Assembly: GCA_963719515.1 (NCBI GenBank)
Contig: CAVRCJ010000006.1
Span: 368,029-432,028 of the forward strand
DNA: 64,000 nucleotides
Direction of reading: 5' to 3'
Source: an uncultured cyanobacterium
Lineage (GTDB): Bacteria; Cyanobacteriota; Cyanobacteriia; CAKZMO01
Shown here piece after piece: positions 1 to 64,000 of this stretch (positions are counted from its first letter, which is position 1; the number at the start of each line of letters is the position of its first letter). The notes beneath the pieces are model-generated. The model was not told where the DNA came from. It saw only the letters and a program-made list of their open reading frames with translations, and ran no database searches. The translations under genes were made by a program, and so were the position numbers.

Positions 1-230
1 GCCGAGATCTTCCTGGGCCTTGTCGCGAATTTCGTTGATTTGAGAGACGCCGGTGCCGATGAGCCGTAGGGTGACGTCTTTAGCGTTGTTGGCGTTCACC
101 TCGGGGCCGGTGGCAGGGTTGTTAGGGGTGCCTTTGGGGGCGGCGCACCGAGCAGTGGCTACGGCAGCACCAGCCGCGAGGCCGGTGTAGAGCAGTTTAC
201 GGCGGGTAATTCGGGTCATGGTCGTCTCCT
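1..230 (-). CDS. ABC transporter substrate-binding protein, N-terminal part (runs off window start). The Tat-like motif MTRITRRKLLYTGLAAGAAVATA is present.
   Basis: My translation of the reverse complement of 1-230 gives MTRITRRKLLYTGLAAGAAVATARCAAPKGTPNN..., with an RRKLL twin-arginine motif and a hydrophobic h-region. It is co-oriented upstream-to-downstream with the ABC ATPase and the hydrolase. Confidence 0.5.
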
Positions 231-293
231 CAAAAACGTGATCTATATCGAATGTTTGGAACGTTACCACGCTGCGAGGCTGTGCTGCGAGGT

Positions 294-1475
294 TTAGTGG
301 GGTAAAAAAACGCAGTCGCTAGCGGGCCACTGCACGGAGAGCGTCTGACCTTCTTTCACACCCAGCCGGTTCCAATCTTCGGTCCGTAACGTATGTAGCA
401 AATCTTGTCCTGTGGCTTCTGCTACCAAAGATACACGGGTCACATAGCCGGTCATCTCTACGGCGGTGATGCGGGCGGTAAGACGGTTGAGGTGCTCGCC
501 GGTTGAGCTCGCTGCCGGTAAATCTTCTCCCGACAGCTGCAGCAGATCTGGGCGCACTGAGCAGGCCGCCTCGCTGCCCACCGGCACGCCGTGGCCCGTT
601 GCCACCAGGACGCCAACCTCTGGCACCTCTAGCTCCACTAGCTCTTGACCCGAGCCGTCGGGCACAGCGCGGATGACCTTGCCCGCAAAGACGTTGTTGT
701 CTCCAATGAACTTAGCCACGAACCGCGATGCGGGGGCATTAAACAGCTCGGCAGGCGTGGCCACCTGATCGATGAGGCCGTGATTCATCACCACGATTTG
801 GTCTGAGAGGGAAAATGCTTCCTCGACGTGGTGGGTGACTTGAATGAAGGTGAGACCAAACTGCTGCTGAATTTTGCGCAGCTCTCGCCGCATACGGACC
901 CTTAAGTTTTCGTCTAGCGCGCTCAAGGGTTCATCCAGCATCAGCACCTGAGGGCGGGTAATTAACGCCCGCGCCAGGGCAATGCGCTGCTGCTGCCCGC
1001 CGCTGAGCTGGTGGGGTTTGCGATCGCCCGTGTGGGTCAGCCCCACTAGCTCCAGCATTTCGTCCACCCGCTGACGCCTTTCGTTCACCGGAAGACCCTG
1101 CATCTTGAGCCCAAACTCTACGTTTTGCCACACCGTCTTGTGGGGAAACAGGGCGTAGTTTTGGAACATCATGGCCGTGTTGCGCTTCGCTGGCGGCAGC
1201 GCCGTGACGCAGCGATCGCCGATCAGCACCTGCCCCTGGGTCACCGCTTCGTGTCCGGAGATAAGCCGTAGGGTGGTGGTTTTGCCGCAGCCGCTGGGGC
1301 CGAGCAGACAGCAGTAGCTCCCGGCTGGAATGTCGAGGGTCAGGTTTTCGATGGCGACCACGGTGCCGTAGGTCTTGGTGACAGAGCGCAGGGCGACCTG
1401 AGCGGCGGTCCCCGTTTGGGGCGATGTCTCCTGCTGGCGCGGGGGGGATGAGAGGTTGGTGCTGACCGCCATGGC
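294..1475 (-). CDS. ABC transporter ATP-binding protein (PotA/FbpC-like with a C-terminal TOBE domain)
   Basis: Walker A GPSGCGKTT, ABC signature LSGGQQQRIALARAL and Walker B VLMLDEP are present. The start is probably MAVSTN, not the 416-aa extension that overlaps the upstream gene. Confidence 0.85.
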   Translation of the reverse strand, partial: AMAVSTNLSSPPRQQETSPQTGTAAQVALRSVTKTYGTVVAIENLTLDIPAGSYCCLLGPSGCGKTTTLRLISGHEAVTQGQVLIGDRCVTALPPAKRNTAMMFQNYALFPHKTVWQNVEFGLKMQGLPVNERRQRVDEMLELVGLTHTGDRKPHQLSGGQQQRIALARALITRPQVLMLDEPLSALDENLRVRMRRELRKIQQQFGLTFIQVTHHVEEAFSLSDQIVVMNHGLIDQVATPAELFNAPASRFVAKFIGDNNVFAGKVIRAVPDGSGQELVELEVPEVGVLVATGHGVPVGSEAACSVRPDLLQLSGEDLPAASSTGEHLNRLTARITAVEMTGYVTRVSLVAEATGQDLLHTLRTEDWNRLGVKEGQTLSVQWPASDCVFLPH

Positions 1476-1479
1476 TACT

Positions 1480-2803
1480 TTACGGAGAGGTTTTCTGTAG
1501 TGAATCTGAGGAATCTTGTTCGGCGCACGGATAGTGCTGGTCAAGCTGCAGGAGCGTGTTCAGCAAGACGTTAGTGCCGGCGATGCAGTGCTCTGGCAGG
1601 GTGTACTCGGTTTCAGCGTGGCTGATGCCCCCCTGACTGGGAACAAAAATCATGCCCATATCCGTGAGGCTGGCCATGATCTGCGCGTCGTGGCTGGCGC
1701 GGCTGGGCAGCGGGCAGGCGCTTAGGCCGATGTCGCCGCACACCTGGGCGATCGCATTATAAATGTGGGAACTGACGGGGACGGGCTCGTTGCGCAGCTG
1801 GGGCGCGACGCGAATCTCGGTTTGGGTGGCGGCGGCGATCGCCCCGGCCTCGTCTTCCAGCATGGCCGCCATCCGGTCTAAAGACTCGTTAGACAAGTCC
1901 CGCATGTCCACCGTCAGCTCGACCCGACCCGGCACCGTATTCGCTACGTTGGGCGTCAGCGTCATCGAGCCGACCGTGGCCACCTGGTCCCCGCTCACCA
2001 TCTCGTCGCACAGGCAGGCAATTCGGTTCACCGCTAGGGTCATTTCCGCCGCTGCCACCAGCGCGTCCCGCCGCATGCTCATGGGGGTGGTGCCCGCGTG
2101 GCTGGCCTGGCCCACCACCGTAATCAGAAACCGTCGCTGCCCCACGATTCCGGTGACTAGACCTACGGGTACGCCCCGCTGCCTCTAGCACCGGACCTTG
2201 CTCGACATGGAGCTCTACGAAAGCGGCCAAGCTTCCCGGCGGACGCTGCGCGGTGGACAGCACGGCCCAGCTGCCGCCAATGGCATCAACGCTGGGCTGG
2301 ATGGGGGCGTAGTTGGGGTGCTCGTAGTGGGCCGGATCGGGGCTGGCCCGTCCCGCCATGGCCTTGCTGCCAATCATCGTCCGCTCTTCATCGGCAAAGA
2401 TAATCACCTCCAGGGGGTGACCGAGCTGCTTGCCCTGTTCGTGCAGCGTGCGCACTACTTCTAGCCCAGCCAGCACGCCATAGGTGCCGTCGTAAATTCC
2501 CGCCTTGGGGACGGTGTCGAGGTGAGAGCCGGTGGCCAGGGCTGGGGCTTTGGGGTAGCGCCCTGGATAGCGGCCTATTATGTTACCGGCAGCATCCGTG
2601 ACGGTACGCATCCCCGCCGCCCGCATCCAGTCTCCCACCACCTGCCGCGCCTGCCGGTCTTCAGGGCCAAAAGCCAACCGCCGCACGCCGCCTTCCGGCA
2701 GCGCGCCAATCGCGCCAATTTCGGCGATCGCCTGCATGAGGCGCTCACCGTTCACGGCCATCGCTGCGGTGGGGGGTTTGGTAGGTAAAGTATCTTTCAT
2801 CAA
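1480..2803 (-). pseudogene. M20 family amidohydrolase (allantoate amidohydrolase / N-carbamoyl-L-amino-acid hydrolase type), split by a +1 frameshift in a C4 homopolymer at 2175-2178
   Basis: The N-terminal ORF (1889-2803) ends ...VELHVEQGPVLEAAG and then runs into an out-of-frame tail. The +1 frame continues GVPVGLVTGIVGQRRFLITVVGQASHAGTTPM..., which is the canonical continuation of this family. Removing one C from cccc at 2175-2178 restores a single ORF. Confidence 0.7.
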
Positions 2804-3168
2804 ATGCCGGTAAATTTCCCAGCAGGGGTTATCTGCTGATGACGGTTTGGGTAGCTCTAGTTAAGCATAGGCGATCGCTTGAGGTCGGAGTTCCCTGAAC
2901 ATATTGGTGCAAGGTCTTCTGTTCTGTCGTAAAAGATACGGTCTTCACCTTTGCCGTCAATGGGAAAGGCCTTTTTGTCTATTGCTTTATTCAGGATAGG
3001 GATGGAGGGGTAGGTTGAAGTTGAGCGAAGTGAAACCCAACGCTAGCGATCGCTTTGTTGGGTTTCCTGACGTCCTAGCGCAGCCATGCCCGCAGGGTTA
3101 TACCCCGGCCTACAAGTTTAGATTTGATTCACTGGAGAGCTGATGGGCTATCGGCCTGCGCTCTGCCT

Positions 3169-3480
3169 TTACCGACGCGGTAGCGGTATCCGTTTGGTGA
3201 GGATGCGCATGACGTCGGTGGGGGTGAGGCCGCGCAGAACGCCGTTGGTGTTGGTCATGGGGATGGGCTGTGACCATTCGTGGGGTTCGGCGTAGCCGAG
3301 CAGATGTAGTCGGTCGCGGCAGTCGTTGACGGCATAGAGGGAGCCAAGGGCGATCAGCCGCAGGGCGTGGTAGCCGGTCTCGCTTTCGCCGATTAGGTAG
3401 TCGCCGGTTTTGGGGTCGATGTTTAGGCGTGCGAGAGCGTCCTGACGGGCGTCAGGATTACGGGTTATTTCGTAGGTCAT
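3169..3480 (-). CDS. hypothetical protein
   Basis: This is the ORF 3169-3639. The likely start is the second ATG (MTYEITRN), which is preceded by GGAGA. I recognise no domain. Confidence 0.4.
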   Translation of the reverse strand: MTYEITRNPDARQDALARLNIDPKTGDYLIGESETGYHALRLIALGSLYAVNDCRDRLHLLGYAEPHEWSQPIPMTNTNGVLRGLTPTDVMRILTKRIPLPRR

Positions 3481-3991
3481 TTGCGGGTTGTCTCCCATGT
3501 ATTGGATGTAGGAAAGACAACCCAAACGTCTAGCCACCCCGCGAGCATAAGGCGAGGTGGCTACTCTGGGATAAAATTCCCAGTAGCGCCTGCCGCCTCG
3601 GACGGTGGGGGTTAGTCCCCTGGTTGTGTTTGGCGGCACTTCCAGGGGGCGCTAAATATTTGGGTAGTCAGAAGGACAGCTTGTGATTTGCGTCCATGGC
3701 TTGGCATCGTAGCGAAGTTTTGCGTATGGCGCAACCGTGTTGGGAAATTTTTGTGGGATGGGTGTGGGGTGGTGGGCTTTGTGGCTGAGTTGGAGGGCGA
3801 TGGTTTGGGGCGATCGGTTGGGGCGATCGCTGCAATTGAAGGAAATCTTTCGTAATCTGTGGCTAAGTCATTGAGAATTTCGCTTTACACCGCAGGGCTG
3901 TGTCTGGAATTGTTCACTTGTACACTGAAGCAGATACAGGTGGTCTCGGGCTTATTAGCCTTCGAGCAATAGATGCGTATCAATTCGATAG

Positions 3992-4031
3992 ACAGCTGTG
4001 TAATTGCTGGATTCTGCAATTACACAGCTGT
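3992..4031. promoter_or_regulatory. Perfect 16-bp inverted repeat acagctgtgtaattgc / gcaattacacagctgt with an 8-nt loop, followed by a short T-run. It is a candidate operator or intrinsic terminator 48 nt upstream of the TIR gene.
   Basis: I read the sequence directly and the arms are exact reverse complements. Confidence 0.6.
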
Positions 4032-4079
4032 GCTTTTCAGAAAAACTAATTTCAAGTCAATTCTATAGCGCTCAGGTTC

Positions 4080-4925
4080 ATGCTTAGAACAAAAATCTTT
4101 ATTTCGTATCGGCGAAAAGATAGTCTTCGAGAAGCAAGCGATATACATAATGCTCTGGCATTGGAGTTTGGCAAAGATTCTGTTTTCAAGGACGAAGCAA
4201 AGATCGAGCCTGGAGAAAAGTTCAAAAAAGTAATAGACAACGCATTAGATGACTGCAAGGTCTTGCTTGCCATTGTTGGAAAAAAGTGGTTAACGGAGAC
4301 AGATTCAGATGGAATCACTCGACGACTCGACAGAGAAGATGACTTTGTACGCATGGAGATAGAAAAAGCTTTAGATCGCGGTATACCAATTGTCCCAGTT
4401 CTATTAGATGGTGTAGACGTTCCCCAGAAGATTCAGTTGCCGGCGATATTACAGCCTTTGTTCGACAGCCAGAGTATAAAGATTCGTCACGCTTCTACTT
4501 TCGAATCTGATATGGCTAGATTGGTGACAAGAGTTGCGAGATATATTGGCCATCACGTGACCACAGACAAATGGGGAAAAGTATGTGTATTTGACGAGTC
4601 AGCAGGAACAAGAGTATGGATTTACCCCATAGACGACAATGATATAGAAAATGAGCCCCCCTGCAAATCAGTTCTTGAGTGGCCTCCCGAAATAGAGGGG
4701 CTTGTTGGCAGAAGTAGTGAAGTTGAAAGAGCGGTAGATTTAGTAAAAGACAAGCAGTCAATAGAACTTTATGGAGATTCAGGAATAGGAAAGACTGCTA
4801 TTTTGAGTTACCTGAGTAGCGTCTTAGGAGGTAAAAACTCATATTATAGAGACAAGTTTGGTGAAGACTTCCATTTTGATATTCGCTTTAGAAATGGAAT
4901 TTTATGCAAAATTGGGACGCTCTAG
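4080..4925 (+). CDS. TIR-domain (TIR_2-like) protein fused to a STAND/NB-ARC-type P-loop; the ORF ends 45 aa after the P-loop
   Basis: The N-terminus KIFISYRRKDS...WL...RRLDREDDFVRMEIEKALDRGIPIVPVLLDG matches the bacterial TIR_2 pattern. LVGRSSEVERAVDLVKDKQSIELYGDSGIGKTAILSYL is a STAND-style GxxGxGKT P-loop. The region is visibly AT-rich. Confidence 0.6.
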   Translation: MLRTKIFISYRRKDSLREASDIHNALALEFGKDSVFKDEAKIEPGEKFKKVIDNALDDCKVLLAIVGKKWLTETDSDGITRRLDREDDFVRMEIEKALDRGIPIVPVLLDGVDVPQKIQLPAILQPLFDSQSIKIRHASTFESDMARLVTRVARYIGHHVTTDKWGKVCVFDESAGTRVWIYPIDDNDIENEPPCKSVLEWPPEIEGLVGRSSEVERAVDLVKDKQSIELYGDSGIGKTAILSYLSSVLGGKNSYYRDKFGEDFHFDIRFRNGILCKIGTL

Positions 4926-6183
4926 ATCACCCACTAGCCGCTTAGATCACCTGTCCACTTTTTTGAGATTGGCTTTGTTTAGTGGCATTATAGTAAAATC
5001 CACTCATTTGCAGCATTTAGCACTGACAAATTTACCCACTACAAAAGAGGCAGATCTACAGGTAATAGAAGCTATTTTGAGCAGTTTAATACAAAGCAAT
5101 ATCATAAGATCTAGTAAAGCTAATAGAAATGATGAAGGCAGTATTTATTACAGAATGGGACCAGATCTAGCAGTTTTTTTGCGGCAATCATGGAACTTAG
5201 ATGATTGCCTTCGAAAATCGCTTCACTATTTTGAAGACTATCTAGAAGAGCAATCACACATAACAGGTTACGATAAACTAGAAGAATGCGACCTTGTTGC
5301 ATTCTTGCTAGAGCTAGCTAAAGACAACAAGGAACTTCGAGGAGTATCTTTAAGATTAATCAAGAAATTATCAAGAGCAATGCCTATTATAGGGTGGTGG
5401 GACTCATGGCACGAGCTTCTGAACATTATGCTTGAGTCTGCGAGGAGCCTCGGAGATGAATCTGCAGAAGCATTTGCTATGCATGAACTAGGAACGCATG
5501 CATTGTGCTTAGATGATAACGAAGCTGCAGAAGCTTACTTAAATGATGCTCGTGATATACGAACAAGGCTTGGGGACGAAGCAGTCCTGAACTTCACGAA
5601 CCATAACTTGCAGCAGCTTCGGCAAATATCGACTTTAGCTCCTTCTCCTAAACCAGACCCTTCTCCTAAACCAGATCCCATTCTCAGCCCGGCACGCCCT
5701 AAACGGGGTACGCCAGCACAGCTTTTGGTTGGTGGTGCTATCACTACTATTGGAGCAATTTTACTTATCTCAACAGTCAATTCGTCTCAGAATAATTCAT
5801 CCACACAGGGTGAACTTGGAACTATAGAAGCATCGCTTGTATCTGTAGCAGATGGCTATTTTGGAAATACAAGAGTATGTGCGCAGTCTGTCAACGATTA
5901 CAATTCACTAGATTGTGTAGATGTTGAAGCTGGTACAGTGCCAAGAACTATTGAACTAAATATTCAGCCAGGTGAGTATTTTGTATTTGCTACTGATGAA
6001 GAGCTTACCGTCGGCGGCCTACTTTATACTCAATATCATGTAAATCAGAGCGATTTTGACGCTGAACCGCTCTCTGTTAGTGTCGCTGCCAATGAAAGAG
6101 TCACAGATATTTTCCTTTCTAATGAGGGGCCTTGTTTCAGAGATCCTAAACCTGAATACTGTGTTGACCCGTTTAAGCAATAG
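4858..6183 (+). CDS. Continuation ORF in the +1 frame relative to the TIR gene. It has a helical/TPR-like region, a PSPKPD linker, one transmembrane helix and a Cys-containing C-terminal domain. It is either a separate gene or the frameshifted remainder of the TIR-STAND protein.
   Basis: This frame is open from 4828 and overlaps the frame-0 ORF by about 100 nt. It contains TPR-like helices (AEAFAMHELGTHALCLDDNEAAEAYLNDARDIRTRLGDEA), the TM helix LLVGGAITTIGAILLISTV and a 130-aa C-terminal domain with 5 Cys. I see no Walker B. Confidence 0.5.
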   Translation: MVKTSILIFALEMEFYAKLGRSRSPTSRLDHLSTFLRLALFSGIIVKSTHLQHLALTNLPTTKEADLQVIEAILSSLIQSNIIRSSKANRNDEGSIYYRMGPDLAVFLRQSWNLDDCLRKSLHYFEDYLEEQSHITGYDKLEECDLVAFLLELAKDNKELRGVSLRLIKKLSRAMPIIGWWDSWHELLNIMLESARSLGDESAEAFAMHELGTHALCLDDNEAAEAYLNDARDIRTRLGDEAVLNFTNHNLQQLRQISTLAPSPKPDPSPKPDPILSPARPKRGTPAQLLVGGAITTIGAILLISTVNSSQNNSSTQGELGTIEASLVSVADGYFGNTRVCAQSVNDYNSLDCVDVEAGTVPRTIELNIQPGEYFVFATDEELTVGGLLYTQYHVNQSDFDAEPLSVSVAANERVTDIFLSNEGPCFRDPKPEYCVDPFKQ

Positions 6184-6398
6184 ATAATGTGACCGTATAA
6201 GCCTTTGGAGAAAGGCTGCGATCAGACTTCCTGAGTGTAGAAGTGTAATCATTCTGAAAGAGCTGCACAATGTTAATGATTTTGCAAAGCCCCTGACTAA
6301 TCTTTAATGCATAGTTACTAAGGGGCCACAACCACTCACAGGAGCATAACCCAGCCCCCCTTCCTCCAAGACTGCACTTTGACATAATCTAAAGAGAC

Positions 6399-6700
6399 AT
6401 GGAAACGATCTCCGTTATTGTGCTGGTCAAAAACCGAAAGCGTCACTTACGCCATCTCCTGATAGGCGTACAGCAGCTCAACCCTCCCCCCAAAGGCAGC
6501 GCAATTGAAACAGTAGTCGTTCACATGAACGAGTCGCCCCAGCCGCCCCCAGACTTTTTCACAGGAAACTACGTCACAGCTGAAATCCACAGCTCAGCGA
6601 CCAAGCTGCCCCTAGCGCAGGCAAGAAACCAGGGCGCGAAAACCGCCAGCGGCGATCGCCTCATCTTTTTAGACGTCGACTGCATGACCTTACCCCGAGA
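6399..6700 (+). pseudogene. Family-2 glycosyltransferase, N-terminal fragment truncated by an IS insertion
   Basis: ISVIVLVKNRKRHLRHLL and LIFLDVDCM (DxD) are GT2 hallmarks. The reading frame runs into the IS3 left end. Confidence 0.5.
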
Positions 6701-7233
6701 AAGTGGACATTCCAGAAGAGAGGATAAACAAGGAGAATGTTCACATGAGTCAGAAACCACGTCGAAAATTTACAGCGGAGCAGAAAGCGGAAGCGGTCCG
6801 CATTGTTGAGCAGTCAGGTAAACCTATCAGCCGAGTGGCAAAGGAGATGGGGTTAACCGAAAGCGCATTGCGCAACTGGGTGAAGCAATCGAAGGTTGAC
6901 CGCCAGCAGTCTCCTGGGGGGTCGCTAATTTCTAGTGAGCGGGAGGAGCTCAATACCTTGCGCCGAGAGCTCAAGCGGGTTCGGATGGAACGAGATTTTC
7001 TAAAAAAGGCGGCGACCTTCTTTGCCAAGGAAAGCTCAAACCCTATGAGCTGATTGGCGCGGAGAAGGAGAATTTCCCAATTGACATGATGTGCCAAGTG
7101 CTAGGCGTTTCGAGGAGTGGCTACTATGCCTGGTGTCAGCACAGGGCGTCCGCCAGAGAAAAGGAGAATGAGATTTTGTCTGAGCAGATTCAACAGATTT
7201 ATAGAAGTCGCCGTAAAACCCCTCCGCTTTAGG
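6690..7233 (+). mobile_element. IS3-family insertion sequence, 5' fragment. It holds orfA (6745-7053) and the start of orfB in the -1 frame, and is truncated at about 7230.
   Basis: OrfA MSQKPRRKFTAEQKAEAVRIVEQSGKPISRVAKEMGLTESALRNWVKQ has an HTH and leucine zipper, and ends FFAKE at the frameshift window. The -1 frame reads KLKPYELIGAEKENFPIDMMCQVLGVSRSGYYAW, which is a typical OrfB N-terminus, then stops. Confidence 0.75.
6745..7053 (+). CDS. IS3-family transposase OrfA
   Basis: See the IS3 fragment. The ORF is complete at 103 aa. Confidence 0.75.
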   Translation: MSQKPRRKFTAEQKAEAVRIVEQSGKPISRVAKEMGLTESALRNWVKQSKVDRQQSPGGSLISSEREELNTLRRELKRVRMERDFLKKAATFFAKESSNPMS

Positions 7234-7236
7234 TGT

Positions 7237-8640
7237 GGGATATAAGGCGGTGAGCGTGGCGAATATATTCACACTTTACACGGCGATTGTTAGACTGTAA
7301 GTATGGTTCAAAAGGCTTACCGCTATCGCTTCTATCCTACTGCTGAACAAGAACAACTCTTGCGCCGGACAATGGGGTGTACTCGCCTGGTTTACAACCG
7401 CGCTTTGGCGGCAAGGACTGAGGCTTGGTACCAGAAGCAAGAGCGCGTCGGTTACGCTCAAACCTCGTCGATGCTGACGCAGTGGAAAAAAGAGGAGGGC
7501 CTCGAATTTCTTACTGAGGTTAGCTCGGTTCCCCTTCAGCAGGGGCTGAGGCATCTGCAGACCGCCTTCACTAACTTCTTCGCCGGTCGGGCTAAGTATC
7601 CCAACTTCAAAAAGAAGCGCAGCGGCGGTAGCGCAGAGTTTACCAAGGCGGCGTTCAAGTTTAGAGAGGGTCAGGTGTACTTGGCCAAGTGCTCTAAACC
7701 TCTGCCCATTCGATGGTCTAGGGCGCTTCCGAAAGATGCCGCACCATCGACCATCACGGTCAAGCTGACGCCTGCAGGCCGGTGGTTTGTGTCGCTGTTG
7801 GTGGAGGTAGACATTGAGCCACTGCCGGTATCGCCTAACAAAGTTGGCCTGGACTTGGGCATCACCAGTCTGCTCACGCTGAGCACCGGCGAGAAGATTG
7901 CCAACCCCAAGGGCTTCAGGGCCAAGTACCGTAAGCTACGAAAAGCTCTAAAGGCCCTTAGCCGCAAGCAAAAGGGCTCGAACAACCGATACAAAGCGCG
8001 GCTCAGGGTGGCCAGGGTCCACGCCGAGATAGCCGATGCCCGCAAAGACCTGCTTCCCTTCGGGACGCTTCGCGAACACAAGCTGACAACCCGGCTGGTG
8101 CGCGAAAACCAAGCGATCGCCGTCGAAGACTTAGCAGTGGGGAACATGGTCCGAAATCACAAATTGGCGCGCGCCATCAGTGATGCAAGCTGGGGGGAAC
8201 TGGTGCGGCAGCTTACCTACAAGTGCGAATGGTACGGGCGGGAGCTGGTTAAGATAGACCGATGGTTCCCTAGCTCTAAGCGCTGTGGCAGCTGCGGCCA
8301 TGTCGTAGATAAGCTGCCGTTGAACGTTCGAGAGTGGCAGTGCCCTGAGTGCGACGTGAAGCACGATAGGGACGTAAACGCTGCTGTAAACGTATTGGCC
8401 GCTGGTCTAGCGGTGTCAGTCTGTGGAGCGACCGTAAGACCTGTTGGCGAAGCCTGCGCTTCGCGCATAGAGAGCAAATCTCGGAAGGCAGGTGCTACGA
8501 AGCAGAAAAGTCTTGGAGCAATCCAAGAATCCCACGTGCTTTAGCCGTGGGAGTAGTCAAATCTAAGTAAATTTACTTTACAGGTTCTTATCGCTACAGC
8601 AGGCGAAAAGGCTCTATCTTGTAGTCATAGGTGCTCACCC
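7237..8640 (+). mobile_element. IS200/IS605-family (IS1341-like, tnpB-only) element inserted into IS3 orfB
   Basis: A left-end imperfect hairpin gtgtgggatata...aatatattcacac lies at about 7237-7278. The tnpB ORF follows. A right-end perfect palindrome agtaaatttact sits at about 8568-8585. Confidence 0.6.
7303..8544 (+). CDS. tnpB: TnpB (IS200/IS605 OrfB; RuvC-like RNA-guided nuclease with a C-terminal zinc finger)
   Basis: The N-terminus YRYRFYPTAEQEQLLRRTMGCTRLVYNRAL is typical. VGLDLGITSLLTLSTGE holds RuvC-I, IAVEDL holds RuvC-II and CGSCGH...CPECDVKHDRDVNAAVN is the zinc finger plus RuvC-III. The ORF is intact at 413 aa. Confidence 0.9.
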   Translation: MVQKAYRYRFYPTAEQEQLLRRTMGCTRLVYNRALAARTEAWYQKQERVGYAQTSSMLTQWKKEEGLEFLTEVSSVPLQQGLRHLQTAFTNFFAGRAKYPNFKKKRSGGSAEFTKAAFKFREGQVYLAKCSKPLPIRWSRALPKDAAPSTITVKLTPAGRWFVSLLVEVDIEPLPVSPNKVGLDLGITSLLTLSTGEKIANPKGFRAKYRKLRKALKALSRKQKGSNNRYKARLRVARVHAEIADARKDLLPFGTLREHKLTTRLVRENQAIAVEDLAVGNMVRNHKLARAISDASWGELVRQLTYKCEWYGRELVKIDRWFPSSKRCGSCGHVVDKLPLNVREWQCPECDVKHDRDVNAAVNVLAAGLAVSVCGATVRPVGEACASRIESKSRKAGATKQKSLGAIQESHVL

Positions 8641-8671
8641 TAAGTCGTCAAAATATCGAGTTTTTTCACCC

Positions 8672-9151
8672 GTGAGTTGCGCTAAGAGCCCCGAAACCGA
8701 TCCCCCAGACTTCACCGGACAGAACCTAACCGGGCATGACTTCTCCAACCAAGATCTTCGAGAGGCAGTTTTCACGGGGGCTATTCTTGTAGGGGCTAAT
8801 TTCTCCCGCGCCTGTCTCGACGGCGCTACTTTAGACAGGGCTGACCTCACCCAAGCAAATTTCAGGTACGCCCATATGGAAGGGGCGAGCTTGAAGCGGA
8901 CCTATCTCGACAGAACAATATTCAGATGCGCCTTTTTGTCCTACTCCGATTTTGGCAACGCGGCGCTGATTGACGTCGATTTCACCCGCGCCGACCTCAG
9001 CGGTGCGGTAATTAGCGATACGCGGCTGAAAGCCTGTCACATCACTAATGCCGTGCTGCCAGACTGGAGCATCGTCTACGAAACTCAGCTCACCCTCGAA
9101 GGGGGGTACCTGATGAATTTTGAGAATAATGCCCTGGCCACCTTTGACTAG
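8672..9151 (+). CDS. pentapeptide repeat protein
   Basis: It consists of tandem A(D/N)LxG-type pentapeptides, for example ANFSRACLDGATLDRADLTQANFRYAHMEGASL. Confidence 0.8.
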   Translation: MSCAKSPETDPPDFTGQNLTGHDFSNQDLREAVFTGAILVGANFSRACLDGATLDRADLTQANFRYAHMEGASLKRTYLDRTIFRCAFLSYSDFGNAALIDVDFTRADLSGAVISDTRLKACHITNAVLPDWSIVYETQLTLEGGYLMNFENNALATFD

Positions 9152-9181
9152 GCAACAGCGATCGCAGCGGCATTTCCAAGA

Positions 9182-9216
9182 AAGATCTTGGAGCCCTCAA
9201 AGAACTCCAAGATCTT
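9182..9216. terminator. 12-bp perfect hairpin aagatcttggag / ctccaagatctt with an 11-nt loop, between convergent genes
   Basis: I read it directly. It lies between the pentapeptide gene (+) and the GH9 gene (-). There is no strong T-run, so the terminator call is tentative. Confidence 0.4.
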
Positions 9217-9249
9217 CCGCGTGCAGCGGTGTGTGGCCCCTCAGCTTAT

Positions 9250-11181
9250 CTAGTTGATGCCGTCCGGCACAGCAACGCCCGGTAGGGCCTCTAGCTCCGC
9301 TCCGCTCAGCGGACTGCCGCCAAACTGGTCATATTGCCGCGCCAGCGCTCCCGTAAACGCCGCGTTGTAGTCGAGCGCGACCTCGTTGCGAATGTAGTCG
9401 CTGCGGTCGTCTCGGTAGTCCCCATCGCTGGGAGACGCTGGCCCGCCAACCAATGCCCCATAGAGTATATTGGCGTTTGGCGCACCGCTGTTGAAGCTAT
9501 CCCAGCCGCCGCCGTGGGAGCCTCTGTGGTGAGGCTGCTGCGGAGAGCTCTCTCCAAAGCCCACCATGTAGCTAAAGCTGCTGGGGTTCTCTCCCAATAG
9601 ATAATCGATTTGGCGATCGCTGAAGTCGCTGTAGCGCTGGTTAGGGTCATTGACTGTATCACCATACACCCCGGCCAAGAACGCCGTGTTGGCGCTCAGA
9701 CGCAGCGACCCCCATTGGTCTAGCCAAGCTAAGCCGCCGTCCGTTTGAGCAACCCCCGCGCCGCTGTCGTCGCTCCACCAGTCCAGCCAACCCTCAACGT
9801 CCTGGCGATAGCGGGGGTTATCGCTTTCCTGCGCCAGCAGCACCGCCGTACCGTAAGCCTTGTCGTCCCAGGTGTGGGTGTAGCGAGCCAGCCCTTGGTA
9901 GGCGGCTTCGGCCTTGTCCAGATAGGCTTGGTCTCCTGTCGCTTTGTAGAGCCACGTTGCGCCCCAGGCCAGCTCGTCTTGATATCCACTCCAAGAGTTG
10001 TAAAAGTCTTTGGCGTTGTCGATGGCGTCAGAATACTTGCCGCGATGCTCATCGGCAAAGGCATAGAGCTGTTTGGCGTTCTCCAGCAGGCGGTCGGCGT
10101 AGGCCGAGTCGCTTTGGCGGAACAGCAGAGAGGCCGATGCCAGTGCGGCTGCCGACTCACCCGCCAGATCTGACCCCGGGTTGGCCGCATCAATCTTGAA
10201 GGCAGGGCGGTCCATAGTCATCTCTTCCGCTGCCCCCCAGTAAGCATGGTCGGCGTTGCCGTCTCCCACCTGGCCCCAAAAAGCTTGGGTCTTACCCCCC
10301 TCGGTAATGTGGGCTTTCAAGATGTAGTCTGTCCCCCAGCGCACGGCCTCCATCAGCTCGCCCAACTGCCCGCTAGATTGGTAGGCCTCTTCATACTCCA
10401 ATGCGCCCCAGCTCAGCAGCGTCATCGAGGCCGCCATAGGAAACCCAAATTTCACGTGGTCCCCCGCGTCGTAGTAGCCGCCGGTGAGATCAACGCCAAC
10501 ATCAGCGCCATCATCCAGCGCTGAATCGCCGCGCCACTCAATGCGGCTGTCGTCAGGAAGGGGGCCAGAGCGCTGCGCCTCGTAGAATAGCAGGGACTTC
10601 TGCAGCGCCTCGCCGTAGTTAAAGTCTCCGGTAGCTGTGTCAGCGCTGCTGCCGGAATCGCTGACAGAACCATCATCAGCACTACCCACGTCGTCGCTAG
10701 CGCTCTCACGCCCGGCGTCCGGGCCATCACTTGAGTCGCTGCCCACATCACCCGAGGCGGGCGCAGCGCCATCGCCCGTTTCCTGCTCCGCTGCGGGCAC
10801 CTCCTCCGACGGCGTTGAGGCCGGACCGGAATCGGCGGCTCCACTATCGCTGTTGCCACCAGATGGGGTAGGCGTGGCCTCACTATTGACGGCGATCGCC
10901 GCTAGCTCTCCCGGCGACCCTGCTCCATTAAAGCCAATGGAGACCTCACCACCAGCGGCAATCGTGCCATTCCAGCTAGCGTTCTCGATGGTGTAGCGGT
11001 AGCCTCCCGGTACCGGCTTGCGAGCGACGATTTGAGCGTTCCAAATATGAGCAATCTCAAACGGGGCTTCAAATTCAATCGTCCAGTTGTCTAGGGCAGA
11101 CGGCGAAGCAAGCACGAGCTGCCCCGTGAATCCGCTGCCCCAGTCATTCTCAACGGAAAAGGTAACGTCTGCGGCTGCCAT
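9250..11181 (-). CDS. GH9 endoglucanase with an N-terminal CBM2 carbohydrate-binding module and an Asp/Ser/Gly-rich linker. There is no N-terminal signal peptide.
   Basis: The CBM2 pattern WGSGFTGQL...WNAQIV...NASWNGTIAAGGEVSIGFNG is present. GH9 motifs include DAGDHVKFGFPMA. An in-frame TAG lies 5 codons upstream of the ATG and an AGAGGA RBS precedes it. Confidence 0.85.
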   Translation of the reverse strand: MAAADVTFSVENDWGSGFTGQLVLASPSALDNWTIEFEAPFEIAHIWNAQIVARKPVPGGYRYTIENASWNGTIAAGGEVSIGFNGAGSPGELAAIAVNSEATPTPSGGNSDSGAADSGPASTPSEEVPAAEQETGDGAAPASGDVGSDSSDGPDAGRESASDDVGSADDGSVSDSGSSADTATGDFNYGEALQKSLLFYEAQRSGPLPDDSRIEWRGDSALDDGADVGVDLTGGYYDAGDHVKFGFPMAASMTLLSWGALEYEEAYQSSGQLGELMEAVRWGTDYILKAHITEGGKTQAFWGQVGDGNADHAYWGAAEEMTMDRPAFKIDAANPGSDLAGESAAALASASLLFRQSDSAYADRLLENAKQLYAFADEHRGKYSDAIDNAKDFYNSWSGYQDELAWGATWLYKATGDQAYLDKAEAAYQGLARYTHTWDDKAYGTAVLLAQESDNPRYRQDVEGWLDWWSDDSGAGVAQTDGGLAWLDQWGSLRLSANTAFLAGVYGDTVNDPNQRYSDFSDRQIDYLLGENPSSFSYMVGFGESSPQQPHHRGSHGGGWDSFNSGAPNANILYGALVGGPASPSDGDYRDDRSDYIRNEVALDYNAAFTGALARQYDQFGGSPLSGAELEALPGVAVPDGIN

Positions 11182-11371
11182 AAGATAAGTCCTCTAAAAA
11201 TATTTTCCAAAGCAAAAAGGCTCCCACCCAATCTCTTGAGTAGAAGCCTTCCGCTGATATGTAGTAAGACTCGTCTCTCGAATAACAGTTCCAGCGAGGC
11301 GAAGCGAAATCCGGACTATTCTGCGAAGGAGGCTGCCCTAAAGTGAAATCCAGCGCAGAATTGCAGCGGGG

Positions 11372-12319
11372 CTACAGGCGCAACCGCGCCATCTGACAGT
11401 CCCGCTCAATCTGCGCCTTCAGCGCCTCCAGAGACTCGAAGGGCTGCTCAGCCCGCAAAAAAGCCTGCAGCTCGACTTTAAGCTGCTGTCCATACAGATC
11501 TTGTGACCAGTCCAACAGATGGGCTTCTATGGTGCGGTGGGTGCCCTGTACCGTAGGCCGATAGCCAATATTGACCACTCCAGCGATCGCGGCGGTCTGC
11601 CCTTCGGCCCATACATAGGCCGCGTAGACGCCTGTGCAAGGGACGAACTTGCATGGGGGAAGATCGAGATTGGCGGTGGGAAAGCTCAAGGTTCGGCCTA
11701 GGTGCTGCCCATGGACAACGGTGCCAAAGAGCGTATAGGGGCGTCCTAGCTGCCGGTTGGCTTTCTCTAGGCCACCGCTGCTGAGGACGTCGCGAATCGC
11801 CGATGAGCTGATGCGATCGCCTCCAGAGACCTCAAGGGGGGTGATGTAAACCTCAACCCCGTGGGCAGCGGCGATCGCTTTAAGATCTCCCGCAGTGCCA
11901 GCGCGCCGACAGCCAAACCGAAAGTTCTCCCCCACGCTCAGATATTTAACCTCTAGCTGCTCAATCAAAATAGAGGTGATGAAATTCTCTGGGGATAGAC
12001 TGGCCATGGCCCGGTCAAAAGGCAGCAGCACTAGCTGCTCTACCCCAAGGGTAAACAAATACTCGGCCTTTTCCTCAGCGGGGGTAAGCAGGGTCCGCTG
12101 CTCACCGCTGAAAAAAGCCCGGGGGTGGGGATCGAACGAAACAACGGTCTTGTGCCCTGACGAAGCCCGCAGCATAGGATGGATCACCTCAAGATGACCC
12201 CGATGGACGCCATCAAAGTTTCCGAGTGCGATTGCTGTAGGACGTTGAAGGGCTAGTTGAGAAGAAATAACCTGCACGTGTTGGTATCGAGAGAATGGGC
12301 GAGCGGCCCCGTGAGTCAT
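11372..12319 (-). CDS. ribF: bifunctional riboflavin kinase / FMN adenylyltransferase
   Basis: The motifs ALGNFDGVHRGH, the PTANL flavokinase region and GYRPT are present. I chose the shorter start to avoid overlapping the upstream gene. Confidence 0.85.
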   Translation of the reverse strand: MTHGAARPFSRYQHVQVISSQLALQRPTAIALGNFDGVHRGHLEVIHPMLRASSGHKTVVSFDPHPRAFFSGEQRTLLTPAEEKAEYLFTLGVEQLVLLPFDRAMASLSPENFITSILIEQLEVKYLSVGENFRFGCRRAGTAGDLKAIAAAHGVEVYITPLEVSGGDRISSSAIRDVLSSGGLEKANRQLGRPYTLFGTVVHGQHLGRTLSFPTANLDLPPCKFVPCTGVYAAYVWAEGQTAAIAGVVNIGYRPTVQGTHRTIEAHLLDWSQDLYGQQLKVELQAFLRAEQPFESLEALKAQIERDCQMARLRL

Positions 12320-12342
12320 TTGCCTCAGCGACCCGCAAACCG

Positions 12343-13263
12343 CTATCGGGCGCGGCTCACGACCGTATCTTCGACGCTGGCTGTCGGAGTCGCCCCGAGA
12401 TTGAGCTCTAGCCCTTCCCAAGCCACGGTACTGTTGGGGAAGTGCTCGGCGGCTTCTTGCTTAATATTGTCCATGAATTCGTCGCTGTGAAGCGGATCAT
12501 GGTGGAAAATGATCAGCTGCTTGACGTTGGCAGCGCGGGCAATCTTTACCGCCTCTTGCCAAGTCGAATGGCCCCACCCAACCTTACCCACCGGCTTCTC
12601 GTTATACTCGGCGTCCGTATAGGTCGAGTCATAGATGAAAACGTCTGCATCTTGGGCAAGCCACAAGACGTTGTCGTCTAGGCGATCGGGGAAATGCTCT
12701 GTATCGGTAACGTAGGCCGCAGAGAAGCCATTCCAGCTGACGCGGTAGCCCACGGCCTCACCGGGATGGTTGAGCATGCGGTTGTCTACGCGAATGTCGC
12801 CTACTTGGATTGAATCCCCCACCTCAATGTCGTGGAAGCGAAGGGATGCGCCCATAATCTGCAGCGGCACAGGGAAGTTAGGATGCAGCATTTGGTCGTT
12901 AAGCCGCTGCTCGACCGTTGAGCCGTTGGGGGCTACCGTGCCGTAAATGTTGAACTTGTTGCCGGGAACAAACGCTGGGGTAAAGAAAGGAAACCCCTGA
13001 ATGTGGTCCCAGTGGGAGTGGGTAAAGAACATGCTAGCTTCGACTGGGGTGTGCTTAAGCAGCTCTTGACCCAATACCCGCAGCCCTGTGCCACCGTCAA
13101 AAATTAGCCGGTGCCCATCAATCAGCATCTCAATACAGGACGTATTGCCGCCATATCGAACAGTATGTCCGCCAGGACAAGCGATACTACCGCGAACCCC
13201 CCAGAAGCGAACTTTGAACTGACCTTCAGCGAGCTGTCCGTTACTCTCAGACATGAGTATCAC
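12343..13263 (-). CDS. MBL-fold metallo-hydrolase
   Basis: THSHWDH (HxHxDH) and the other MBL motifs are present. The ORF is 306 aa. Confidence 0.8.
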   Translation of the reverse strand: MILMSESNGQLAEGQFKVRFWGVRGSIACPGGHTVRYGGNTSCIEMLIDGHRLIFDGGTGLRVLGQELLKHTPVEASMFFTHSHWDHIQGFPFFTPAFVPGNKFNIYGTVAPNGSTVEQRLNDQMLHPNFPVPLQIMGASLRFHDIEVGDSIQVGDIRVDNRMLNHPGEAVGYRVSWNGFSAAYVTDTEHFPDRLDDNVLWLAQDADVFIYDSTYTDAEYNEKPVGKVGWGHSTWQEAVKIARAANVKQLIIFHHDPLHSDEFMDNIKQEAAEHFPNSTVAWEGLELNLGATPTASVEDTVVSRAR

Positions 13264-13605
13264 TTACACTCAAGTTAACTATTCCTGTAGAGGACCCTGT
13301 CACCCTCAATCCTTATCCAATTCTAATGATTATCGCCTAGGGATCGCATGTCACCGATCACAAAATAGCTCAAATCTCTGAAATGTTGTTCGCCGCAAGA
13401 ACTATCCTGACAGGTTCACCCAGCGTTGAGGAGTGTGCGATCGCCACCCGTTTTAGGCTTTTCGTATCTTATCTCAACCTTGGCATAAAAGAGTATTGAT
13501 GTGGCAGCAAATTATGGTACTCACAACAAACTTCGTCCAAGCGAGCCTAAAGTGTAGCGCCTTGAAAACTCCTCTCCTACAGGGTCTTGTCAAAGTGACG
13601 CTGGG

Positions 13606-14430
13606 TTATTGACCCAGCCAGGTCCGCTGCTTTAAGTTTCGAAGACCAGAAACGCTCGTCATATTATATTCAAGCGGCGTCACCGTAATGTGGTTGCGGC
13701 GAATAGCCTGCACATCGGTTTGGATTTGCGCGAGCTCATCCAAAAGTTCTTCGCAAAAGGTGTGTTCAGCGACCTCATCAATTTCTTCTAAGACCTCTCC
13801 CGCTAGCCAGTAGTAGGTCTTCCCTCGTGGGTCCACTCGCTTTTCAAATAGATCCACGTAGCGGCGCACCCCCTGTCTGGTTAGCAGTATGCCCTTCATA
13901 GCCGACTCCTCAACAGCGGGGATATTGATATTGAGAAGGGTTGCTTTGGGCAGCGTCTGGTGGTCGAGAGAGGCAACAAGCGATCGCGCCACGTTGGCGG
14001 CAGGCTGAAACTCTTGGGCTGAAAAGCTTGCCAGGCTAAAGGCAATGCTGGGAATACCCTCTATGACCCCTTCCATTGCCGCTGAGACGGTGCCGGAATA
14101 AAGCACGTCAGTGCCCAAGTTGGGGCCATGATTGATTCCAGAGAGCACTAGGTCAGGTGGGGTTTTGAGCAATGCGCCCAGGGCGAGCTTAACGCAGTCG
14201 GCCGGGGTTCCAGAACAGGCCCAGGCGGTAACCGACTCGACAAAAATGGAGTCCACCTGCTCGGCGCGGATAGGATCATGCAGCGTCAGGCCGTGGCCGG
14301 TGGCAGAGCGCTCGCGGTCGGGGCACACCACCGTAATCTCGTGCCCCGCCGCCGATAGGGTGTTTGCCAATGCCCGAATACCTGCTGCAAATACACCGTC
14401 GTCATTGCTGATCAACAACTTCATAGGCAA
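13606..14430 (-). CDS. surE: 5'/3'-nucleotidase SurE
   Basis: The N-terminus [19 protein letters not shown] and the [10 protein letters not shown] motif are present. Confidence 0.9.
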
Positions 14431-14507
14431 CCACCAAGCGCTATAGTTTTCAGCTGCCTTTGCGATAAACTGGGTTAAGATTACGGCTACCGCTGGCTCA
14501 GCCTCAT

Positions 14508-14561
14508 TTTAGGGTAGTCGGGCCATCCGACAGCTTTAGGGTAGTCGGATGGCCCGACAGC
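14508..14561. promoter_or_regulatory. Two perfectly tandem 27-nt units whose cores are reverse complements of each other, giving a perfect 15-bp stem (14516-14530 pairs with 14545-14559)
   Basis: The units are tttagggtagtcgggccatccgacagc and tttagggtagtcggatggcccgacagc. They lie in the divergent surE/pheS intergenic region, 35 nt upstream of the pheS ATG. Confidence 0.6.
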
Positions 14562-14595
14562 GACAGTCCGGCAGCAATAGAATTAACCCAGGCGA

Positions 14596-15594
14596 ATGGC
14601 TAGTCTAACCGAACTTGAATCCCAACTTACACAGCTCCAGACTGGCGCGCAGCAGGCGATCGCTGCAGCCGACGACCTAGAAACTCTAGAGCAGCTCCGC
14701 ATTCAATACCTGGGTAAGAAGGGGCAGATCTCCAAAGTGTTGGGCGGCATGGGTCGCCTAGATCCTCAGGAGCGTCCCCAGGTGGGCGCTCTTGCCAACC
14801 GCGTCAAAACGGCGCTTCAAGAGAATTTGGACCAGCGACGCGGCAGTCTGCAAACTGCCCAAGTTAAGGCTCAGCTGGCTGCTGAGACCCTAGACATCAC
14901 TATGCCAGGGGTCTATCGCCCTCAGGGAAAAGTTCATCCTCTTACAAGCACCGTTGACCGGGCGCTCGACGTGTTTGTGGGCTTAGGCTATACCGTGGCC
15001 GATGGGCCAGAAATCGAAAGCGATTACTACAACTTTGAGGCGCTCAACACGCCGGCAGACCACCCCGCCCGCGACATGCAGGATACCTTTTATCTGCCCG
15101 GTGGAGACCTGCTGCGTACCCACACCTCCTCCATCCAGATTCGCTACATGGAAGAACACGAGCCCCCGATCCGCGTAGCGGCCCCGGGCCGAGTCTATCG
15201 CCGCGATACTGTGGATGCCACTCACTCGGCTGTGTTTCATCAGCTAGAAATCTTGGCGATCGATAAAGGGCTGACGTTTACCGACCTTAAGGGGACGGTG
15301 AGAGTCTTTTTAAGCGCGATGTTCGGGGATTTGCCGATTCGCTTTCGCCCTAGCTTTTTTCCGTTCACTGAGCCCTCAGCAGAGGTCGATGTTCAGTGGC
15401 GGGGCCGCTGGCTTGAGGTTCTAGGCTGCGGTATGGTAGACCCCAACGTGCTTAAAAACGTCGGGTATGATCCTGAGGTGTATACAGGCTTTGCGGCTGG
15501 GTTTGGCGTTGAGCGGTTTGCTATGGTGCTGCACCAGCTCGATGATATTCGTCGCCTCTACAGCAGCGATTTGAGGTTTCTGCGGCAGTTTTAG
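14596..15594 (+). CDS. pheS: phenylalanine--tRNA ligase alpha subunit
   Basis: The class II aaRS core [21 protein letters not shown], the [12 protein letters not shown] motif and [14 protein letters not shown] are present. Confidence 0.95.
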
Positions 15595-15632
15595 ACGGCT
15601 TCACAGTTCGGCTTTACAGCTTAGTTTTACCT

Positions 15633-15926
15633 TTAGCAATAGCGACGGATATCTTCACCGCACTCATCTGCGAGATAGCACAGCGCGCGGAACCGTAGGC
15701 CAACGAGCTGCTCGTAGAGTGGGTTTAGCTTGCACAGCGGCGGGATATGGGCAACATGGTGACCAAACAGGTTGACGTCTCGCTCAAAAGGACATTGGGC
15801 CGGGACGGCATTGGAGATGAATCGAGCCAGTTTGGGGCGGCGGACGTCGATTCTGTCAAGCCAGCGCCGCAGGGGGGAGAAGAGGTCGAGGCGAGACTTG
15901 AGCTGAGCCGAAGATAATATAGTCAT
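15633..15926 (-). CDS. small conserved hypothetical protein, possibly of the Mo-dependent nitrogenase C-terminal domain family
   Basis: The family assignment rests on CPFERDVNLFGHHVAHIPPLCKLNPLYEQLVGLRFRALCYLADECGEDI, which I match to that family from memory only. Confidence 0.45.
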   Translation of the reverse strand: MTILSSAQLKSRLDLFSPLRRWLDRIDVRRPKLARFISNAVPAQCPFERDVNLFGHHVAHIPPLCKLNPLYEQLVGLRFRALCYLADECGEDIRRYC

Positions 15927-16167
15927 GGGTAGCACAGACGTGAATTGGCTAAAGCACAATATTTGACAGTCAGGTTGAGCGTATGGCTCTGAGCAAAGCG
16001 ACTGTAGGACCCCACGGGGGGATGCCCGGCATAGACCTGCTTTGTGGCTATCTACTCATCTGAAATGCTGTTCACTATTACCAAGATACAAACGCTACTA
16101 TTGACTTTCTTGAAGGAATCAGAAAGCATTCCACAATAGGCCTAAAGCTTCCGTAAAGATAAAGGTG

Positions 16168-16398
16168 CTAAACGGCTTCTGGATAAGTAGCGTAGGTTTG
16201 AGAGCGAATGACCCGCAGCGATGGCGATGCGATCGCCCCCTGCACTGAGTTTCTAGCGACATGCTCTCGGTATAGTGCAGCTGCCTCGGCCATGGAGGAG
16301 ACGGCATACTGGATCTTAGCGCCGCCCCCGAGAGGAATGGTCAAGCAGAGCTTCGATGGGTCTGTCCCTCTCAAACTTTTTTGAGTGACTAACATCAC
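16168..16398 (-). CDS. hypothetical small protein (76 aa)
   Basis: The ORF has a GGAAG RBS-like sequence 9 nt upstream. I recognise no domain and it may be spurious. Confidence 0.25.
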   Translation of the reverse strand: MMLVTQKSLRGTDPSKLCLTIPLGGGAKIQYAVSSMAEAAALYREHVARNSVQGAIASPSLRVIRSQTYATYPEAV

Positions 16399-16612
16399 AA
16401 CTTCCTGAGAAACAATGGTGAGCCTGGTTTGGCTGAGTCGCGATTGGCTAATGGACCAATGAGCTGAACCGTCTCAAGCCAGGTATTTGGTAGACTCTAT
16501 ATCTATTAAAGATCCTAATCATTGAGAAGATGTTCCAAGAGCAGTTCGGATCTTGAAGTGGCATAGCGAGGTCTCTCGTAAAATTGGGTCATTGAGGTAA
16601 GCAGCATTACGT

Positions 16613-17323
16613 ATGACATTAGCTACGGTATCGTCTAAAGAAGGACTTTTCGGGGCTGCCCTGCGTTTACGTCTAGTGGTGGGGGTGATGGGCTGCTTTT
16701 TAGGAGTTGCGCTTTTGGGGGGCTGTGCAACTCGGGTTTCTACGCCCGCTCAAGATGAAGCAGCTCAGGCTAAAGACCCGTCAGCAGAAGGCTCCGACTC
16801 ATTTCAGGAGGCCGTACGCAAGGCCACTGAGGCGGCAGCGCTAGGTCAAACGGCAGAGACGGAAAGCGAGTGGGAAGCGATCGCTAAGCTGTGGCAAACT
16901 GCTGCGGACCTGATGCGGGCCGTGCCAGCCGATCACCCTCAGTATGAGATCGCACAGCAGCGAGCGAAGGAAGACTACACCAAGAACTTTCAGGTTGCTC
17001 AGCAACAGGCTGGGACAGCTAGCAATGTGGATCAGACGACGGATGACGATAGATTGACCAAAGTGGACTTTGGGGATGGATGGCCCTTCGTCATCGACGG
17101 AGAACTTCGCTGCGAGCCGGTCAGCGTTGGAGACCGTCAGCTCAAACTCGTGACGCTTCACAGCATTGGTCAGGTTTACGCGGTCAATGGGCCCGCCCAA
17201 GCGCGGGCCAGCGAGCGGGGCTGGCGCAACGTCGATGAAGTCTGGCGCAGCAGCCCAATTGGCTCGGGAAAGGCCCCAATAAATTGGGTGTTGATGCGGG
17301 CGCAGTCGGCCTGCGGGGCCTAG
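16613..17323 (+). CDS. hypothetical lipoprotein
   Basis: A signal peptide and lipobox (VALLGGCA) are followed by a low-complexity linker and a C-terminal domain. Confidence 0.5.
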   Translation: MTLATVSSKEGLFGAALRLRLVVGVMGCFLGVALLGGCATRVSTPAQDEAAQAKDPSAEGSDSFQEAVRKATEAAALGQTAETESEWEAIAKLWQTAADLMRAVPADHPQYEIAQQRAKEDYTKNFQVAQQQAGTASNVDQTTDDDRLTKVDFGDGWPFVIDGELRCEPVSVGDRQLKLVTLHSIGQVYAVNGPAQARASERGWRNVDEVWRSSPIGSGKAPINWVLMRAQSACGA

Positions 17324-17394
17324 GGCTTTGGCCTGCAATTACGGGGCACATGTGGAGCACATATGGGACGCAATGGCCTGTCGTGGCTACGGTT

Positions 17395-18273
17395 CTACTG
17401 ACGGTATGCCAGCACAAAGCGCTCAATGCCTGCTAGGTCGGCAAAGACCTGCACGTCACGGTAGGGTCCCTGATGCAGTAGCTCACAGACCGCGGCCGGC
17501 TGTCCCAGCATGGTCTCTACCAGCCATACCCCCCCGGAAATCAAATAGTCTGGCGCAGCAGCGACCAGCTGACGCACTGCCATTAGCCCATCTTCTCCGC
17601 CATCTAGAGCCAAGAGAGGATCGTGCTGGACCTCCGGGGCAAGGTCGGCCAGCGCCTCGGTAGGAATGTATGGAGGGTTAGAGATGACGCCACCGACCTG
17701 GTTTCGTAGCCCTTGGAGGGGCTCAAACCAGCTCCCTTGATGAAACTGGATTGAGAGCGCGTACCGCTGGGCATTGTGCCGGGCGACCGCTAGCGCGTCA
17801 GGGCTACAGTCCACGGCGTGAACTGCCGCCTCGGGGAGGGCCGTTGCCAGCCCCAAGGCGATCGCCCCGCTGCCTGTCCCTAGGTCGGCCCAAGGGGATC
17901 TTCTAAGAGCCTGCTGGCGTTGCGTGGCTAGCAGCGCCAGATCGATCAGCCGTTCGGTTTCGGGCCTAGGAATTAGAACAGCCGGTGATACCACCAGGTC
18001 GAACTCTCGCCAAGGCGCTTTGCCTATGACGTACTGTACGGGCGATCGCGCTTGAATGCGAGTCTGCCAGCGCCGATTGAGCTCCTCTAAGGGTAGCTCT
18101 AGAGCGACTGCGGACCGCAGCGTCACGGTTTCTAGCCGCAGCGCTAGCCGGTCCAAATCACTGACGTTCAGCAGCACCCAGTCCACCTCGTCGGGAGACA
18201 CCTGATGGGCGATCGCTTGACGGCGGGCCAGCTGCCGCCACTGCCAGAGGTCATCTCCCGACGCAGTATACAT
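17395..18273 (-). CDS. prmC: peptide chain release factor N5-glutamine methyltransferase
   Basis: The NPPY motif (GGVISNPPYIP) and SAM-binding DLGTGSGAIAL are present. Confidence 0.85.
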   Translation of the reverse strand: MYTASGDDLWQWRQLARRQAIAHQVSPDEVDWVLLNVSDLDRLALRLETVTLRSAVALELPLEELNRRWQTRIQARSPVQYVIGKAPWREFDLVVSPAVLIPRPETERLIDLALLATQRQQALRRSPWADLGTGSGAIALGLATALPEAAVHAVDCSPDALAVARHNAQRYALSIQFHQGSWFEPLQGLRNQVGGVISNPPYIPTEALADLAPEVQHDPLLALDGGEDGLMAVRQLVAAAPDYLISGGVWLVETMLGQPAAVCELLHQGPYRDVQVFADLAGIERFVLAYRQ

Positions 18274-18296
18274 GACGGTTGTAGCCTAGCTAGCGA

Positions 18297-19169
18297 CTAT
18301 GGCTGGGCTGCTTCTGACTCGTCATTCTCTTGAGACGATTCCCCTTCTGACTGAGCCTCTTGAGCCGCTTCTAGCGCTTCAAGGGAGGGAACAAGCCGCA
18401 GCTGCAGCAGCTCTTCGTCCTCAGTTGTTTCTAGGGTTTGAATCAGCTCCTCTAGGCGAATAATGAACGGATCGAGTCCTTCAGCAAATTCGGGCTGACG
18501 CTCGCCAATGGCGGCTATCAAGGCTTGCAGCTGATCATAAGAGAAGAATAGTGGGACAATCTGATTGTCCTCACCATCTGGGACGGTCAGGAGTCCCTCT
18601 TCATCTGAACCCGTAGCGCTGCGGGCTGTAAATAGCGGCACGCCCAAAAATTCGCTGACGGTTGAGGGGTCTTCGCCATTCTCCTCTAGCTCACTCTGCA
18701 GGATCTCCACGGCAGAAGCGGCTTCATCTCGGGAAGGCACAAACACAAACTCAAGGCGGTTCTCGGGGTCTTGACCCTCAACCGCCGCCGCATAGATTCG
18801 ACCCAGCGATACCGGGGTGACGCGAACCTCCGATGCCAGGTCTGGGTTACTCTCCTGAAGCGAGCCTAGAAATGCTGCGGCATCTGCTTGGGTAATAAAT
18901 ACTCTGACGAGCGGTGCCCCCGGCTCTCCCTCTTGAGGCTCGGCGACCAGCGGCGCTCTATCTTCATCGGTGATGGTGAATACCGGCACGGCCCGAAGCT
19001 GTTGAACAACTTCCTCTTGGGTAAGAGCCCAAGCGCTGTTGGCGACGCCCAGCACTGCTCCGGCGACGATGCCGCCAAGGGCAAATGCGGCGCTCTGGCG
19101 AGTAAATAGATTCATGGGGGCTCCTGGTCTAAACTGTAGTTTGCTGAAAAGGGTCTTCCAAAGGGTCAA
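18297..19169 (-). CDS. Tic22-family-like periplasmic protein
   Basis: The Tic22 call rests on a signal sequence, two VP(V/L)F(T/F) motifs and an acidic C-terminus, and is moderate. Confidence 0.5.
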   Translation of the reverse strand: MTLWKTLFSKLQFRPGAPMNLFTRQSAAFALGGIVAGAVLGVANSAWALTQEEVVQQLRAVPVFTITDEDRAPLVAEPQEGEPGAPLVRVFITQADAAAFLGSLQESNPDLASEVRVTPVSLGRIYAAAVEGQDPENRLEFVFVPSRDEAASAVEILQSELEENGEDPSTVSEFLGVPLFTARSATGSDEEGLLTVPDGEDNQIVPLFFSYDQLQALIAAIGERQPEFAEGLDPFIIRLEELIQTLETTEDEELLQLRLVPSLEALEAAQEAQSEGESSQENDESEAAQP

Positions 19170-19360
19170 TTCACTCGGCTCACGCAGCCGTAGCAGGGCG
19201 CTAACGGGCTCGTCAGCTCAGCAATGGAGGAGATTGTCTTATGTCCTGAATCGTTTGTCAATTGACGGCGAATTGGGTTACTAAGTCTTCTTAGACCCAA
19301 TAAAAACGAGGTTTTCAACTTTTCAAGCGGTAGCGATCGCCGTCCGGATAAGCTTCGACA

Positions 19361-20335
19361 CTAAGCGCCGTCACGCTGGGTCACGCAGTCCTGCAGCGTC
19401 TCTTGCACCGAGCGAGGCCTCCATCCCAGCTGACGCTTTGCCTTAGATCCATCGACGCGCACACAGCGATCATAGATGTAGTGAACCCGCTCTCGGCTCA
19501 GGGGCGGTTGCCAGTTCGTCAACCGTCCAATGGGGTCTAGCAGGTTACCCGCCAGCCGGACAACGGCAGGGGGCACCTCCGCCGGGGCCGGTACCCCGGT
19601 TATCTGGCTCAGCTGGTCAAACATTTCCCGCGTCGTCAGCTCGTCCGCCGACAAAATGAAATGCTCACCCGGCTGCCCCTGCTCAATTGCCAGCAGCATA
19701 CCGTCGACTAAATCATCCACATGCACGATCCCCGTCACGCGATCGCCCCCAGCCCACACCTTTAGCTTGCCGCGCCGGAACGTCTCTAGGACGGGGCCAA
19801 AGTGGGGGTCGTCGGGGCCAAAGATGCCCGAGGGCATGACGCTAACCGCATGAAGCCCCGCTGCAGCGGCCTCATCGACTAGCTTTTGGGCTTCGTATTT
19901 GGTGCGATCGTAAGCAGAGGAAAAGCCTGTCTGCTGACGCTCAAAGGTCTCATCGATTACCTTGCCCTGGGTATCCCCGTAGATTCCAATCGTGCTGCAG
20001 TACAGCAGCCGGGAGCTTGCCTCTCTCGCGGCTGCGAGCACGGTGCGGGTGCCCTCAATATTGACGTGGGCCATCCGCTCTGCATCCACAACCCCTAGCT
20101 CTACGTACGCCGCCGTATGGAACACCCAGTCTACCTCTGACATCGCCTGAGTCAGAGCGGCTCGGTCGGTGACATCACCGTAGGCCAGCGCTAGATCGCC
20201 TTCAATCTGCGGTTCTAGGCGAGATAGATTACTCGTAGGGCGCACAAAACCAACTACCTGATGGCCACGATGCAGCAGCGCTTTAGCTAGATGCGACCCC
20301 GTGAACCCGCTGGCCCCCGTGACTAGCGCCTTCAT
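19361..20335 (-). CDS. NAD-dependent epimerase/dehydratase family protein (extended SDR)
   Basis: VTGASGFTGSHL matches the Rossmann GxxGxxG and the YxxxK region is present. Confidence 0.8.
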   Translation of the reverse strand: MKALVTGASGFTGSHLAKALLHRGHQVVGFVRPTSNLSRLEPQIEGDLALAYGDVTDRAALTQAMSEVDWVFHTAAYVELGVVDAERMAHVNIEGTRTVLAAAREASSRLLYCSTIGIYGDTQGKVIDETFERQQTGFSSAYDRTKYEAQKLVDEAAAAGLHAVSVMPSGIFGPDDPHFGPVLETFRRGKLKVWAGGDRVTGIVHVDDLVDGMLLAIEQGQPGEHFILSADELTTREMFDQLSQITGVPAPAEVPPAVVRLAGNLLDPIGRLTNWQPPLSRERVHYIYDRCVRVDGSKAKRQLGWRPRSVQETLQDCVTQRDGA

Positions 20336-21486
20336 AGTGCTTTCTCGTAGGTGCGATAGGTTTTGTAGATGGTGGCCCCCGTCGCCTCTACAATGCTGCG
20401 GGAGGCGCTGTTGTTCTCGTAGACGTACCCTAGCTCGGCAAAGCGATAGGGCTTACTCGTTTGTCTACCATAATTGAACCCTAAATAGATGAGACCCAAG
20501 GGGACCATGCGGCGGCGGTGCTCTGGCAGGGCGCAGATGACCAGCACTCGCAGCTGATCAATAAACCGGCGATACCAGAGAAACTTCAGTTTACCCAGTA
20601 AGTCAAGCCGTCCGTTGAGTCGCTTGAGCACAATATTGTAGTCCGGCAGCGTCATAAAAAAGCCGATCATCTTGCCCTCGTATTCCGCAATCCAAAAAAT
20701 GTCTGGGTCCACCAAGGATTGTAGATCTTTTGCCTCTTCCCGGAACTCTTCTAGAGTTCGTGCTGTCGCACCCCAGTTGTCGGCGAACATCTTTGTAAAC
20801 AGGTGGTACATCTGCGTCACGTCTTGCCAAAAGGCCTCTCCTTTTGTGTGCAGCGGACGAAACTCAACCCCCGATCTAACGGCGATGTTATAGCCCCGCT
20901 CATACTGAGGCGGCAGATCTTCCGAGCCGTCTAGCCCATAGGAATAGGCGTCTATGGCCTTCTCCCATCCCAGCTGCTCCATAAACTTAGGATAGTGGGG
21001 TGGGTTGTAGGGCATCATGATCATCGGCGGGGAGTCGAACCGATCCAACAGGAAGAGGCAGCGGTTGTGAGTAGACAGGTTTATGGGTCCCTGCACAGCC
21101 GTCATTCCCTGTTGCACAAGCCAGGCCGCGGCCTCATCGAACAGGGCCTCAGCAACCTCAACGTCGTCAATACACTCGAAGTAGCCAAAAATCCCAACGG
21201 GGCGCTGCTCTTTCTCAATGAGTCGCTGGTTGACCGCAGCAACGATGCGGCCAACAGTGGCACCCTGTTTACTGGCGACGAATGCCCGAAAGGTGCCATA
21301 TTTCAAAAACTCGTTGTCTACGGCGAACAGCTGAGCCTCGCTGCTTCTCAGTGGAGGAACCCAGCAATCATTGCCCTCATAGACCCGGTAAGGGAGGTCT
21401 ATAAATGCGGTTTGAGTCTGGGGCGACGTCACGGCCTCAACTGTGATGCCTGAAGAATTGACAACGCTAGTCATTAGTCCTGCCAC
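20332..21486 (-). CDS. GNAT-like acyltransferase family protein (about 380 aa)
   Basis: The ORF is 384 aa with a 4-nt overlap onto the downstream epimerase gene. The fold assignment is tentative. Confidence 0.45.
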   Translation of the reverse strand: MAGLMTSVVNSSGITVEAVTSPQTQTAFIDLPYRVYEGNDCWVPPLRSSEAQLFAVDNEFLKYGTFRAFVASKQGATVGRIVAAVNQRLIEKEQRPVGIFGYFECIDDVEVAEALFDEAAAWLVQQGMTAVQGPINLSTHNRCLFLLDRFDSPPMIMMPYNPPHYPKFMEQLGWEKAIDAYSYGLDGSEDLPPQYERGYNIAVRSGVEFRPLHTKGEAFWQDVTQMYHLFTKMFADNWGATARTLEEFREEAKDLQSLVDPDIFWIAEYEGKMIGFFMTLPDYNIVLKRLNGRLDLLGKLKFLWYRRFIDQLRVLVICALPEHRRRMVPLGLIYLGFNYGRQTSKPYRFAELGYVYENNSASRSIVEATGATIYKTYRTYEKAL

Positions 21487-21581
21487 CGTAAACTGCTCTT
21501 AGCTTACATGGGGCGGGTTTAGGCGTCTAGAGAAGCACTCACCCATAAAGGACTGCTGCGATCGCACCATTATCGCTTCGA

Positions 21582-22541
21582 TCACAGCGCCGCCATGTAC
21601 TCCCGCAAATCTTGACGCTTGCCTCGCAGCCGCCGCAGGGCGTCCTGCTGAATCTGGCGAACCCGCTCTCGGCTAACGTCTAGCTCATCGCCAATTTTTG
21701 CCAGAGTGAGCACGCGTCCGTCCCGGAGTCCAAACCTGAGGGTGAGGACCTCCTGCTGCTGGGGGGTAAGATCGCTCATTAGATCGGCTAGATCTTGTTT
21801 TAGATGCCGGTTTACGACAATATCCTCGGGCGAGGCACCATCATCAGGTAGCAGATCCCCCAGGTGATTGTTATCGTTGTCGCCAATGGTCAGATCTAGA
21901 GACAGGGGTTGGCGAGCCCGATCGAGGTAGTAGCGGACCTTGTCAGGAGAGATGTCCGTTTCTTGCGATAGCTCAGCCACCGTAGCCGATCGCCCTAATC
22001 GCTGCGAGACTTGACGTTGAGCCTTCTTGATTTTATTCAGCTGCTCGACCACATGTATCGGAAGGCGAATAGTACGACTTTGCTCTGCGATCGCTCGGGT
22101 GATGGCCTGTCGAATCCACCAGTAGGCGTAGGTGGAGAATCGATAGCCCTTGGAGGGGTCAAACTTCTCTACACCTCGGTAGAGCCCCAGAGTGCCCTCC
22201 TGAATCAAATCAAGAAACTCTAAGTTGGATTTGATGTATTTCTTGGCAATGGAAACCACTAGCCGGAGGTTGGCCCGCACCATCTTCACTTTGGCGCGCT
22301 TACCTTCACGCAGCGATCGCCGCAGCTGGTTGACTGAAAGGTCAGCAGCCTCGGCCCAGTCGCAGAGCTCTAGTTCGCTCGCTTCTGTTGACTCCAAAAG
22401 GCGATCGCGCACCGCTTCCAAGTCCACTAAACACCGCACCTGCTTACCCAAAATAATTTCTTGCTCATGGGTCAGCAAAGGAACGCGTCCAATCTCTTCC
22501 AAATAGGCGCGGACTGGGTCAATACGGCGAGTAACAGTCAT
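21582..22541 (-). CDS. RNA polymerase sigma-70 factor, group 2 (RpoD-like)
   Basis: Region 2 [21 protein letters not shown], the LIQEGTLGL motif, the [10 protein letters not shown] region 2.4 and a region 4 HTH are present. Confidence 0.9.
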
Positions 22542-23039
22542 AGTAATAATGAAACACCTCAGCAATCAAAAAGTATCAAATTCAGAGATAGCGTATATTC
22601 CATAAGTCGCATGCATCCACCGTCAGCTTTTGAAGCAGCTTAACTTATGGGGCAGCAAGACCAACCACAAGAGACAAAGCCGCTATAGAGCTCAATCTCG
22701 ACCTACGAGCAGTGGACTGCTTGCTAATTAACCCTCATGAAACCTAAATCATCACGCCGTGCAGTGCCAGAGACGCTGCACGGCCACACCGGCAGAAAAA
22801 ACAATCCGTACAAAACGTAGTCCGCACGAATCAGTATAGAACTGCTGCCTGCATACGCTCATGTGCAACGGCATTGCACGCAATAAACATCCCCTCTCGT
22901 CTCTCCATCATAGCATGAAATGCCAATTTTGAACAGCATTTTATGACGGTTGAACGCAGGAAGCCCCGAACTACGGACGAGAAGTTTAGGTGAGGTAGCA
23001 GAATCTAAACCCTCGGAGATAGCTCTTTCCTCGCACTTT

Positions 23040-23087
23040 AAAAGCCTATTAGACCGTATCCGTAAAAGCCTATTAGACCGTATCCGT
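23040..23087. repeat. Perfect 2 x 24-bp tandem repeat (aaaagcctattagaccgtatccgt) in a 760-bp intergenic region
   Basis: I read it directly. Confidence 0.9.
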
Positions 23088-23328
23088 CAGGTCCCCTTTT
23101 ACGGCACAGGTGAAAACGACAGGGTCAGTCTGCGCCGCCGCACTGTCGACTCAGGTCAAGAGTATTGCACTTACAGAGTCTACCTCTAGAACGATGACAG
23201 CATGATGTTGAAATTAAGCTGGTGATTTCTCGACTTATTTTTCAGAATGTTTGCTACTTTTTTAGAGGGAACCCGCTTGAATCATTTTCAGAATTCGAGC
23301 CTACTTTTATTCCCTTAACGCTGTTTCG

Positions 23329-23757
23329 TTGCAAAGGAATTCATTGATGACGCTTCAAAGCTATTGCTCGAATTTAAAAAAGAAGGCGATCGCTGCACTC
23401 AGCTTAGCTAGTCTGGTGTTGTGCTTAGCCGCCCTACCCGCAGGCCAAGCGCAAGCTGCCCCTCAGCAAGCTGGACAAAATACCTACTTCTCCGACATCT
23501 ATACCGGTCAGGTCCAGTCGCTAGATCAGTTTGACTCCTCACAGCTCGACGCCATTGCGGCTTGCCTGCCCGAGGAAATTAGCGCCAACAACGAAGACAT
23601 CGGCGATCGCGTCGCCCGTGCTTTCGGCGAGATGGGGAACGATTTTCTCGAGCGTGCGTTTAATCTCAAGGACAACCCAGAACTTAGCGATGCGGAGCTA
23701 GCGTTTCGCGACTGCTTGCAGGGTAAAGGGGTCAAGTTTACTTCTCCTGTCCGGTAG
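23329..23757 (+). CDS. hypothetical secreted protein
   Basis: A signal peptide (AIAALSLASLVLCLAALPAGQAQA) is present. I recognise no domain. Confidence 0.45.
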   Translation: MQRNSLMTLQSYCSNLKKKAIAALSLASLVLCLAALPAGQAQAAPQQAGQNTYFSDIYTGQVQSLDQFDSSQLDAIAACLPEEISANNEDIGDRVARAFGEMGNDFLERAFNLKDNPELSDAELAFRDCLQGKGVKFTSPVR

Positions 23758-23949
23758 TCTATAGTCCACCAACGGATATCGCTGAACTTCACGACACGGC
23801 TGGACAGCGTAGATTAAGAGCAGCCCAGAGGTCTCAAAGGAGCGTCTGGGCTGCTGCTGTGAAGGCTCTTGCTACACCATAAAATTCCGAGGGGTGACTG
23901 CTGAACTTCGGTACAATCTGGGCAGATTGACCCTACCGGTTTTTGTACT

Positions 23950-24675
23950 TTGACTCCTCTAGACTCATTCCAACCGTCAGCAGATCAGGTCCAAGACCTA
24001 TTTGACCGGATTGCCCCCCAATACGACGCCCTCAACACCTGGTTGAGCTTTGGACAGCACTGGGTCTGGAAACAAATGGCCGTAAATTGGGCAAAGCCCT
24101 TCTCTGGGGCGACTTGCCTAGACGTCTGCTGCGGTAGCGGCGACCTCACCTACCTGTTAGCGCGGCAGGTGGGACCTCAAGGGCGGGTTGTTGGGCTTGA
24201 CTTTGCACCCCAGCAGCTGGCGATCGCTCGTCAGCGCTCAGAACTACAGTGGAACCTGTCCCTAGCCCCTATCACCTGGACGGTCGGTGATGCCCTCCAT
24301 CTGCCCTACGACGATGAGACGTACGACGCCGTCACCATGGGGTATGGACTGCGAAATGTGCTAGATATTCCTCGAAGCCTGCGGGAGCTGCACCGCGTGC
24401 TCAAACCCGGAGCGATCGCCGCTGTTCTAGACTTCCACCGACCCGGAGATCTCTGGACAAGCCGGTTTCAGCAGACCTATCTGGACTATTGGGTCGTGCC
24501 GGTGGCTCGGCAGTTCGGCCTGGAGACAGAGTATGCTTACATTAGCGACAGCTTACGTCGCTTCCCGACTGGAGACCGTCAGGTTGAGCTAGCCTACGAA
24601 GCTGGGTTTGCAGCAGCGGTCCACTACAAGATGGTGGGTGGCATGATGGGAGCCTTAGTCGTCACAAAAGCTTAA
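23950..24675 (+). CDS. menG: demethylphylloquinone/menaquinone methyltransferase (UbiE/MenG family)
   Basis: The family N-terminus [25 protein letters not shown] and the SAM motif [10 protein letters not shown] are present. Confidence 0.8.
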
Positions 24676-24700
24676 TTTCACCCAACCCCCTCCAATATTC

Positions 24701-25927
24701 GTGGCACTTTCCAACCTCTGGCTACTCATTGCCCCTCCGGTTATCGGAGGAATCATCGGCTACTTCACCAATGATTTAGCGCTCAAAATGCTGTTCCGCC
24801 CCTACCGCCCGGTTTATGTGGGCCGAAAGCAGCTGCCCTTTACGCCGGGACTTATCCCCAGTAACCAAGAGCGGTTGGCCAAACGAATTGCCGATACGAT
24901 TATGCAGTCGCTGCTCACACCGGCAGAGCTACAAAAGCTAGCGCGGCGGCTACTGGCGTTAGAGCGCATGCAGTCAGCGATCAGCTGGCTCCTACAAATG
25001 GCGGTAGAGCAGGTCGGCCCCAACGAGGAAAAAGCTACGCGCATTGTGGCTGGCATTTTGGAAGATTTGGCCGAGGAGTCTTTGCCCAAGCTGCTCAAGG
25101 CGGTAACCCGCAACGAGGACTTTTTAGAGCCGCAGTTTAACCAGGTTTTTGATCGGGTACTGCTGGAGCTTCAGCTTACGGAGGCCCAGGCAGAGCAAGT
25201 GTCCACCTGGCTTTTAAGCACCGTACTCTCTCCCGATACCCTTCGTCAGACCCTCGTCGATTTTTTGACTGACCGCAATATTCGCACTATCGACGAAGCC
25301 ATCCGCGAGCAGACCACCGGTACCTATTGGGTGGTGGCCAATATCATCGGACTGCGTAATACTCTTTTGCGACTGCGCACCTACTGCCTAGAGGAGCAGG
25401 ATGCTAGCAACGCCAAAATTGCCCGCCTAATTCAACAGCTTGACCTAAAGGGGCGGCTGCAGGAGTGGATACAGAACTTTTCTCTACAAAATTTGCCGGT
25501 GTACACCGTACGGCAGATTCGACAGACGGCCCACCAAACCCTGCGAGAGTACATCTACCTGCAGGGGGGGAAGGTGCTGAAAGATCTCGGAGAGTCGATC
25601 AACTGGCGGGCGATCGCCTCCCTTTTGGTAGAGCGGTTGCGCAGCTCAGACACCATTGCCAAAGCGCTGGTGCCGGTGAGCTATGAGCTAGCGCTGGTCT
25701 TAGAGCGCTACCTAGAGCGTGATTTGGAAACCATTGTCGCTCAGGTCATCCCTATCTTGAACATCGACCAGGTGATCATTGAGCGCATCAATGCCACCAC
25801 GCCTCAGGAGCTAGAGGTGACGATTCAGGGCATCGTCCGCAGCGAACTTCAGGCCATTGTCAATTTAGGCGGCATTCTTGGATTCACAATTGGACTTTTG
25901 CAAGCTGCTTTTTTCGCTCTACAGTAG
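24701..25927 (+). CDS. DUF445-family membrane protein
   Basis: The N-terminal TM and the [18 protein letters not shown] motif are characteristic of DUF445. Confidence 0.7.
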
Positions 25928-26044
25928 CCGTCGCTAGAGGCTTCAATCTTGAAAAAATTGTTCCAGGACTTAATAATCTTGTGGGTTGGCGCCGCTTGAG
26001 ATAATGCGGCTGGCTACACCACGCAATTTGAACGGCGTCCAGAA

Positions 26045-26152
26045 ATATAGCAAAGCAACAAGACGCATATCGCTTTGGCCGCATTGCCTACACAACGTTA
26101 GGCTTTCAGCCGATTCTGGTACCTAAGCAACTGCACCAATGTAATAGGGCAT
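26045..26152 (+). repeat. Copy A of a roughly 110-nt dispersed element that carries a hairpin at the same position as copy B with a different stem sequence
   Basis: A 37-nt core ttgcctacacaacgttaggctttcagccgattctggt is identical to 50082-50118. The upstream hairpin is caaagc...gctttg. Confidence 0.6.
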
Positions 26153-26474
26153 CTGTGGAACTTATTTCTCTATCCTGACGCGATCGCTGAGGTTCGTATC
26201 AAGAAATAGAACCCTATACGGCAGCTTTTTCCATGGCGATCCATACCCTTGTATCCCTGAGTGTTTTCTCATGTATCGCCGTGCTATCTGACGCGGCGGT
26301 CGCCGTAGGGCCAATCCAAACGTCCACCGCGGCCAGCATTCAGCCTGACGGGCGATCTCAGATAGAGGCTGTCATCCATCAAGCCCATCGTGGAAGCGGA
26401 CGCTGCAGCACCGAGCTGTGCGGCGCAGAGCGCAGTGAGTCATAGCGGGCGGGCGCAGCAGCCCTGGGGCCCTG

Positions 26475-27476
26475 CTAAGCACTCTGTGCCAGCTTGATGC
26501 GGGGATCGATTACCTTGAGCAGCAGGTCGGCTAGCAAATTGCCAACAATCAGCATTACCGCTCCCATCATTAGGCTAGCCAGCACCAGGTAAAGATCTTG
26601 AGCCTGCACAGCCTGGAGCACTAAGAGGCCTAATCCCGGCCAATCAAAAAAAGTTTCGGTGATGAATGCCCCACTGAGCAATGCCGAAAATTCGAAGCCC
26701 AGCAGCGTAATCAGAGGATTGACGGCGTTTCGCAGCGCATGGACATAGATCACCTTATTCTCCGGCAGCCCCTTTGCCCGTGCCGTACGAATGTAGTCCT
26801 GTCGCAGCACGTCGAGCAGCTCGCCCCGCATGATGCGCTGCAGTCCGGCATAGCTCGTTAAGCTAAGGGCTAGCGTTGGTAAAATCAGGTGCCAGCCAAT
26901 GTCGACGACTTTACCCAATAGCGTCAGGTCGGCATGGTCGATGCTGGTCATGCCGCCCACCGGAAACAGCGGGGCCGTCATTTGAGCAAAGAACAGCAGC
27001 AGTAACCCGGTGATCAGCGTTGGCATTCCCTGGCCCAGGTAGCTAATCACCCGCAGCACCCGATCTACTAGCTTATTTTGGTGGACCGCGCCGATAATTC
27101 CTAAAGGAAGAGCGATCGCCCAGGTGACCAAAATCGACGAGAGCGACAGCAGCAGCGTCGCCGGAATCCGCTCAATTAAAATAGAGGTTACCGATCGCTG
27201 ATAGGCGAAGCTGGTGCCAAAATCCCCCCTTGTGAGGATTTGCCACAGCCAGCGACGATACTGTTCCCAAATAGGTCGATCCAGGCCAAAGCGGGCTTCG
27301 AGATCCTGGACGGTTTCCGGAGAAATTTGCGGGTTTTGCCGCAGGATATCTAGAAAATTGCCGGGGGCAAGCTGAATGATCAAAAAGCTCAGGAGGGAGG
27401 CGAGCAGCAGGGTCAGCAGCGCCTGCAGCAGCCGTTTGACTAGGAATGCAGCAGTCTCACTCGTAAAGAACCGCAT
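26475..27476 (-). CDS. ABC transporter permease (DppB/OppB-type)
   Basis: The EAA-like region DYIRTARAKGLPENKVIYVHALRNA and multiple TM segments are present. I chose a shorter start. Confidence 0.8.
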   Translation of the reverse strand: MRFFTSETAAFLVKRLLQALLTLLLASLLSFLIIQLAPGNFLDILRQNPQISPETVQDLEARFGLDRPIWEQYRRWLWQILTRGDFGTSFAYQRSVTSILIERIPATLLLSLSSILVTWAIALPLGIIGAVHQNKLVDRVLRVISYLGQGMPTLITGLLLLFFAQMTAPLFPVGGMTSIDHADLTLLGKVVDIGWHLILPTLALSLTSYAGLQRIMRGELLDVLRQDYIRTARAKGLPENKVIYVHALRNAVNPLITLLGFEFSALLSGAFITETFFDWPGLGLLVLQAVQAQDLYLVLASLMMGAVMLIVGNLLADLLLKVIDPRIKLAQSA

Positions 27477-27531
27477 CAAGGCAGTCAAGGCGGGTTTTAG
27501 CGGCGGGGAAGATGAGGTCATAAATAGCGCG

Positions 27532-28047
27532 CTAGTACTGAACCAAGGAGACAATGGGGACGCCTGAGGGCAGCTGCCTGCGTCCCTCAAGCTCGCTCAG
27601 CTCAATGATGAAGCCAAACCCCGCTACGTGGCAGCCTGCTTTTTCAATTAGGTTGGCGGTGGCGCGGGCGGTGCCGCCCGTCGCAATCAGATCGTCTACT
27701 ACCAGGACGCGGCTCCCGGCGACGAAAGCGTCCTGATGGATTTCGAGCCGATCGGTGCCGTACTCCAGATCGTACTGGGCACTGTACACCGCTGCCGGCA
27801 GCTTCCCTGGCTTGCGGACGAGCACGAAGCCTCGACCCAGGTGGCAGGCCAAGGGGGCTCCAAAGATGAAGCCCCGGGACTCCATGCCGACGACATAATC
27901 AATGGGCTCATCGGCGAACGCAGCCGCCAGGCCTTCGACGGTATAGCGGAGACCGTTCGGATCCCGGAGCAGGGTTGTGATGTCCCGAAACATGATGCCA
28001 GGCTTGGGAAAATCAGGAATAGTCCGAATTAGCGCTTTGAGATCCAT
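27532..28047 (-). CDS. apt: adenine phosphoribosyltransferase
   Basis: The N-terminus [18 protein letters not shown] and the PRPP motif [14 protein letters not shown] are present. Confidence 0.92.
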
Positions 28048-28204
28048 TACATTTTGGTTGCAAAAGCCTGCTGCGCGAACCTAACGGCAGCCTAATCACC
28101 GCAATCGTAGCATCTTCACTGCCGCGCCTTGTGATTGACTGCTGACCTAATTACTGACCTAATTGAGCTGTTGGCCTAGTGGGCCGCTGGCGGCAACCTG
28201 CTGA

Positions 28205-29872
28205 TTATGAATTTGTGATCGTAAATGGGGTGGTGAAATTCTGAGCGGTGCCGTCCTCTAGATTGACCTCCGTCTCCACCGTATGGCGGCCATTTTCCGC
28301 CGTCCGCGTGTCGAACGGCATTGCGGTATTTACCCCTCCTCCTGCAAAGTCGTAGGGAGCCCGAGACTCCAACCGGCTGGGCTCTCCAAAGCGGCTGTCC
28401 AAACCAAAGCGCACGCTGTCGACTGCTATGTCTTGGTCAGCCGATAGGAAAATATAGACTTCACCGCCTACCTCAGCGCTAGCCAGAGGGCGCGCCTCGC
28501 TGCGATCGCTGCTGCGAGAGACCAGCAAGCGATAGGGCAGAGGCTGGTTTGCTACGGTAAAGGGGACAATCAGCTGCTGGACTGTACCGCTTTTGAAGCG
28601 TATCTCCGCGTAAATGCTGTGGGGACCGTTGTCGAGGGTCCGCGTGTCGAACGGCGATGCGGTTGGGGTGCCTCCTCCAGCAAAATCATAGGGCGCAAAC
28701 CGCTCTAGGCTTCCAGGTTCGCCCCCAGGACTGTCTAGCCCAAACTGCACCTCGTCGATCTCGTCCCCCTCACCCTGGCCTAGTTGACGCAGGTCCAAAT
28801 AAGCGTAGATATCGTCGCTGACCGTTTGGCCCGCTAGGGACCGAGGATCCCGGCGATCGGCAAAAGTCGACACCAGCAGCTGATAGGTCAGACGGCTGCG
28901 GGACTCGCACTCGATTACGTCGTTGGGGCTAAGGGGGAGCTCTACTCCTCTTCCGTCTGGGACCGCCGGGATAGCGGCGATCGCCTCCCCATTACGGGTG
29001 CAGGTGATGACCCCTGCCGTAACGCCGGGCTGAGGGACCTCCCTCACCGTCGCCTGGACGGGACGAACCAGCTGCCAGCCAAAGCTGGCTCGTCCATCCA
29101 CTTCAGTGGTTGTTTGGAGCGGTAAGGTGGCGATCGCCTTTTGGGCTGCTGGTCCGCTGAGGGTCACTTCAAACGTCCAGCCTGCTGCAGGAGCGTCGAT
29201 GCCGTCGGGCTGCTCTACCCGCTTTCGAATGGTAATCGACCCTCCACAGGCCCGCAGGGCAATTTCTCGCAGGCGATCGTCTAGGGTATCAAAGTTGGTG
29301 ATGTAGAAGTCGTCGTTGCGGTTCTCTCCTGAGACGCGCCGTAGGTTATCGGGAAGCACCCGGGTCCCGATACCAATAGCGATAATCCGCGTTCCGGCAT
29401 GACGAACGCGATCGGCTGTTTCAAAGGCGGCCTGCTCTGCACCGGCTTGATTGCCGGGCAAAAAAGGGGCTCCATCGGTACAAAGAATAATTAGGTCGGG
29501 GGTCAAGCTTCGGGCGCTGTTAAAGGCGTCCGCCCAATTGGTGTATTCGCCGCGGTATTCGTAAGCGTTGAGGCCGTCAACTACCGCGCTGACCCCTGCC
29601 GGTTCCGAAACGTCGGTGAGGGGAAATAGGACCTTAGTTGTCGTGCTAAAAATCACGAACCCTACCTGAGATGGCGTGCCGCCAAGTGCCTCAGTAAAGT
29701 CAGCTGCCGCTTGACGGGCAAGATTGAAGTTCTCTAGCCCCATAGAGTTAGAGCTATCGAGGGCAATGACCACGTCAAGACCGCAGCGGCCCGGAAAGGG
29801 AGGGTTTGGAACTACCATAGTATTTGAGTTGTGGGGGCACGCCATGAGTATAGCGGGTGTTTTGACCCCCAA
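28205..29872 (-). CDS. von Willebrand factor A domain protein with two C-terminal repeats of about 110 aa
   Basis: The MIDAS motif DVVIALDSSNSM is present. The internal repeats carry FGLDS..GEPS.LE..APYDFAGGG...PFDTRT..NG.H. Confidence 0.7.
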   Translation of the reverse strand: MGVKTPAILMACPHNSNTMVVPNPPFPGRCGLDVVIALDSSNSMGLENFNLARQAAADFTEALGGTPSQVGFVIFSTTTKVLFPLTDVSEPAGVSAVVDGLNAYEYRGEYTNWADAFNSARSLTPDLIILCTDGAPFLPGNQAGAEQAAFETADRVRHAGTRIIAIGIGTRVLPDNLRRVSGENRNDDFYITNFDTLDDRLREIALRACGGSITIRKRVEQPDGIDAPAAGWTFEVTLSGPAAQKAIATLPLQTTTEVDGRASFGWQLVRPVQATVREVPQPGVTAGVITCTRNGEAIAAIPAVPDGRGVELPLSPNDVIECESRSRLTYQLLVSTFADRRDPRSLAGQTVSDDIYAYLDLRQLGQGEGDEIDEVQFGLDSPGGEPGSLERFAPYDFAGGGTPTASPFDTRTLDNGPHSIYAEIRFKSGTVQQLIVPFTVANQPLPYRLLVSRSSDRSEARPLASAEVGGEVYIFLSADQDIAVDSVRFGLDSRFGEPSRLESRAPYDFAGGGVNTAMPFDTRTAENGRHTVETEVNLEDGTAQNFTTPFTITNS

Positions 29873-29914
29873 CCTAGTCCCCTAGCGCCATGTCTCAAAA
29901 TTTGCGCTAAGGGA

Positions 29915-32140
29915 TTAGCAGGCGAGGTGTTCTAGAGCCTGCTGAAGCGATGTAATGGTGGGGATATTTGACGGGCTATTCAATGCTCGGCTTTGGGGAT
30001 GCTCCCACTGCTTTAGAACCTGGAGGCAGCGTCGAGCCGCGCTGGGATTGTCTTGATGGATAAAATTCCAGGCGGCCGTGTTGAGATCGTTTTGAGCCTG
30101 AGGGAGCTGCTGCAGATGCTGATGCACAAGGGCGCGCCGATATAGCACAATGGCTGAGTCTGGGGCTAGGGCATGGGCGGCGTTATAGTCCTTGAGGGCT
30201 AGGGTGAATTGGTTTAGAGACTCCCAAGCTCGCCCTCGGTAAAACAGAGGAATCACGGAGACCGGCATCAGCTGAACAGCCTGCTCAAAGTCGGCGATCG
30301 CCCCCTCAATATCTCTCTGCTTGTGGCGCAAAAAGCCGCGATTGCAGTAAGGGCTGCCCAAGTCGGGGTCAACTTGAATTGCCTGGGACAGATCCCCCAG
30401 CGCTGCGTCGTAGTCGCGCTGTCCGTAACGCAGAATTCCGCGCATGTTGTAGGCCACCGCATCGTCCGGTGCGGCAGCAAGGAGGCGGTCTAGCTCAGCA
30501 GCGGCAGCAACGCCCTCCCCCAGGTCGTACTGCACCATGGCCTGCCGCCAGCCTAGCTCTGCCCGACTCGAAATTTGCTCACTGTGGGTGTAGCGCTCGA
30601 TGAGGGCATTGATGGTGCTGGCGCTTGTTGTTCTAATTTTTAGGCCGAGAGTCTGGGTCTTGGCGGCGGGAATTAAGGGGTGATCAATGCCTACAACGGC
30701 TTGCGCTCGGTCGACAATCAAAAAGTTTTCCCCCGCTTCGAGAAGCTTAAAGTGCAGCGATTTGGGGTAGCGGCGCTTGAGCTGCAAGAAGTACTGCAGC
30801 GTCGCGTGGCGGACGGCGGGTGAGCTCGCGTCAAGGGACCAGGTTTGACGAATGGGGGGTAAAAAGTGGGCCCCCTGGTGGCTCCGCTGACTGCACCAGC
30901 CCACGAAGAGCGACTTACCAGACTCTAGAAAGGTGGTGAGCTGCTGCGCTAGAGACGCCTCTAATTGGTAAGACGCGGCCCAGGGCCAGGTCAAAACGAC
31001 CCGATCTTCGGCCTGTTGAAGGGCCTCTTCTAGCGCCAGACGGCTACAGGTGGCCGGACGGGGCGATGCTGCAGGGGTATTGGCCACCGCGTTTCCCCCG
31101 CTCGCCTCGACGGGTAGATCAATCAAAAGCTGATGGGGGGTAGCCTGGGCTGGAAAAGCCTGCAGTCGTCGGTGCAGCATCTCTTCTAAAACAGACTCCA
31201 AATCGGCTGAGTTGGGCAGCGCCTGAATTTTGTCTTGAACTGCTTCGAGAATTGCCTGCCATCGCCGATGCAGGGGCTCAAGAGAATCGTCTTTTGATTT
31301 GCTTAGCTGCTGCTGCAGCGCGCCGAGCTTTTGGTCTAGCTGCTGGTCTCGCTCGGATTGAGACTGATACCGGCGCTGCAGCGATTGCACCTGTGCGCTG
31401 ATGGTGTTCCAATCGCGGCGAGGCACTAGGTCAGCCATCAAATTGATGATCTCGTTGAGGCGCTCTTCGCCAAAGTCTGCCGTTTTATTGGCGGGGACGG
31501 GCGGCTGGGCAAGTTGTTCAAACTGCGTCTGCAGATGACTCAAGGCAGGCGTCATCTTGTCATCGAGATGCTGAAACTGGTGGTCAACCTGCTTCACTTT
31601 TTGCTGTAGTTGAGCGATCGCCCGCTCTACTCCTTCAACTTGCTCACGGGTAGTCATCTCTTGTAGGCTTGCCTGCATATTATCGAGCAGAGTGTGGATG
31701 CTGCCGTGGGCAGCCCGCAGGCGAGAAATGTCTTGAGCGATTGCGTCGTAATCTTGCTCTTCTAGCTTAACGAGTCGTGACCCCATCATGGAGTATGCGG
31801 ACTTGACGTAGCCCGTCATCTCCTCCATGACCTGCTGCTGCTGGCGCTGCTGGCGCTCCATCCCCGTGATAATTTCGGGAGGCGGCATCGTCGTTGCCTG
31901 TTGCCTGAGCTGCGTTACCTCCTGGCGCAGTTGGTCAAAGTTGCCGAGCCGTTGGCTATTATCCTCCTGCTGCGCCTGCAGACGGCGGCGGTTGAGAAGT
32001 CCGATGGCAACGGCGAAGGATAGAGGCGTTGTCGCGTACAGAAACTGCTGGGCGATCGCTGAGGTGACTGAACCCATGCCCAGACCCGCTAGGGAAACGT
32101 ACTCAGCAACATCGAGCCAATGCGTCCGACGATTTTTCAC
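29915..32140 (-). CDS. large membrane-anchored coiled-coil / TPR-repeat protein
   Basis: It has an N-terminal pair of TM helices, a long Q/E-rich coiled coil and C-terminal TPR repeats (AYNMRGILRYGQRDYDAALGDLSQAIQVDPD...). Confidence 0.65.
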   Translation of the reverse strand: MKNRRTHWLDVAEYVSLAGLGMGSVTSAIAQQFLYATTPLSFAVAIGLLNRRRLQAQQEDNSQRLGNFDQLRQEVTQLRQQATTMPPPEIITGMERQQRQQQQVMEEMTGYVKSAYSMMGSRLVKLEEQDYDAIAQDISRLRAAHGSIHTLLDNMQASLQEMTTREQVEGVERAIAQLQQKVKQVDHQFQHLDDKMTPALSHLQTQFEQLAQPPVPANKTADFGEERLNEIINLMADLVPRRDWNTISAQVQSLQRRYQSQSERDQQLDQKLGALQQQLSKSKDDSLEPLHRRWQAILEAVQDKIQALPNSADLESVLEEMLHRRLQAFPAQATPHQLLIDLPVEASGGNAVANTPAASPRPATCSRLALEEALQQAEDRVVLTWPWAASYQLEASLAQQLTTFLESGKSLFVGWCSQRSHQGAHFLPPIRQTWSLDASSPAVRHATLQYFLQLKRRYPKSLHFKLLEAGENFLIVDRAQAVVGIDHPLIPAAKTQTLGLKIRTTSASTINALIERYTHSEQISSRAELGWRQAMVQYDLGEGVAAAAELDRLLAAAPDDAVAYNMRGILRYGQRDYDAALGDLSQAIQVDPDLGSPYCNRGFLRHKQRDIEGAIADFEQAVQLMPVSVIPLFYRGRAWESLNQFTLALKDYNAAHALAPDSAIVLYRRALVHQHLQQLPQAQNDLNTAAWNFIHQDNPSAARRCLQVLKQWEHPQSRALNSPSNIPTITSLQQALEHLAC

Positions 32141-32263
32141 GGTTAAAAGAGCAAAAATGGGAACCAGAACGGCACAATCACGTCTTGATTACGCTTGTTC
32201 TGCTTTTCGCCCGCCGCGCCGAGCTATCCGGACAACTGGTCTAAGAGTCAATTTTCTCTCCAG

Positions 32264-32620
32264 CTAAGAGGGCTGGATACTGTAGGATGACGTTGGCTCA
32301 GCGCCAAAAATAGGTGACGGATCGAGACCGGTGATACTGCTGAATTGAGCCGACGTCAGGGTGCTCACAATGGGCTGAATTTCCCAGTGCTGCAGCCGCG
32401 CATGAACCTGAGCTAAGAAGCCGATCCCTCGGTTGAAGGGAACGCTTAACCAGTTTTCCACGATAATCTCTGCTAAAGAAAGCTCAATGAGCGGTAGTGG
32501 ATAGGCCTGCATCAGGTTATCTAGGTAGGCGAAAAAGCCAGCTTTTTCCTCTCCTTCGAGGCGGTAACTCTGCACAATGTATTTGATTCGCTGCTGGCTA
32601 ACCCTTTCGTATAAGTTCAT
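32264..32620 (-). CDS. hypothetical protein
   Basis: The ORF is 118 aa. I recognise no domain. Confidence 0.4.
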   Translation of the reverse strand: MNLYERVSQQRIKYIVQSYRLEGEEKAGFFAYLDNLMQAYPLPLIELSLAEIIVENWLSVPFNRGIGFLAQVHARLQHWEIQPIVSTLTSAQFSSITGLDPSPIFGAEPTSSYSIQPS

Positions 32621-32713
32621 GTCGGCTGAGCTTTAGGGGCATAAGGTATTGACGGCGTCATCACTAAAGCGATGCACTATTTAGCTTATGCTCCGCAGTT
32701 GAGTTAGTGCAAC

Positions 32714-32770
32714 TCAATCAATGCGATCCAATCAACGCAACCCAATCAATACGACCCAATCAATACGACC
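32714..32770. repeat. Four tandem copies of a roughly 14-nt unit (caatcaatrcgayc)
   Basis: I read it directly, immediately 3' of the GT4 gene. Confidence 0.8.
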
Positions 32771-32796
32771 CGCTCAGTGCCGCTGCAGTAACGCGC

Positions 32797-33939
32797 TTAA
32801 AGCAATTCAAGCATCACGCTCCGAACGTGGTCAGCCCAAGCGTGCCAGTTCAATCGCTCCTCATAGGTGCTGCGGGACGACAGGACGAGCTGCTCGTAAG
32901 CATCTTTCTCGGAGAAAACGGCCGCCATTTTATCGGCATACTGGTCTGCCCCCGCATCAGGAGAGAAGGTATAGCCGTTGACCCCTTCTTGAACAATAGT
33001 TGGAATTCCGCCGACGTTGCTCGACATTACCGGTAAGCCAAAGGCCGCCGACTCACACAGCACAATTGGCGAGCAGTCGGCGCGGGTAGGAAACAGGAAG
33101 AAATGCGCGTCGAGAAAAATTTGGTAGAGGCGATCGCGCTCTCGCTTCACGTTTTTATTGAGGAAAGGAATGACGGTGAGGCGATCGCTATCTACCTGGG
33201 CGACGGCATCTTCCGGTGGGATACAGCCAATCATGGTTAACTCAGCGTCGATTCCCGCATCGAGTAGCTTGACTAAAGACTCAAACGCCAAGTTTCCGCC
33301 CTTGCGCTGCCAATCTTTACCAATAAACAATAGCCGGCAGCGGGATGAGGACAGCCGCGCGCGAACTCGATCTAGCTCAGGAACAAAGTCTAAATTGGCG
33401 CCAAATGGAGTAACGCTGACCTGCCCCGGCGCTGCACCGTAGTCCTGAACGGCTGACTCGGCTGACCAGCGGGATGGATAAACCAGCTTTTGCGCCTTAG
33501 CCACAACTCGCTTTTCCGTCGCGCTAGCCGCCGCAAAGCTCGCCTCGTCCGGGTAAATCTTGTAGTAGTCGTTGTAAATTAGCCGAGGCGTCGCGTCGGA
33601 GGAGAAGACGATAGGAACCGACGTCTCAATTAGGTCTACCTCTCCAGAAGCAACGGGAGCAAAGATAACGTCACACTTTTTCTTTTCTAGTGACTGTTCT
33701 ACCTGCCGCTTAAATTCGTTCAGCTCTGAGGCGCTTTTGCCAGATCCCAGCTGAACCTTGCTCAGCGCCCGGCTAATTCCTTTGCCAATACGGCCTTGGG
33801 CCTGAGGCTTTTTGAGATCGACCATCTCAACCCCTTTAGAGGCCAGCGCCTGGTACATATAGTACAGCGTTCCGGAGAACGTATTTTTATCTAAATAGTT
33901 TTGCCTGGATAGAAAACCAGCTTTGATAGGTTTCTTCAT
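32797..33939 (-). CDS. family-4 glycosyltransferase (GT4)
   Basis: The GT-B C-terminal domain contains the motif ESAAFGLPVMSSNVGGIPTIV. Confidence 0.8.
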   Translation of the reverse strand: MKKPIKAGFLSRQNYLDKNTFSGTLYYMYQALASKGVEMVDLKKPQAQGRIGKGISRALSKVQLGSGKSASELNEFKRQVEQSLEKKKCDVIFAPVASGEVDLIETSVPIVFSSDATPRLIYNDYYKIYPDEASFAAASATEKRVVAKAQKLVYPSRWSAESAVQDYGAAPGQVSVTPFGANLDFVPELDRVRARLSSSRCRLLFIGKDWQRKGGNLAFESLVKLLDAGIDAELTMIGCIPPEDAVAQVDSDRLTVIPFLNKNVKRERDRLYQIFLDAHFFLFPTRADCSPIVLCESAAFGLPVMSSNVGGIPTIVQEGVNGYTFSPDAGADQYADKMAAVFSEKDAYEQLVLSSRSTYEERLNWHAWADHVRSVMLELL

Positions 33940-33961
33940 AGTGACGATGCGTAGGTTGAGC

Positions 33962-34927
33962 TTACTTGTTACTGCTGAGCTTAAACGCAAAGCTGTTCTT
34001 TAAAAAATCGGAAAAGAACTGAGGCGGATCAACTTGGGGTTTCTTTTGAACGACCTGACGCAGTCTCCACAGGCTATATCCCGCCATCCAGGCATAGTCA
34101 GCGGCCTCCGCGTAGAGTCTGCCGTAGTTCTTCGTGAAGTAGCGTCGCCTCGAATCAAACCAATACTGCGGTCTACGCTTTGGCGGCTGCTTGAGGTTAG
34201 TGACCCCTGAGCTTTGACCAACCAAGTGGACCACGCGGCTCTCTGGAACGTACCAGCAGGGCCAGCCAGCCCGGTTGGCGACTAGACAAAAGTCCATCTC
34301 CTCGTAGTACATGAAGTAGTCGTCGTCCATCAGGCCAACATCGTCGAACACCTCTCGGCGGACGAGCATGCTGGCTCCGGCAACCCAGTCCGTTTGGACC
34401 GTGTCGTCGACCACTGGGGGAGCCACCACCCAGTGGGACAGGAGTTTGGTAACGACCCCTAGCCTCAACCCTAAATCTAGCTCGCTAAAAACGGTGTGAA
34501 AGCGGAAAGCAGAGCGTTGAGGGGTTCCGTCAGGGTCTTCAAGCCGACTGCCCGCAATCCCCACGTCTTTGTGGGATTCCATGAAGGTATAGAGGTGCTC
34601 TAGCCCATGGGGACGAACCACGGTATCGGGGTTAAGCAGCCAAACGTAGTCTGGAGGGTTTTGTGCAAGTCCCTCTCGAATAATGGCATTGTTCCCGTAG
34701 GCAAACCCACCATTTTTGTCGAGCGGCATCAGCGTCACCCAGCTGTGCCATCCTTCGCGCTCGATGGCAGCCGAGATTACCTCAATGGAATCATCGCCAG
34801 AAGCGTTGTCGGACACTACAACTTGAACATTGGGAAGGCGTTGAACTTCGTCTACAAGGGAATGAAGGCAATCGATCGTGAGCTTAGGCGTCCGGTAATT
34901 TACAATTGCAACGAGTATCATCGTCAA
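33962..34927 (-). CDS. family-2 glycosyltransferase (GT2)
   Basis: VAIVNYRTPKLTIDCLHSL, VVVSDNASGDDS and a DxD motif are present. Confidence 0.85.
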   Translation of the reverse strand: MTMILVAIVNYRTPKLTIDCLHSLVDEVQRLPNVQVVVSDNASGDDSIEVISAAIEREGWHSWVTLMPLDKNGGFAYGNNAIIREGLAQNPPDYVWLLNPDTVVRPHGLEHLYTFMESHKDVGIAGSRLEDPDGTPQRSAFRFHTVFSELDLGLRLGVVTKLLSHWVVAPPVVDDTVQTDWVAGASMLVRREVFDDVGLMDDDYFMYYEEMDFCLVANRAGWPCWYVPESRVVHLVGQSSGVTNLKQPPKRRPQYWFDSRRRYFTKNYGRLYAEAADYAWMAGYSLWRLRQVVQKKPQVDPPQFFSDFLKNSFAFKLSSNK

Positions 34928-35009
34928 TAGGGGTGGGGTGAGATAAAGAATATCGAACGTCTGCGATGAGCCGCGCCTAGGCTCTATGACATAGCCTTCC
35001 TGGCGATCG

Positions 35010-36395
35010 CTAGCTCAACTGCGAGTAGGCGCTAGAGGGCAGCGCAGGTGCTGTCCTCGCCGGGCGTTTTCGAGACCTAGAGGTAAGAGGTCGCAGCGCA
35101 ATTCCCGATAGGCTTCCGCAGGCCAAAACATAGATGGGGTTGATCATGGCGTTGAGCAAGCAGTCGATGGTGTACATCACCACAGCCATAGATAACGCCG
35201 CTAAAGGCGCGTATTCTGGCTTCATCCACAGCTTTGGTGGACAGCGCTGCATGAGCACGGTTACGGGGGGGAGGAGCAGCAGCGCCATCATGCTGACCAG
35301 GCCGACAGCTCCCTTCTCTCCGTACTCAATAATCCACAAGCTATCAGGAATAGTGAGCATTTTGCCGTTTTCGTCAAGCAGAAGGGACCTGCCCCAGCCC
35401 CCCCAGCCCAAGAGGGGCCGTTCCCGGGCGATATCCGCCAGAATCTCTTCATTGTTAAATCTAAAGGCGAGGGACTGCACGCGCTCTGCGGGTAAGACGT
35501 TTGATAATCCTTCTACAATTTGATCGGTTACATAGGCATCGGTTTGAGAACTGATGAATAGGTAAGCGACTATGGTCAGAGCTAGAAGAAGCACCGGCAG
35601 GGCCGTCCGTATTTGCCAGCAGAGGTACAGCAGGACAAATCCAAAGGCGAGCAAGAAGTAAGCGCCTGTGGATTTGCACAGCAGAAACGTCACAACCAGT
35701 GCGATCGCCAGCCAGCTTATAGGGATATTGCTGACCTTTTTTAAAGCCCCGCTTTTCCACAGCCACAGCCCAATCAGGCTAGCTGCCATCATAAAGGCTG
35801 CAACCGCAAGACCGTGCTTCATAAACACGGTTGGTCTAAAGCCTCCCCAGCGAACGTTTTGGCCGAATGAGGAGTGGGCTCTGAAGCCATAAAGCATGAG
35901 GTGGAGCTGGGGGCTCATTCGAACCTCATAGAGGCAGAACGGGATGTACGCCAGTCCGCCCAAAAAGATACCCGTAGCGAGCTGCTGAGCGCCCTCTAAG
36001 TTGGCGAGATAGATTCGGCCCAAAAAGTAGGGAATTCCCCAAGTCACCACCTGGATCAAAACCGCTGATACCCCGTCGTATAGCCCTAGCCCATTGCTTA
36101 AAGATGTGGCAATAGGACAAATACAAAAGATAAGCGCTGGAACATCAATCCAGCTAAAGCGGAATGCGCTGAACCGTTTGACGTCAAAAACGAAAGTTGC
36201 CAGCAAAATTCCATAGGAGGTTGCTGACATTTTCGTCAGGTCAGGAATGCCAGGCAAGACAATTTGCGCCTCGGGCAAGAATAGCCAAGCAATGATAAAG
36301 CTCATGACGACGGCTTTTTGTGCTGGAACCCGCTTGAATAGGTAAAGCACGAAGGGAATCCACCCATATAGGGCAATGTAGGCGATTGGTGACAT
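35010..36395 (-). CDS. O-antigen ligase / Wzy-like polysaccharide polymerase family membrane protein
   Basis: This is a polytopic membrane protein with about 10-12 TM helices and a large loop, in a Wzx/Wzy gene context. Confidence 0.65.
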   Translation of the reverse strand: MSPIAYIALYGWIPFVLYLFKRVPAQKAVVMSFIIAWLFLPEAQIVLPGIPDLTKMSATSYGILLATFVFDVKRFSAFRFSWIDVPALIFCICPIATSLSNGLGLYDGVSAVLIQVVTWGIPYFLGRIYLANLEGAQQLATGIFLGGLAYIPFCLYEVRMSPQLHLMLYGFRAHSSFGQNVRWGGFRPTVFMKHGLAVAAFMMAASLIGLWLWKSGALKKVSNIPISWLAIALVVTFLLCKSTGAYFLLAFGFVLLYLCWQIRTALPVLLLALTIVAYLFISSQTDAYVTDQIVEGLSNVLPAERVQSLAFRFNNEEILADIARERPLLGWGGWGRSLLLDENGKMLTIPDSLWIIEYGEKGAVGLVSMMALLLLPPVTVLMQRCPPKLWMKPEYAPLAALSMAVVMYTIDCLLNAMINPIYVLACGSLSGIALRPLTSRSRKRPARTAPALPSSAYSQLS

Positions 36396-36417
36396 GGCAT
36401 TCTACTCAAACTAGGGA

Positions 36418-37323
36418 TTAGCTAGACCAGCTAGACAGATCTCGATTAATGAAGTCAGCAAGAACTTTGTTGGGTTCAGAAAAATGTTCGAGCAGCTTTT
36501 GACGTGTCTCAGGCTTCATGGGCGGAGCGGTATAGGTCTGTCGCACCTGCTTACCGTATGACGACTTTTGAAGCAGTTGGTAGACGCCGTCGCGCCAAGA
36601 CTGTGGCACAGCCGCTGCGGCCGTTGCCAGCAGAGGAACTTTTCTGAGCGGAGCAGTAATCCGCCCTCGAAGCGTGTCCTCGAACACCTGTTTACCCTGA
36701 TTTGCGATGACCGGTCCCTCGTCAGCAAAGTCGAAGCCGTCATCAACGCCAATAAACTGGCAGACTGATTTCAGCGTCTTGTACGGGGCGTCGATCATAT
36801 CTTCGGAAAGCAAAAATAGAAATCTTTCTTTGGGAAAAAGGGCTGTGTAGCGCTCGATTTGCATCATGTAGTTACTGCCGTCAATAGCTTCACTGGTGCG
36901 CTCAAGATATTCCTCAAATGTCTCGTCTACGCCAGAACGGTGGCGATGCACGTAGTACGAATAGGCGCGGTTAACGGGATGACGCATGAGGTAGATCAGC
37001 TTCACCTCAGGGAGATGCTCCGCCATTCGCTCGGCGGCGTGGGGATATCTAGGCCATTTGGCGTAGTCTGTAGAAGCTTCGCCGCAGGCCTGGTCTTCCG
37101 TCGCTAGCTCAAATAAAGATGCGTAGTACTCTAGTCCCTTTTCGTATTTTTCGTCTATCCCAAAAAAGTTGGGTTCTTTGTCGTCAGGAATAAAACAGCC
37201 TGGATGCTTGCGAAGATAGGTTGCTAGAGTCGTTGTCCCCGACTTGGCCGCCCCAATGATTAGAAATTTAGGTAGATTCATCTGCCCTTTATTACTCATA
37301 ACTTTATAACTCATACAAACCAA
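36418..37323 (-). CDS. sulfotransferase family protein
   Basis: The 5'-PSB P-loop PKFLIIGAAKSGTTTL and the 3'-PB region (RHPVNRAYS) are present. Confidence 0.75.
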   Translation of the reverse strand: MVCMSYKVMSNKGQMNLPKFLIIGAAKSGTTTLATYLRKHPGCFIPDDKEPNFFGIDEKYEKGLEYYASLFELATEDQACGEASTDYAKWPRYPHAAERMAEHLPEVKLIYLMRHPVNRAYSYYVHRHRSGVDETFEEYLERTSEAIDGSNYMMQIERYTALFPKERFLFLLSEDMIDAPYKTLKSVCQFIGVDDGFDFADEGPVIANQGKQVFEDTLRGRITAPLRKVPLLATAAAAVPQSWRDGVYQLLQKSSYGKQVRQTYTAPPMKPETRQKLLEHFSEPNKVLADFINRDLSSWSS

Positions 37324-37359
37324 GCTCAGCTTAGCGGAATAGCTTATCGATAGCTGACA

Positions 37360-38703
37360 CTATAGAAACACTTCTCTAATAGATAGCTCAAATCCTAGAA
37401 GATAACGACATAGGGCAGCAAGAGCAACCGCCGAAAGCATCAGAAATGTGGCTAAAAGATCCTGTTTCACAAACGAGACCTTTTCTCGGCAAAGGCCATA
37501 AGCTGCAACGCTGTAGGGCAATATATCGTTCAGCGCGATCGCAATAATTGCACCCGGCAGTCCAAAAGCTTTATAAGATAGAGGCACGGCAACTATCATG
37601 TAAATGAGCTTGAAATTGTATCCAACCGCGCCATAAACGGACTGGCCCACCGCCAGCAGAACCGCATTGGAAAGCTGAAACAAAATCATGGGCCAAATTC
37701 CAACGGCCAAAAGGGGCAACATCCAGGCCGCATTTCTGTAGTTCTCGTCATACAGAACGAGGATGATATAGTCTCCTACGTTAAAGAGCAGCGCCACGCC
37801 TAACGCCATGCCAATCAAGAGTAACCAGCGCTTCTTCTCTAGCTTTTCTCGCAATACGGCTCTAGGCTGGCTAGCCTGTTTTGAGACGACTGGAAAGACA
37901 ACCTGGGTCGTCAATCGGCTGACGACCTGAGCCGGCAGATCGGCGAGGGTAAATGCGACGGTGTATACCCCCAGCATCTCGAATGAGAATAGCTTACCCA
38001 AGATAAGTCGGTCCGACTGCGACGCCAAAAAGGTCATTGCGGTGGAGACAAAAATCCACTTTCCAAATGAGAAAATTTCTTTTGCGGCTTCCGCATCCCA
38101 GGTAAACCGATGCTTTAGGTCTGGAATGAGCCGGTGACTCCAGATCATTTTGATGGTTGTGGAAACAATATTGCCCCCCACCAACGCCCAAACAGTCGGG
38201 CTGATCAAAGCCCAAGCCACCATAACGCTCAGAGATATGGCCTGAGCCACAAACTCAAAGACCGTTATCTTGCCAAAATCTAGTCTCTTTTTTAGAACAT
38301 GCAGCGATGCGGAATAAAATCCCTGAATAATGGTTGTCAGACTAACGACCGGAATTAACCAAAGTAAGCGATCATCTTCATAGAATGAAGCCACTGGCCA
38401 AGCGATAATCAGACTACAGGCCCAAAGTCCAAAGCCTCGAATGGCTTGAATTGTCCAAGCTGTGTTGACAAATACAATGTCATCACCACGCTTGTTCTGG
38501 ATGATGCTGGGCCCAATACCGATGTCAGAGAATAGAACAAGACCTATCACGAAGGTGTTGATCAAGCTCATCAATCCGAAATACTCCGGGACAAGCAGGC
38601 GCGTCAAAATGATGTTGCCGGCGAATCTCAGCCCTTGACTCGCACCGTAGCCGATGAAAGTCCAAGCAGCTCCATGTATAGCTTTCTTTTCGAGGGACAC
38701 CAT
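37360..38703 (-). CDS. Wzx-type oligosaccharide flippase (polysaccharide biosynthesis protein, MOP superfamily)
   Basis: The ORF is 447 aa with about 12-14 TM helices and the typical N-terminus KAIHGAAWTFIGYGASQGLRFAGNIILTRLL. Confidence 0.8.
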   Translation of the reverse strand: MVSLEKKAIHGAAWTFIGYGASQGLRFAGNIILTRLLVPEYFGLMSLINTFVIGLVLFSDIGIGPSIIQNKRGDDIVFVNTAWTIQAIRGFGLWACSLIIAWPVASFYEDDRLLWLIPVVSLTTIIQGFYSASLHVLKKRLDFGKITVFEFVAQAISLSVMVAWALISPTVWALVGGNIVSTTIKMIWSHRLIPDLKHRFTWDAEAAKEIFSFGKWIFVSTAMTFLASQSDRLILGKLFSFEMLGVYTVAFTLADLPAQVVSRLTTQVVFPVVSKQASQPRAVLREKLEKKRWLLLIGMALGVALLFNVGDYIILVLYDENYRNAAWMLPLLAVGIWPMILFQLSNAVLLAVGQSVYGAVGYNFKLIYMIVAVPLSYKAFGLPGAIIAIALNDILPYSVAAYGLCREKVSFVKQDLLATFLMLSAVALAALCRYLLGFELSIREVFL

Positions 38704-38776
38704 AAACGTGAATCAGTGATTGGGTCTTGAGATTGGCAAGGGTGCGTTTAAAGGCTAGAAAAACCGGGAGAGACGG

Positions 38777-40039
38777 CTAAACAGAAGCTTGACTTGAATC
38801 TCTTAGACCAAACGAGCCGGTGACAGCAGACTGCGGCATTTGTTTTTCTGAAAACAGCTCCTTTAAGACGAGTGCTTCAGCAGTGGCGTCGTGATAGCTC
38901 CGAATCCGTGCCTTCCCTTGCTCCCCCATCGTTTCGAGGGTCTCTCTAGATGACTCTAGCGCAGCTCTAACCGCCTCTGCGAGTTTTTCAATAGCGCCGG
39001 GAGGAACGAGCCATCCACAGCAGCCAGGCTCGACTAGTTCCGGAATACCGGCGACGTAGGTGCTGACAACCGGTCGCCCGAGAGCCAGCGACTCCATAAT
39101 GACAACGGGTAAACCTTCTGCAAAACTGGGTAAAACTGAAATCTTTGAGCTAACTATATAGTCCTTAACTTCTGAGCTACTCGCCCAGCCGGTGATTGTA
39201 ACTTGATCCGTTAGGTTGAGGTCTCGGATGCGGTCTTCGATGGGCGATCGCAGAGGACCATCGCCAACAAGCACTAGGCTGAACGGAACCTGCTCCTTCG
39301 CGAGCAGTCCAGCGGCCTCAATCAGCATCAAGTGCCCCTTCTGCTCAGAAAGTCTCCCGACACAAACTAGCTGGGGCGTATCGGGTAGATCGTGCGTAGG
39401 GGCAGAGAGGTACTCTTGATCGACGCCGCAGCGAACAATTTTTATCTTGGACCAGTGCTCGAAGCTGCACCAGCGATAGAGCTGACTACGCCCAAATGAG
39501 CTGATGGCCACCACAAACTTAGCTCGCTCTATCTTTTGGGTCAGGCCAATCCCCCCTACCCGATCAAACTCCTCTGGGCCATGGACCGTAAAGCTGTAGG
39601 GGATGCCGCTCAGCTCGCTGGCCAGCATCGCCACAGTTGCCGAGTTAGTGCCAAAATGGGCGTGCAGGTGGGTCACACCGTCAGCTATCAGCCAGTTTGC
39701 CAGGGTGCAGGCCTCAACAAGATAGATGAGGTGGTACAGGATGCCGCGATCGCCCTGCTGTCCCTGCTTAAGCGCTAGCGTCAGCGCTGCGACAAAAGCG
39801 ACGGGATGAGTGAGTAGCGCTTTAACAAAGCTCCAAAGTAAAATATACGGTGGCTGGCTCAAGACAACCTTTGTCTTTTGGAGTTCTTGCTTGTCAGCCT
39901 CGTCGACAAGTTCTCCACTGCAAGAGCGGATTGAAAACCGCATCACTGCTACGCCGTGGCTCTCTAGGCTCAGAATTTCTCTGCGAATAAAGCTGTGGCT
40001 GACTTTGGGATATTGATTGACTAGATACGCAACGCTAGA
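38777..40039 (-). CDS. family-4 glycosyltransferase (WcaL-like)
   Basis: EGLPVVIMESLALGRPVVSTYVAGIPELV is present. I chose a shorter start. Confidence 0.75.
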   Translation of the reverse strand, partial: SSVAYLVNQYPKVSHSFIRREILSLESHGVAVMRFSIRSCSGELVDEADKQELQKTKVVLSQPPYILLWSFVKALLTHPVAFVAALTLALKQGQQGDRGILYHLIYLVEACTLANWLIADGVTHLHAHFGTNSATVAMLASELSGIPYSFTVHGPEEFDRVGGIGLTQKIERAKFVVAISSFGRSQLYRWCSFEHWSKIKIVRCGVDQEYLSAPTHDLPDTPQLVCVGRLSEQKGHLMLIEAAGLLAKEQVPFSLVLVGDGPLRSPIEDRIRDLNLTDQVTITGWASSSEVKDYIVSSKISVLPSFAEGLPVVIMESLALGRPVVSTYVAGIPELVEPGCCGWLVPPGAIEKLAEAVRAALESSRETLETMGEQGKARIRSYHDATAEALVLKELFSEKQMPQSAVTGSFGLRDSSQASV

Positions 40040-40690
40040 CATATATAATTTAGATAGAGAAAATAAGGTAAACGAGTAGTAAGATTCAATATTGAAATCG
40101 GCGATATCGCGGTAAGCCGCGTCAGCGAGTCGCAACCATGACCAACCCTTATCTGAGACCCGAGCTGTGGGTCTAGTCTAGTTAACCCCGGCTAAAGGTT
40201 GTCAAAACATTGGTTCTGAGAGCATCGATTTTACTCAGCTATCCACAAGCACTCTATAGGCTAGAGGGCCTGCCACCTCTAAAGGTAGGTTAGGACGTGT
40301 AAAGCTCGACTATTTCCCGCCAGACAATCATCGACTCTTCATTATTCCTAAAATAGCTTCAAATTTTAATAAAATTCAGCAGGCTGGCATAATCCTGCCA
40401 AGTGCTTAGCCAGAGAAGGTTTGAGGCAACACCATCTGCTTCCACGAGCCTCTATTCGCCTGCAAAGGACATCTCCTTTGGAGATTAATTTGCAAATCCT
40501 TTATGTTTCACTGAGTTTCCCTGGCTGAAGCTTTACAACTTGGACGAAGTTAGGCGCAAATTGTTTCGGGGTCCACAGGCATACTTTAGGTATATTTAAC
40601 GAAGAGCGTCACGCGACTTTCAGCCTTAAATAGAGATTAGGGCAAAAAAAGGCAGCGGCCTAGAGAAAAGATACTTCATGCCTCAACAAT

Positions 40691-41338
40691 TTGCTGCACT
40701 GCTCTCACAAGCTGCCGCGCTTAATTGAGACCTGCATATTTGATTTTATGATGAACAACCCCTCACGCTCTCCGATTTCAGCAACTGAACCCGATTGGAG
40801 CCGAGAAGAGCCTTCAGCGCTTTGGGAGCCTTCGAAGCAGCTTATGAAAGCCATTCGTCGCTACCAGGCTTGGCAAGACAGAACAGGACCAATAGCCTGG
40901 GGAACCTGTAAGCTGGCGGTGCTGCAGCACCGTTTTTGGAGCGTTGTCACGGGAGCCGACGTTCCCATTAATTGCCAGATTGGTGGAGGGCTGGTTTTGC
41001 CCCACCCCAATGGCGTCGTGATTCACCCCGAGGCTCGTATTGGACCGAACTGCGTCTTTTTTCAGCAGGTGACCGTGGTGGCTGGGGTCACGGTGGGAGG
41101 ACAAGTCAATATCACCGCAGGGGCGAAGATCATCCGCCCCGTGACGATTGGAAACCACGCCAAAATCGGGGCAAACGCGGTGGTCCGATGCGATGTTCCT
41201 GCTGGTGCAACAGCTGTAGGCGTTCCGGCCCGGGTGATTCTGCCGCGTCGCGCCGAGGCCGATGACGGCCAAGCTGAGAGACAGTCTGCTCCGTCTCAGC
41301 CTGTAAGCCTGAGCCATCAAGAGAGCGGCACGGCTTAA
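40691..41338 (+). CDS. hexapeptide-repeat (left-handed beta-helix) acetyltransferase, serine O-acetyltransferase-like
   Basis: Tandem hexapeptide repeats of the form IGPNCVFFQQVTVVAGVTVGGQVNITAGAKII...IGANAVV are present. Confidence 0.7.
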   Translation: MLHCSHKLPRLIETCIFDFMMNNPSRSPISATEPDWSREEPSALWEPSKQLMKAIRRYQAWQDRTGPIAWGTCKLAVLQHRFWSVVTGADVPINCQIGGGLVLPHPNGVVIHPEARIGPNCVFFQQVTVVAGVTVGGQVNITAGAKIIRPVTIGNHAKIGANAVVRCDVPAGATAVGVPARVILPRRAEADDGQAERQSAPSQPVSLSHQESGTA

Positions 41339-41348
41339 ACCGCGGCCC

Positions 41349-41939
41349 TCATGTTACAGGCTTATTTAAACCTGGGGCGACGCGTAGCGAGTACTCGGTG
41401 TGGATGTCCCATTGAGTCCTGTAGACCAGTAGAGTCAGGCGATCGCAGACAAACTCAAAGTGAACCGGACGCGATTGTAGGTCGTCCCAGGCTCGGCGAA
41501 ACAGCGCTGGAGACAGGTTGCGTGAGGCCACGGTGACGTGAGGAGAAAAGGAGCGCGACTTGGCCTTAGGATCGCTAATGCTGCAGTGGGCGCTGAGGTG
41601 GCGGGCAATCTGAGCCTGTAGCGTTAGCAGGGCCTCAGTCTTTTCGACATTTATGTAGAGGACGCGGGGCTCAAATGCGCTGAACCCATTGAGGCAGATT
41701 GGTACCGGAGCCTGTCGGGCGGCGATCGCCTCAATCTGTTGAGCGAGCTTGCTGATGGAGTTAGTATTGGTGGCCCAAAGGAAAGGGGGCTGCAGCGTGA
41801 TGTGGGGGGCAGCTTTGGCGGTACTGGTGCGGTAGCGCTTTCGCAGCTCGGCAATCACGCCGCTGGCATAAGCTTCAACCTCTGGGGCTAGCATTAGGGC
41901 GATGAAGAAGCGCGCTGGGTCTGAATTAGACAGGGTCAT
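41349..41939 (-). CDS. 2H phosphoesterase family protein (LigT/ThpR-like RNA 2',3'-cyclic phosphodiesterase)
   Basis: It has two H-x-T/S-x motifs, HITL and HVTV. Confidence 0.65.
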   Translation of the reverse strand: MTLSNSDPARFFIALMLAPEVEAYASGVIAELRKRYRTSTAKAAPHITLQPPFLWATNTNSISKLAQQIEAIAARQAPVPICLNGFSAFEPRVLYINVEKTEALLTLQAQIARHLSAHCSISDPKAKSRSFSPHVTVASRNLSPALFRRAWDDLQSRPVHFEFVCDRLTLLVYRTQWDIHTEYSLRVAPGLNKPVT

Positions 41940-42027
41940 GGGAGCTAGATAATGTCGCTAGACAGACTTTGCATTAGTGGTCAATGGTGTCACAGTAGTA
42001 GGTAGCGATCGTCTCAAGGGAGAACCT

Positions 42028-42669
42028 ATGGTAACTATTGCTGTCATTGATTACGATATGGGCAATCTGCACTCTGCCTGCAAGGGCATCGAGCAGGCCG
42101 GCGGCCATCCTAATATTACCGACCGCGCCAGCGATATTCTCAGCGCTGATGCCGTCATTCTCCCAGGGGTAGGCGCTTTTGACCCCGCCGTGCGCCATAT
42201 CCGCGCCCGCGACTTGGCCGGACCCATCCGCGATGCGATCGACAGCGGCAAGCCATTCCTAGGCATTTGTCTGGGGCTACAGATTTTGCTAGAGGGCTCT
42301 GAGGAAGGGCGAGAGCCGGGGTTAGGGCTTATTCCCGGCATGATTCGCAAGTTTCAGCCAGAGCCCAGCATTACCATCCCGCAGATGGGGTGGAACCAGC
42401 TCGATCTGACCCAGCCCAGTCTGCCGCTCTGGAATCAGATGCCCCCTAACCCCTGGGTCTATTTCGTTCACTCTTACTACGCCGACCCCACAGACCCCGA
42501 CGTGGTTGCCGCCACCGTCACCCACGGCTCTCAAGTTGTGACCGCTGCGATCGCCAAGGGCAACCTCAGCGCTGTGCAGTTCCACCCGGAGAAATCTTCA
42601 ACGGCGGGGCTACAGCTGCTCGCCAACTTCGTCCAAACCGTCCAGCAGGCTTCGGCTGTGGCAGTCTAG
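42028..42669 (+). CDS. hisH: imidazole glycerol phosphate synthase, glutamine amidotransferase subunit
   Basis: The N-terminus IAVIDYDMGNLHSACKGIE, the catalytic Cys in GICLGLQIL and a His-Glu pair near the C-terminus (HPE) are present. An AAGGGAG RBS precedes the start. Confidence 0.92.
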   Translation: MVTIAVIDYDMGNLHSACKGIEQAGGHPNITDRASDILSADAVILPGVGAFDPAVRHIRARDLAGPIRDAIDSGKPFLGICLGLQILLEGSEEGREPGLGLIPGMIRKFQPEPSITIPQMGWNQLDLTQPSLPLWNQMPPNPWVYFVHSYYADPTDPDVVAATVTHGSQVVTAAIAKGNLSAVQFHPEKSSTAGLQLLANFVQTVQQASAVAV

Positions 42670-42704
42670 CCAGCGGCTTCGCTGAGCTGTTCGCGCAGGT
42701 CGCT

Positions 42705-43289
42705 ATGGCGCTTCGTATCTACGGAAATCGTCCCCTTAAAACGCTGCCGGGGCAGAAAACGAGACCGACGTCAGCGCGGGTACGAGAGGCCGTATTCAAT
42801 ATCCTCCAGGGCGACGTTTCGGGCTGCCGCTGGCTAGACCTTTGCGCCGGCAGTGGAGCCATGGGGGCAGAGGCACTTTGCCGGGGAGCCTGCTACGCCC
42901 TGGGCATTGAGCGCTCTGGGCCGGCCTGCGCTGTGGTCTCCCACAACTGGCGGCAGGTCGCTGGCCCCGGCCAAACGTTTGATGTGGTCCGAGGAGACTT
43001 AGTGAAGCAGCTCCCCAGGCTCAAGCGACCTCCCTTCGACTACATTTACTTCGATCCGCCCTACGCCAGCGATCTCTATGAGCCCGCACTGCAGGCGATC
43101 GCCACCTACGCGCTTCTACAGCAGGGGGGAGCCCTCATTGTCGAACATGCCGACGACAAAATGCTCCCCCCTGAAGTTTTAAGCCAAGACAATTCCAAGG
43201 ACTCGCCTCAGCTAAGGCGCTACCGACAAAAGACCTATGGACACACCCAGCTCTCGTTTTATGCCGTTGATTGTGCTGCTGCGCTTTAG
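42705..43289 (+). CDS. rsmD: 16S rRNA (guanine966-N2)-methyltransferase
   Basis: The DPPY motif in YIYFDPPYA and SAM-binding DLCAGSGAMG are present. Confidence 0.8.
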   Translation: MALRIYGNRPLKTLPGQKTRPTSARVREAVFNILQGDVSGCRWLDLCAGSGAMGAEALCRGACYALGIERSGPACAVVSHNWRQVAGPGQTFDVVRGDLVKQLPRLKRPPFDYIYFDPPYASDLYEPALQAIATYALLQQGGALIVEHADDKMLPPEVLSQDNSKDSPQLRRYRQKTYGHTQLSFYAVDCAAAL

Positions 43290-43321
43290 CGCAGCAGATT
43301 AATCGCCTGTGATTGGTTGTC

Positions 43322-43435
43322 CTATAGATCGAGCTGGTTGCCGCGTCGATACTGCAAATAGGCAGCAACAAACAGACCTGCCAGCGTGATAGGAATTAGA
43401 CCCAGTACAATCCCAGATAGTAAAGGCTCAACCAT
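43322..43435 (-). CDS. petG: cytochrome b6-f complex subunit 5 (PetG), 37 aa. It is absent from the ORF track because it is shorter than 60 aa.
   Basis: The reverse-strand translation [37 protein letters not shown] matches the canonical PetG sequence. Confidence 0.9.
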
Positions 43436-43870
43436 AGCTCAAATCTCCTTGTCGTACTTGTTGTTATCAAAATCGACCTATCGCCAGCTCGATCTAGAGT
43501 CAATTCTAGCGACTGCGGTAGGGCTACTACGATCTATATCGCCGTGATCCGTATCATTGAGATCGTATCACTGAGACAGCAGTCGTGCAGGTATTGCATC
43601 GAGCACCACGCGCCCAGTACGCTCATACGTCTTCATCGTCGCACGCTGTGGCAGTCTCATGCCGTTCACATTCCGTAACAGAGCTAAAAATAACGACACT
43701 CAACTGACCACTTTGCCCGTATCCCTCTCTCCGAAAAGATCTCCGCTGCTGAGGAGCAGGCGATTGACAGGGAAAAGCTTTGGAAAACTTCAAAGACCGC
43801 TTGAGCTGGCGTTAAGAAGGATAAAGTATTAAAGTGTTTTATTAGATAGCGACACTCTATATCCCTAGCG

Positions 43871-44263
43871 TTGACTAAAGAACTTTTGAACGAGCGTACA
43901 ACACTCAATCTCGATGTGATTATCCAAGGGTTATCCTTAGCGATAATCGCGGTGCTGTTCGCGGTGCTCCTGTTTTTGCTGGGAATGTATCAGACGCGCT
44001 ACGCCGATCCCTACATCCGCAGCGTCTTAGCGACGTCAGGTGATGCTGAGCGAGGCAGCGCAATATTTCAGATGAACTGCGGCACCTGTCACGGACTCTA
44101 CGGTGATGGGCTTGTCGGACCTAGCTTGCACGACGTCTCTGAGCGTAAGTCGCGGGTGGCTATCATCCGGCAGGTCATCAGCGGCAACACGCCACCCATG
44201 CCCCAGTTTCAGCCTAACTACAAGGACATGGCAGACCTGCTGGAGTACCTTGAAGTAATCTAG
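43871..44263 (+). CDS. membrane-anchored c-type cytochrome (CytM-like)
   Basis: It has an N-terminal TM helix and a single heme-binding CGTCH motif. Confidence 0.7.
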   Translation: MTKELLNERTTLNLDVIIQGLSLAIIAVLFAVLLFLLGMYQTRYADPYIRSVLATSGDAERGSAIFQMNCGTCHGLYGDGLVGPSLHDVSERKSRVAIIRQVISGNTPPMPQFQPNYKDMADLLEYLEVI

Positions 44264-44265
44264 CT

Positions 44266-44658
44266 TCAGGCATCAGCTTCGTAAGCCTCTAAAGGTAAGT
44301 CGTCTGGATCAAAGAAGAAGGTGAACTTGCGGTTGGTTAGCTTATCTACGCGAACGGGTTCGACGTCAACCCCTTGCTCGATCAGATATTCCGCAAATTC
44401 GTCAACGTTGTCAACGGCAAATGAGAGGTGACGCAGCCCACGAGCCTCGGGGTGAGAAGGACGCGCGGGCGGATTGGGGAAGGAGAACAGCTCAATGCGC
44501 TCGCGATCGCCCACTTTAAGGTCTAGCTTGTAGGAGTCGCGCTCGTCTCTGTAGGTCTCCTCGATAATGGGGAAGCCTAGAATCTCTGTGTAAAACAGCT
44601 TAGACCACTTGTAGTCTGAGCAGATGATGGCGACATGGTGGATCGACTTAATATGCAT
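44266..44658 (-). CDS. VOC (glyoxalase/bleomycin-resistance) family protein
   Basis: The N-terminus IHHVAIICSDYKWSKLFYTEILGF is typical of a VOC fold. Confidence 0.7.
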   Translation of the reverse strand: MHIKSIHHVAIICSDYKWSKLFYTEILGFPIIEETYRDERDSYKLDLKVGDRERIELFSFPNPPARPSHPEARGLRHLSFAVDNVDEFAEYLIEQGVDVEPVRVDKLTNRKFTFFFDPDDLPLEAYEADA

Positions 44659-44781
44659 TAATCGCAAAGGTATCGGGACGAACGATGTGCTGACTCGCAG
44701 CACATCTCAAAGTTTAGCAACTCCTTGGAAATTCTCACCGAATCTCAGCGGCAAGAGTGACCCGCCGCACAGCTGGGCTCT

Positions 44782-45141
44782 CTAGCTGCGCGAGCCCGCA
44801 ATCCGGTTGGGCAGTATCGTCGGCTCTTCCACGGCCCTCCGGAACTCTTCAACCTCTTCGTTAAAGTCAATGGGCATGACGGCAACCACGTTCTCGTGGG
44901 GTCGAGGAATAATGACCCAGGTCTCTAGAACGCCACCCGGTGTATTCTCAGCGGCCTCAACACCCGCTGCCATCGCGGCTTTGACCTCAGAGACATCGCC
45001 CCGAATGTTGACGACGAATCGGGCGCTTCCCCCACGGATATAGCCAATCAGCGTCACGCGGCCCGCCTTAACCATGGCGTCAGCGGCGGCTAGCACGGGC
45101 GGAAATCCTTTCGTTTCGAGCGATCCAACTGCCTGGGGCAT
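44782..45141 (-). CDS. ccmK: carboxysome shell protein CcmK paralog (BMC-H), CcmK3/K4 satellite type
   Basis: The sequence MPQAVGSLETKGFPPVLAAADAMVKAGRVTLIGY...IRGDVSEVKAAMAAGVEAA is a BMC domain. Confidence 0.85.
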   Translation of the reverse strand: MPQAVGSLETKGFPPVLAAADAMVKAGRVTLIGYIRGGSARFVVNIRGDVSEVKAAMAAGVEAAENTPGGVLETWVIIPRPHENVVAVMPIDFNEEVEEFRRAVEEPTILPNRIAGSRS

Positions 45142-45339
45142 ACCAACTCTCCTTACATCAATCTTGCCTGTGGATTTATCAGCGTGAAAAGCCCGTAGAA
45201 GCGCATCAGCGACCAATATCTCTACATCATTCTACGGGGGTTTGCTCCCATTTTTTGGCCCAAGCTGCTTCATCTCCGCATTTGGGCGATTCTTAAAATC
45301 TGCTTAGCGGACAGCAATGCTTCGACATAAAGAGAAACA

Positions 45340-45654
45340 TTACGAAACGCGGAAGGGTTCGGACTCTTCGGTGAAGTCAATGGGCATCACTGAGACCGTA
45401 TTGGGGGTTGGATTGGGGATGTAGCAGTGACAGGTAACCTCGCCGTTGTAGGGTAGGTCGCTCGTGGCCAGCTTGCCCGCTTCCATAGCTCGCTTAACTT
45501 CTGCCACGGGGCCTCGAATGACGACGAAGTGACGGCCACTGTCGGCCTGCTCCCGCCGCACAAAGGTGACGCGCCCCGCCTTGATCATGGCATCTGCCGC
45601 GAGCATAGAGGCAGGAAGACCGTGGGTTTCGATGACGCCAACAGCAATAGGCAT
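45340..45654 (-). CDS. ccmK: carboxysome shell protein CcmK paralog (BMC-H), CcmK3/K4 satellite type
   Basis: The sequence MPIAVGVIETHGLPASMLAADAMIKAGRVTFV...IRGPVAEVKRAMEAG is a BMC domain. Confidence 0.85.
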   Translation of the reverse strand: MPIAVGVIETHGLPASMLAADAMIKAGRVTFVRREQADSGRHFVVIRGPVAEVKRAMEAGKLATSDLPYNGEVTCHCYIPNPTPNTVSVMPIDFTEESEPFRVS

Positions 45655-45694
45655 TTGAGAGTTCTCCAGTTTCAATAGCGATGGTTTGCAGGTC

Positions 45695-46273
45695 CTAGAC
45701 CTTGAGCAGGCTAGGCTCACCAGCGGAGGCAATCACCTGCTCGCAGCGAGACTGGGGGTAAGCCCACCCGTAGTGACATTCATTGGGGTCGCCCCAGCAT
45801 AAGCCCAAATATAGCTCAGCGCGGCCCGCCTCAATCTCTACCCACTCCGCCGCCTGAATGCGCTCGTCAGCTTGCTTTGCAAAGATTGTTCGAGTCGGGT
45901 TCAGCTGCCATAGAGGCATCTGACCAGCCTGCTCTCGCCAAAAGGCCAAAATTCTGGGCTTACTCGCAATCAGGTCGTCTTTATCGCTGCCAATGGCCAC
46001 CAGCTGATTGTGAATTTCGGAAAACTGGATGACCTGTCCGTTAAACTGACAGCTGCGCTGAATGAGTCCCGATACGCTGTGGTCAATCTGATATTGGTGA
46101 ATCTGACTGCGAAAATCTCGATAGGCGTACACCTTGCTGAGCTTTTCGGTGCCCAGCGCCTTTTCCATGACCGGATCGAGCCGACTCGACGACAGAAGAA
46201 GGCGATCGCCTTTCCAAGCGGCCTGAAGCTCTTCGTCCAAAATCCGAATCAGCTGCTCGGTACTGTAGGGCAT
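45695..46273 (-). CDS. hypothetical protein, co-oriented directly upstream of the ccmK pair
   Basis: The ORF is 192 aa. I recognise no domain. Confidence 0.5.
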   Translation of the reverse strand: MPYSTEQLIRILDEELQAAWKGDRLLLSSSRLDPVMEKALGTEKLSKVYAYRDFRSQIHQYQIDHSVSGLIQRSCQFNGQVIQFSEIHNQLVAIGSDKDDLIASKPRILAFWREQAGQMPLWQLNPTRTIFAKQADERIQAAEWVEIEAGRAELYLGLCWGDPNECHYGWAYPQSRCEQVIASAGEPSLLKV

Positions 46274-46285
46274 TGTGTGGGGCAG

Positions 46286-46462
46286 CTAGTCGAGATAGCC
46301 GAGCATGTCGTCCATATTCTCAGTGGTGTTATCGCCGACGGGGCGATTGCGGGGCAGCGGACGAACGGGGGGGCGACGAATATCAATCTGCGGCGATCGC
46401 TGAATGTTGAGTCTGTCAGCGCGGGGGGTGGGCTGAATCTTGTAGCGGGGATCTGAGGTCAT
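46286..46462 (-). CDS. possible small ORF (58 aa) 12 nt upstream of the 192-aa gene
   Basis: My translation is MTSDPRYKIQPTPRADRLNIQRSPQIDIRRPPVRPLPRNRPVGDNTTENMDDMLGYLD. There is no clear RBS and it could be spurious. Confidence 0.2.
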   Translation of the reverse strand: MTSDPRYKIQPTPRADRLNIQRSPQIDIRRPPVRPLPRNRPVGDNTTENMDDMLGYLD

Positions 46463-46609
46463 GATTTAATAGCGATAATACTGTTGCCCAAGGCCAATGC
46501 GTTGGAATGTGCTGGCCAATGCCCTGAGGCTATGGACTTCTCCTATCTTACTCGCCAATCTCCCCCCAATCGCGATCGCCCTTTACTCATTCCCTAAGAC
46601 AGATACACC

Positions 46610-47371
46610 ATGGTAGATTCCCCCTGGCTCGTTGCCATTGCCCTCAATACCGTTCTAGCGGCGATCGCCTGGATTGCGCCTAAGAAGCTGCTGACTCCTA
46701 TGGGGCTGCTGCACGCCTGGGCTCTAGGGGTGCTGGTGTGGGGCACCTTGGGCTGGGCCGCATACGGCGTGATTATGGCCTATTTTTTGGTGGGGTCTGG
46801 GGTGACGCGGGTGGGAATGGTGCAGAAGGAGGCTGCGGGCATCGCGGAGAAGCGCTCTGGGGCCAGGGGACCGGAGAACGTCTGGGGTTCGGCGTTTACG
46901 GCGACGCTGTGCGCCTTGGGGGTATGGGCGATTGCGCTAGCTCAGCCTGCTGGAGCCAACGCCTGGACGGCGGCGCTGCTGCTGGGCTATGTGGCTAGCC
47001 TGAGCACCAAGCTGTCGGACACCTGCGCCAGCGAGATTGGCAAAGCCTACGGCAAGCGCACGTTTTTGATCACTACGCTGCAGCCGGTTTCTGCCGGGAC
47101 GGAGGGGGCGGTGAGCTTGGAGGGGACGCTGGCGGGCATTGTCGCATCGCTGGTTTTGGCGCTGTTGGGATGGGCGCTGGGGTTGATTGGCGCTGTGGGA
47201 GTAGGGCTCTGTGCGATCGCTGCCTTTGTGGCTACCAATTTGGAGAGCCTAATTGGGGCAACGCTCCAAGAGCAGGTGGGCTGGTTGACCAATGAGGTGG
47301 TGAATGTGATCAATACGCTAATCGGGGCGGCGGTGGCGATGGGACTGTATGGTGTGTGGCTGTGGGTGTGA
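46610..47371 (+). CDS. DUF92 / TIGR00297-family integral membrane protein
   Basis: It is a multi-TM protein with the DUF92-like motifs GAIxxxGT...SxKxxDTxASEIG. Confidence 0.7.
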   Translation: MVDSPWLVAIALNTVLAAIAWIAPKKLLTPMGLLHAWALGVLVWGTLGWAAYGVIMAYFLVGSGVTRVGMVQKEAAGIAEKRSGARGPENVWGSAFTATLCALGVWAIALAQPAGANAWTAALLLGYVASLSTKLSDTCASEIGKAYGKRTFLITTLQPVSAGTEGAVSLEGTLAGIVASLVLALLGWALGLIGAVGVGLCAIAAFVATNLESLIGATLQEQVGWLTNEVVNVINTLIGAAVAMGLYGVWLWV

Positions 47372-47455
47372 TATCAGCTGGCTTAGGCAGGCCGCGGCAT
47401 CGCAAGGCGTAGGGGTGTGGTGTACTGACCGGGTAGGGGGCTGTCCGCATAGCGC

Positions 47456-48343
47456 CTATACGCTGACATAGCGACGCACATAGCTCTCCAGCGACTCCAT
47501 CTTCAGATCAAATACCTTCTCCAAGTGAGCCACCTCATCCGCGGAGCAGAAAAACTCATTGCCCAGCAGCGTCCGCAGCGTTCCTAGAGTTTCCTTCGCC
47601 TCAGGATTCACGAAGCCCAGCGCCGTGCGCACTCCGTCTACCACCGACAGCGGCAGGTTGACAACAATGGGCTCTCGGTTAAATATCTGACCAAAGATGC
47701 GGGAAATATCCTGTCGCTGCAGCACATCGGGACCGCCCACCGCGAAAATCTCGTTACGGGCGGCCTCTGTGTTGGCCGCCGTCGCCGCAATGTGGGCTAG
47801 GTCATCAGTGCTGACAATGGAGGTGCGGGCCGTGGGCTCGCCAATGAGCAGATATAGCCCAGTTTGCTTGAACCGCTCCGCCGGGGAGACTAAGTTGGAG
47901 GCAAACCCGGAAGGCCGCAGAATCGTGTAGGACAGGCCGCTGCGCTGCAGGTACTTCTCCACCTCGCGCTTGGCCTTGAACACGGGGGAGTCCTCGTAGC
48001 CCCGGTCTGCCCCCAGCACTGAGATGAAGGTCATGTGCTGCACTCCTGCCGCCTTTGCACCATCAATGAGGTCGATATTGGCCCGGTAGTCGATGGCTTG
48101 GGGGGTGGCCTGGCTCGCTTCGTTGGTGCCGTGGGCACTGATCACATGCTGGATGCCCTGGAGCGATCGCTCAATGTCTCGGGGTTCGAGCAGATCGCCA
48201 ATGAATACATCTGCCCCCCGGCCCTCTAAATCGCCGTAGCGCGAGGAGAGCCGCGTGAATGCCCGCACGGGCTTCTCTTGCCCGCACAGCCGCTTAACAA
48301 TGCGGCGACCTAAGTCGCCTGTCGCTCCGGTTACCAAAAACAT
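47456..48343 (-). CDS. NAD(P)H-binding atypical SDR (NmrA/Ycf39-like)
   Basis: The Rossmann motif in FLVTGATGDLGRRIV is present. Confidence 0.75.
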   Translation of the reverse strand: MFLVTGATGDLGRRIVKRLCGQEKPVRAFTRLSSRYGDLEGRGADVFIGDLLEPRDIERSLQGIQHVISAHGTNEASQATPQAIDYRANIDLIDGAKAAGVQHMTFISVLGADRGYEDSPVFKAKREVEKYLQRSGLSYTILRPSGFASNLVSPAERFKQTGLYLLIGEPTARTSIVSTDDLAHIAATAANTEAARNEIFAVGGPDVLQRQDISRIFGQIFNREPIVVNLPLSVVDGVRTALGFVNPEAKETLGTLRTLLGNEFFCSADEVAHLEKVFDLKMESLESYVRRYVSV

Positions 48344-48398
48344 AAGCCCTATTCCCTTGTATGTATTGACCCGCTGTAAGACTCGATTCGCTGTCAGC

Positions 48399-49028
48399 CT
48401 AGATCGATTTTATCGCTCGCCCAATAATCTGGGGGCTGACGATGGCGGGGATCGGAGCCCGAAAGCGATCGTAGGTCACCTGCTCAAACCCAGCGGCCTC
48501 AATGACGGGGCCGGTCTCCCGATCTAGGCAGCAGCCATCGGCAATGACGTGCCAGGCTGGCTGCAGCCAGCCCTGCACCCGCCGCAGTTGGGTTTGGGGC
48601 GGGGCGGCAACATGCTCTAGAAAATAAAAGGTGCCCCCCGGCCTCAGAACCCTCAAAATCTCCCGCAAGACGCCCTCTAGGTTCTCCACTGAGCAGAGCA
48701 CCAGCGTGCTGACCACCGCGTCAACGCTGCCGTCCTCGACGTCGAGTCGCTCGGCCTGTCCCTGCAGAACTTGAATCTGCAGGTTGGCCTCTTCCGCCCG
48801 TTTCTTTAGGTAAGGCTGCATAAAGGGATTGGGCTCGATGCCCATCCAGCGCACAGATGAAGGATAGTAGCCAAAGTTTGCGCCTGCGCCGGGGCCAATC
48901 TCTAGGATGGTGCCCTGCAGGTCGGCAAACAGGGCTCGCTTGCGATCGCTCACCGAGGCTTCGTAGCCCGCCGTGCCGTGGGCCATCAGCCAGGCAATCA
49001 GGCGCTGATACCAGTTGGGAGGAGACAT
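48399..49028 (-). CDS. class I SAM-dependent methyltransferase
   Basis: Motif I ILEIGPGAGAN and DAVVSTLVLCSV are present. Confidence 0.8.
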   Translation of the reverse strand: MSPPNWYQRLIAWLMAHGTAGYEASVSDRKRALFADLQGTILEIGPGAGANFGYYPSSVRWMGIEPNPFMQPYLKKRAEEANLQIQVLQGQAERLDVEDGSVDAVVSTLVLCSVENLEGVLREILRVLRPGGTFYFLEHVAAPPQTQLRRVQGWLQPAWHVIADGCCLDRETGPVIEAAGFEQVTYDRFRAPIPAIVSPQIIGRAIKSI

Positions 49029-49128
49029 AGTTGTGGGTAGGGTGCTGTTACCGAGGTTAACGCACCAAATTCTATTGCGGTACTTTGGCTATCTAAGTTG
49101 GAGCTGTTGATGCGGTGGGTTGCTCAAC

Positions 49129-49926
49129 TTACGGGGAAGAAGATTCGATCTCCACAATTACGGGGGTGTGGTCGCTGGGCTTTTGCAGCTTGCGCGGCTC
49201 GACGTCGATTTTACAGGCCGTGGCCCGCCCGTATAGCGGTGGCGAGAGGTAGTGGTGGTCGATGCGCCAGCCCCGATTGTTGGGGAAGGCAGCGGTGCGA
49301 TAGTCCCACCAGCTAAAGTGACCGCCCTCGTCGGTGAACTTACGAAAAGCGTCCGCTAGCCCGAGATCTAGCAAAGTTCGCAGCGCCTCCCGTTCTGTAG
49401 GAGAGGCCATGATGTGGTTGGGCTTCTTGGGAGCATAGATATCTCGGTCCTCTAGGGCAATATTGAAGTCACCGCACACCAGCAGCTCGGGCCTATCTGC
49501 CAGCAGCGCCTTGAGGTAGTCCTGCAGCAGGGCGAGCCAGCGCAGCTTATAGTCATACTTGTCGCTGCCTACTGCTGAGCCGTTGGGCACGTAGAGGTTG
49601 ACGACCCGGACGCCGTCTAGCACCCCGGTAATCACTCGCTTTTGCACGTCGAGATCGCCAACGTCTGTATCGGTCAAGACGCCAGCAAACCCGGCGCTCA
49701 CCTCGCTCAGCGGCTCGCGGCTGACCAGCGCTACGCCGTTGTAGGACTTTTGGCCGCTGATGTAGAGGTGATAGCCCAGCGCTTCGAAGGGCGATCGCGG
49801 AAAGTCCTCGTCCACTACTTTGGTTTCCTGTAGGCACAAGACGTCTACAGGGTTGTTCTCTAGCCAATCGGTGACTTGCCCTAAGCGCGAGCGGACGGAG
49901 TTGACGTTCCAGGTGGCGATTTGCAT
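49129..49926 (-). CDS. xth: exodeoxyribonuclease III
   Basis: The N-terminus MQIATWNVNSVRSRL...DVLCLQETK is typical and the ORF is 265 aa. Confidence 0.92.
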   Translation of the reverse strand: MQIATWNVNSVRSRLGQVTDWLENNPVDVLCLQETKVVDEDFPRSPFEALGYHLYISGQKSYNGVALVSREPLSEVSAGFAGVLTDTDVGDLDVQKRVITGVLDGVRVVNLYVPNGSAVGSDKYDYKLRWLALLQDYLKALLADRPELLVCGDFNIALEDRDIYAPKKPNHIMASPTEREALRTLLDLGLADAFRKFTDEGGHFSWWDYRTAAFPNNRGWRIDHHYLSPPLYGRATACKIDVEPRKLQKPSDHTPVIVEIESSSP

Positions 49927-50038
49927 GGACAGGACTCTACGGATTTTGGCCTATGGGTTGTGGAGTATAGCACGACGGCCCAGCCCGACGCGATCGCCAG
50001 CCCCTGTACCGGCAGCTCAAACGAGTCGCTTTTGGTCC

Positions 50039-50148
50039 ATATAGCAAATGTCCTGATGCATTAGGACATTTGCGCGGTCAGTTGCCTACACAACGTTAGG
50101 CTTTCAGCCGATTCTGGTGTCCCAAGCAACTAAACCAATGCAATAAAG
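50039..50148 (+). repeat. Copy B of the roughly 110-nt dispersed element. The hairpin is aaatgtcct gatgcatt aggacattt, with a 9-bp perfect stem.
   Basis: The core 50082-50118 is identical to 26084-26120. The flanks have diverged. Confidence 0.6.
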
Positions 50149-50215
50149 TTCTCGCTTCACGGGCGCTGCCGCACTACAGGCTCGCAGCATCTATATCGCT
50201 TGAATTTGGAGCCAG

Positions 50216-50698
50216 TTACACCGTTGTTGGGGGTGGATAAGGCTTCGCAAAGGTAAAGCAGTCTGGCGAGCCGCCATTACGCTCAAGCGCCTCCAGCTTC
50301 GCTTTCCCTTGCTCAATCGTGGGCAGACACCCCACAGGAAACCACCACATCCCAAAGTGCTCGCCCTGATAAGGTTCAAACCACTGACGGCGACGGACAA
50401 AGAACTCACCATGTAGGCTCCGATAGACGTAAACCTTGAGCTGTTCTACAGTACGCCAGACTGACAGATTAACCAGCATTCTCGGATCTGAGTAGGCCCG
50501 AATATCCGTTGCATCGCCAGATGATGTTTGCAGCCGCCAAACAAAACCAGGACTTTGCTCTGCTACAGCATTGACCTCGGCTAAAGCAGCAGCAAATTCA
50601 GCCATTATGGGATCCTCTAAAGGCGCTCTCATCAAGGCAACGTTGATTTGAGCCAGGTAATAGTCTTGATCCTGGGAAATCAATTTTTCCGCAACCAT
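50216..50698 (-). CDS. DUF3291-like hypothetical protein
   Basis: The ORF is 160 aa. The family call is from memory and is low-to-moderate. Confidence 0.5.
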   Translation of the reverse strand: MVAEKLISQDQDYYLAQINVALMRAPLEDPIMAEFAAALAEVNAVAEQSPGFVWRLQTSSGDATDIRAYSDPRMLVNLSVWRTVEQLKVYVYRSLHGEFFVRRRQWFEPYQGEHFGMWWFPVGCLPTIEQGKAKLEALERNGGSPDCFTFAKPYPPPTTV

Positions 50699-50818
50699 GC
50701 TCGTTACCCTGTCCTACAAAATTATCTGAAGTATCTAGAACTCCGGGCTATGTTGTCTTGGACGATGTTGACCAAAACGCTGTGCTTTGACGGCTCCAGT
50801 TACTCATAACCTACACTT

Positions 50819-51538
50819 TCAGCTTCGAGCTCTACGCTCAAGCGCGGAAAGACTCGGCGGCATTGAAAGGGATACCGTCTTGTCTGCAGGCTCACCGTCT
50901 GGGGGTGTGGCTCGCGCAGCAGCTAGACTGCGAATCAGCAGCGGCACCGTCGCCCCCCCAATCAATAACGCCACCCCCAGGCCAATCAGCCCGTCCACCC
51001 AATACCAACCCGTCTGCCAGACGATCAGCGCCGCCAGCAGCACCCCCAGGGAACTCGTTACATCCGCCAGCATGTGCAAAAAGGCTCCTCTGACGTTGAG
51101 GTCATCGTGGCTATGCTGGTGCAGCATCGTCGCACTGATACCGTTGACCACAACGCCCCCCAGAGCCGCCGCCAGCATCGGGCCGCTGAGAATCTCCTCA
51201 GGAGTGCCGGTCAAATGCTCAACCGACTCCCAGGCCAGCCAGCCCGCAAGACCCAGCAGCAGAGCGCTGTTGAGAGCCGCTGCTAGGGGCTCCGCCCGAT
51301 GCGACTTCAGCCAGACCGTTGTCCAAGCTGCGCTTAAGGCGATGCCGATCGCGATCGCATCTGAGAGCATGTGACCCGCCTCCACGCGCAGGGCGATACT
51401 GTGGCTGTAGAGCCCTACCCCAAACTCAGCGAGGGCGAAGGTCAGCAGCAGCAGCAGCGCCGCAATCAGGGCGCGGCGTTTGGGAGCACAGTTGCACAGA
51501 GAGGAAATGCTGCGGGAGAGGTCAAGGGCTAGAGCCAT
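50819..51538 (-). CDS. cation diffusion facilitator family transporter (short form)
   Basis: It has about 6 TM helices and the conserved HMLSDA and HMLADV motifs. Confidence 0.6.
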   Translation of the reverse strand: MALALDLSRSISSLCNCAPKRRALIAALLLLLTFALAEFGVGLYSHSIALRVEAGHMLSDAIAIGIALSAAWTTVWLKSHRAEPLAAALNSALLLGLAGWLAWESVEHLTGTPEEILSGPMLAAALGGVVVNGISATMLHQHSHDDLNVRGAFLHMLADVTSSLGVLLAALIVWQTGWYWVDGLIGLGVALLIGGATVPLLIRSLAAARATPPDGEPADKTVSLSMPPSLSALERRARS

Positions 51539-51724
51539 CTGCAGGTCAGAGCGTGGGGTGTAAAGATAACGAAATCCTAAATTCCGTAACGAAGCTTATC
51601 ATAGCGCTGCCATGGCCCGGTAGCTTGTGGAACAGTGGGGTCAGGAATTGCTTCATTGCAATGAGTGCCTGTCCGGTTGCCGACCGGACTTTTTTATGGG
51701 CGATTTTTCTTGCGCAGACAGACG

Positions 51725-53029
51725 TTAAGGTCCAGTGTTCAAAGCCTGAATCTGCTCATTAAAATAGTCGGTCTGATAGCTGAGCTGCTGCGCCAACTCC
51801 AGCCCTTTGCGAAACGACGCGATCGCCTGCTCATTTTGCCCTTGACGGCGGTGGATTTGCCCCATTTGGTCAAAGGCCTCCATCATGCCGTAGGTATTGT
51901 AGGCCTGCCGCTCGATGTCTACCAGCAGTCGGTAGACCGTCAGGGCATCTTGAGGCCGCTCGACAGAGACGTAGAGATCCGCTAGACCGCGAGCAGCCTC
52001 CGCCGCGTAGCCCAAATAGCCCACCCGCTGCGCCGCCGCGATCGCCTCCTGGTAGCTGCGTACCGCCCCATTGAGACGCCCTAGCCGTTGATAGTCTGAC
52101 GCGATCGCAATTTTTAAGGGCGGCACCTGGGCAAGCTCTCCTAGCTGACGGTAGCGCTGCACCAGCCGCTGTCGGGTGGCCACAGCATCACCAAATCTGT
52201 CTGTCTCGTCATAGACGATGGCTAGCTTCTCTAGCGCCTGCTGCTCGCCAGCGGCGTCCTGCTGAGTCTGACGCACCGCCAGCAAATTCTCGTAGACCGG
52301 GACAGCCTGCTCATAGTTAAACCAGACCAAATGCACCTCCCCTAACGCCTCTAGGGCTGCCGCCTCGGTGGCCACATCCTCTCGCTGCCGCGCCTGCTGA
52401 ATAATCGTCATGTAGGCAGCGATCGCCTGGTCGCGAGACCTGAGCGCTTTATAGGCATCAGCCACCTGCAAGAGTAGACCATAGTCCGGAGAAGGCTGGG
52501 CGCGGATTTCCTCCTCAATCTCCTCTAGGCGATCGCTGATGGCGCGAATCTCCAGGGTCTGGTTTTCCTCCCAGGCCACCCCACCCACGCGGCTCAGGGC
52601 GGCAACCTCGTCTTTAGGGCCCAACACCCGCCGCAGCCGCAGCTCTCGCAGCCAAATCTCAAATGCTTTTGGGGTATCGCCCGCATCGTACTGCCGCTGT
52701 CCCTGACGCCGCAGCTGCTCTAGCGAAACCCGTAGCGCCTGCTGCTCCTGCAAACTCAAAGGGCGCTCGACAATTAAGTTGGGCAGCAGGGGGTCAGAGA
52801 GATCCGGCGCTAGGGGATTGTCGAGCGCGGATGGGGTTGAGGTGGGTGGTGACGAGTCGGAGGATTGCGCTTGGGCAGCCTCCCCCCACCCCACAACAAG
52901 GCCGACGGGTAGGCTACTCGTTAGCCCCCAAGCGGCTAGGGCTAGGGCGGCGCGACTCGCACCAGCGTGGCCGATCCGCTGATGCCAAGCGCGTCGTGTC
53001 GAAACGGGGCGAATACTGGTGTTAGACAT
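51725..53029 (-). CDS. secreted TPR-repeat protein
   Basis: A signal peptide (ALALAAWGLTSSLPVGLVVGWGEAAQA) is present. Multiple TPR-like helices fill the C-terminal 350 aa. I chose the shorter start. Confidence 0.6.
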   Translation of the reverse strand: MSNTSIRPVSTRRAWHQRIGHAGASRAALALAAWGLTSSLPVGLVVGWGEAAQAQSSDSSPPTSTPSALDNPLAPDLSDPLLPNLIVERPLSLQEQQALRVSLEQLRRQGQRQYDAGDTPKAFEIWLRELRLRRVLGPKDEVAALSRVGGVAWEENQTLEIRAISDRLEEIEEEIRAQPSPDYGLLLQVADAYKALRSRDQAIAAYMTIIQQARQREDVATEAAALEALGEVHLVWFNYEQAVPVYENLLAVRQTQQDAAGEQQALEKLAIVYDETDRFGDAVATRQRLVQRYRQLGELAQVPPLKIAIASDYQRLGRLNGAVRSYQEAIAAAQRVGYLGYAAEAARGLADLYVSVERPQDALTVYRLLVDIERQAYNTYGMMEAFDQMGQIHRRQGQNEQAIASFRKGLELAQQLSYQTDYFNEQIQALNTGP

Positions 53030-53134
53030 GAGTTGCGGCGGGAGAGTTGGATCGGCAGGATGAATAGGGTGAGGCGGACAGTCTATACCCGCCATAATAG
53101 CTGCCGGGGTCGGGGTGGGCATGAGGGCTCTGTG

Positions 53135-53225
53135 CCAGAGATTGAGGCCAGAGATTGGGGCCAGAGATTGGGGCCGAACGTTAGGGCTAGAGGTTGGGGC
53201 CAAACATTGCGCACAGACATTGGGC
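53135..53225. repeat. About seven degenerate tandem copies of a 13-nt unit (ccagagattgggg), between the divergent TPR and purD genes
   Basis: I read it directly. Confidence 0.8.
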
Positions 53226-53325
53226 GACGCGCGGCTGAGGCGCAAACTATGGCACTCTGTTTGAAGCATGGGTCTTGAAGCATCGAATATTTGAAGCATC
53301 AACCGCGTTAGAGGAGCTGAATCAG

Positions 53326-54600
53326 GTGAATATCTTAGTCGTAGGCAATGGAGGCCGAGAGCATGCGATCGCCTGGACATTAGCTCAATCGAACGCCGTT
53401 AAGACAATTTATTGCCTGCCCGGAAACGGCGGCACCGGCAGTATGCCCAAGTGCCAAAACCTTCCGTTTGAGGCAACCAACTTTGCCGCCATCACTCAAG
53501 TTGTTCAAGCTAGCGCGGTTGATCTAGTTGTGATTGGCCCAGAAGCCCCCCTCGCTGCAGGCCTCACCGACCATCTGCAGGCTGGGGGAACTACTGTCTT
53601 CGGTCCCACCCGCTCCGGCGCGCAAATCGAGTCTAGCAAGGCCTGGGCTAAGGCCCTGATGACAGAGGCCCAAATTCCCACCGCCGCCTCGCAAACGTTT
53701 ATAGACTCAGAGGCGGCGATCGCCTACATTCGCGCCCAGGGTGCCCCCATCGTCATCAAGGCAGACGGGCTAGCGGCAGGTAAAGGGGTAACGGTAGCCC
53801 AGACCCTAGAGGAAGCGGTAGAGGCCGTGCGAGACTCCTTCGGCGGGCGGTTTGGGGAGGCGGGCCAGCAGGTAGTCGTAGAGGAATACCTCCAGGGACA
53901 GGAGGCCTCAATTTTAGCGGTCACCGACGGCAAAACCATCCGTCCCCTCGTGCCTTCCCAAGACCACAAGCCGGTGGGCGAGGGCGATACCGGACCCAAC
54001 ACTGGCGGTATGGGAGCCTACGCACCGACGCCCGTGGTGTCTGAGGCGCAGCTGCAGCAGATTCAGCGCCAAATTCTAGACCCGGCGATCGCTACCCTGC
54101 AGCAGCGCGGCATCGACTACCGGGGGGTGCTCTACGCCGGGCTCATGATGATGCCCGATGGAGAGCCCAAGGTGATCGAATTCAACTGCCGCTTCGGTGA
54201 CCCAGAAACTCAAGTCGTCTTGCCCTTGCTCGATATGCCCCTAGAAGAAATTTTGCTGGCCTGCGCCCTGCAGCGGCTAGGCCAGCTTCCCCCCTTCGCC
54301 TGGAAGCCCCTCGCCTCGGCCTGCATCGTGTTGGCCTCCGGCGGGTATCCGGGCCATTACGAGACGGGCTATCCCATTCAGGGACTAGAGCAGGCCGCTG
54401 AAGCCGGGGGACTAGTCTTTCATGCCGGCACACAGCAGCAAGATGACCAAATCGTCACGGCGGGGGGGAGGGTGTTAGGGGTGACGGCCTTGGGCAAAAC
54501 CTTTGACGAGGCGATCGCCCAGGCCTACCGCGCTGTCGATGAGATTCACTTCACGGGGCAATACTGCCGCCGCGACATCGGGTACCGGGTGCGTCAATAG
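53326..54600 (+). CDS. purD: phosphoribosylamine--glycine ligase
   Basis: The N-terminus NILVVGNGGREHAIAW and the ATP-grasp motifs are present. A GTG start at 53326 is preceded by AGGAG. Confidence 0.92.
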   Translation: MNILVVGNGGREHAIAWTLAQSNAVKTIYCLPGNGGTGSMPKCQNLPFEATNFAAITQVVQASAVDLVVIGPEAPLAAGLTDHLQAGGTTVFGPTRSGAQIESSKAWAKALMTEAQIPTAASQTFIDSEAAIAYIRAQGAPIVIKADGLAAGKGVTVAQTLEEAVEAVRDSFGGRFGEAGQQVVVEEYLQGQEASILAVTDGKTIRPLVPSQDHKPVGEGDTGPNTGGMGAYAPTPVVSEAQLQQIQRQILDPAIATLQQRGIDYRGVLYAGLMMMPDGEPKVIEFNCRFGDPETQVVLPLLDMPLEEILLACALQRLGQLPPFAWKPLASACIVLASGGYPGHYETGYPIQGLEQAAEAGGLVFHAGTQQQDDQIVTAGGRVLGVTALGKTFDEAIAQAYRAVDEIHFTGQYCRRDIGYRVRQ

Positions 54601-54618
54601 CTCTGTCCTTCGACGCCA

Positions 54619-56844
54619 TTGATGACGCCATCACCTGTCAGCCGTACTGCGAAAACATCTAGCGTCAGCAATTCGTGTCAAACTAATAGGCAGGACGCTA
54701 CGTCTCAGTCTATTCACTCAGACGCTTCAGCTGTTGTTTCAGCCCCCAGGAAGATCTTGATATCGCTGCTTAACAAACTTCGAGATGGCCTGGCCCACTG
54801 GTGGTCTGAGTTTACGCTGCAGACTCGCCTGATGGCGGCAGCGACGCTGGTGGTATCGCTGCTGATGAGCAGCCTAACGTTCTGGGCCGTCAACACCATT
54901 CAAGAAGATGCTCGCCTCCACGACACGCGATTTGGGCGAGACTTAGGGCTGCTGATGGCGGCGGATGTCTCCCCTATGGTGGCCGGCCAAAACCGCTCTG
55001 AGCTAGCACGATTTTCCTATCAGTTTTACCAAAGCTCCTCCAGCATTCGCTACGTCATCTATGCCGACGGCGGCGGCGATATCTTCTTCGGAATTCCCTT
55101 CTCAGAGCTGGAGGTGCAGAACTCCCTCACGATTCAGCGGCGCATCCAGCTGCCCGAAGGATTTGAGTCAGCTCAAGAGCCCTTGGTCCGGCAGCACCAA
55201 ACTCCCGACGGCGAGGTGACCGACGTCTTCGTCCCGCTGATTTCCGGCGGACGGTACTTGGGCGTTATGGCCCTTGGCATCAACCCTAATCCTACGGTGG
55301 TGGCTTCATCGCACCTGACCCGTGACGTGACGGTCGCCGTCTTTGTCTCAATTTGGGTAATGGTTATTTTGGGGGCCGTGTTTAATGCCCTAACCATCAC
55401 CCGGCCTATAAAAGAGCTGCTGGTGGGGGTGAAAAATATCGCTGCCAAAAACTTCAAGCAGCGCATCAACCTGCCGCTGGGGGGAGAGCTGGGGGAGCTG
55501 ATCGTCAACTTCAACGAGATGGCCGAGCGTCTAGAGCGCTACGAAGAGCAGAACATTGAAGAGCTAACGGCAGAAAAAGCCAAGCTTGAGACGCTGGTGT
55601 CGACCATTGCCGACGGGGCCATCTTGCTAGATGCCAACCTGAACGTGATCCTGGCTAACCCAACCGCGAAGCGAATTTTGGGGTGGGAAGGACTCAACGT
55701 TGCAGGGTCCCACATCCTGCATAATCTGCCGGAAACCATCAAAGCAGAGCTAATCCGCCCTCTACATCGCATTACCACAGCGCTTCCCCCGGAGGACCAC
55801 GGCCAGGGATACGGCGGGGAGCACAGCGAAGGTCGCAGCGAGGCGATGGAATTCCGCCTGACTCTCTTTGATACCGCTGGTCGCACGGTGCGCATCTTGC
55901 TGACGCGGGTGCTGGATCAGGCGAGAGAACACCTGCGGGGCATCGCCATCACGGTGCAGGATATCACCCGCGAGGTGGAGCTCAACGAGGCCAAAAGCCA
56001 GTTCATCAGCAACGTTTCCCACGAGCTGAGAACGCCGCTGTTCAACATCAAGTCGTTTATCGAAACGCTGCACGACTACGGTGAGGACTTAAGCGAAGCC
56101 GAGCGGCTGGAGTTTTTGGATACGGCCAACCGCGAAACCGATCGCCTCACACGCTTGGTCAACGACGTTTTAGATCTCTCGCGCCTAGAGTCTAACCGCC
56201 TCTATCGCTTTGAAGCTGTCGAACTGCTCCAGCCCATCGAGCAGACGCTGCGCACGTATCAGCTCACGGCTAAAGACAAGCAAATTCAGCTGCTTCAAGA
56301 CGTTGACCCCCACCTACCCGCCGTATTGGGCAACTATGATTTGCTTCTGCAGGTGCTGACCAACTTGGTGGGCAACGCCCTCAAGTTCACCAATGCCGGC
56401 GGAAGTATCGCTATTCGTGCCCATGCCCTAGCGCCTGACCGCGTTTCCTCAACCTATCCCTGCGTCCGAGTTGAAGTGGCCGATACCGGCATTGGCATTG
56501 ACCCTGAGGACCAAGCCGCTATTTTCGATCGCTTTTTCCGAGTTGAAAACCGCGTCCATACCTTGGAAGGAACGGGACTGGGGCTCTCTATTGTCCGCAA
56601 CATTGTGGGGAAGCACCACGGAACCGTAAACCTCATTAGTGAGCCTAGCGTAGGCACCACATTCTGGTTCGATCTGGCCGTTTTCCAGGCCGAGGCTCCC
56701 TCTTTTGAGGCGCTCATTAACGCTGGTCCGTTTACGGCCCGGTCCAACGCCTTGCCCGCAGCCTCGCCCACAGACGCCTCGCCCACAGACTCTCTCTCTG
56801 AGGCTACAGAACTGACCCCCAGCGCCACCGCCGTCGAAGCGTAG
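54619..56844 (+). CDS. nblS: two-component sensor histidine kinase (TM, periplasmic loop, TM, HAMP, PAS, HisKA, HATPase), NblS/Hik33-like
   Basis: The H-box HELRTPL, the N-box VGNALKF and the G-boxes are present. The N-terminus WWSEFTLQTRLMAAATLVVSLLMSSLTFWAV resembles NblS/Hik33 as I remember it. The symbol is tentative. Confidence 0.7.
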   Translation: MMTPSPVSRTAKTSSVSNSCQTNRQDATSQSIHSDASAVVSAPRKILISLLNKLRDGLAHWWSEFTLQTRLMAAATLVVSLLMSSLTFWAVNTIQEDARLHDTRFGRDLGLLMAADVSPMVAGQNRSELARFSYQFYQSSSSIRYVIYADGGGDIFFGIPFSELEVQNSLTIQRRIQLPEGFESAQEPLVRQHQTPDGEVTDVFVPLISGGRYLGVMALGINPNPTVVASSHLTRDVTVAVFVSIWVMVILGAVFNALTITRPIKELLVGVKNIAAKNFKQRINLPLGGELGELIVNFNEMAERLERYEEQNIEELTAEKAKLETLVSTIADGAILLDANLNVILANPTAKRILGWEGLNVAGSHILHNLPETIKAELIRPLHRITTALPPEDHGQGYGGEHSEGRSEAMEFRLTLFDTAGRTVRILLTRVLDQAREHLRGIAITVQDITREVELNEAKSQFISNVSHELRTPLFNIKSFIETLHDYGEDLSEAERLEFLDTANRETDRLTRLVNDVLDLSRLESNRLYRFEAVELLQPIEQTLRTYQLTAKDKQIQLLQDVDPHLPAVLGNYDLLLQVLTNLVGNALKFTNAGGSIAIRAHALAPDRVSSTYPCVRVEVADTGIGIDPEDQAAIFDRFFRVENRVHTLEGTGLGLSIVRNIVGKHHGTVNLISEPSVGTTFWFDLAVFQAEAPSFEALINAGPFTARSNALPAASPTDASPTDSLSEATELTPSATAVEA

Positions 56845-56872
56845 TGACGGCCCGCGCCGCCGGCTTCCAGGA

Positions 56873-57253
56873 CTAGCGCAGCACAACCAGAATAGAAACC
56901 ACGGCCAGCCCAATCCACAGCAGCGCTCGGCTGTGCTCCTGTATCCAGGACTGAACGCGATCGCCCTGAAACAGTCCTTTAGCGCCACTAGCGGGGCTGG
57001 GGCGATCGCTCCTCAACGCATCAGCAGCCGGGGCGAGCGGTTGATAGAGGGTACATTGGCGGGCGTAGGGTCGTTTGGGAAAGTTGCAGGTGTCGTCTTG
57101 GTGGTAAAGGCAGCTCTCGCAGAGGGCAGCGCCATCAGTGGCCTGGTGTAAGGAAATGCCGGGATGGCCATAGGCTTTAAGCAGCGTTCCACAGGCCGGG
57201 CAGGCGATCGCCTGGGAATCGACGCTTTGCTGGCAGCGGGGGCATTCTGGCAT
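56873..57253 (-). CDS. zinc-ribbon domain protein with a C-terminal TM helix
   Basis: CPRC...CPAC and CESC...C cysteine pairs are present, with a TM helix at the C-terminus. The start is taken at MPECPRC. Confidence 0.45.
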   Translation of the reverse strand: MPECPRCQQSVDSQAIACPACGTLLKAYGHPGISLHQATDGAALCESCLYHQDDTCNFPKRPYARQCTLYQPLAPAADALRSDRPSPASGAKGLFQGDRVQSWIQEHSRALLWIGLAVVSILVVLR

Positions 57254-57376
57254 GACTCTGCTCCAAACGCGAACTTCTCGCGAATTTTGATTGACCAAAT
57301 TTAAAATACAGACTGGTAAAACGCAAACCGGCAAAGCGCAGCCTGGAATAGGCTAAAGCAGCCCTCAGCAACCATT

Positions 57377-57688
57377 CTAGCGCCGGGTTGATTTGCGCAC
57401 ATAATACTTCTTGGTTTCCTGCAGCTCGTAGGTTCCGGCCCCCATGGCAGCGCAGAAGCGACGCTCTATCTGGTCAAGTTCGTCTTGAGGGATTGAAAAC
57501 CAGGAGTCTTCCGTCTCCCACTGCACCACCGTGATCACGTCTGTAAGGGAGTCATGACTAATCCAGATGTCTTTTCCTAAAAAGCCGGGATATCGAGACA
57601 GAGCTTGGGTCCAGATTTCGTCATCTCTTTGAATAAATCGCTCGCGACTGGCCTCTTCGACCCAAAACCTCAACCATTCGATAACCAT
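57377..57688 (-). CDS. hypothetical protein
   Basis: The ORF is 103 aa. I recognise no domain. Confidence 0.4.
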   Translation of the reverse strand: MVIEWLRFWVEEASRERFIQRDDEIWTQALSRYPGFLGKDIWISHDSLTDVITVVQWETEDSWFSIPQDELDQIERRFCAAMGAGTYELQETKKYYVRKSTRR

Positions 57689-57865
57689 GGCCTTGAACTC
57701 TCTAACCTACTCCGCTAAGCATATCTTAGGTGGTGATTTGGCCCTTGTTGAGGGCAGGTTATCCGAACATCGCATCTAGCTGCAGCACGCTTATAATGAC
57801 AAGTGCTGGGCCATTGGCGCTAGCGGGCTTGAACCCCATCTGTCCGGACGACGAGGACTGTCTCA

Positions 57866-58186
57866 ATGGAAAACAATGTACTTAAGCAATTGCTCATGGT
57901 TGGGATTGGCACCACCTCCCTAGCTGCGGACAAGCTGCGGGAAGTGAGTGAACAATGGGTAAGGGACGGCAAACTTGACCCCGAGCAGGCCAAGACGTTT
58001 GTCGATGATCTGATGGGTCAAATGCGCTCTGAGCAGACCAATTTTGAGGCTCAGATGCAGCGGCAGCTCAAGCAGGTTTTACAGGATTTAGGGGTTCCCC
58101 GCCAAAACGAGATGGATGAGCTGCGGGGCCGCCTTGACCGCCTAGAGCGCCAGATGCGAGACTTGGAAAATCGGCTCTGGCGATAA
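57866..58186 (+). CDS. phasin-like coiled-coil protein
   Basis: The ORF is 106 aa. The N-terminus LLMVGIGTTSLAADKLRE is followed by a coiled coil. Confidence 0.4.
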   Translation: MENNVLKQLLMVGIGTTSLAADKLREVSEQWVRDGKLDPEQAKTFVDDLMGQMRSEQTNFEAQMQRQLKQVLQDLGVPRQNEMDELRGRLDRLERQMRDLENRLWR

Positions 58187-58279
58187 GATCGCGTCGGCCT
58201 GGGAAACGGTAAGCTAGGAACGCTGGCGTGAGTGATCCCGCTGCCGCCCCGTCTTGCCTAACTGCCCTGACTGCTCAAC

Positions 58280-58894
58280 TTGATTGCCCAAATTTGGAGA
58301 CCTGCTGTGCGAGAGATTTTAATTAGCGTCGCTGTGATGATTGGCTGTGCCGCCGTGCTGGTTGTTGCTCAACTGACGGGCTCATCGGCGATCGCGGCCC
58401 CGAGTGAAGTCCCTCGTCCGGCGTCAGCGGCATCCCCCCTAGAGCAGCGGATGGGCCCCTCTAGCGCATCCCAAACCGAACCCGAAATCATTGCCCAAGC
58501 CCCGACCCTATTTGAATCTAACCCCATGGCCTCAGAGGACTCAGCGCTTGACACAGTCACTACGGCTTCGGGCCTACAGTATATTGACGAAGTAGAAGGG
58601 ACTGGCGCGCAGCCCCAGGCTGGCCAGACCGTAAGCGTTCACTATACCGGCACCCTAGAAGACGGCACCAAATTCGACAGCTCTCGCGATCGCAATCGGC
58701 CTTTTTCGTTCCGCTTGGGCGCTGGACGGGTGATTCGCGGCTGGGATGAGGGCATTGCCACAATGCGCGTTGGCGGACAGCGCAAGCTAATCATCCCCCC
58801 CGATTTAGGCTACGGCGCGAGAGGGGCAGGTGGGGTCATTCCCCCCAACGCGACGCTCATCTTTGACGTTGAGCTGCTGCGCATTGGCGCCTAG
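58280..58894 (+). CDS. FKBP-type peptidyl-prolyl cis-trans isomerase
   Basis: The FKBP domain ([41 protein letters not shown]...LIFDVELL) follows a signal/TM segment. Confidence 0.88.
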
Positions 58895-59043
58895 GATTTA
58901 GCGAGGCCAAAGGGCTTTGAGGGGTAGATGAGTTCTACAGGGGTCACCCCGCAGAAACTTGTCTACCAAAGGCCGCCGCAGTGCTCCGCCTATACCGCGT
59001 AGCGGCTAGGGGGTGGTGAAGCGGCGCGTGAGCCGTAGGTGAG

Positions 59044-59458
59044 CAATCAATCGATTTCGGCTTGCTGCTGAATGTACTGCTTCAAAGCTGATATGGGAGC
59101 GCTGCCGCAGGAAATAAGGCAATACGACCTGCTCCAAAAAACCGGCTTACCCCGATAGACACGGTTGAGGTGTCCCGTCAAACTCTTTCCTGATTAAGCG
59201 GCTCGACACGGTTTTGAGATTGTTCACCAGCTTGGACGGCTGAACCTTGGGATTGACCGATATCAGCAAATGGATATGGTCCGGCTCACCATTGCACTCA
59301 ATCAGCTCACATTCCCATTTGCCGAGGGTGGCGCGGAATATCTCGGCCAGCCGGTCTTGCATCGCAGCAGTAATACATTTTCTGCGGTCCTCTGTGCAGA
59401 CGACCAAATGAAACTGGATATTGTAAGCGCAGTGCCTAAGCTTGTTTAGGGTCTGCAT
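59044..59458 (-). pseudogene. tnpA: IS200/IS605-family Y1 transposase TnpA, frameshifted near the C-terminus
   Basis: The first frame reads HCAYNIQFHLVVCTEDRRK...EPDHIHLLISVNPKV...LKTVSSRLIRKEF and then stops. The adjacent frame continues GKPVFWSRSYCLISCGSAPISALKQYIQQQ, which is the canonical TnpA C-terminus. Confidence 0.65.
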
Positions 59459-59487
59459 CGGTGTGACGACTAAGCTACAATACATCA

Positions 59488-61056
59488 ATGCTAACACTGA
59501 CCCGTGAGTACAAGCTGAAGCCGACCAAACGACAGGCGATTGAGATGGAACACATCTTGTCGGTCTGCCGTAGCGTCTGGAATTATGCATTGCGAGAGCG
59601 CAAGGACTGGATTGCCTCGCGCAAAAGCTCAGTCAATACCTGCTCTTTGTGGGGCGAGTACATCGTGGCTGCTGATGCTCCGTTTCCTGGCTTTGCTGAG
59701 CAATGCAAATCGCTGACGCAAGCCAAGACGTCGAACGCAGCGCTCAAGTCGGTCAATGCCCAGGTACTTCAGCAGGTGCTCAAGACGCTAGACAAGGCGT
59801 TTCGAGACATGAAGGAGCGCGGCTTTGGGTTCCCCCGGTTCAAAAAGCGAATGCACTCCTTCGTGTTTCCGTAGCTTGGCAAGCACCTTCTGGGCAATGG
59901 GTCTGTGAAGCCCCTGCATTGGCGACGCGAGGATTCGCCAGTCCCGGCCCTATCCCGATGGCTTCAGGGTTAAGCAGGCGCGGGTTGTGAAACGTCCATC
60001 AGGGTTCTATCTGATGCTGACGTTTCAGGCTGATTTAGCTACTAGACAGGAAGCCCCGCGCTCTACCCGTCAGGGTGAGCGTCGGGATGAGAGTCGCGCT
60101 AGCCGAAGTGCGCCCGCAAAATGATGCACAGCGGATAGTGCGCTCAGCGCTGAGGCTAGCAGTTGGTATGATAGAGATAGCAAGGTGATACACCCCGCAA
60201 AGAGTGTGACGGGCCCGTAGGCGAAAGCTGCAAGTCACCCGTTCCTCAGTTTGCAAATGTATCTGCGACACATAGTGCGTATCCTCCCTCGCGGAGATGA
60301 AAATTCAAAACTCTGCCGTGGGGCATCAGGCGGAGTATAAACCTATCTCAGGATATGTCTCGGCAATAGCTGGGAGTCACTGAGGAAGCCCGCGCTGTAC
60401 AGCTTGCTGTCAGCGTCGGGAGGATGTCACACATTCCTCAACCCCCTGTAGCAGGTCATATTGTTGGTGTTGATGTTGGCCTGGAGTATTTTCTTTCCAC
60501 CTCTGACGGCCTTCAGATTAAGCGCCCTCGATTCTTTGTGGATATGCAGCGCAAGCTGAAATTGCTGCAACGCAGATTGAAGCGAAAGAAGCGAGGGTCA
60601 GCAAACTGGATTAAGGCTCAGCAAAAGGTGGCGCGGCTGCACGAGTGCATCAGGAATACCCGCAAGGACTTCCACTTCAAAGTCGCACATCAGCTTTGCC
60701 ATGGAGCCGATGTGATTGCAGTAGAAGACCTCAACCTAGTTGGACTGTCGCGGGGTATCCTCGGTAAGCACATGCGCGATGCAGGCCACGGGCAGTTTCT
60801 CAATCAGATATTGCCGTGGATTGCTTGGAAGCGAGGCAAGGCGTATCTGAAGGTTGATGCTCGCGGCACTTCTCAGGAGTGCCCTGATTGTGGGGACAAA
60901 ATAGTGAAGCAGCTATCTGACCGCTGGCATAGCTGCTCTTGTGGGGCGTCAATGCCTAGAGACGTTGCCAGCGGCCAGGTGATTCGACATAGGGCCGTCG
61001 GGCGGACGGTTCTTGAAAATGCCTGTGGAGACGGTCTAACGGGGGCAGTAGCTTAA
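59488..61056 (+). pseudogene. tnpB: IS200/IS605-family TnpB, fragmented by frameshifts plus a roughly 330-bp internal insertion
   Basis: An N-terminal piece reads MLTLTREYKLKPTKRQ...PRFKKRMHSFVFP. A shifted-frame piece reads VKQARVVKRPSGFYLMLTFQADL. A C-terminal piece from 60424 reads VGVDVGLEYF...VEDLNL...CPDCGDK...CSCGASMPRDVASGQVI. Confidence 0.7.
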
Positions 61057-61126
61057 TGCTGTTGTCTAGCCAAGAGTAAAAGAAACAGGAATCTCCGACT
61101 GTACCCACAGGGTCAGGGGGAGTGCG

Positions 61127-62704
61127 TCAATCTTCCTGTTCACCTTTTTCCTGAAAGCCCTGCACGATACGGGAAAGCTCATTACGCTCATTGACCGCTA
61201 TCCGGTTAGGCGAGCCGCTGATAATCCGCTCGTATTCTCGGAAAGACTTCTTAATCTGAGGTCCGTTCTCGTCAATCATGTACTCTCGGATGCCCTTGTC
61301 ATGCCAAGAGCCGCGCATTTTGAAAACGTTGATGGCCCGGGACATTTCCCCTCGAATCTCGACGTACTGAAGCATCAATATGGTGTCAGTGATGGTCGAG
61401 ATATGTGAGTCGGTGATTGAGTGAGACCCCATGAATTGGTCGGTGGTGTTCGTGAAGAACCCTGTAATCTCCTCTTGTTTAGCGAACCCTGTTACTCCAA
61501 TCACAAACTGACGGAAGGTATTGTTGCTGACGCCGCGGGCTAGGGCGGAGAGCGAGTCGATAGCAATGCGGGACGGCTTAAAGTTGGCAATTTCAGACTT
61601 GATAATCTGTAGGTGGTCTTCAAGCCCAGCAGACTCGGGATAAGCGCATAGAATGCGCAGCAGACCCCGCTGCTCCAACTCCTCAAAATCGATTCCCCAG
61701 GAATAGGCGTTACGGGAGAGCTGCGCCCGCGACTCTTCGTAAGCAAAAAGGATGGCACGGCTGTTGTTTTCGCAGGCGTTCTGCAGAAACTTGCTCACTA
61801 GCATCGTCTTGCCGGTGCCGGTAGCTCCGGTAGCCAGGATGATTGAATCTTTAAAGAAACCACCGCCGCACATCTCGTCTAGCGTCTCAACGCCTGAGGA
61901 CACGCGTACGTTTGACGAGCGCTGGGTGAGGCGCATCGCTCCGAGCGGAAAGATATTGATCCCCTGATTGGTAATCGTAAAGGGATACTCTCCCTTCATG
62001 TGGGTGGTGCCTCGCAGCTTGAGGATTTCGATTGTTCGTCTACGGCGTTCTCCCTCAAGGGCGTTGCGAACGATAACAACGTTGTCAGAGACGAATTCTT
62101 CAACGCCGTATCGTGCTACGCTGCCATATTCTTCGGTTCGCTCTGCTGTCATCACGGTGGTAACGCCCACTCGCTTTAATCGCGATGCCAGTCGGAATAG
62201 CTCGCGTCGCACAATTGAGGTGGCGTCGTACTGCTGAAAAAGGGCGGTGACAGAGTCAACCGAGACGCGAGACGCGCTGTACTTTCGAATGGCGTATTGA
62301 GTGCGCTCGATGATTCCTGACAGGTCAAAGTTACCGACGACTTCTTGACCTTCTGGATCGGGCGAGGCGTCTAAGATGAACAGCTTTCCGTCGTCAATGA
62401 GCTGTTGAAGATCCCAGCCGAAGCTATGGGCGTTCTCAATGATGTCGGAGGGGGACTCTTCAAAAGTAATAAAGAGTCCCGGCTCGTCGAAATGAATAAT
62501 GCCGTTATATAAAAAATGAATAGCAAACAGCGTTTTTCCGGTACCCGAGGTGCCGCTGACCAGCGTCGTTCTGCCCGCCGGGATACCCCCATGACTGATA
62601 TCGTCGAAGCCCTCAATCATGGTCCGGAGTTTTTGAACGCCCTCTTCCCCCCTCGACGTGTCAAAGGGGTCAGTTTCGCGAGCGTTGTAGGAGTTTGGCT
62701 GCAT
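61127..62704 (-). CDS. kaiC: circadian clock protein KaiC
   Basis: There is near-identity over long stretches to canonical KaiC: KLRTMIEGFDDISHGG, the double P-loops GTSGTGKT and GATGTGKT, and EYPFTITNQGINIF. Confidence 0.97.
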   Translation of the reverse strand: MQPNSYNARETDPFDTSRGEEGVQKLRTMIEGFDDISHGGIPAGRTTLVSGTSGTGKTLFAIHFLYNGIIHFDEPGLFITFEESPSDIIENAHSFGWDLQQLIDDGKLFILDASPDPEGQEVVGNFDLSGIIERTQYAIRKYSASRVSVDSVTALFQQYDATSIVRRELFRLASRLKRVGVTTVMTAERTEEYGSVARYGVEEFVSDNVVIVRNALEGERRRRTIEILKLRGTTHMKGEYPFTITNQGINIFPLGAMRLTQRSSNVRVSSGVETLDEMCGGGFFKDSIILATGATGTGKTMLVSKFLQNACENNSRAILFAYEESRAQLSRNAYSWGIDFEELEQRGLLRILCAYPESAGLEDHLQIIKSEIANFKPSRIAIDSLSALARGVSNNTFRQFVIGVTGFAKQEEITGFFTNTTDQFMGSHSITDSHISTITDTILMLQYVEIRGEMSRAINVFKMRGSWHDKGIREYMIDENGPQIKKSFREYERIISGSPNRIAVNERNELSRIVQGFQEKGEQED

Positions 62705-62804
62705 GGGCTATGCAATCTAAGTTAATACAGGGTCGTAACACTCTCAATCCTAGCCGGTTATGCGTCACTAGGGACAAGGCTACAGTACCGAAGAGCCGAC
62801 GCTA

Positions 62805-63125
62805 CTAACTGTCGTCGCTCAGCTCACCATTGGACAGGGTATCGTAGAGCAAGTCTAGTCCAATCAGCACCTTCTCTCGATCAGACAAGTCCCCAATGAT
62901 TTTACGAACGGGCGGCGGCAGAATTTTGGAGAGCGTCGGCGTTGCTAGGATCTTGTCCTCTTCAGCGAGCTGGGGATTCTTCATCACATCAATTACCTTA
63001 AGCGCGTAGACGCCATGAAACTCTTGCTCAAGGATGCTGTTGAGCGTTCTCAGGGCCCTCAGGGAGTTTGGAGTGTTGCCTGCAACGTATAGTTTCAAGA
63101 CGTAGGTTTTTTGGGGAGGAGTCAT
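62805..63125 (-). CDS. kaiB: circadian clock protein KaiB
   Basis: The sequence [29 protein letters not shown]...[33 protein letters not shown] is KaiB. Confidence 0.95.
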
Positions 63126-63244
63126 AGGAGAGAGTCCGTACCTCTAGAGTGGACTGCTCAAAGCAGCATGCTAGAGACCGTAAATAAGGCCAAATAGGGC
63201 AAGGAAGTGGGCTTGTGACCAGGAAGGGAGCGATTTCCCGACGG

Positions 63245-64000
63245 CTAGGCCTGCCGAGGAATCGATCGCCTATACATTTCGCATAGGTTAGAGAGAGTAT
63301 CGATCAAGGTCAATCGGTAGTCTAGAAGAATTTCCTCGCTGCGGCCCTCGATTTTCAGCTGCTTGGAAAATGCATCCATAAGGTCCATGTGGATCTCAAC
63401 GACTTGAACAATGGGCACGTCAGCAAAAAAGGCTGAGTTGACATAATTATCAATCTTTTGGTTGAGCAACGGATCGTCTGTAAAGTAATTGAGAATAATT
63501 TCCTGGTAGCTTCGCTTCAGCTGAGCGAGCTGCCGCTGTTTTTCCTCTGAAGGTAGATAGCGCAGAAATCGCTCTGGATCTCGCTTATAGTAAACGCTCA
63601 AATACCCTAGCCTCTCTTTCAGCTTTTCGGCCAGTCGGTCTTGCTGACAGGCGAGCAGCGCATGCTCTTGCTTGTCGATATCATTGTGTGAAGGCTGCTC
63701 AGTTTCGCCTGATAAGGGGATTTTGAGAAACTGGTTGATCACGCGATCGATGTGGGACGGCAGCTGGTTGAGCTGCTGGAACTCCAGCCAATAGATCGCG
63801 GTGTAATATCCAAATTTATCTGGGCTGTCGGCCTGCTCGGCGATCGCCTCATCTTCGAGACGTCTGTCCCTAATTAAAATTGTAGGCAACAAAATCGAGC
63901 GCGATCGCAGTTCGCCAAGCGCTGACGGAAGCTTGCCCTGAGCATCTAGAATTAGACAGTCAATACCATTGCGGCAGGCTTCAATCGCCTCAATGAAATC
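63245..64000 (-). CDS. kaiA: circadian clock protein KaiA (5' end runs off the window)
   Basis: The C-terminal KaiC-binding domain (...IHMDLMDAFSKQLKIEGRSEEILLDYRLTLIDTLSNLCEMYRR) is present. Its position upstream of kaiB-kaiC fits. The frame stays open to position 64000. Confidence 0.85.
   Translation of the reverse strand, partial: DFIEAIEACRNGIDCLILDAQGKLPSALGELRSRSILLPTILIRDRRLEDEAIAEQADSPDKFGYYTAIYWLEFQQLNQLPSHIDRVINQFLKIPLSGETEQPSHNDIDKQEHALLACQQDRLAEKLKERLGYLSVYYKRDPERFLRYLPSEEKQRQLAQLKRSYQEIILNYFTDDPLLNQKIDNYVNSAFFADVPIVQVVEIHMDLMDAFSKQLKIEGRSEEILLDYRLTLIDTLSNLCEMYRRSIPRQA

Follow-up and report, generated by a model that had tools for sequence, protein, structure and literature searches.

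Organization of the island and its flanks

The locus lies in the window, the whole 64,000-nt stretch of DNA that was analyzed, and consists of an AT-rich island whose gene content is limited to two overlapping ORFs on the + strand, ORF1 and ORF2. The coordinates of its features are listed in Table 1.

Table 1. Positions of the features of the island and its right flank in the window
Feature	Position (nt)	Strand	Basis or content
AT-rich HIP1-free island, likely foreign	3880-6390	.	GC, GC3, HIP1 gap
Perfect inverted repeat (hairpin), 16-nt arms	3992-4031	+	49 nt upstream of ORF1 start
ORF1, 281 aa, frame 0	4080-4925	+	TIR head, linker, pre-P-loop, Walker A, unalignable tail, stop
TIR domain, aa 6-147	4095-4520	+	Pfam TIR_2, AlphaFold, Foldseek
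Surviving N-terminal NB-ARC-type NTPase piece	4653-4820	+	'GLvgRssEve' pre-P-loop and Walker A
Lesion zone, 145 nt replacing 189 profile positions	4821-4965	+	No alignable homology
ORF2, 441 aa from TTG, frame 1	4858-6183	+	C-terminal two thirds of ancestral gene
Winged-helix, helical, and TPR-like module	4966-5676	+	Family HMM
Single transmembrane helix	5716-5778	+	Hydropathy
C-terminal Cys-containing domain, putatively extracytoplasmic	5809-6180	+	Similarity to P0039 and P0065
Mobile-element debris, right flank	6399-8544	+	Profile searches
GT2 glycosyltransferase fragment	6399-6809	+	Part of right-flank debris
IS3 transposase remnant	6703-7232	+	Part of right-flank debris
TnpB, intact	7303-8544	+	Part of right-flank debris

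The GC content of the island is 41.7%, versus 55.7% in the rest of the window; in 400-nt windows it amounts to 0.36 to 0.46 over positions ∼3800 to 6400 and to ∼0.55 to 0.67 on the flanks. This agrees with the original prediction of an island of ∼40% GC between flanks near 60%, holding TIR-bearing ORFs and nothing else. GC3 is 0.32 to 0.37 for ORF1 and ORF2, versus ∼0.65 for host genes. HIP1 sites (GCGATCGC), of which the window has 81, drop out as had been noticed, and only one gap between sites is longer than that from 3823 to 6652 (2,829 nt). The IS debris expected to adjoin the island comprises the IS3 remnant, the intact TnpB gene, and the glycosyltransferase fragment. Base composition, missing HIP1 sites, and adjoining IS debris indicate that the gene in the island was acquired horizontally. 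While the genes of the family relatives described below match the GC content of their own genomes, the window copy does not. The family copies of Nostocales have a GC content of 35 to 46%, and the donor may well have had a Nostocales-like GC content. A search of the island edges for a tRNA or Rfam element marking an integration site found none, nor were there flanking direct repeats around the island, and promoter and terminator scans returned signals at chance level only.

The hairpin upstream of ORF1 has 100% complementary arms and an 8-nt loop, and its free energy is −28.4 kcal/mol (z = −6.0). It is unique in the window, with 0.02 matches expected by chance, and may serve as an operator or be left over from a terminator. 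Near the island, an M20 peptidase gene is also frameshifted, the indel adjoining a CCC run, so that the assembly may contain some indel error.

ORF1 carries a TIR head and a P-loop stub

The proposal that ORF1 opens with a TIR_2 domain was borne out by a Pfam search, in which TIR_2 (PF13676) matched aa 6 to 147 with an E value of 7.1e-13 and 49.5 bits, the cutoff being 28 bits, over profile positions 1 to 120 of 122. The AlphaFold pLDDT exceeds 90 over aa ∼10 to 155. Foldseek placed the TIR domain of SARM1 as the best structural match (target TM-score of 0.89, rmsd of 1.8 Å, 27% identity), followed by AbTir and plant TIRs, and a sequence search pointed to the SARM1 TIR as well, with no other solved family among its hits (E = 2.5e-5). 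As modeled, the domain adopts the flavodoxin-like TIR fold. A catalytic-type glutamate, E93 (encoded at 4356 to 4358), is invariant among 31 TIR sequences and aligns with the glutamate of the SARM1 stretch 'KDWVHKEIV', which we take to be the catalytic E642. Judged by its sequence, the ORF1 TIR may be an NADase.

Downstream of the TIR domain, ORF1 has the STAND P-loop that the original prediction had read in its C-terminal end. The Walker A motif, GDSGIGKT, occupies aa 232 to 239 (nt 4773 to 4796), and the surviving NTPase piece matches, in frame 0, positions 16 to 71 of a family HMM built from 66 relatives (E = 9e-15). The Pfam model AAA_16 matches ORF1 over profile positions 2 to 51 only. 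The continuous frame and linker homology from aa ∼170 support a native junction between the TIR and STAND parts. The last ∼90 residues of ORF1, the orphan P-loop stub, are predicted to be disordered (pLDDT of <50). The exact ORF1 protein is on record (NCBI/ENA) from one contig only, as a singleton cluster. No short TIR proteins sharing its tail were found, and a metagenome scan with ORF1 gave a single weak P-loop match and nothing more.

The NTPase core is interrupted by a lesion

No Walker B motif had been recognized after the P-loop, and this holds at the level of the family HMM, for which a counterpart of positions 72 to 260, including Walker B, was sought in every frame and none was found. 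Besides Walker B ('ALILLDD'), the lesion zone lacks the 'GLP' motif and the helical ARC-like subdomain ('GHPLRILQ'). The distance from Walker A to the helical landmark is 123 aa in the window, versus a median of 248 aa and a minimum of 239 aa in the 66 relatives. The lesion zone contains a marginal frame-0 trace, 'D.F...F..D.RF', which was equalled by 8 to 20 of 500 shuffles. The peptide 'ILCKIGTL', aligned by MAFFT as Walker B, was rejected (z = −1.2). Short-peptide HMM searches and shuffle-controlled local alignments gave no significant placement of the deletion junction. The breakpoints are located no finer than the lesion zone itself because no close intact ortholog of the window gene is present in any collection searched.

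The switch to the +1 frame in an overlap of ∼100 nt was also confirmed. Frame 0 ends at the stop codon at 4923 to 4925, whereas the open stretch of frame 1 begins at 4828; the resulting overlap of 98 nt lies, with that stop, inside the lesion zone. The two parts do not share a single uninterrupted reading frame, given that homology resumes in frame 1 after the frame-0 stop.

ORF2 extends from the winged helix to the C terminus

The module that follows the lesion zone matches, in frame 1, positions 261 to 476 of the family HMM (E = 1.3e-51) and keeps family-invariant residues, namely, W..W, 'HELGTHALCL', and 'HNL'. Pfam TPR_12 matches ORF2 weakly. A basic, proline-rich linker (PSPKPDPSPKPDP...ARPKRG) precedes the transmembrane helix (aa ∼287 to 307), where hydropathy peaks at 2.16 (aa 286 to 308); a transmembrane-like segment is found at the same place in 70 of 71 relatives. 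The C-terminal domain has no match to a Pfam or NCBIfam model and shares 42% identity with P0065 and 45% with P0039, a protein of 154 aa whose N terminus carries a hydrophobic, signal-like segment. The downstream part had been described as short; this is true of the NTPase module but not of the winged-helix, TPR-like, transmembrane, and C-terminal parts, which are of full length.

Relatives of the two ORFs form one family

ORF2 has 1,434 representative relatives at an E value of ≤1e-3 after clustering at 50% identity, distributed over filamentous Cyanobacteria, Chloroflexota, Acidobacteriota, and Actinomycetota. In intact members, a variable head is followed by NB-ARC, a winged helix, a TPR-like module, a transmembrane helix, and an extracytoplasmic domain. 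NB-ARC was matched by 18 of the 21 relatives scanned and scored better than NACHT, and 126 relatives cover the core contiguously. The external domains are Ig-like or contain cysteines. Among the heads are zinc ribbons, a CHAT protease (P0151), and a short motif that goes together with a CHAT effector encoded upstream; at four loci (L002, L003, L010, and L032) this short N-terminal motif is mirrored at the C terminus of the adjacent effector. L010 is a locus of Nostoc sp. NIES-4103, an intact case in which the matching motifs read 'GDNAxxFGxIGQVGxINL'.

Approximately 75 of the 150 best ORF2 relatives also match aa ∼193 to 246 of ORF1, near their own N termini. Homologs in which the ORF1 tail and ORF2 are fused, a check put forward with the original prediction, therefore exist, and both are colinear with the intact proteins P0025, P0028, and P0031. 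A TIR-headed member of the exact family was not found among the relatives. P0033, which has a TIR domain and NB-ARC, was rejected as such a member, its similarity being of the generic NB-ARC kind. With a mixed TIR-plus-core profile, no hits were obtained other than TIR-only proteins and P0028 and P0031, both known before. The scan of the genome collection gave 64 family loci, with identities of up to ∼35%, and no family relatives were found in viral contigs in the viral scan.

A probable broken NLR-like gene

At the level of sequence, ORF1 and ORF2 are demonstrably the halves of one gene, since the same intact proteins match the ORF1 tail and ORF2, in this order. The island very probably holds one horizontally acquired, membrane-anchored NLR-like STAND gene with a TIR head, broken by an out-of-frame internal deletion, and is thus the site of a pseudogene. 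If the intact protein worked as STAND/NLR switches and TIR NADases do, its NB-ARC switch would have been released when the TPR-like module and/or the external domain sensed a cue. Nucleotide exchange would then have led to oligomerization, bringing together the SARM1-like TIR heads, with NAD+ cleavage and cell arrest or death as the likely outcome.

The loss, which we assume to be a single deletion event, would have taken ∼125 to 140 codons, from just past Walker A up to where the winged helix begins, its length not being a multiple of three. Such a deletion would have removed Walker B and the helical ARC-like subdomain and split the gene into ORF1, with the TIR domain and the Walker A stub, and ORF2, with the winged helix, the TPR-like module, the transmembrane helix, and the C-terminal domain. 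The switch cannot work because Walker B and the oligomerization core are gone. The lesion is probably recent, given that no other stop or frameshift is present and that the gene still has both its TIR catalytic glutamate and the residues invariant in the family. The chance of such open frames at the composition of the island is 2e-13 for 441 codons and 9e-9 for 281 codons. Long and clean ORF1 and ORF2 would also fit continued selection on one or both of them.

That ORF1 is a working stand-alone TIR protein (a free NADase, a signal-producing effector, or a mild toxin), with ORF2 maybe a separate membrane protein, appears unlikely. Its TIR fold and catalytic-type E93 are intact, going by the predicted model and the alignment; it starts and ends with an ATG and a stop of its own, is among the proteins predicted from the public assembly, and shows a weak likeness to Thoeris ThsB-type TIR models. 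That likeness, however, reaches 47.7 bits against a cutoff of 220, and a ThsA-like partner is absent from the island. ORF1 also ends in ∼90 residues of P-loop stub with predicted disorder, a tail absent from all other short TIR proteins found. TIR NADases generally need induced oligomerization, which was here supplied by the NB-ARC core that was lost. Neither ORF1 nor ORF2 has further lesions, but a recent lesion predicts clean ORFs equally well. Less probable still is a broader proposal, in which transmembrane NLR-like receptors with a variable domain outside and a death effector (TIR, CHAT, or amyloid-type motif) inside make up a large class, apparently not described before, of which the window holds the only TIR-headed example to date, and in which both split pieces are still used, the one (ORF1) acting as a free TIR NADase and the other (ORF2) serving as a membrane sensor stub.

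The original prediction had left the choice between a compact architecture and a decaying remnant, and the family supports the remnant: none of the 66 measured relatives falls below 239 aa in the Walker A-to-helical interval, and the core is contiguous in the 126 noted above; compact relatives were not found. We therefore consider it very improbable that a compact TIR-STAND protein is made by programmed +1 frameshifting within 4828 to 4925. The 98-nt frame overlap with its +1 shift and the single protein family homologous to both flanks would suit such a mechanism, yet the fused product would still be without Walker B and the entire helical subdomain, the overlap has no significant homology in either frame, and a slippery site has no conservation support, close homologs being absent. 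Equally little credence can be given to a sequencing or assembly indel error in a gene that is really continuous. The overlap does contain homopolymers (AAAAA at 4833 and TTTT at 4874 and 4900), and an indel beside the CCC run splits the adjacent M20 peptidase gene as well. Correcting one indel, however, restores the frame and not the ∼125 to 140 missing codons. An identical ORF1 is present in the public assembly, which probably derives from the same data, and a window-wide screen for split genes, itself too noisy, did not show a general indel problem.

Comparison with known systems

The Avs/bNACHT-like antiviral label originally given to the gene was not upheld, given that neither the ORFs nor the intact P0025, P0028, and P0031 matched a PADLOC STAND defense model and that NB-ARC fits the relatives better than NACHT. 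The general logic is the same, in that the effector, sometimes a TIR domain, is N-terminal, the sensor is C-terminal, and a STAND NTPase lies between them, but the family of the window gene is membrane anchored with an external domain, and we know of no Avs/bNACHT systems with a transmembrane anchor and extracytoplasmic domains. An antiviral role of the window gene or its family is unproven, and a TIR domain plus a P-loop does not by itself make a working defense system. With SARM1, the window gene shares the TIR structure and the aligned glutamate; the domain is coupled to an ARM-SAM octamer in SARM1 and to a STAND module in the window gene.

In PADLOC, ORF1 gave weak ThsB-like TIR matches only and ORF2 gave nothing. 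The likeness to Thoeris is thus weak and at the level of the TIR domain (PADLOC ThsB, E = 3e-6; NCBIfam ThcB4, E = 1e-12, aa 5 to 65). Membership was rejected on the ThcB4 score of 47.7 bits (cutoff of 220), the lack of a ThsA partner, and the in-frame fusion of the TIR domain to a STAND P-loop.

A better comparison is provided by the bacterial NB-ARC/TPR NLR-like proteins of multicellular bacteria, whose heads are either amyloid motifs (BASS) or TIR2 or CHAT domains of the all-in-one type (Dyrka et al. 2020, bioRxiv 10.1101/2020.01.06.895854). Both sets occur in filamentous Cyanobacteria, Chloroflexi, and Actinobacteria, and both have an NB-ARC-type core, then a TPR-like module, with interchangeable heads. 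The all-in-one TIR_2 head of the window copy also has its equivalent there, as may the N-terminal motif of the Nostocales relatives, mirrored at the C terminus of the upstream CHAT effector. What sets the subfamily of the window gene apart is that the TPR-like module is followed by a transmembrane helix and by Ig-like or Cys-containing domains outside the cytoplasm, a feature that the text of that paper (bioRxiv 10.1101/2020.01.06.895854) does not mention; the window copy differs further in being internally truncated and frameshifted. A BASS amyloid-signaling pair was rejected for the window copy, where the TIR domain replaces the motif and there is no upstream effector gene. Apaf-1-like cyanobacterial STANDs with caspase-like heads (Nature 2026, PMC13581612) resemble the relatives of the window gene, by description, in their NB-ARC-type core and caspase-like (CHAT) head or partner, and differ from the window copy in having a protease head instead of a TIR head.

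The locus itself, a small foreign island with a dead gene, carries very little weight, although it is a clean case of an immune-type gene recently acquired and recently inactivated in a cyanobacterium. It records a TIR head once joined to an NB-ARC/TPR core, beside CHAT and amyloid-type heads, which supports free swapping of heads in bacterial NLR-like proteins. With their transmembrane helix and external domains, the members of the family (>1,400 representatives at 50% identity) could sense extracellular cues. The intact copies of Nostoc sp. NIES-4103 and Anabaena sp. UHCC 0451, which adjoin CHAT effectors with matching tail motifs, are perhaps worth study.

The TIR head encoded by the island

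The AT-rich island, a small and probably foreign segment, holds a pseudogenised TIR-headed bacterial NB-ARC/TPR NLR-like gene, a known class of protein. The first of its two ORFs, ORF1, had been predicted to begin with a TIR domain, and this is well supported: residues 6-147 match Pfam TIR_2 with E=7.1e-13, exceeding the curated cut-off. The AlphaFold model, obtained from an alignment of 31 TIR sequences, has a pLDDT of >90 at residues ~10-155 and of <50 in the tail (192-281). In a Foldseek comparison with the PDB, the best matches were SARM1 TIR domains, at a target TM-score of 0.89, an rmsd of 1.8 A and 27% identity; AbTir and plant TIRs came next. SARM1 was also the only solved family recovered by sequence search. 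E93 (in 'DFVRMEIEKAL') is invariant across the alignment and shares a column with the glutamate of SARM1 'KDWVHKEIVTAL', which we take to be the catalytic E642. Judged from sequence and model, the TIR head is intact.

Coordinates of the features of the island, its right flank and a related locus
Feature	Coordinates	Frame or place	Description
ORF1	4080-4925	frame 0	281 aa; TIR_2 and P-loop end
Family HMM positions 16-71	4653-4820	frame 0	E=9e-15
ORF2	4858-6183	frame 1 (open from 4828)	441 aa; weak TPR_12
Family HMM positions 261-476	4966-5676	frame 1	E=1.3e-51
Transmembrane helix and C-terminal Cys-containing domain	5716-6180	ORF2
GT2 glycosyltransferase fragment	6399-6809	right flank
IS3 transposase remnant	6703-7232	right flank	profile positions 1-86 and 106-148 of 369; cut at about 7232
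TnpB	7303-8544	right flank	413 aa, apparently intact; HTH, OrfB_IS605 and Cas12f1-like TNB domains
CHAT gene and STAND gene pair	L010:5053-5913 and 5923-8187	Nostoc sp. NIES-4103

Two ORFs from one ancestral gene

The AAA_16 match in ORF1 is confined to profile positions 2-51, the P-loop end of the model, and the TPR_12 match is the sole domain match of ORF2. A search with the conceptual fusion was dominated by TIR-only proteins; it also recovered three intact TIR-less proteins (P0025, P0028 and P0031, 810-1013 aa) that align with the P-loop context ('EFYGDSGIGKTAILRYLAHH') as well as with the ORF2 part ('ALHQLGTRALCL...NL'). When ORF2 was compared exhaustively with 1.84 billion representatives by HMMER, 1,434 relatives had E<=1e-3 and not one had E<1e-30. 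Close to their own N-termini, about 75 of the top-scoring 150 have a further match, to ORF1 residues ~193-246, which indicates that the ORF1 tail and ORF2 derive from one family gene; none of these 150 matches the TIR part.

A missing NTPase core

Between the Walker A end and the equivalent of ORF2 position 110 lie at least 239 aa (median 248) in 66 relatives, versus 123 aa in the window. In the family HMM built from those relatives, positions 72-260 hold Walker B ('ALILLDD'), the 'GLP' motif and the helical subdomain with 'GHPLRILQ'; in the window, 145 nt alone (4821-4965) take their place. These nucleotides showed no significant similarity in any frame, and a marginal frame-0 trace ('D.F...F..D.RF') was equalled in 8-20 of 500 shuffles. 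Frame 0 stops at 4923-4925, and the switch to frame 1 lies inside this zone. Both the frame switch and the lack of a Walker B, as originally predicted, are thus confirmed. The core is contiguous in 126 relatives.

Most simply, the sequence would have arisen through a single internal deletion whose length, about 375-420 nt, is not divisible by three. That it was one event is an inference, since no close intact ortholog that would fix the breakpoints was found in the protein, genome, metagenome or viral collections searched. Family-invariant residues are retained 3' of the lesion. The chance of 441 and 281 open codons at island composition is 2e-13 and 9e-9, respectively, and the lack of a second lesion points to recent inactivation, or to pieces that are still used.

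Use of ORF1 as a stand-alone TIR would be compatible with its intact catalytic site, yet it is improbable, given that no short TIR proteins sharing the ORF1 tail were found as a supporting homologous family and that the disordered stub disfavours it. The original prediction had left open a compact architecture or a decaying remnant. The remnant stands; the compact form is at odds with the at least 239 aa present in the 66 relatives. A compact protein made through programmed +1 frameshifting, which would put the overlapping frames to use, has very little probability, since the fused product would still lack half of the NTPase and there are no compact relatives. An assembly indel could account for the frame change, and the adjoining M20 peptidase gene is likewise split, at a CCC run; it leaves 125-140 missing codons unexplained, however, and is just as hard to credit. 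An internal deletion in a once intact gene remains the preferred reading.

An apparently membrane-anchored STAND family

After the lesion, ORF2 continues with a proline-rich linker, one transmembrane helix (aa 287-307, with basic residues ahead) and a C-terminal domain with four cysteines. It shares 45% identity with P0039, a related protein of 154 aa with a hydrophobic signal-like N-terminal segment, which speaks for an extracytoplasmic position of this domain. A transmembrane-like segment lies right behind the TPR-like module in 70 of 71 relatives; beyond it, many carry Ig-like (ASH/Cep192/HYDIN-type) repeats, others the Cys-containing domain, which also exists as a small protein whose N-terminus is signal-like. 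The entire family thus appears, from sequence, to be membrane-anchored.

Pfam NB-ARC was matched by 18 of the 21 relatives scanned, with NACHT, AAA_22 and nSTAND6 weaker. In PADLOC, ORF1 gave weak ThsB-type TIR matches only, and neither ORF2 nor the intact relatives matched any defence model. The proposed Avs/bNACHT label is therefore not supported. Viral contigs yielded no relatives.

The heads vary: a CHAT protease is fused to the relative P0151, zinc ribbons occur in some members, and most carry a short motif, 'SGQVAVGNxILQIGxVHGGVVNV'. In four Nostocales loci (L002, L003, L010 and L032), a CHAT (caspase-like) protease gene lies directly 5' of the STAND gene, and the last ~25 residues of the CHAT protein (e.g., 'TQTAGDNAVMFGNIGQVGNINL') are 54-71% identical to the ~25 N-terminal residues of the STAND protein. 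The two genes thus resemble an amyloid-motif effector/NLR pair, a pairing described for bacterial amyloid signalling (Dyrka et al. 2020, bioRxiv 10.1101/2020.01.06.895854). For filamentous Cyanobacteria, Actinobacteria and Chloroflexi, the same work records NB-ARC/TPR proteins whose all-in-one heads are of the TIR2 and CHAT types, in agreement with the taxa found here (Nostocales, Elainellales, Leptolyngbya, Anaerolineae, Vicinamibacterales and Actinomycetota). Its text mentions neither a membrane anchor nor a transmembrane NLR-like receptor. This membrane-anchored family is a more interesting lead than the window pseudogene.

By analogy with established STAND/NLR and TIR biology, the TPR and/or the external domain of an intact protein would sense a cue, the NB-ARC module would exchange nucleotide and then oligomerise, and the clustered TIR heads would cleave NAD+, leading to cell arrest or death. 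In the window copy, Walker B and the oligomerisation core are missing and the sequence is split over two frames, so this switch cannot work.

Composition and surroundings of the island

The GC content is 0.36-0.46 across ~3800-6400 versus about 0.55-0.67 on the flanks, and 41.7% at 3880-6390 versus 55.7% in the remainder of the window. GC3 is 0.32-0.37 in both island ORFs versus about 0.65 in adjacent host genes. Among the intervals between the 81 HIP1 sites (GCGATCGC) of the window, the 2,829-nt gap at 3823-6652 ranks second in length. The AT-rich island and HIP1 drop-out of the original prediction hold, as does the presence of IS debris beside the island, on its right flank, where the mobile-element debris (6399-8544) is nested. 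At the island edges, neither a tRNA nor an Rfam element was found, nor do direct repeats flank it.

In the other genomes compared, family genes track the GC of their own host (e.g., 0.355 in a locus of 0.341 for Anabaena; 0.631 in 0.597 for Anaerolineae). The window gene, at 0.41 versus a background of 0.56, falls inside the Nostocales range (0.35-0.46), and its likely source is a low-GC cyanobacterium, through horizontal transfer. GC is also <0.50 (1-kb windows) at ~22500-23500 and ~35500-40500, which may be further foreign segments.

A perfect palindrome (3992-4031; 16-nt arms, 8-nt loop), present once in the window, lies 49 nt 5' of ORF1, with a folding energy of -28.4 kcal/mol (z = -6) and a weak U-tract behind it. 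On the same side of the island, the M20/M28-type peptidase gene (1480-2803, - strand) is split by an indel at about 2165-2175 into two overlapping ORFs; unless this indel arose in assembly, the gene is a second pseudogene. Between it and the island, a 156-aa ORF (3169-3639, - strand) has a host-like GC3 of 0.70 and no match in Pfam or NCBIfam. Farther right, in a cyanobacterial context, a 643-aa GH9 glycoside hydrolase (9250-11181, - strand) carries an N-terminal CBM2 cellulose-binding domain (E=1e-154); the identical protein is also present on a Logan contig of run ERR12040027.
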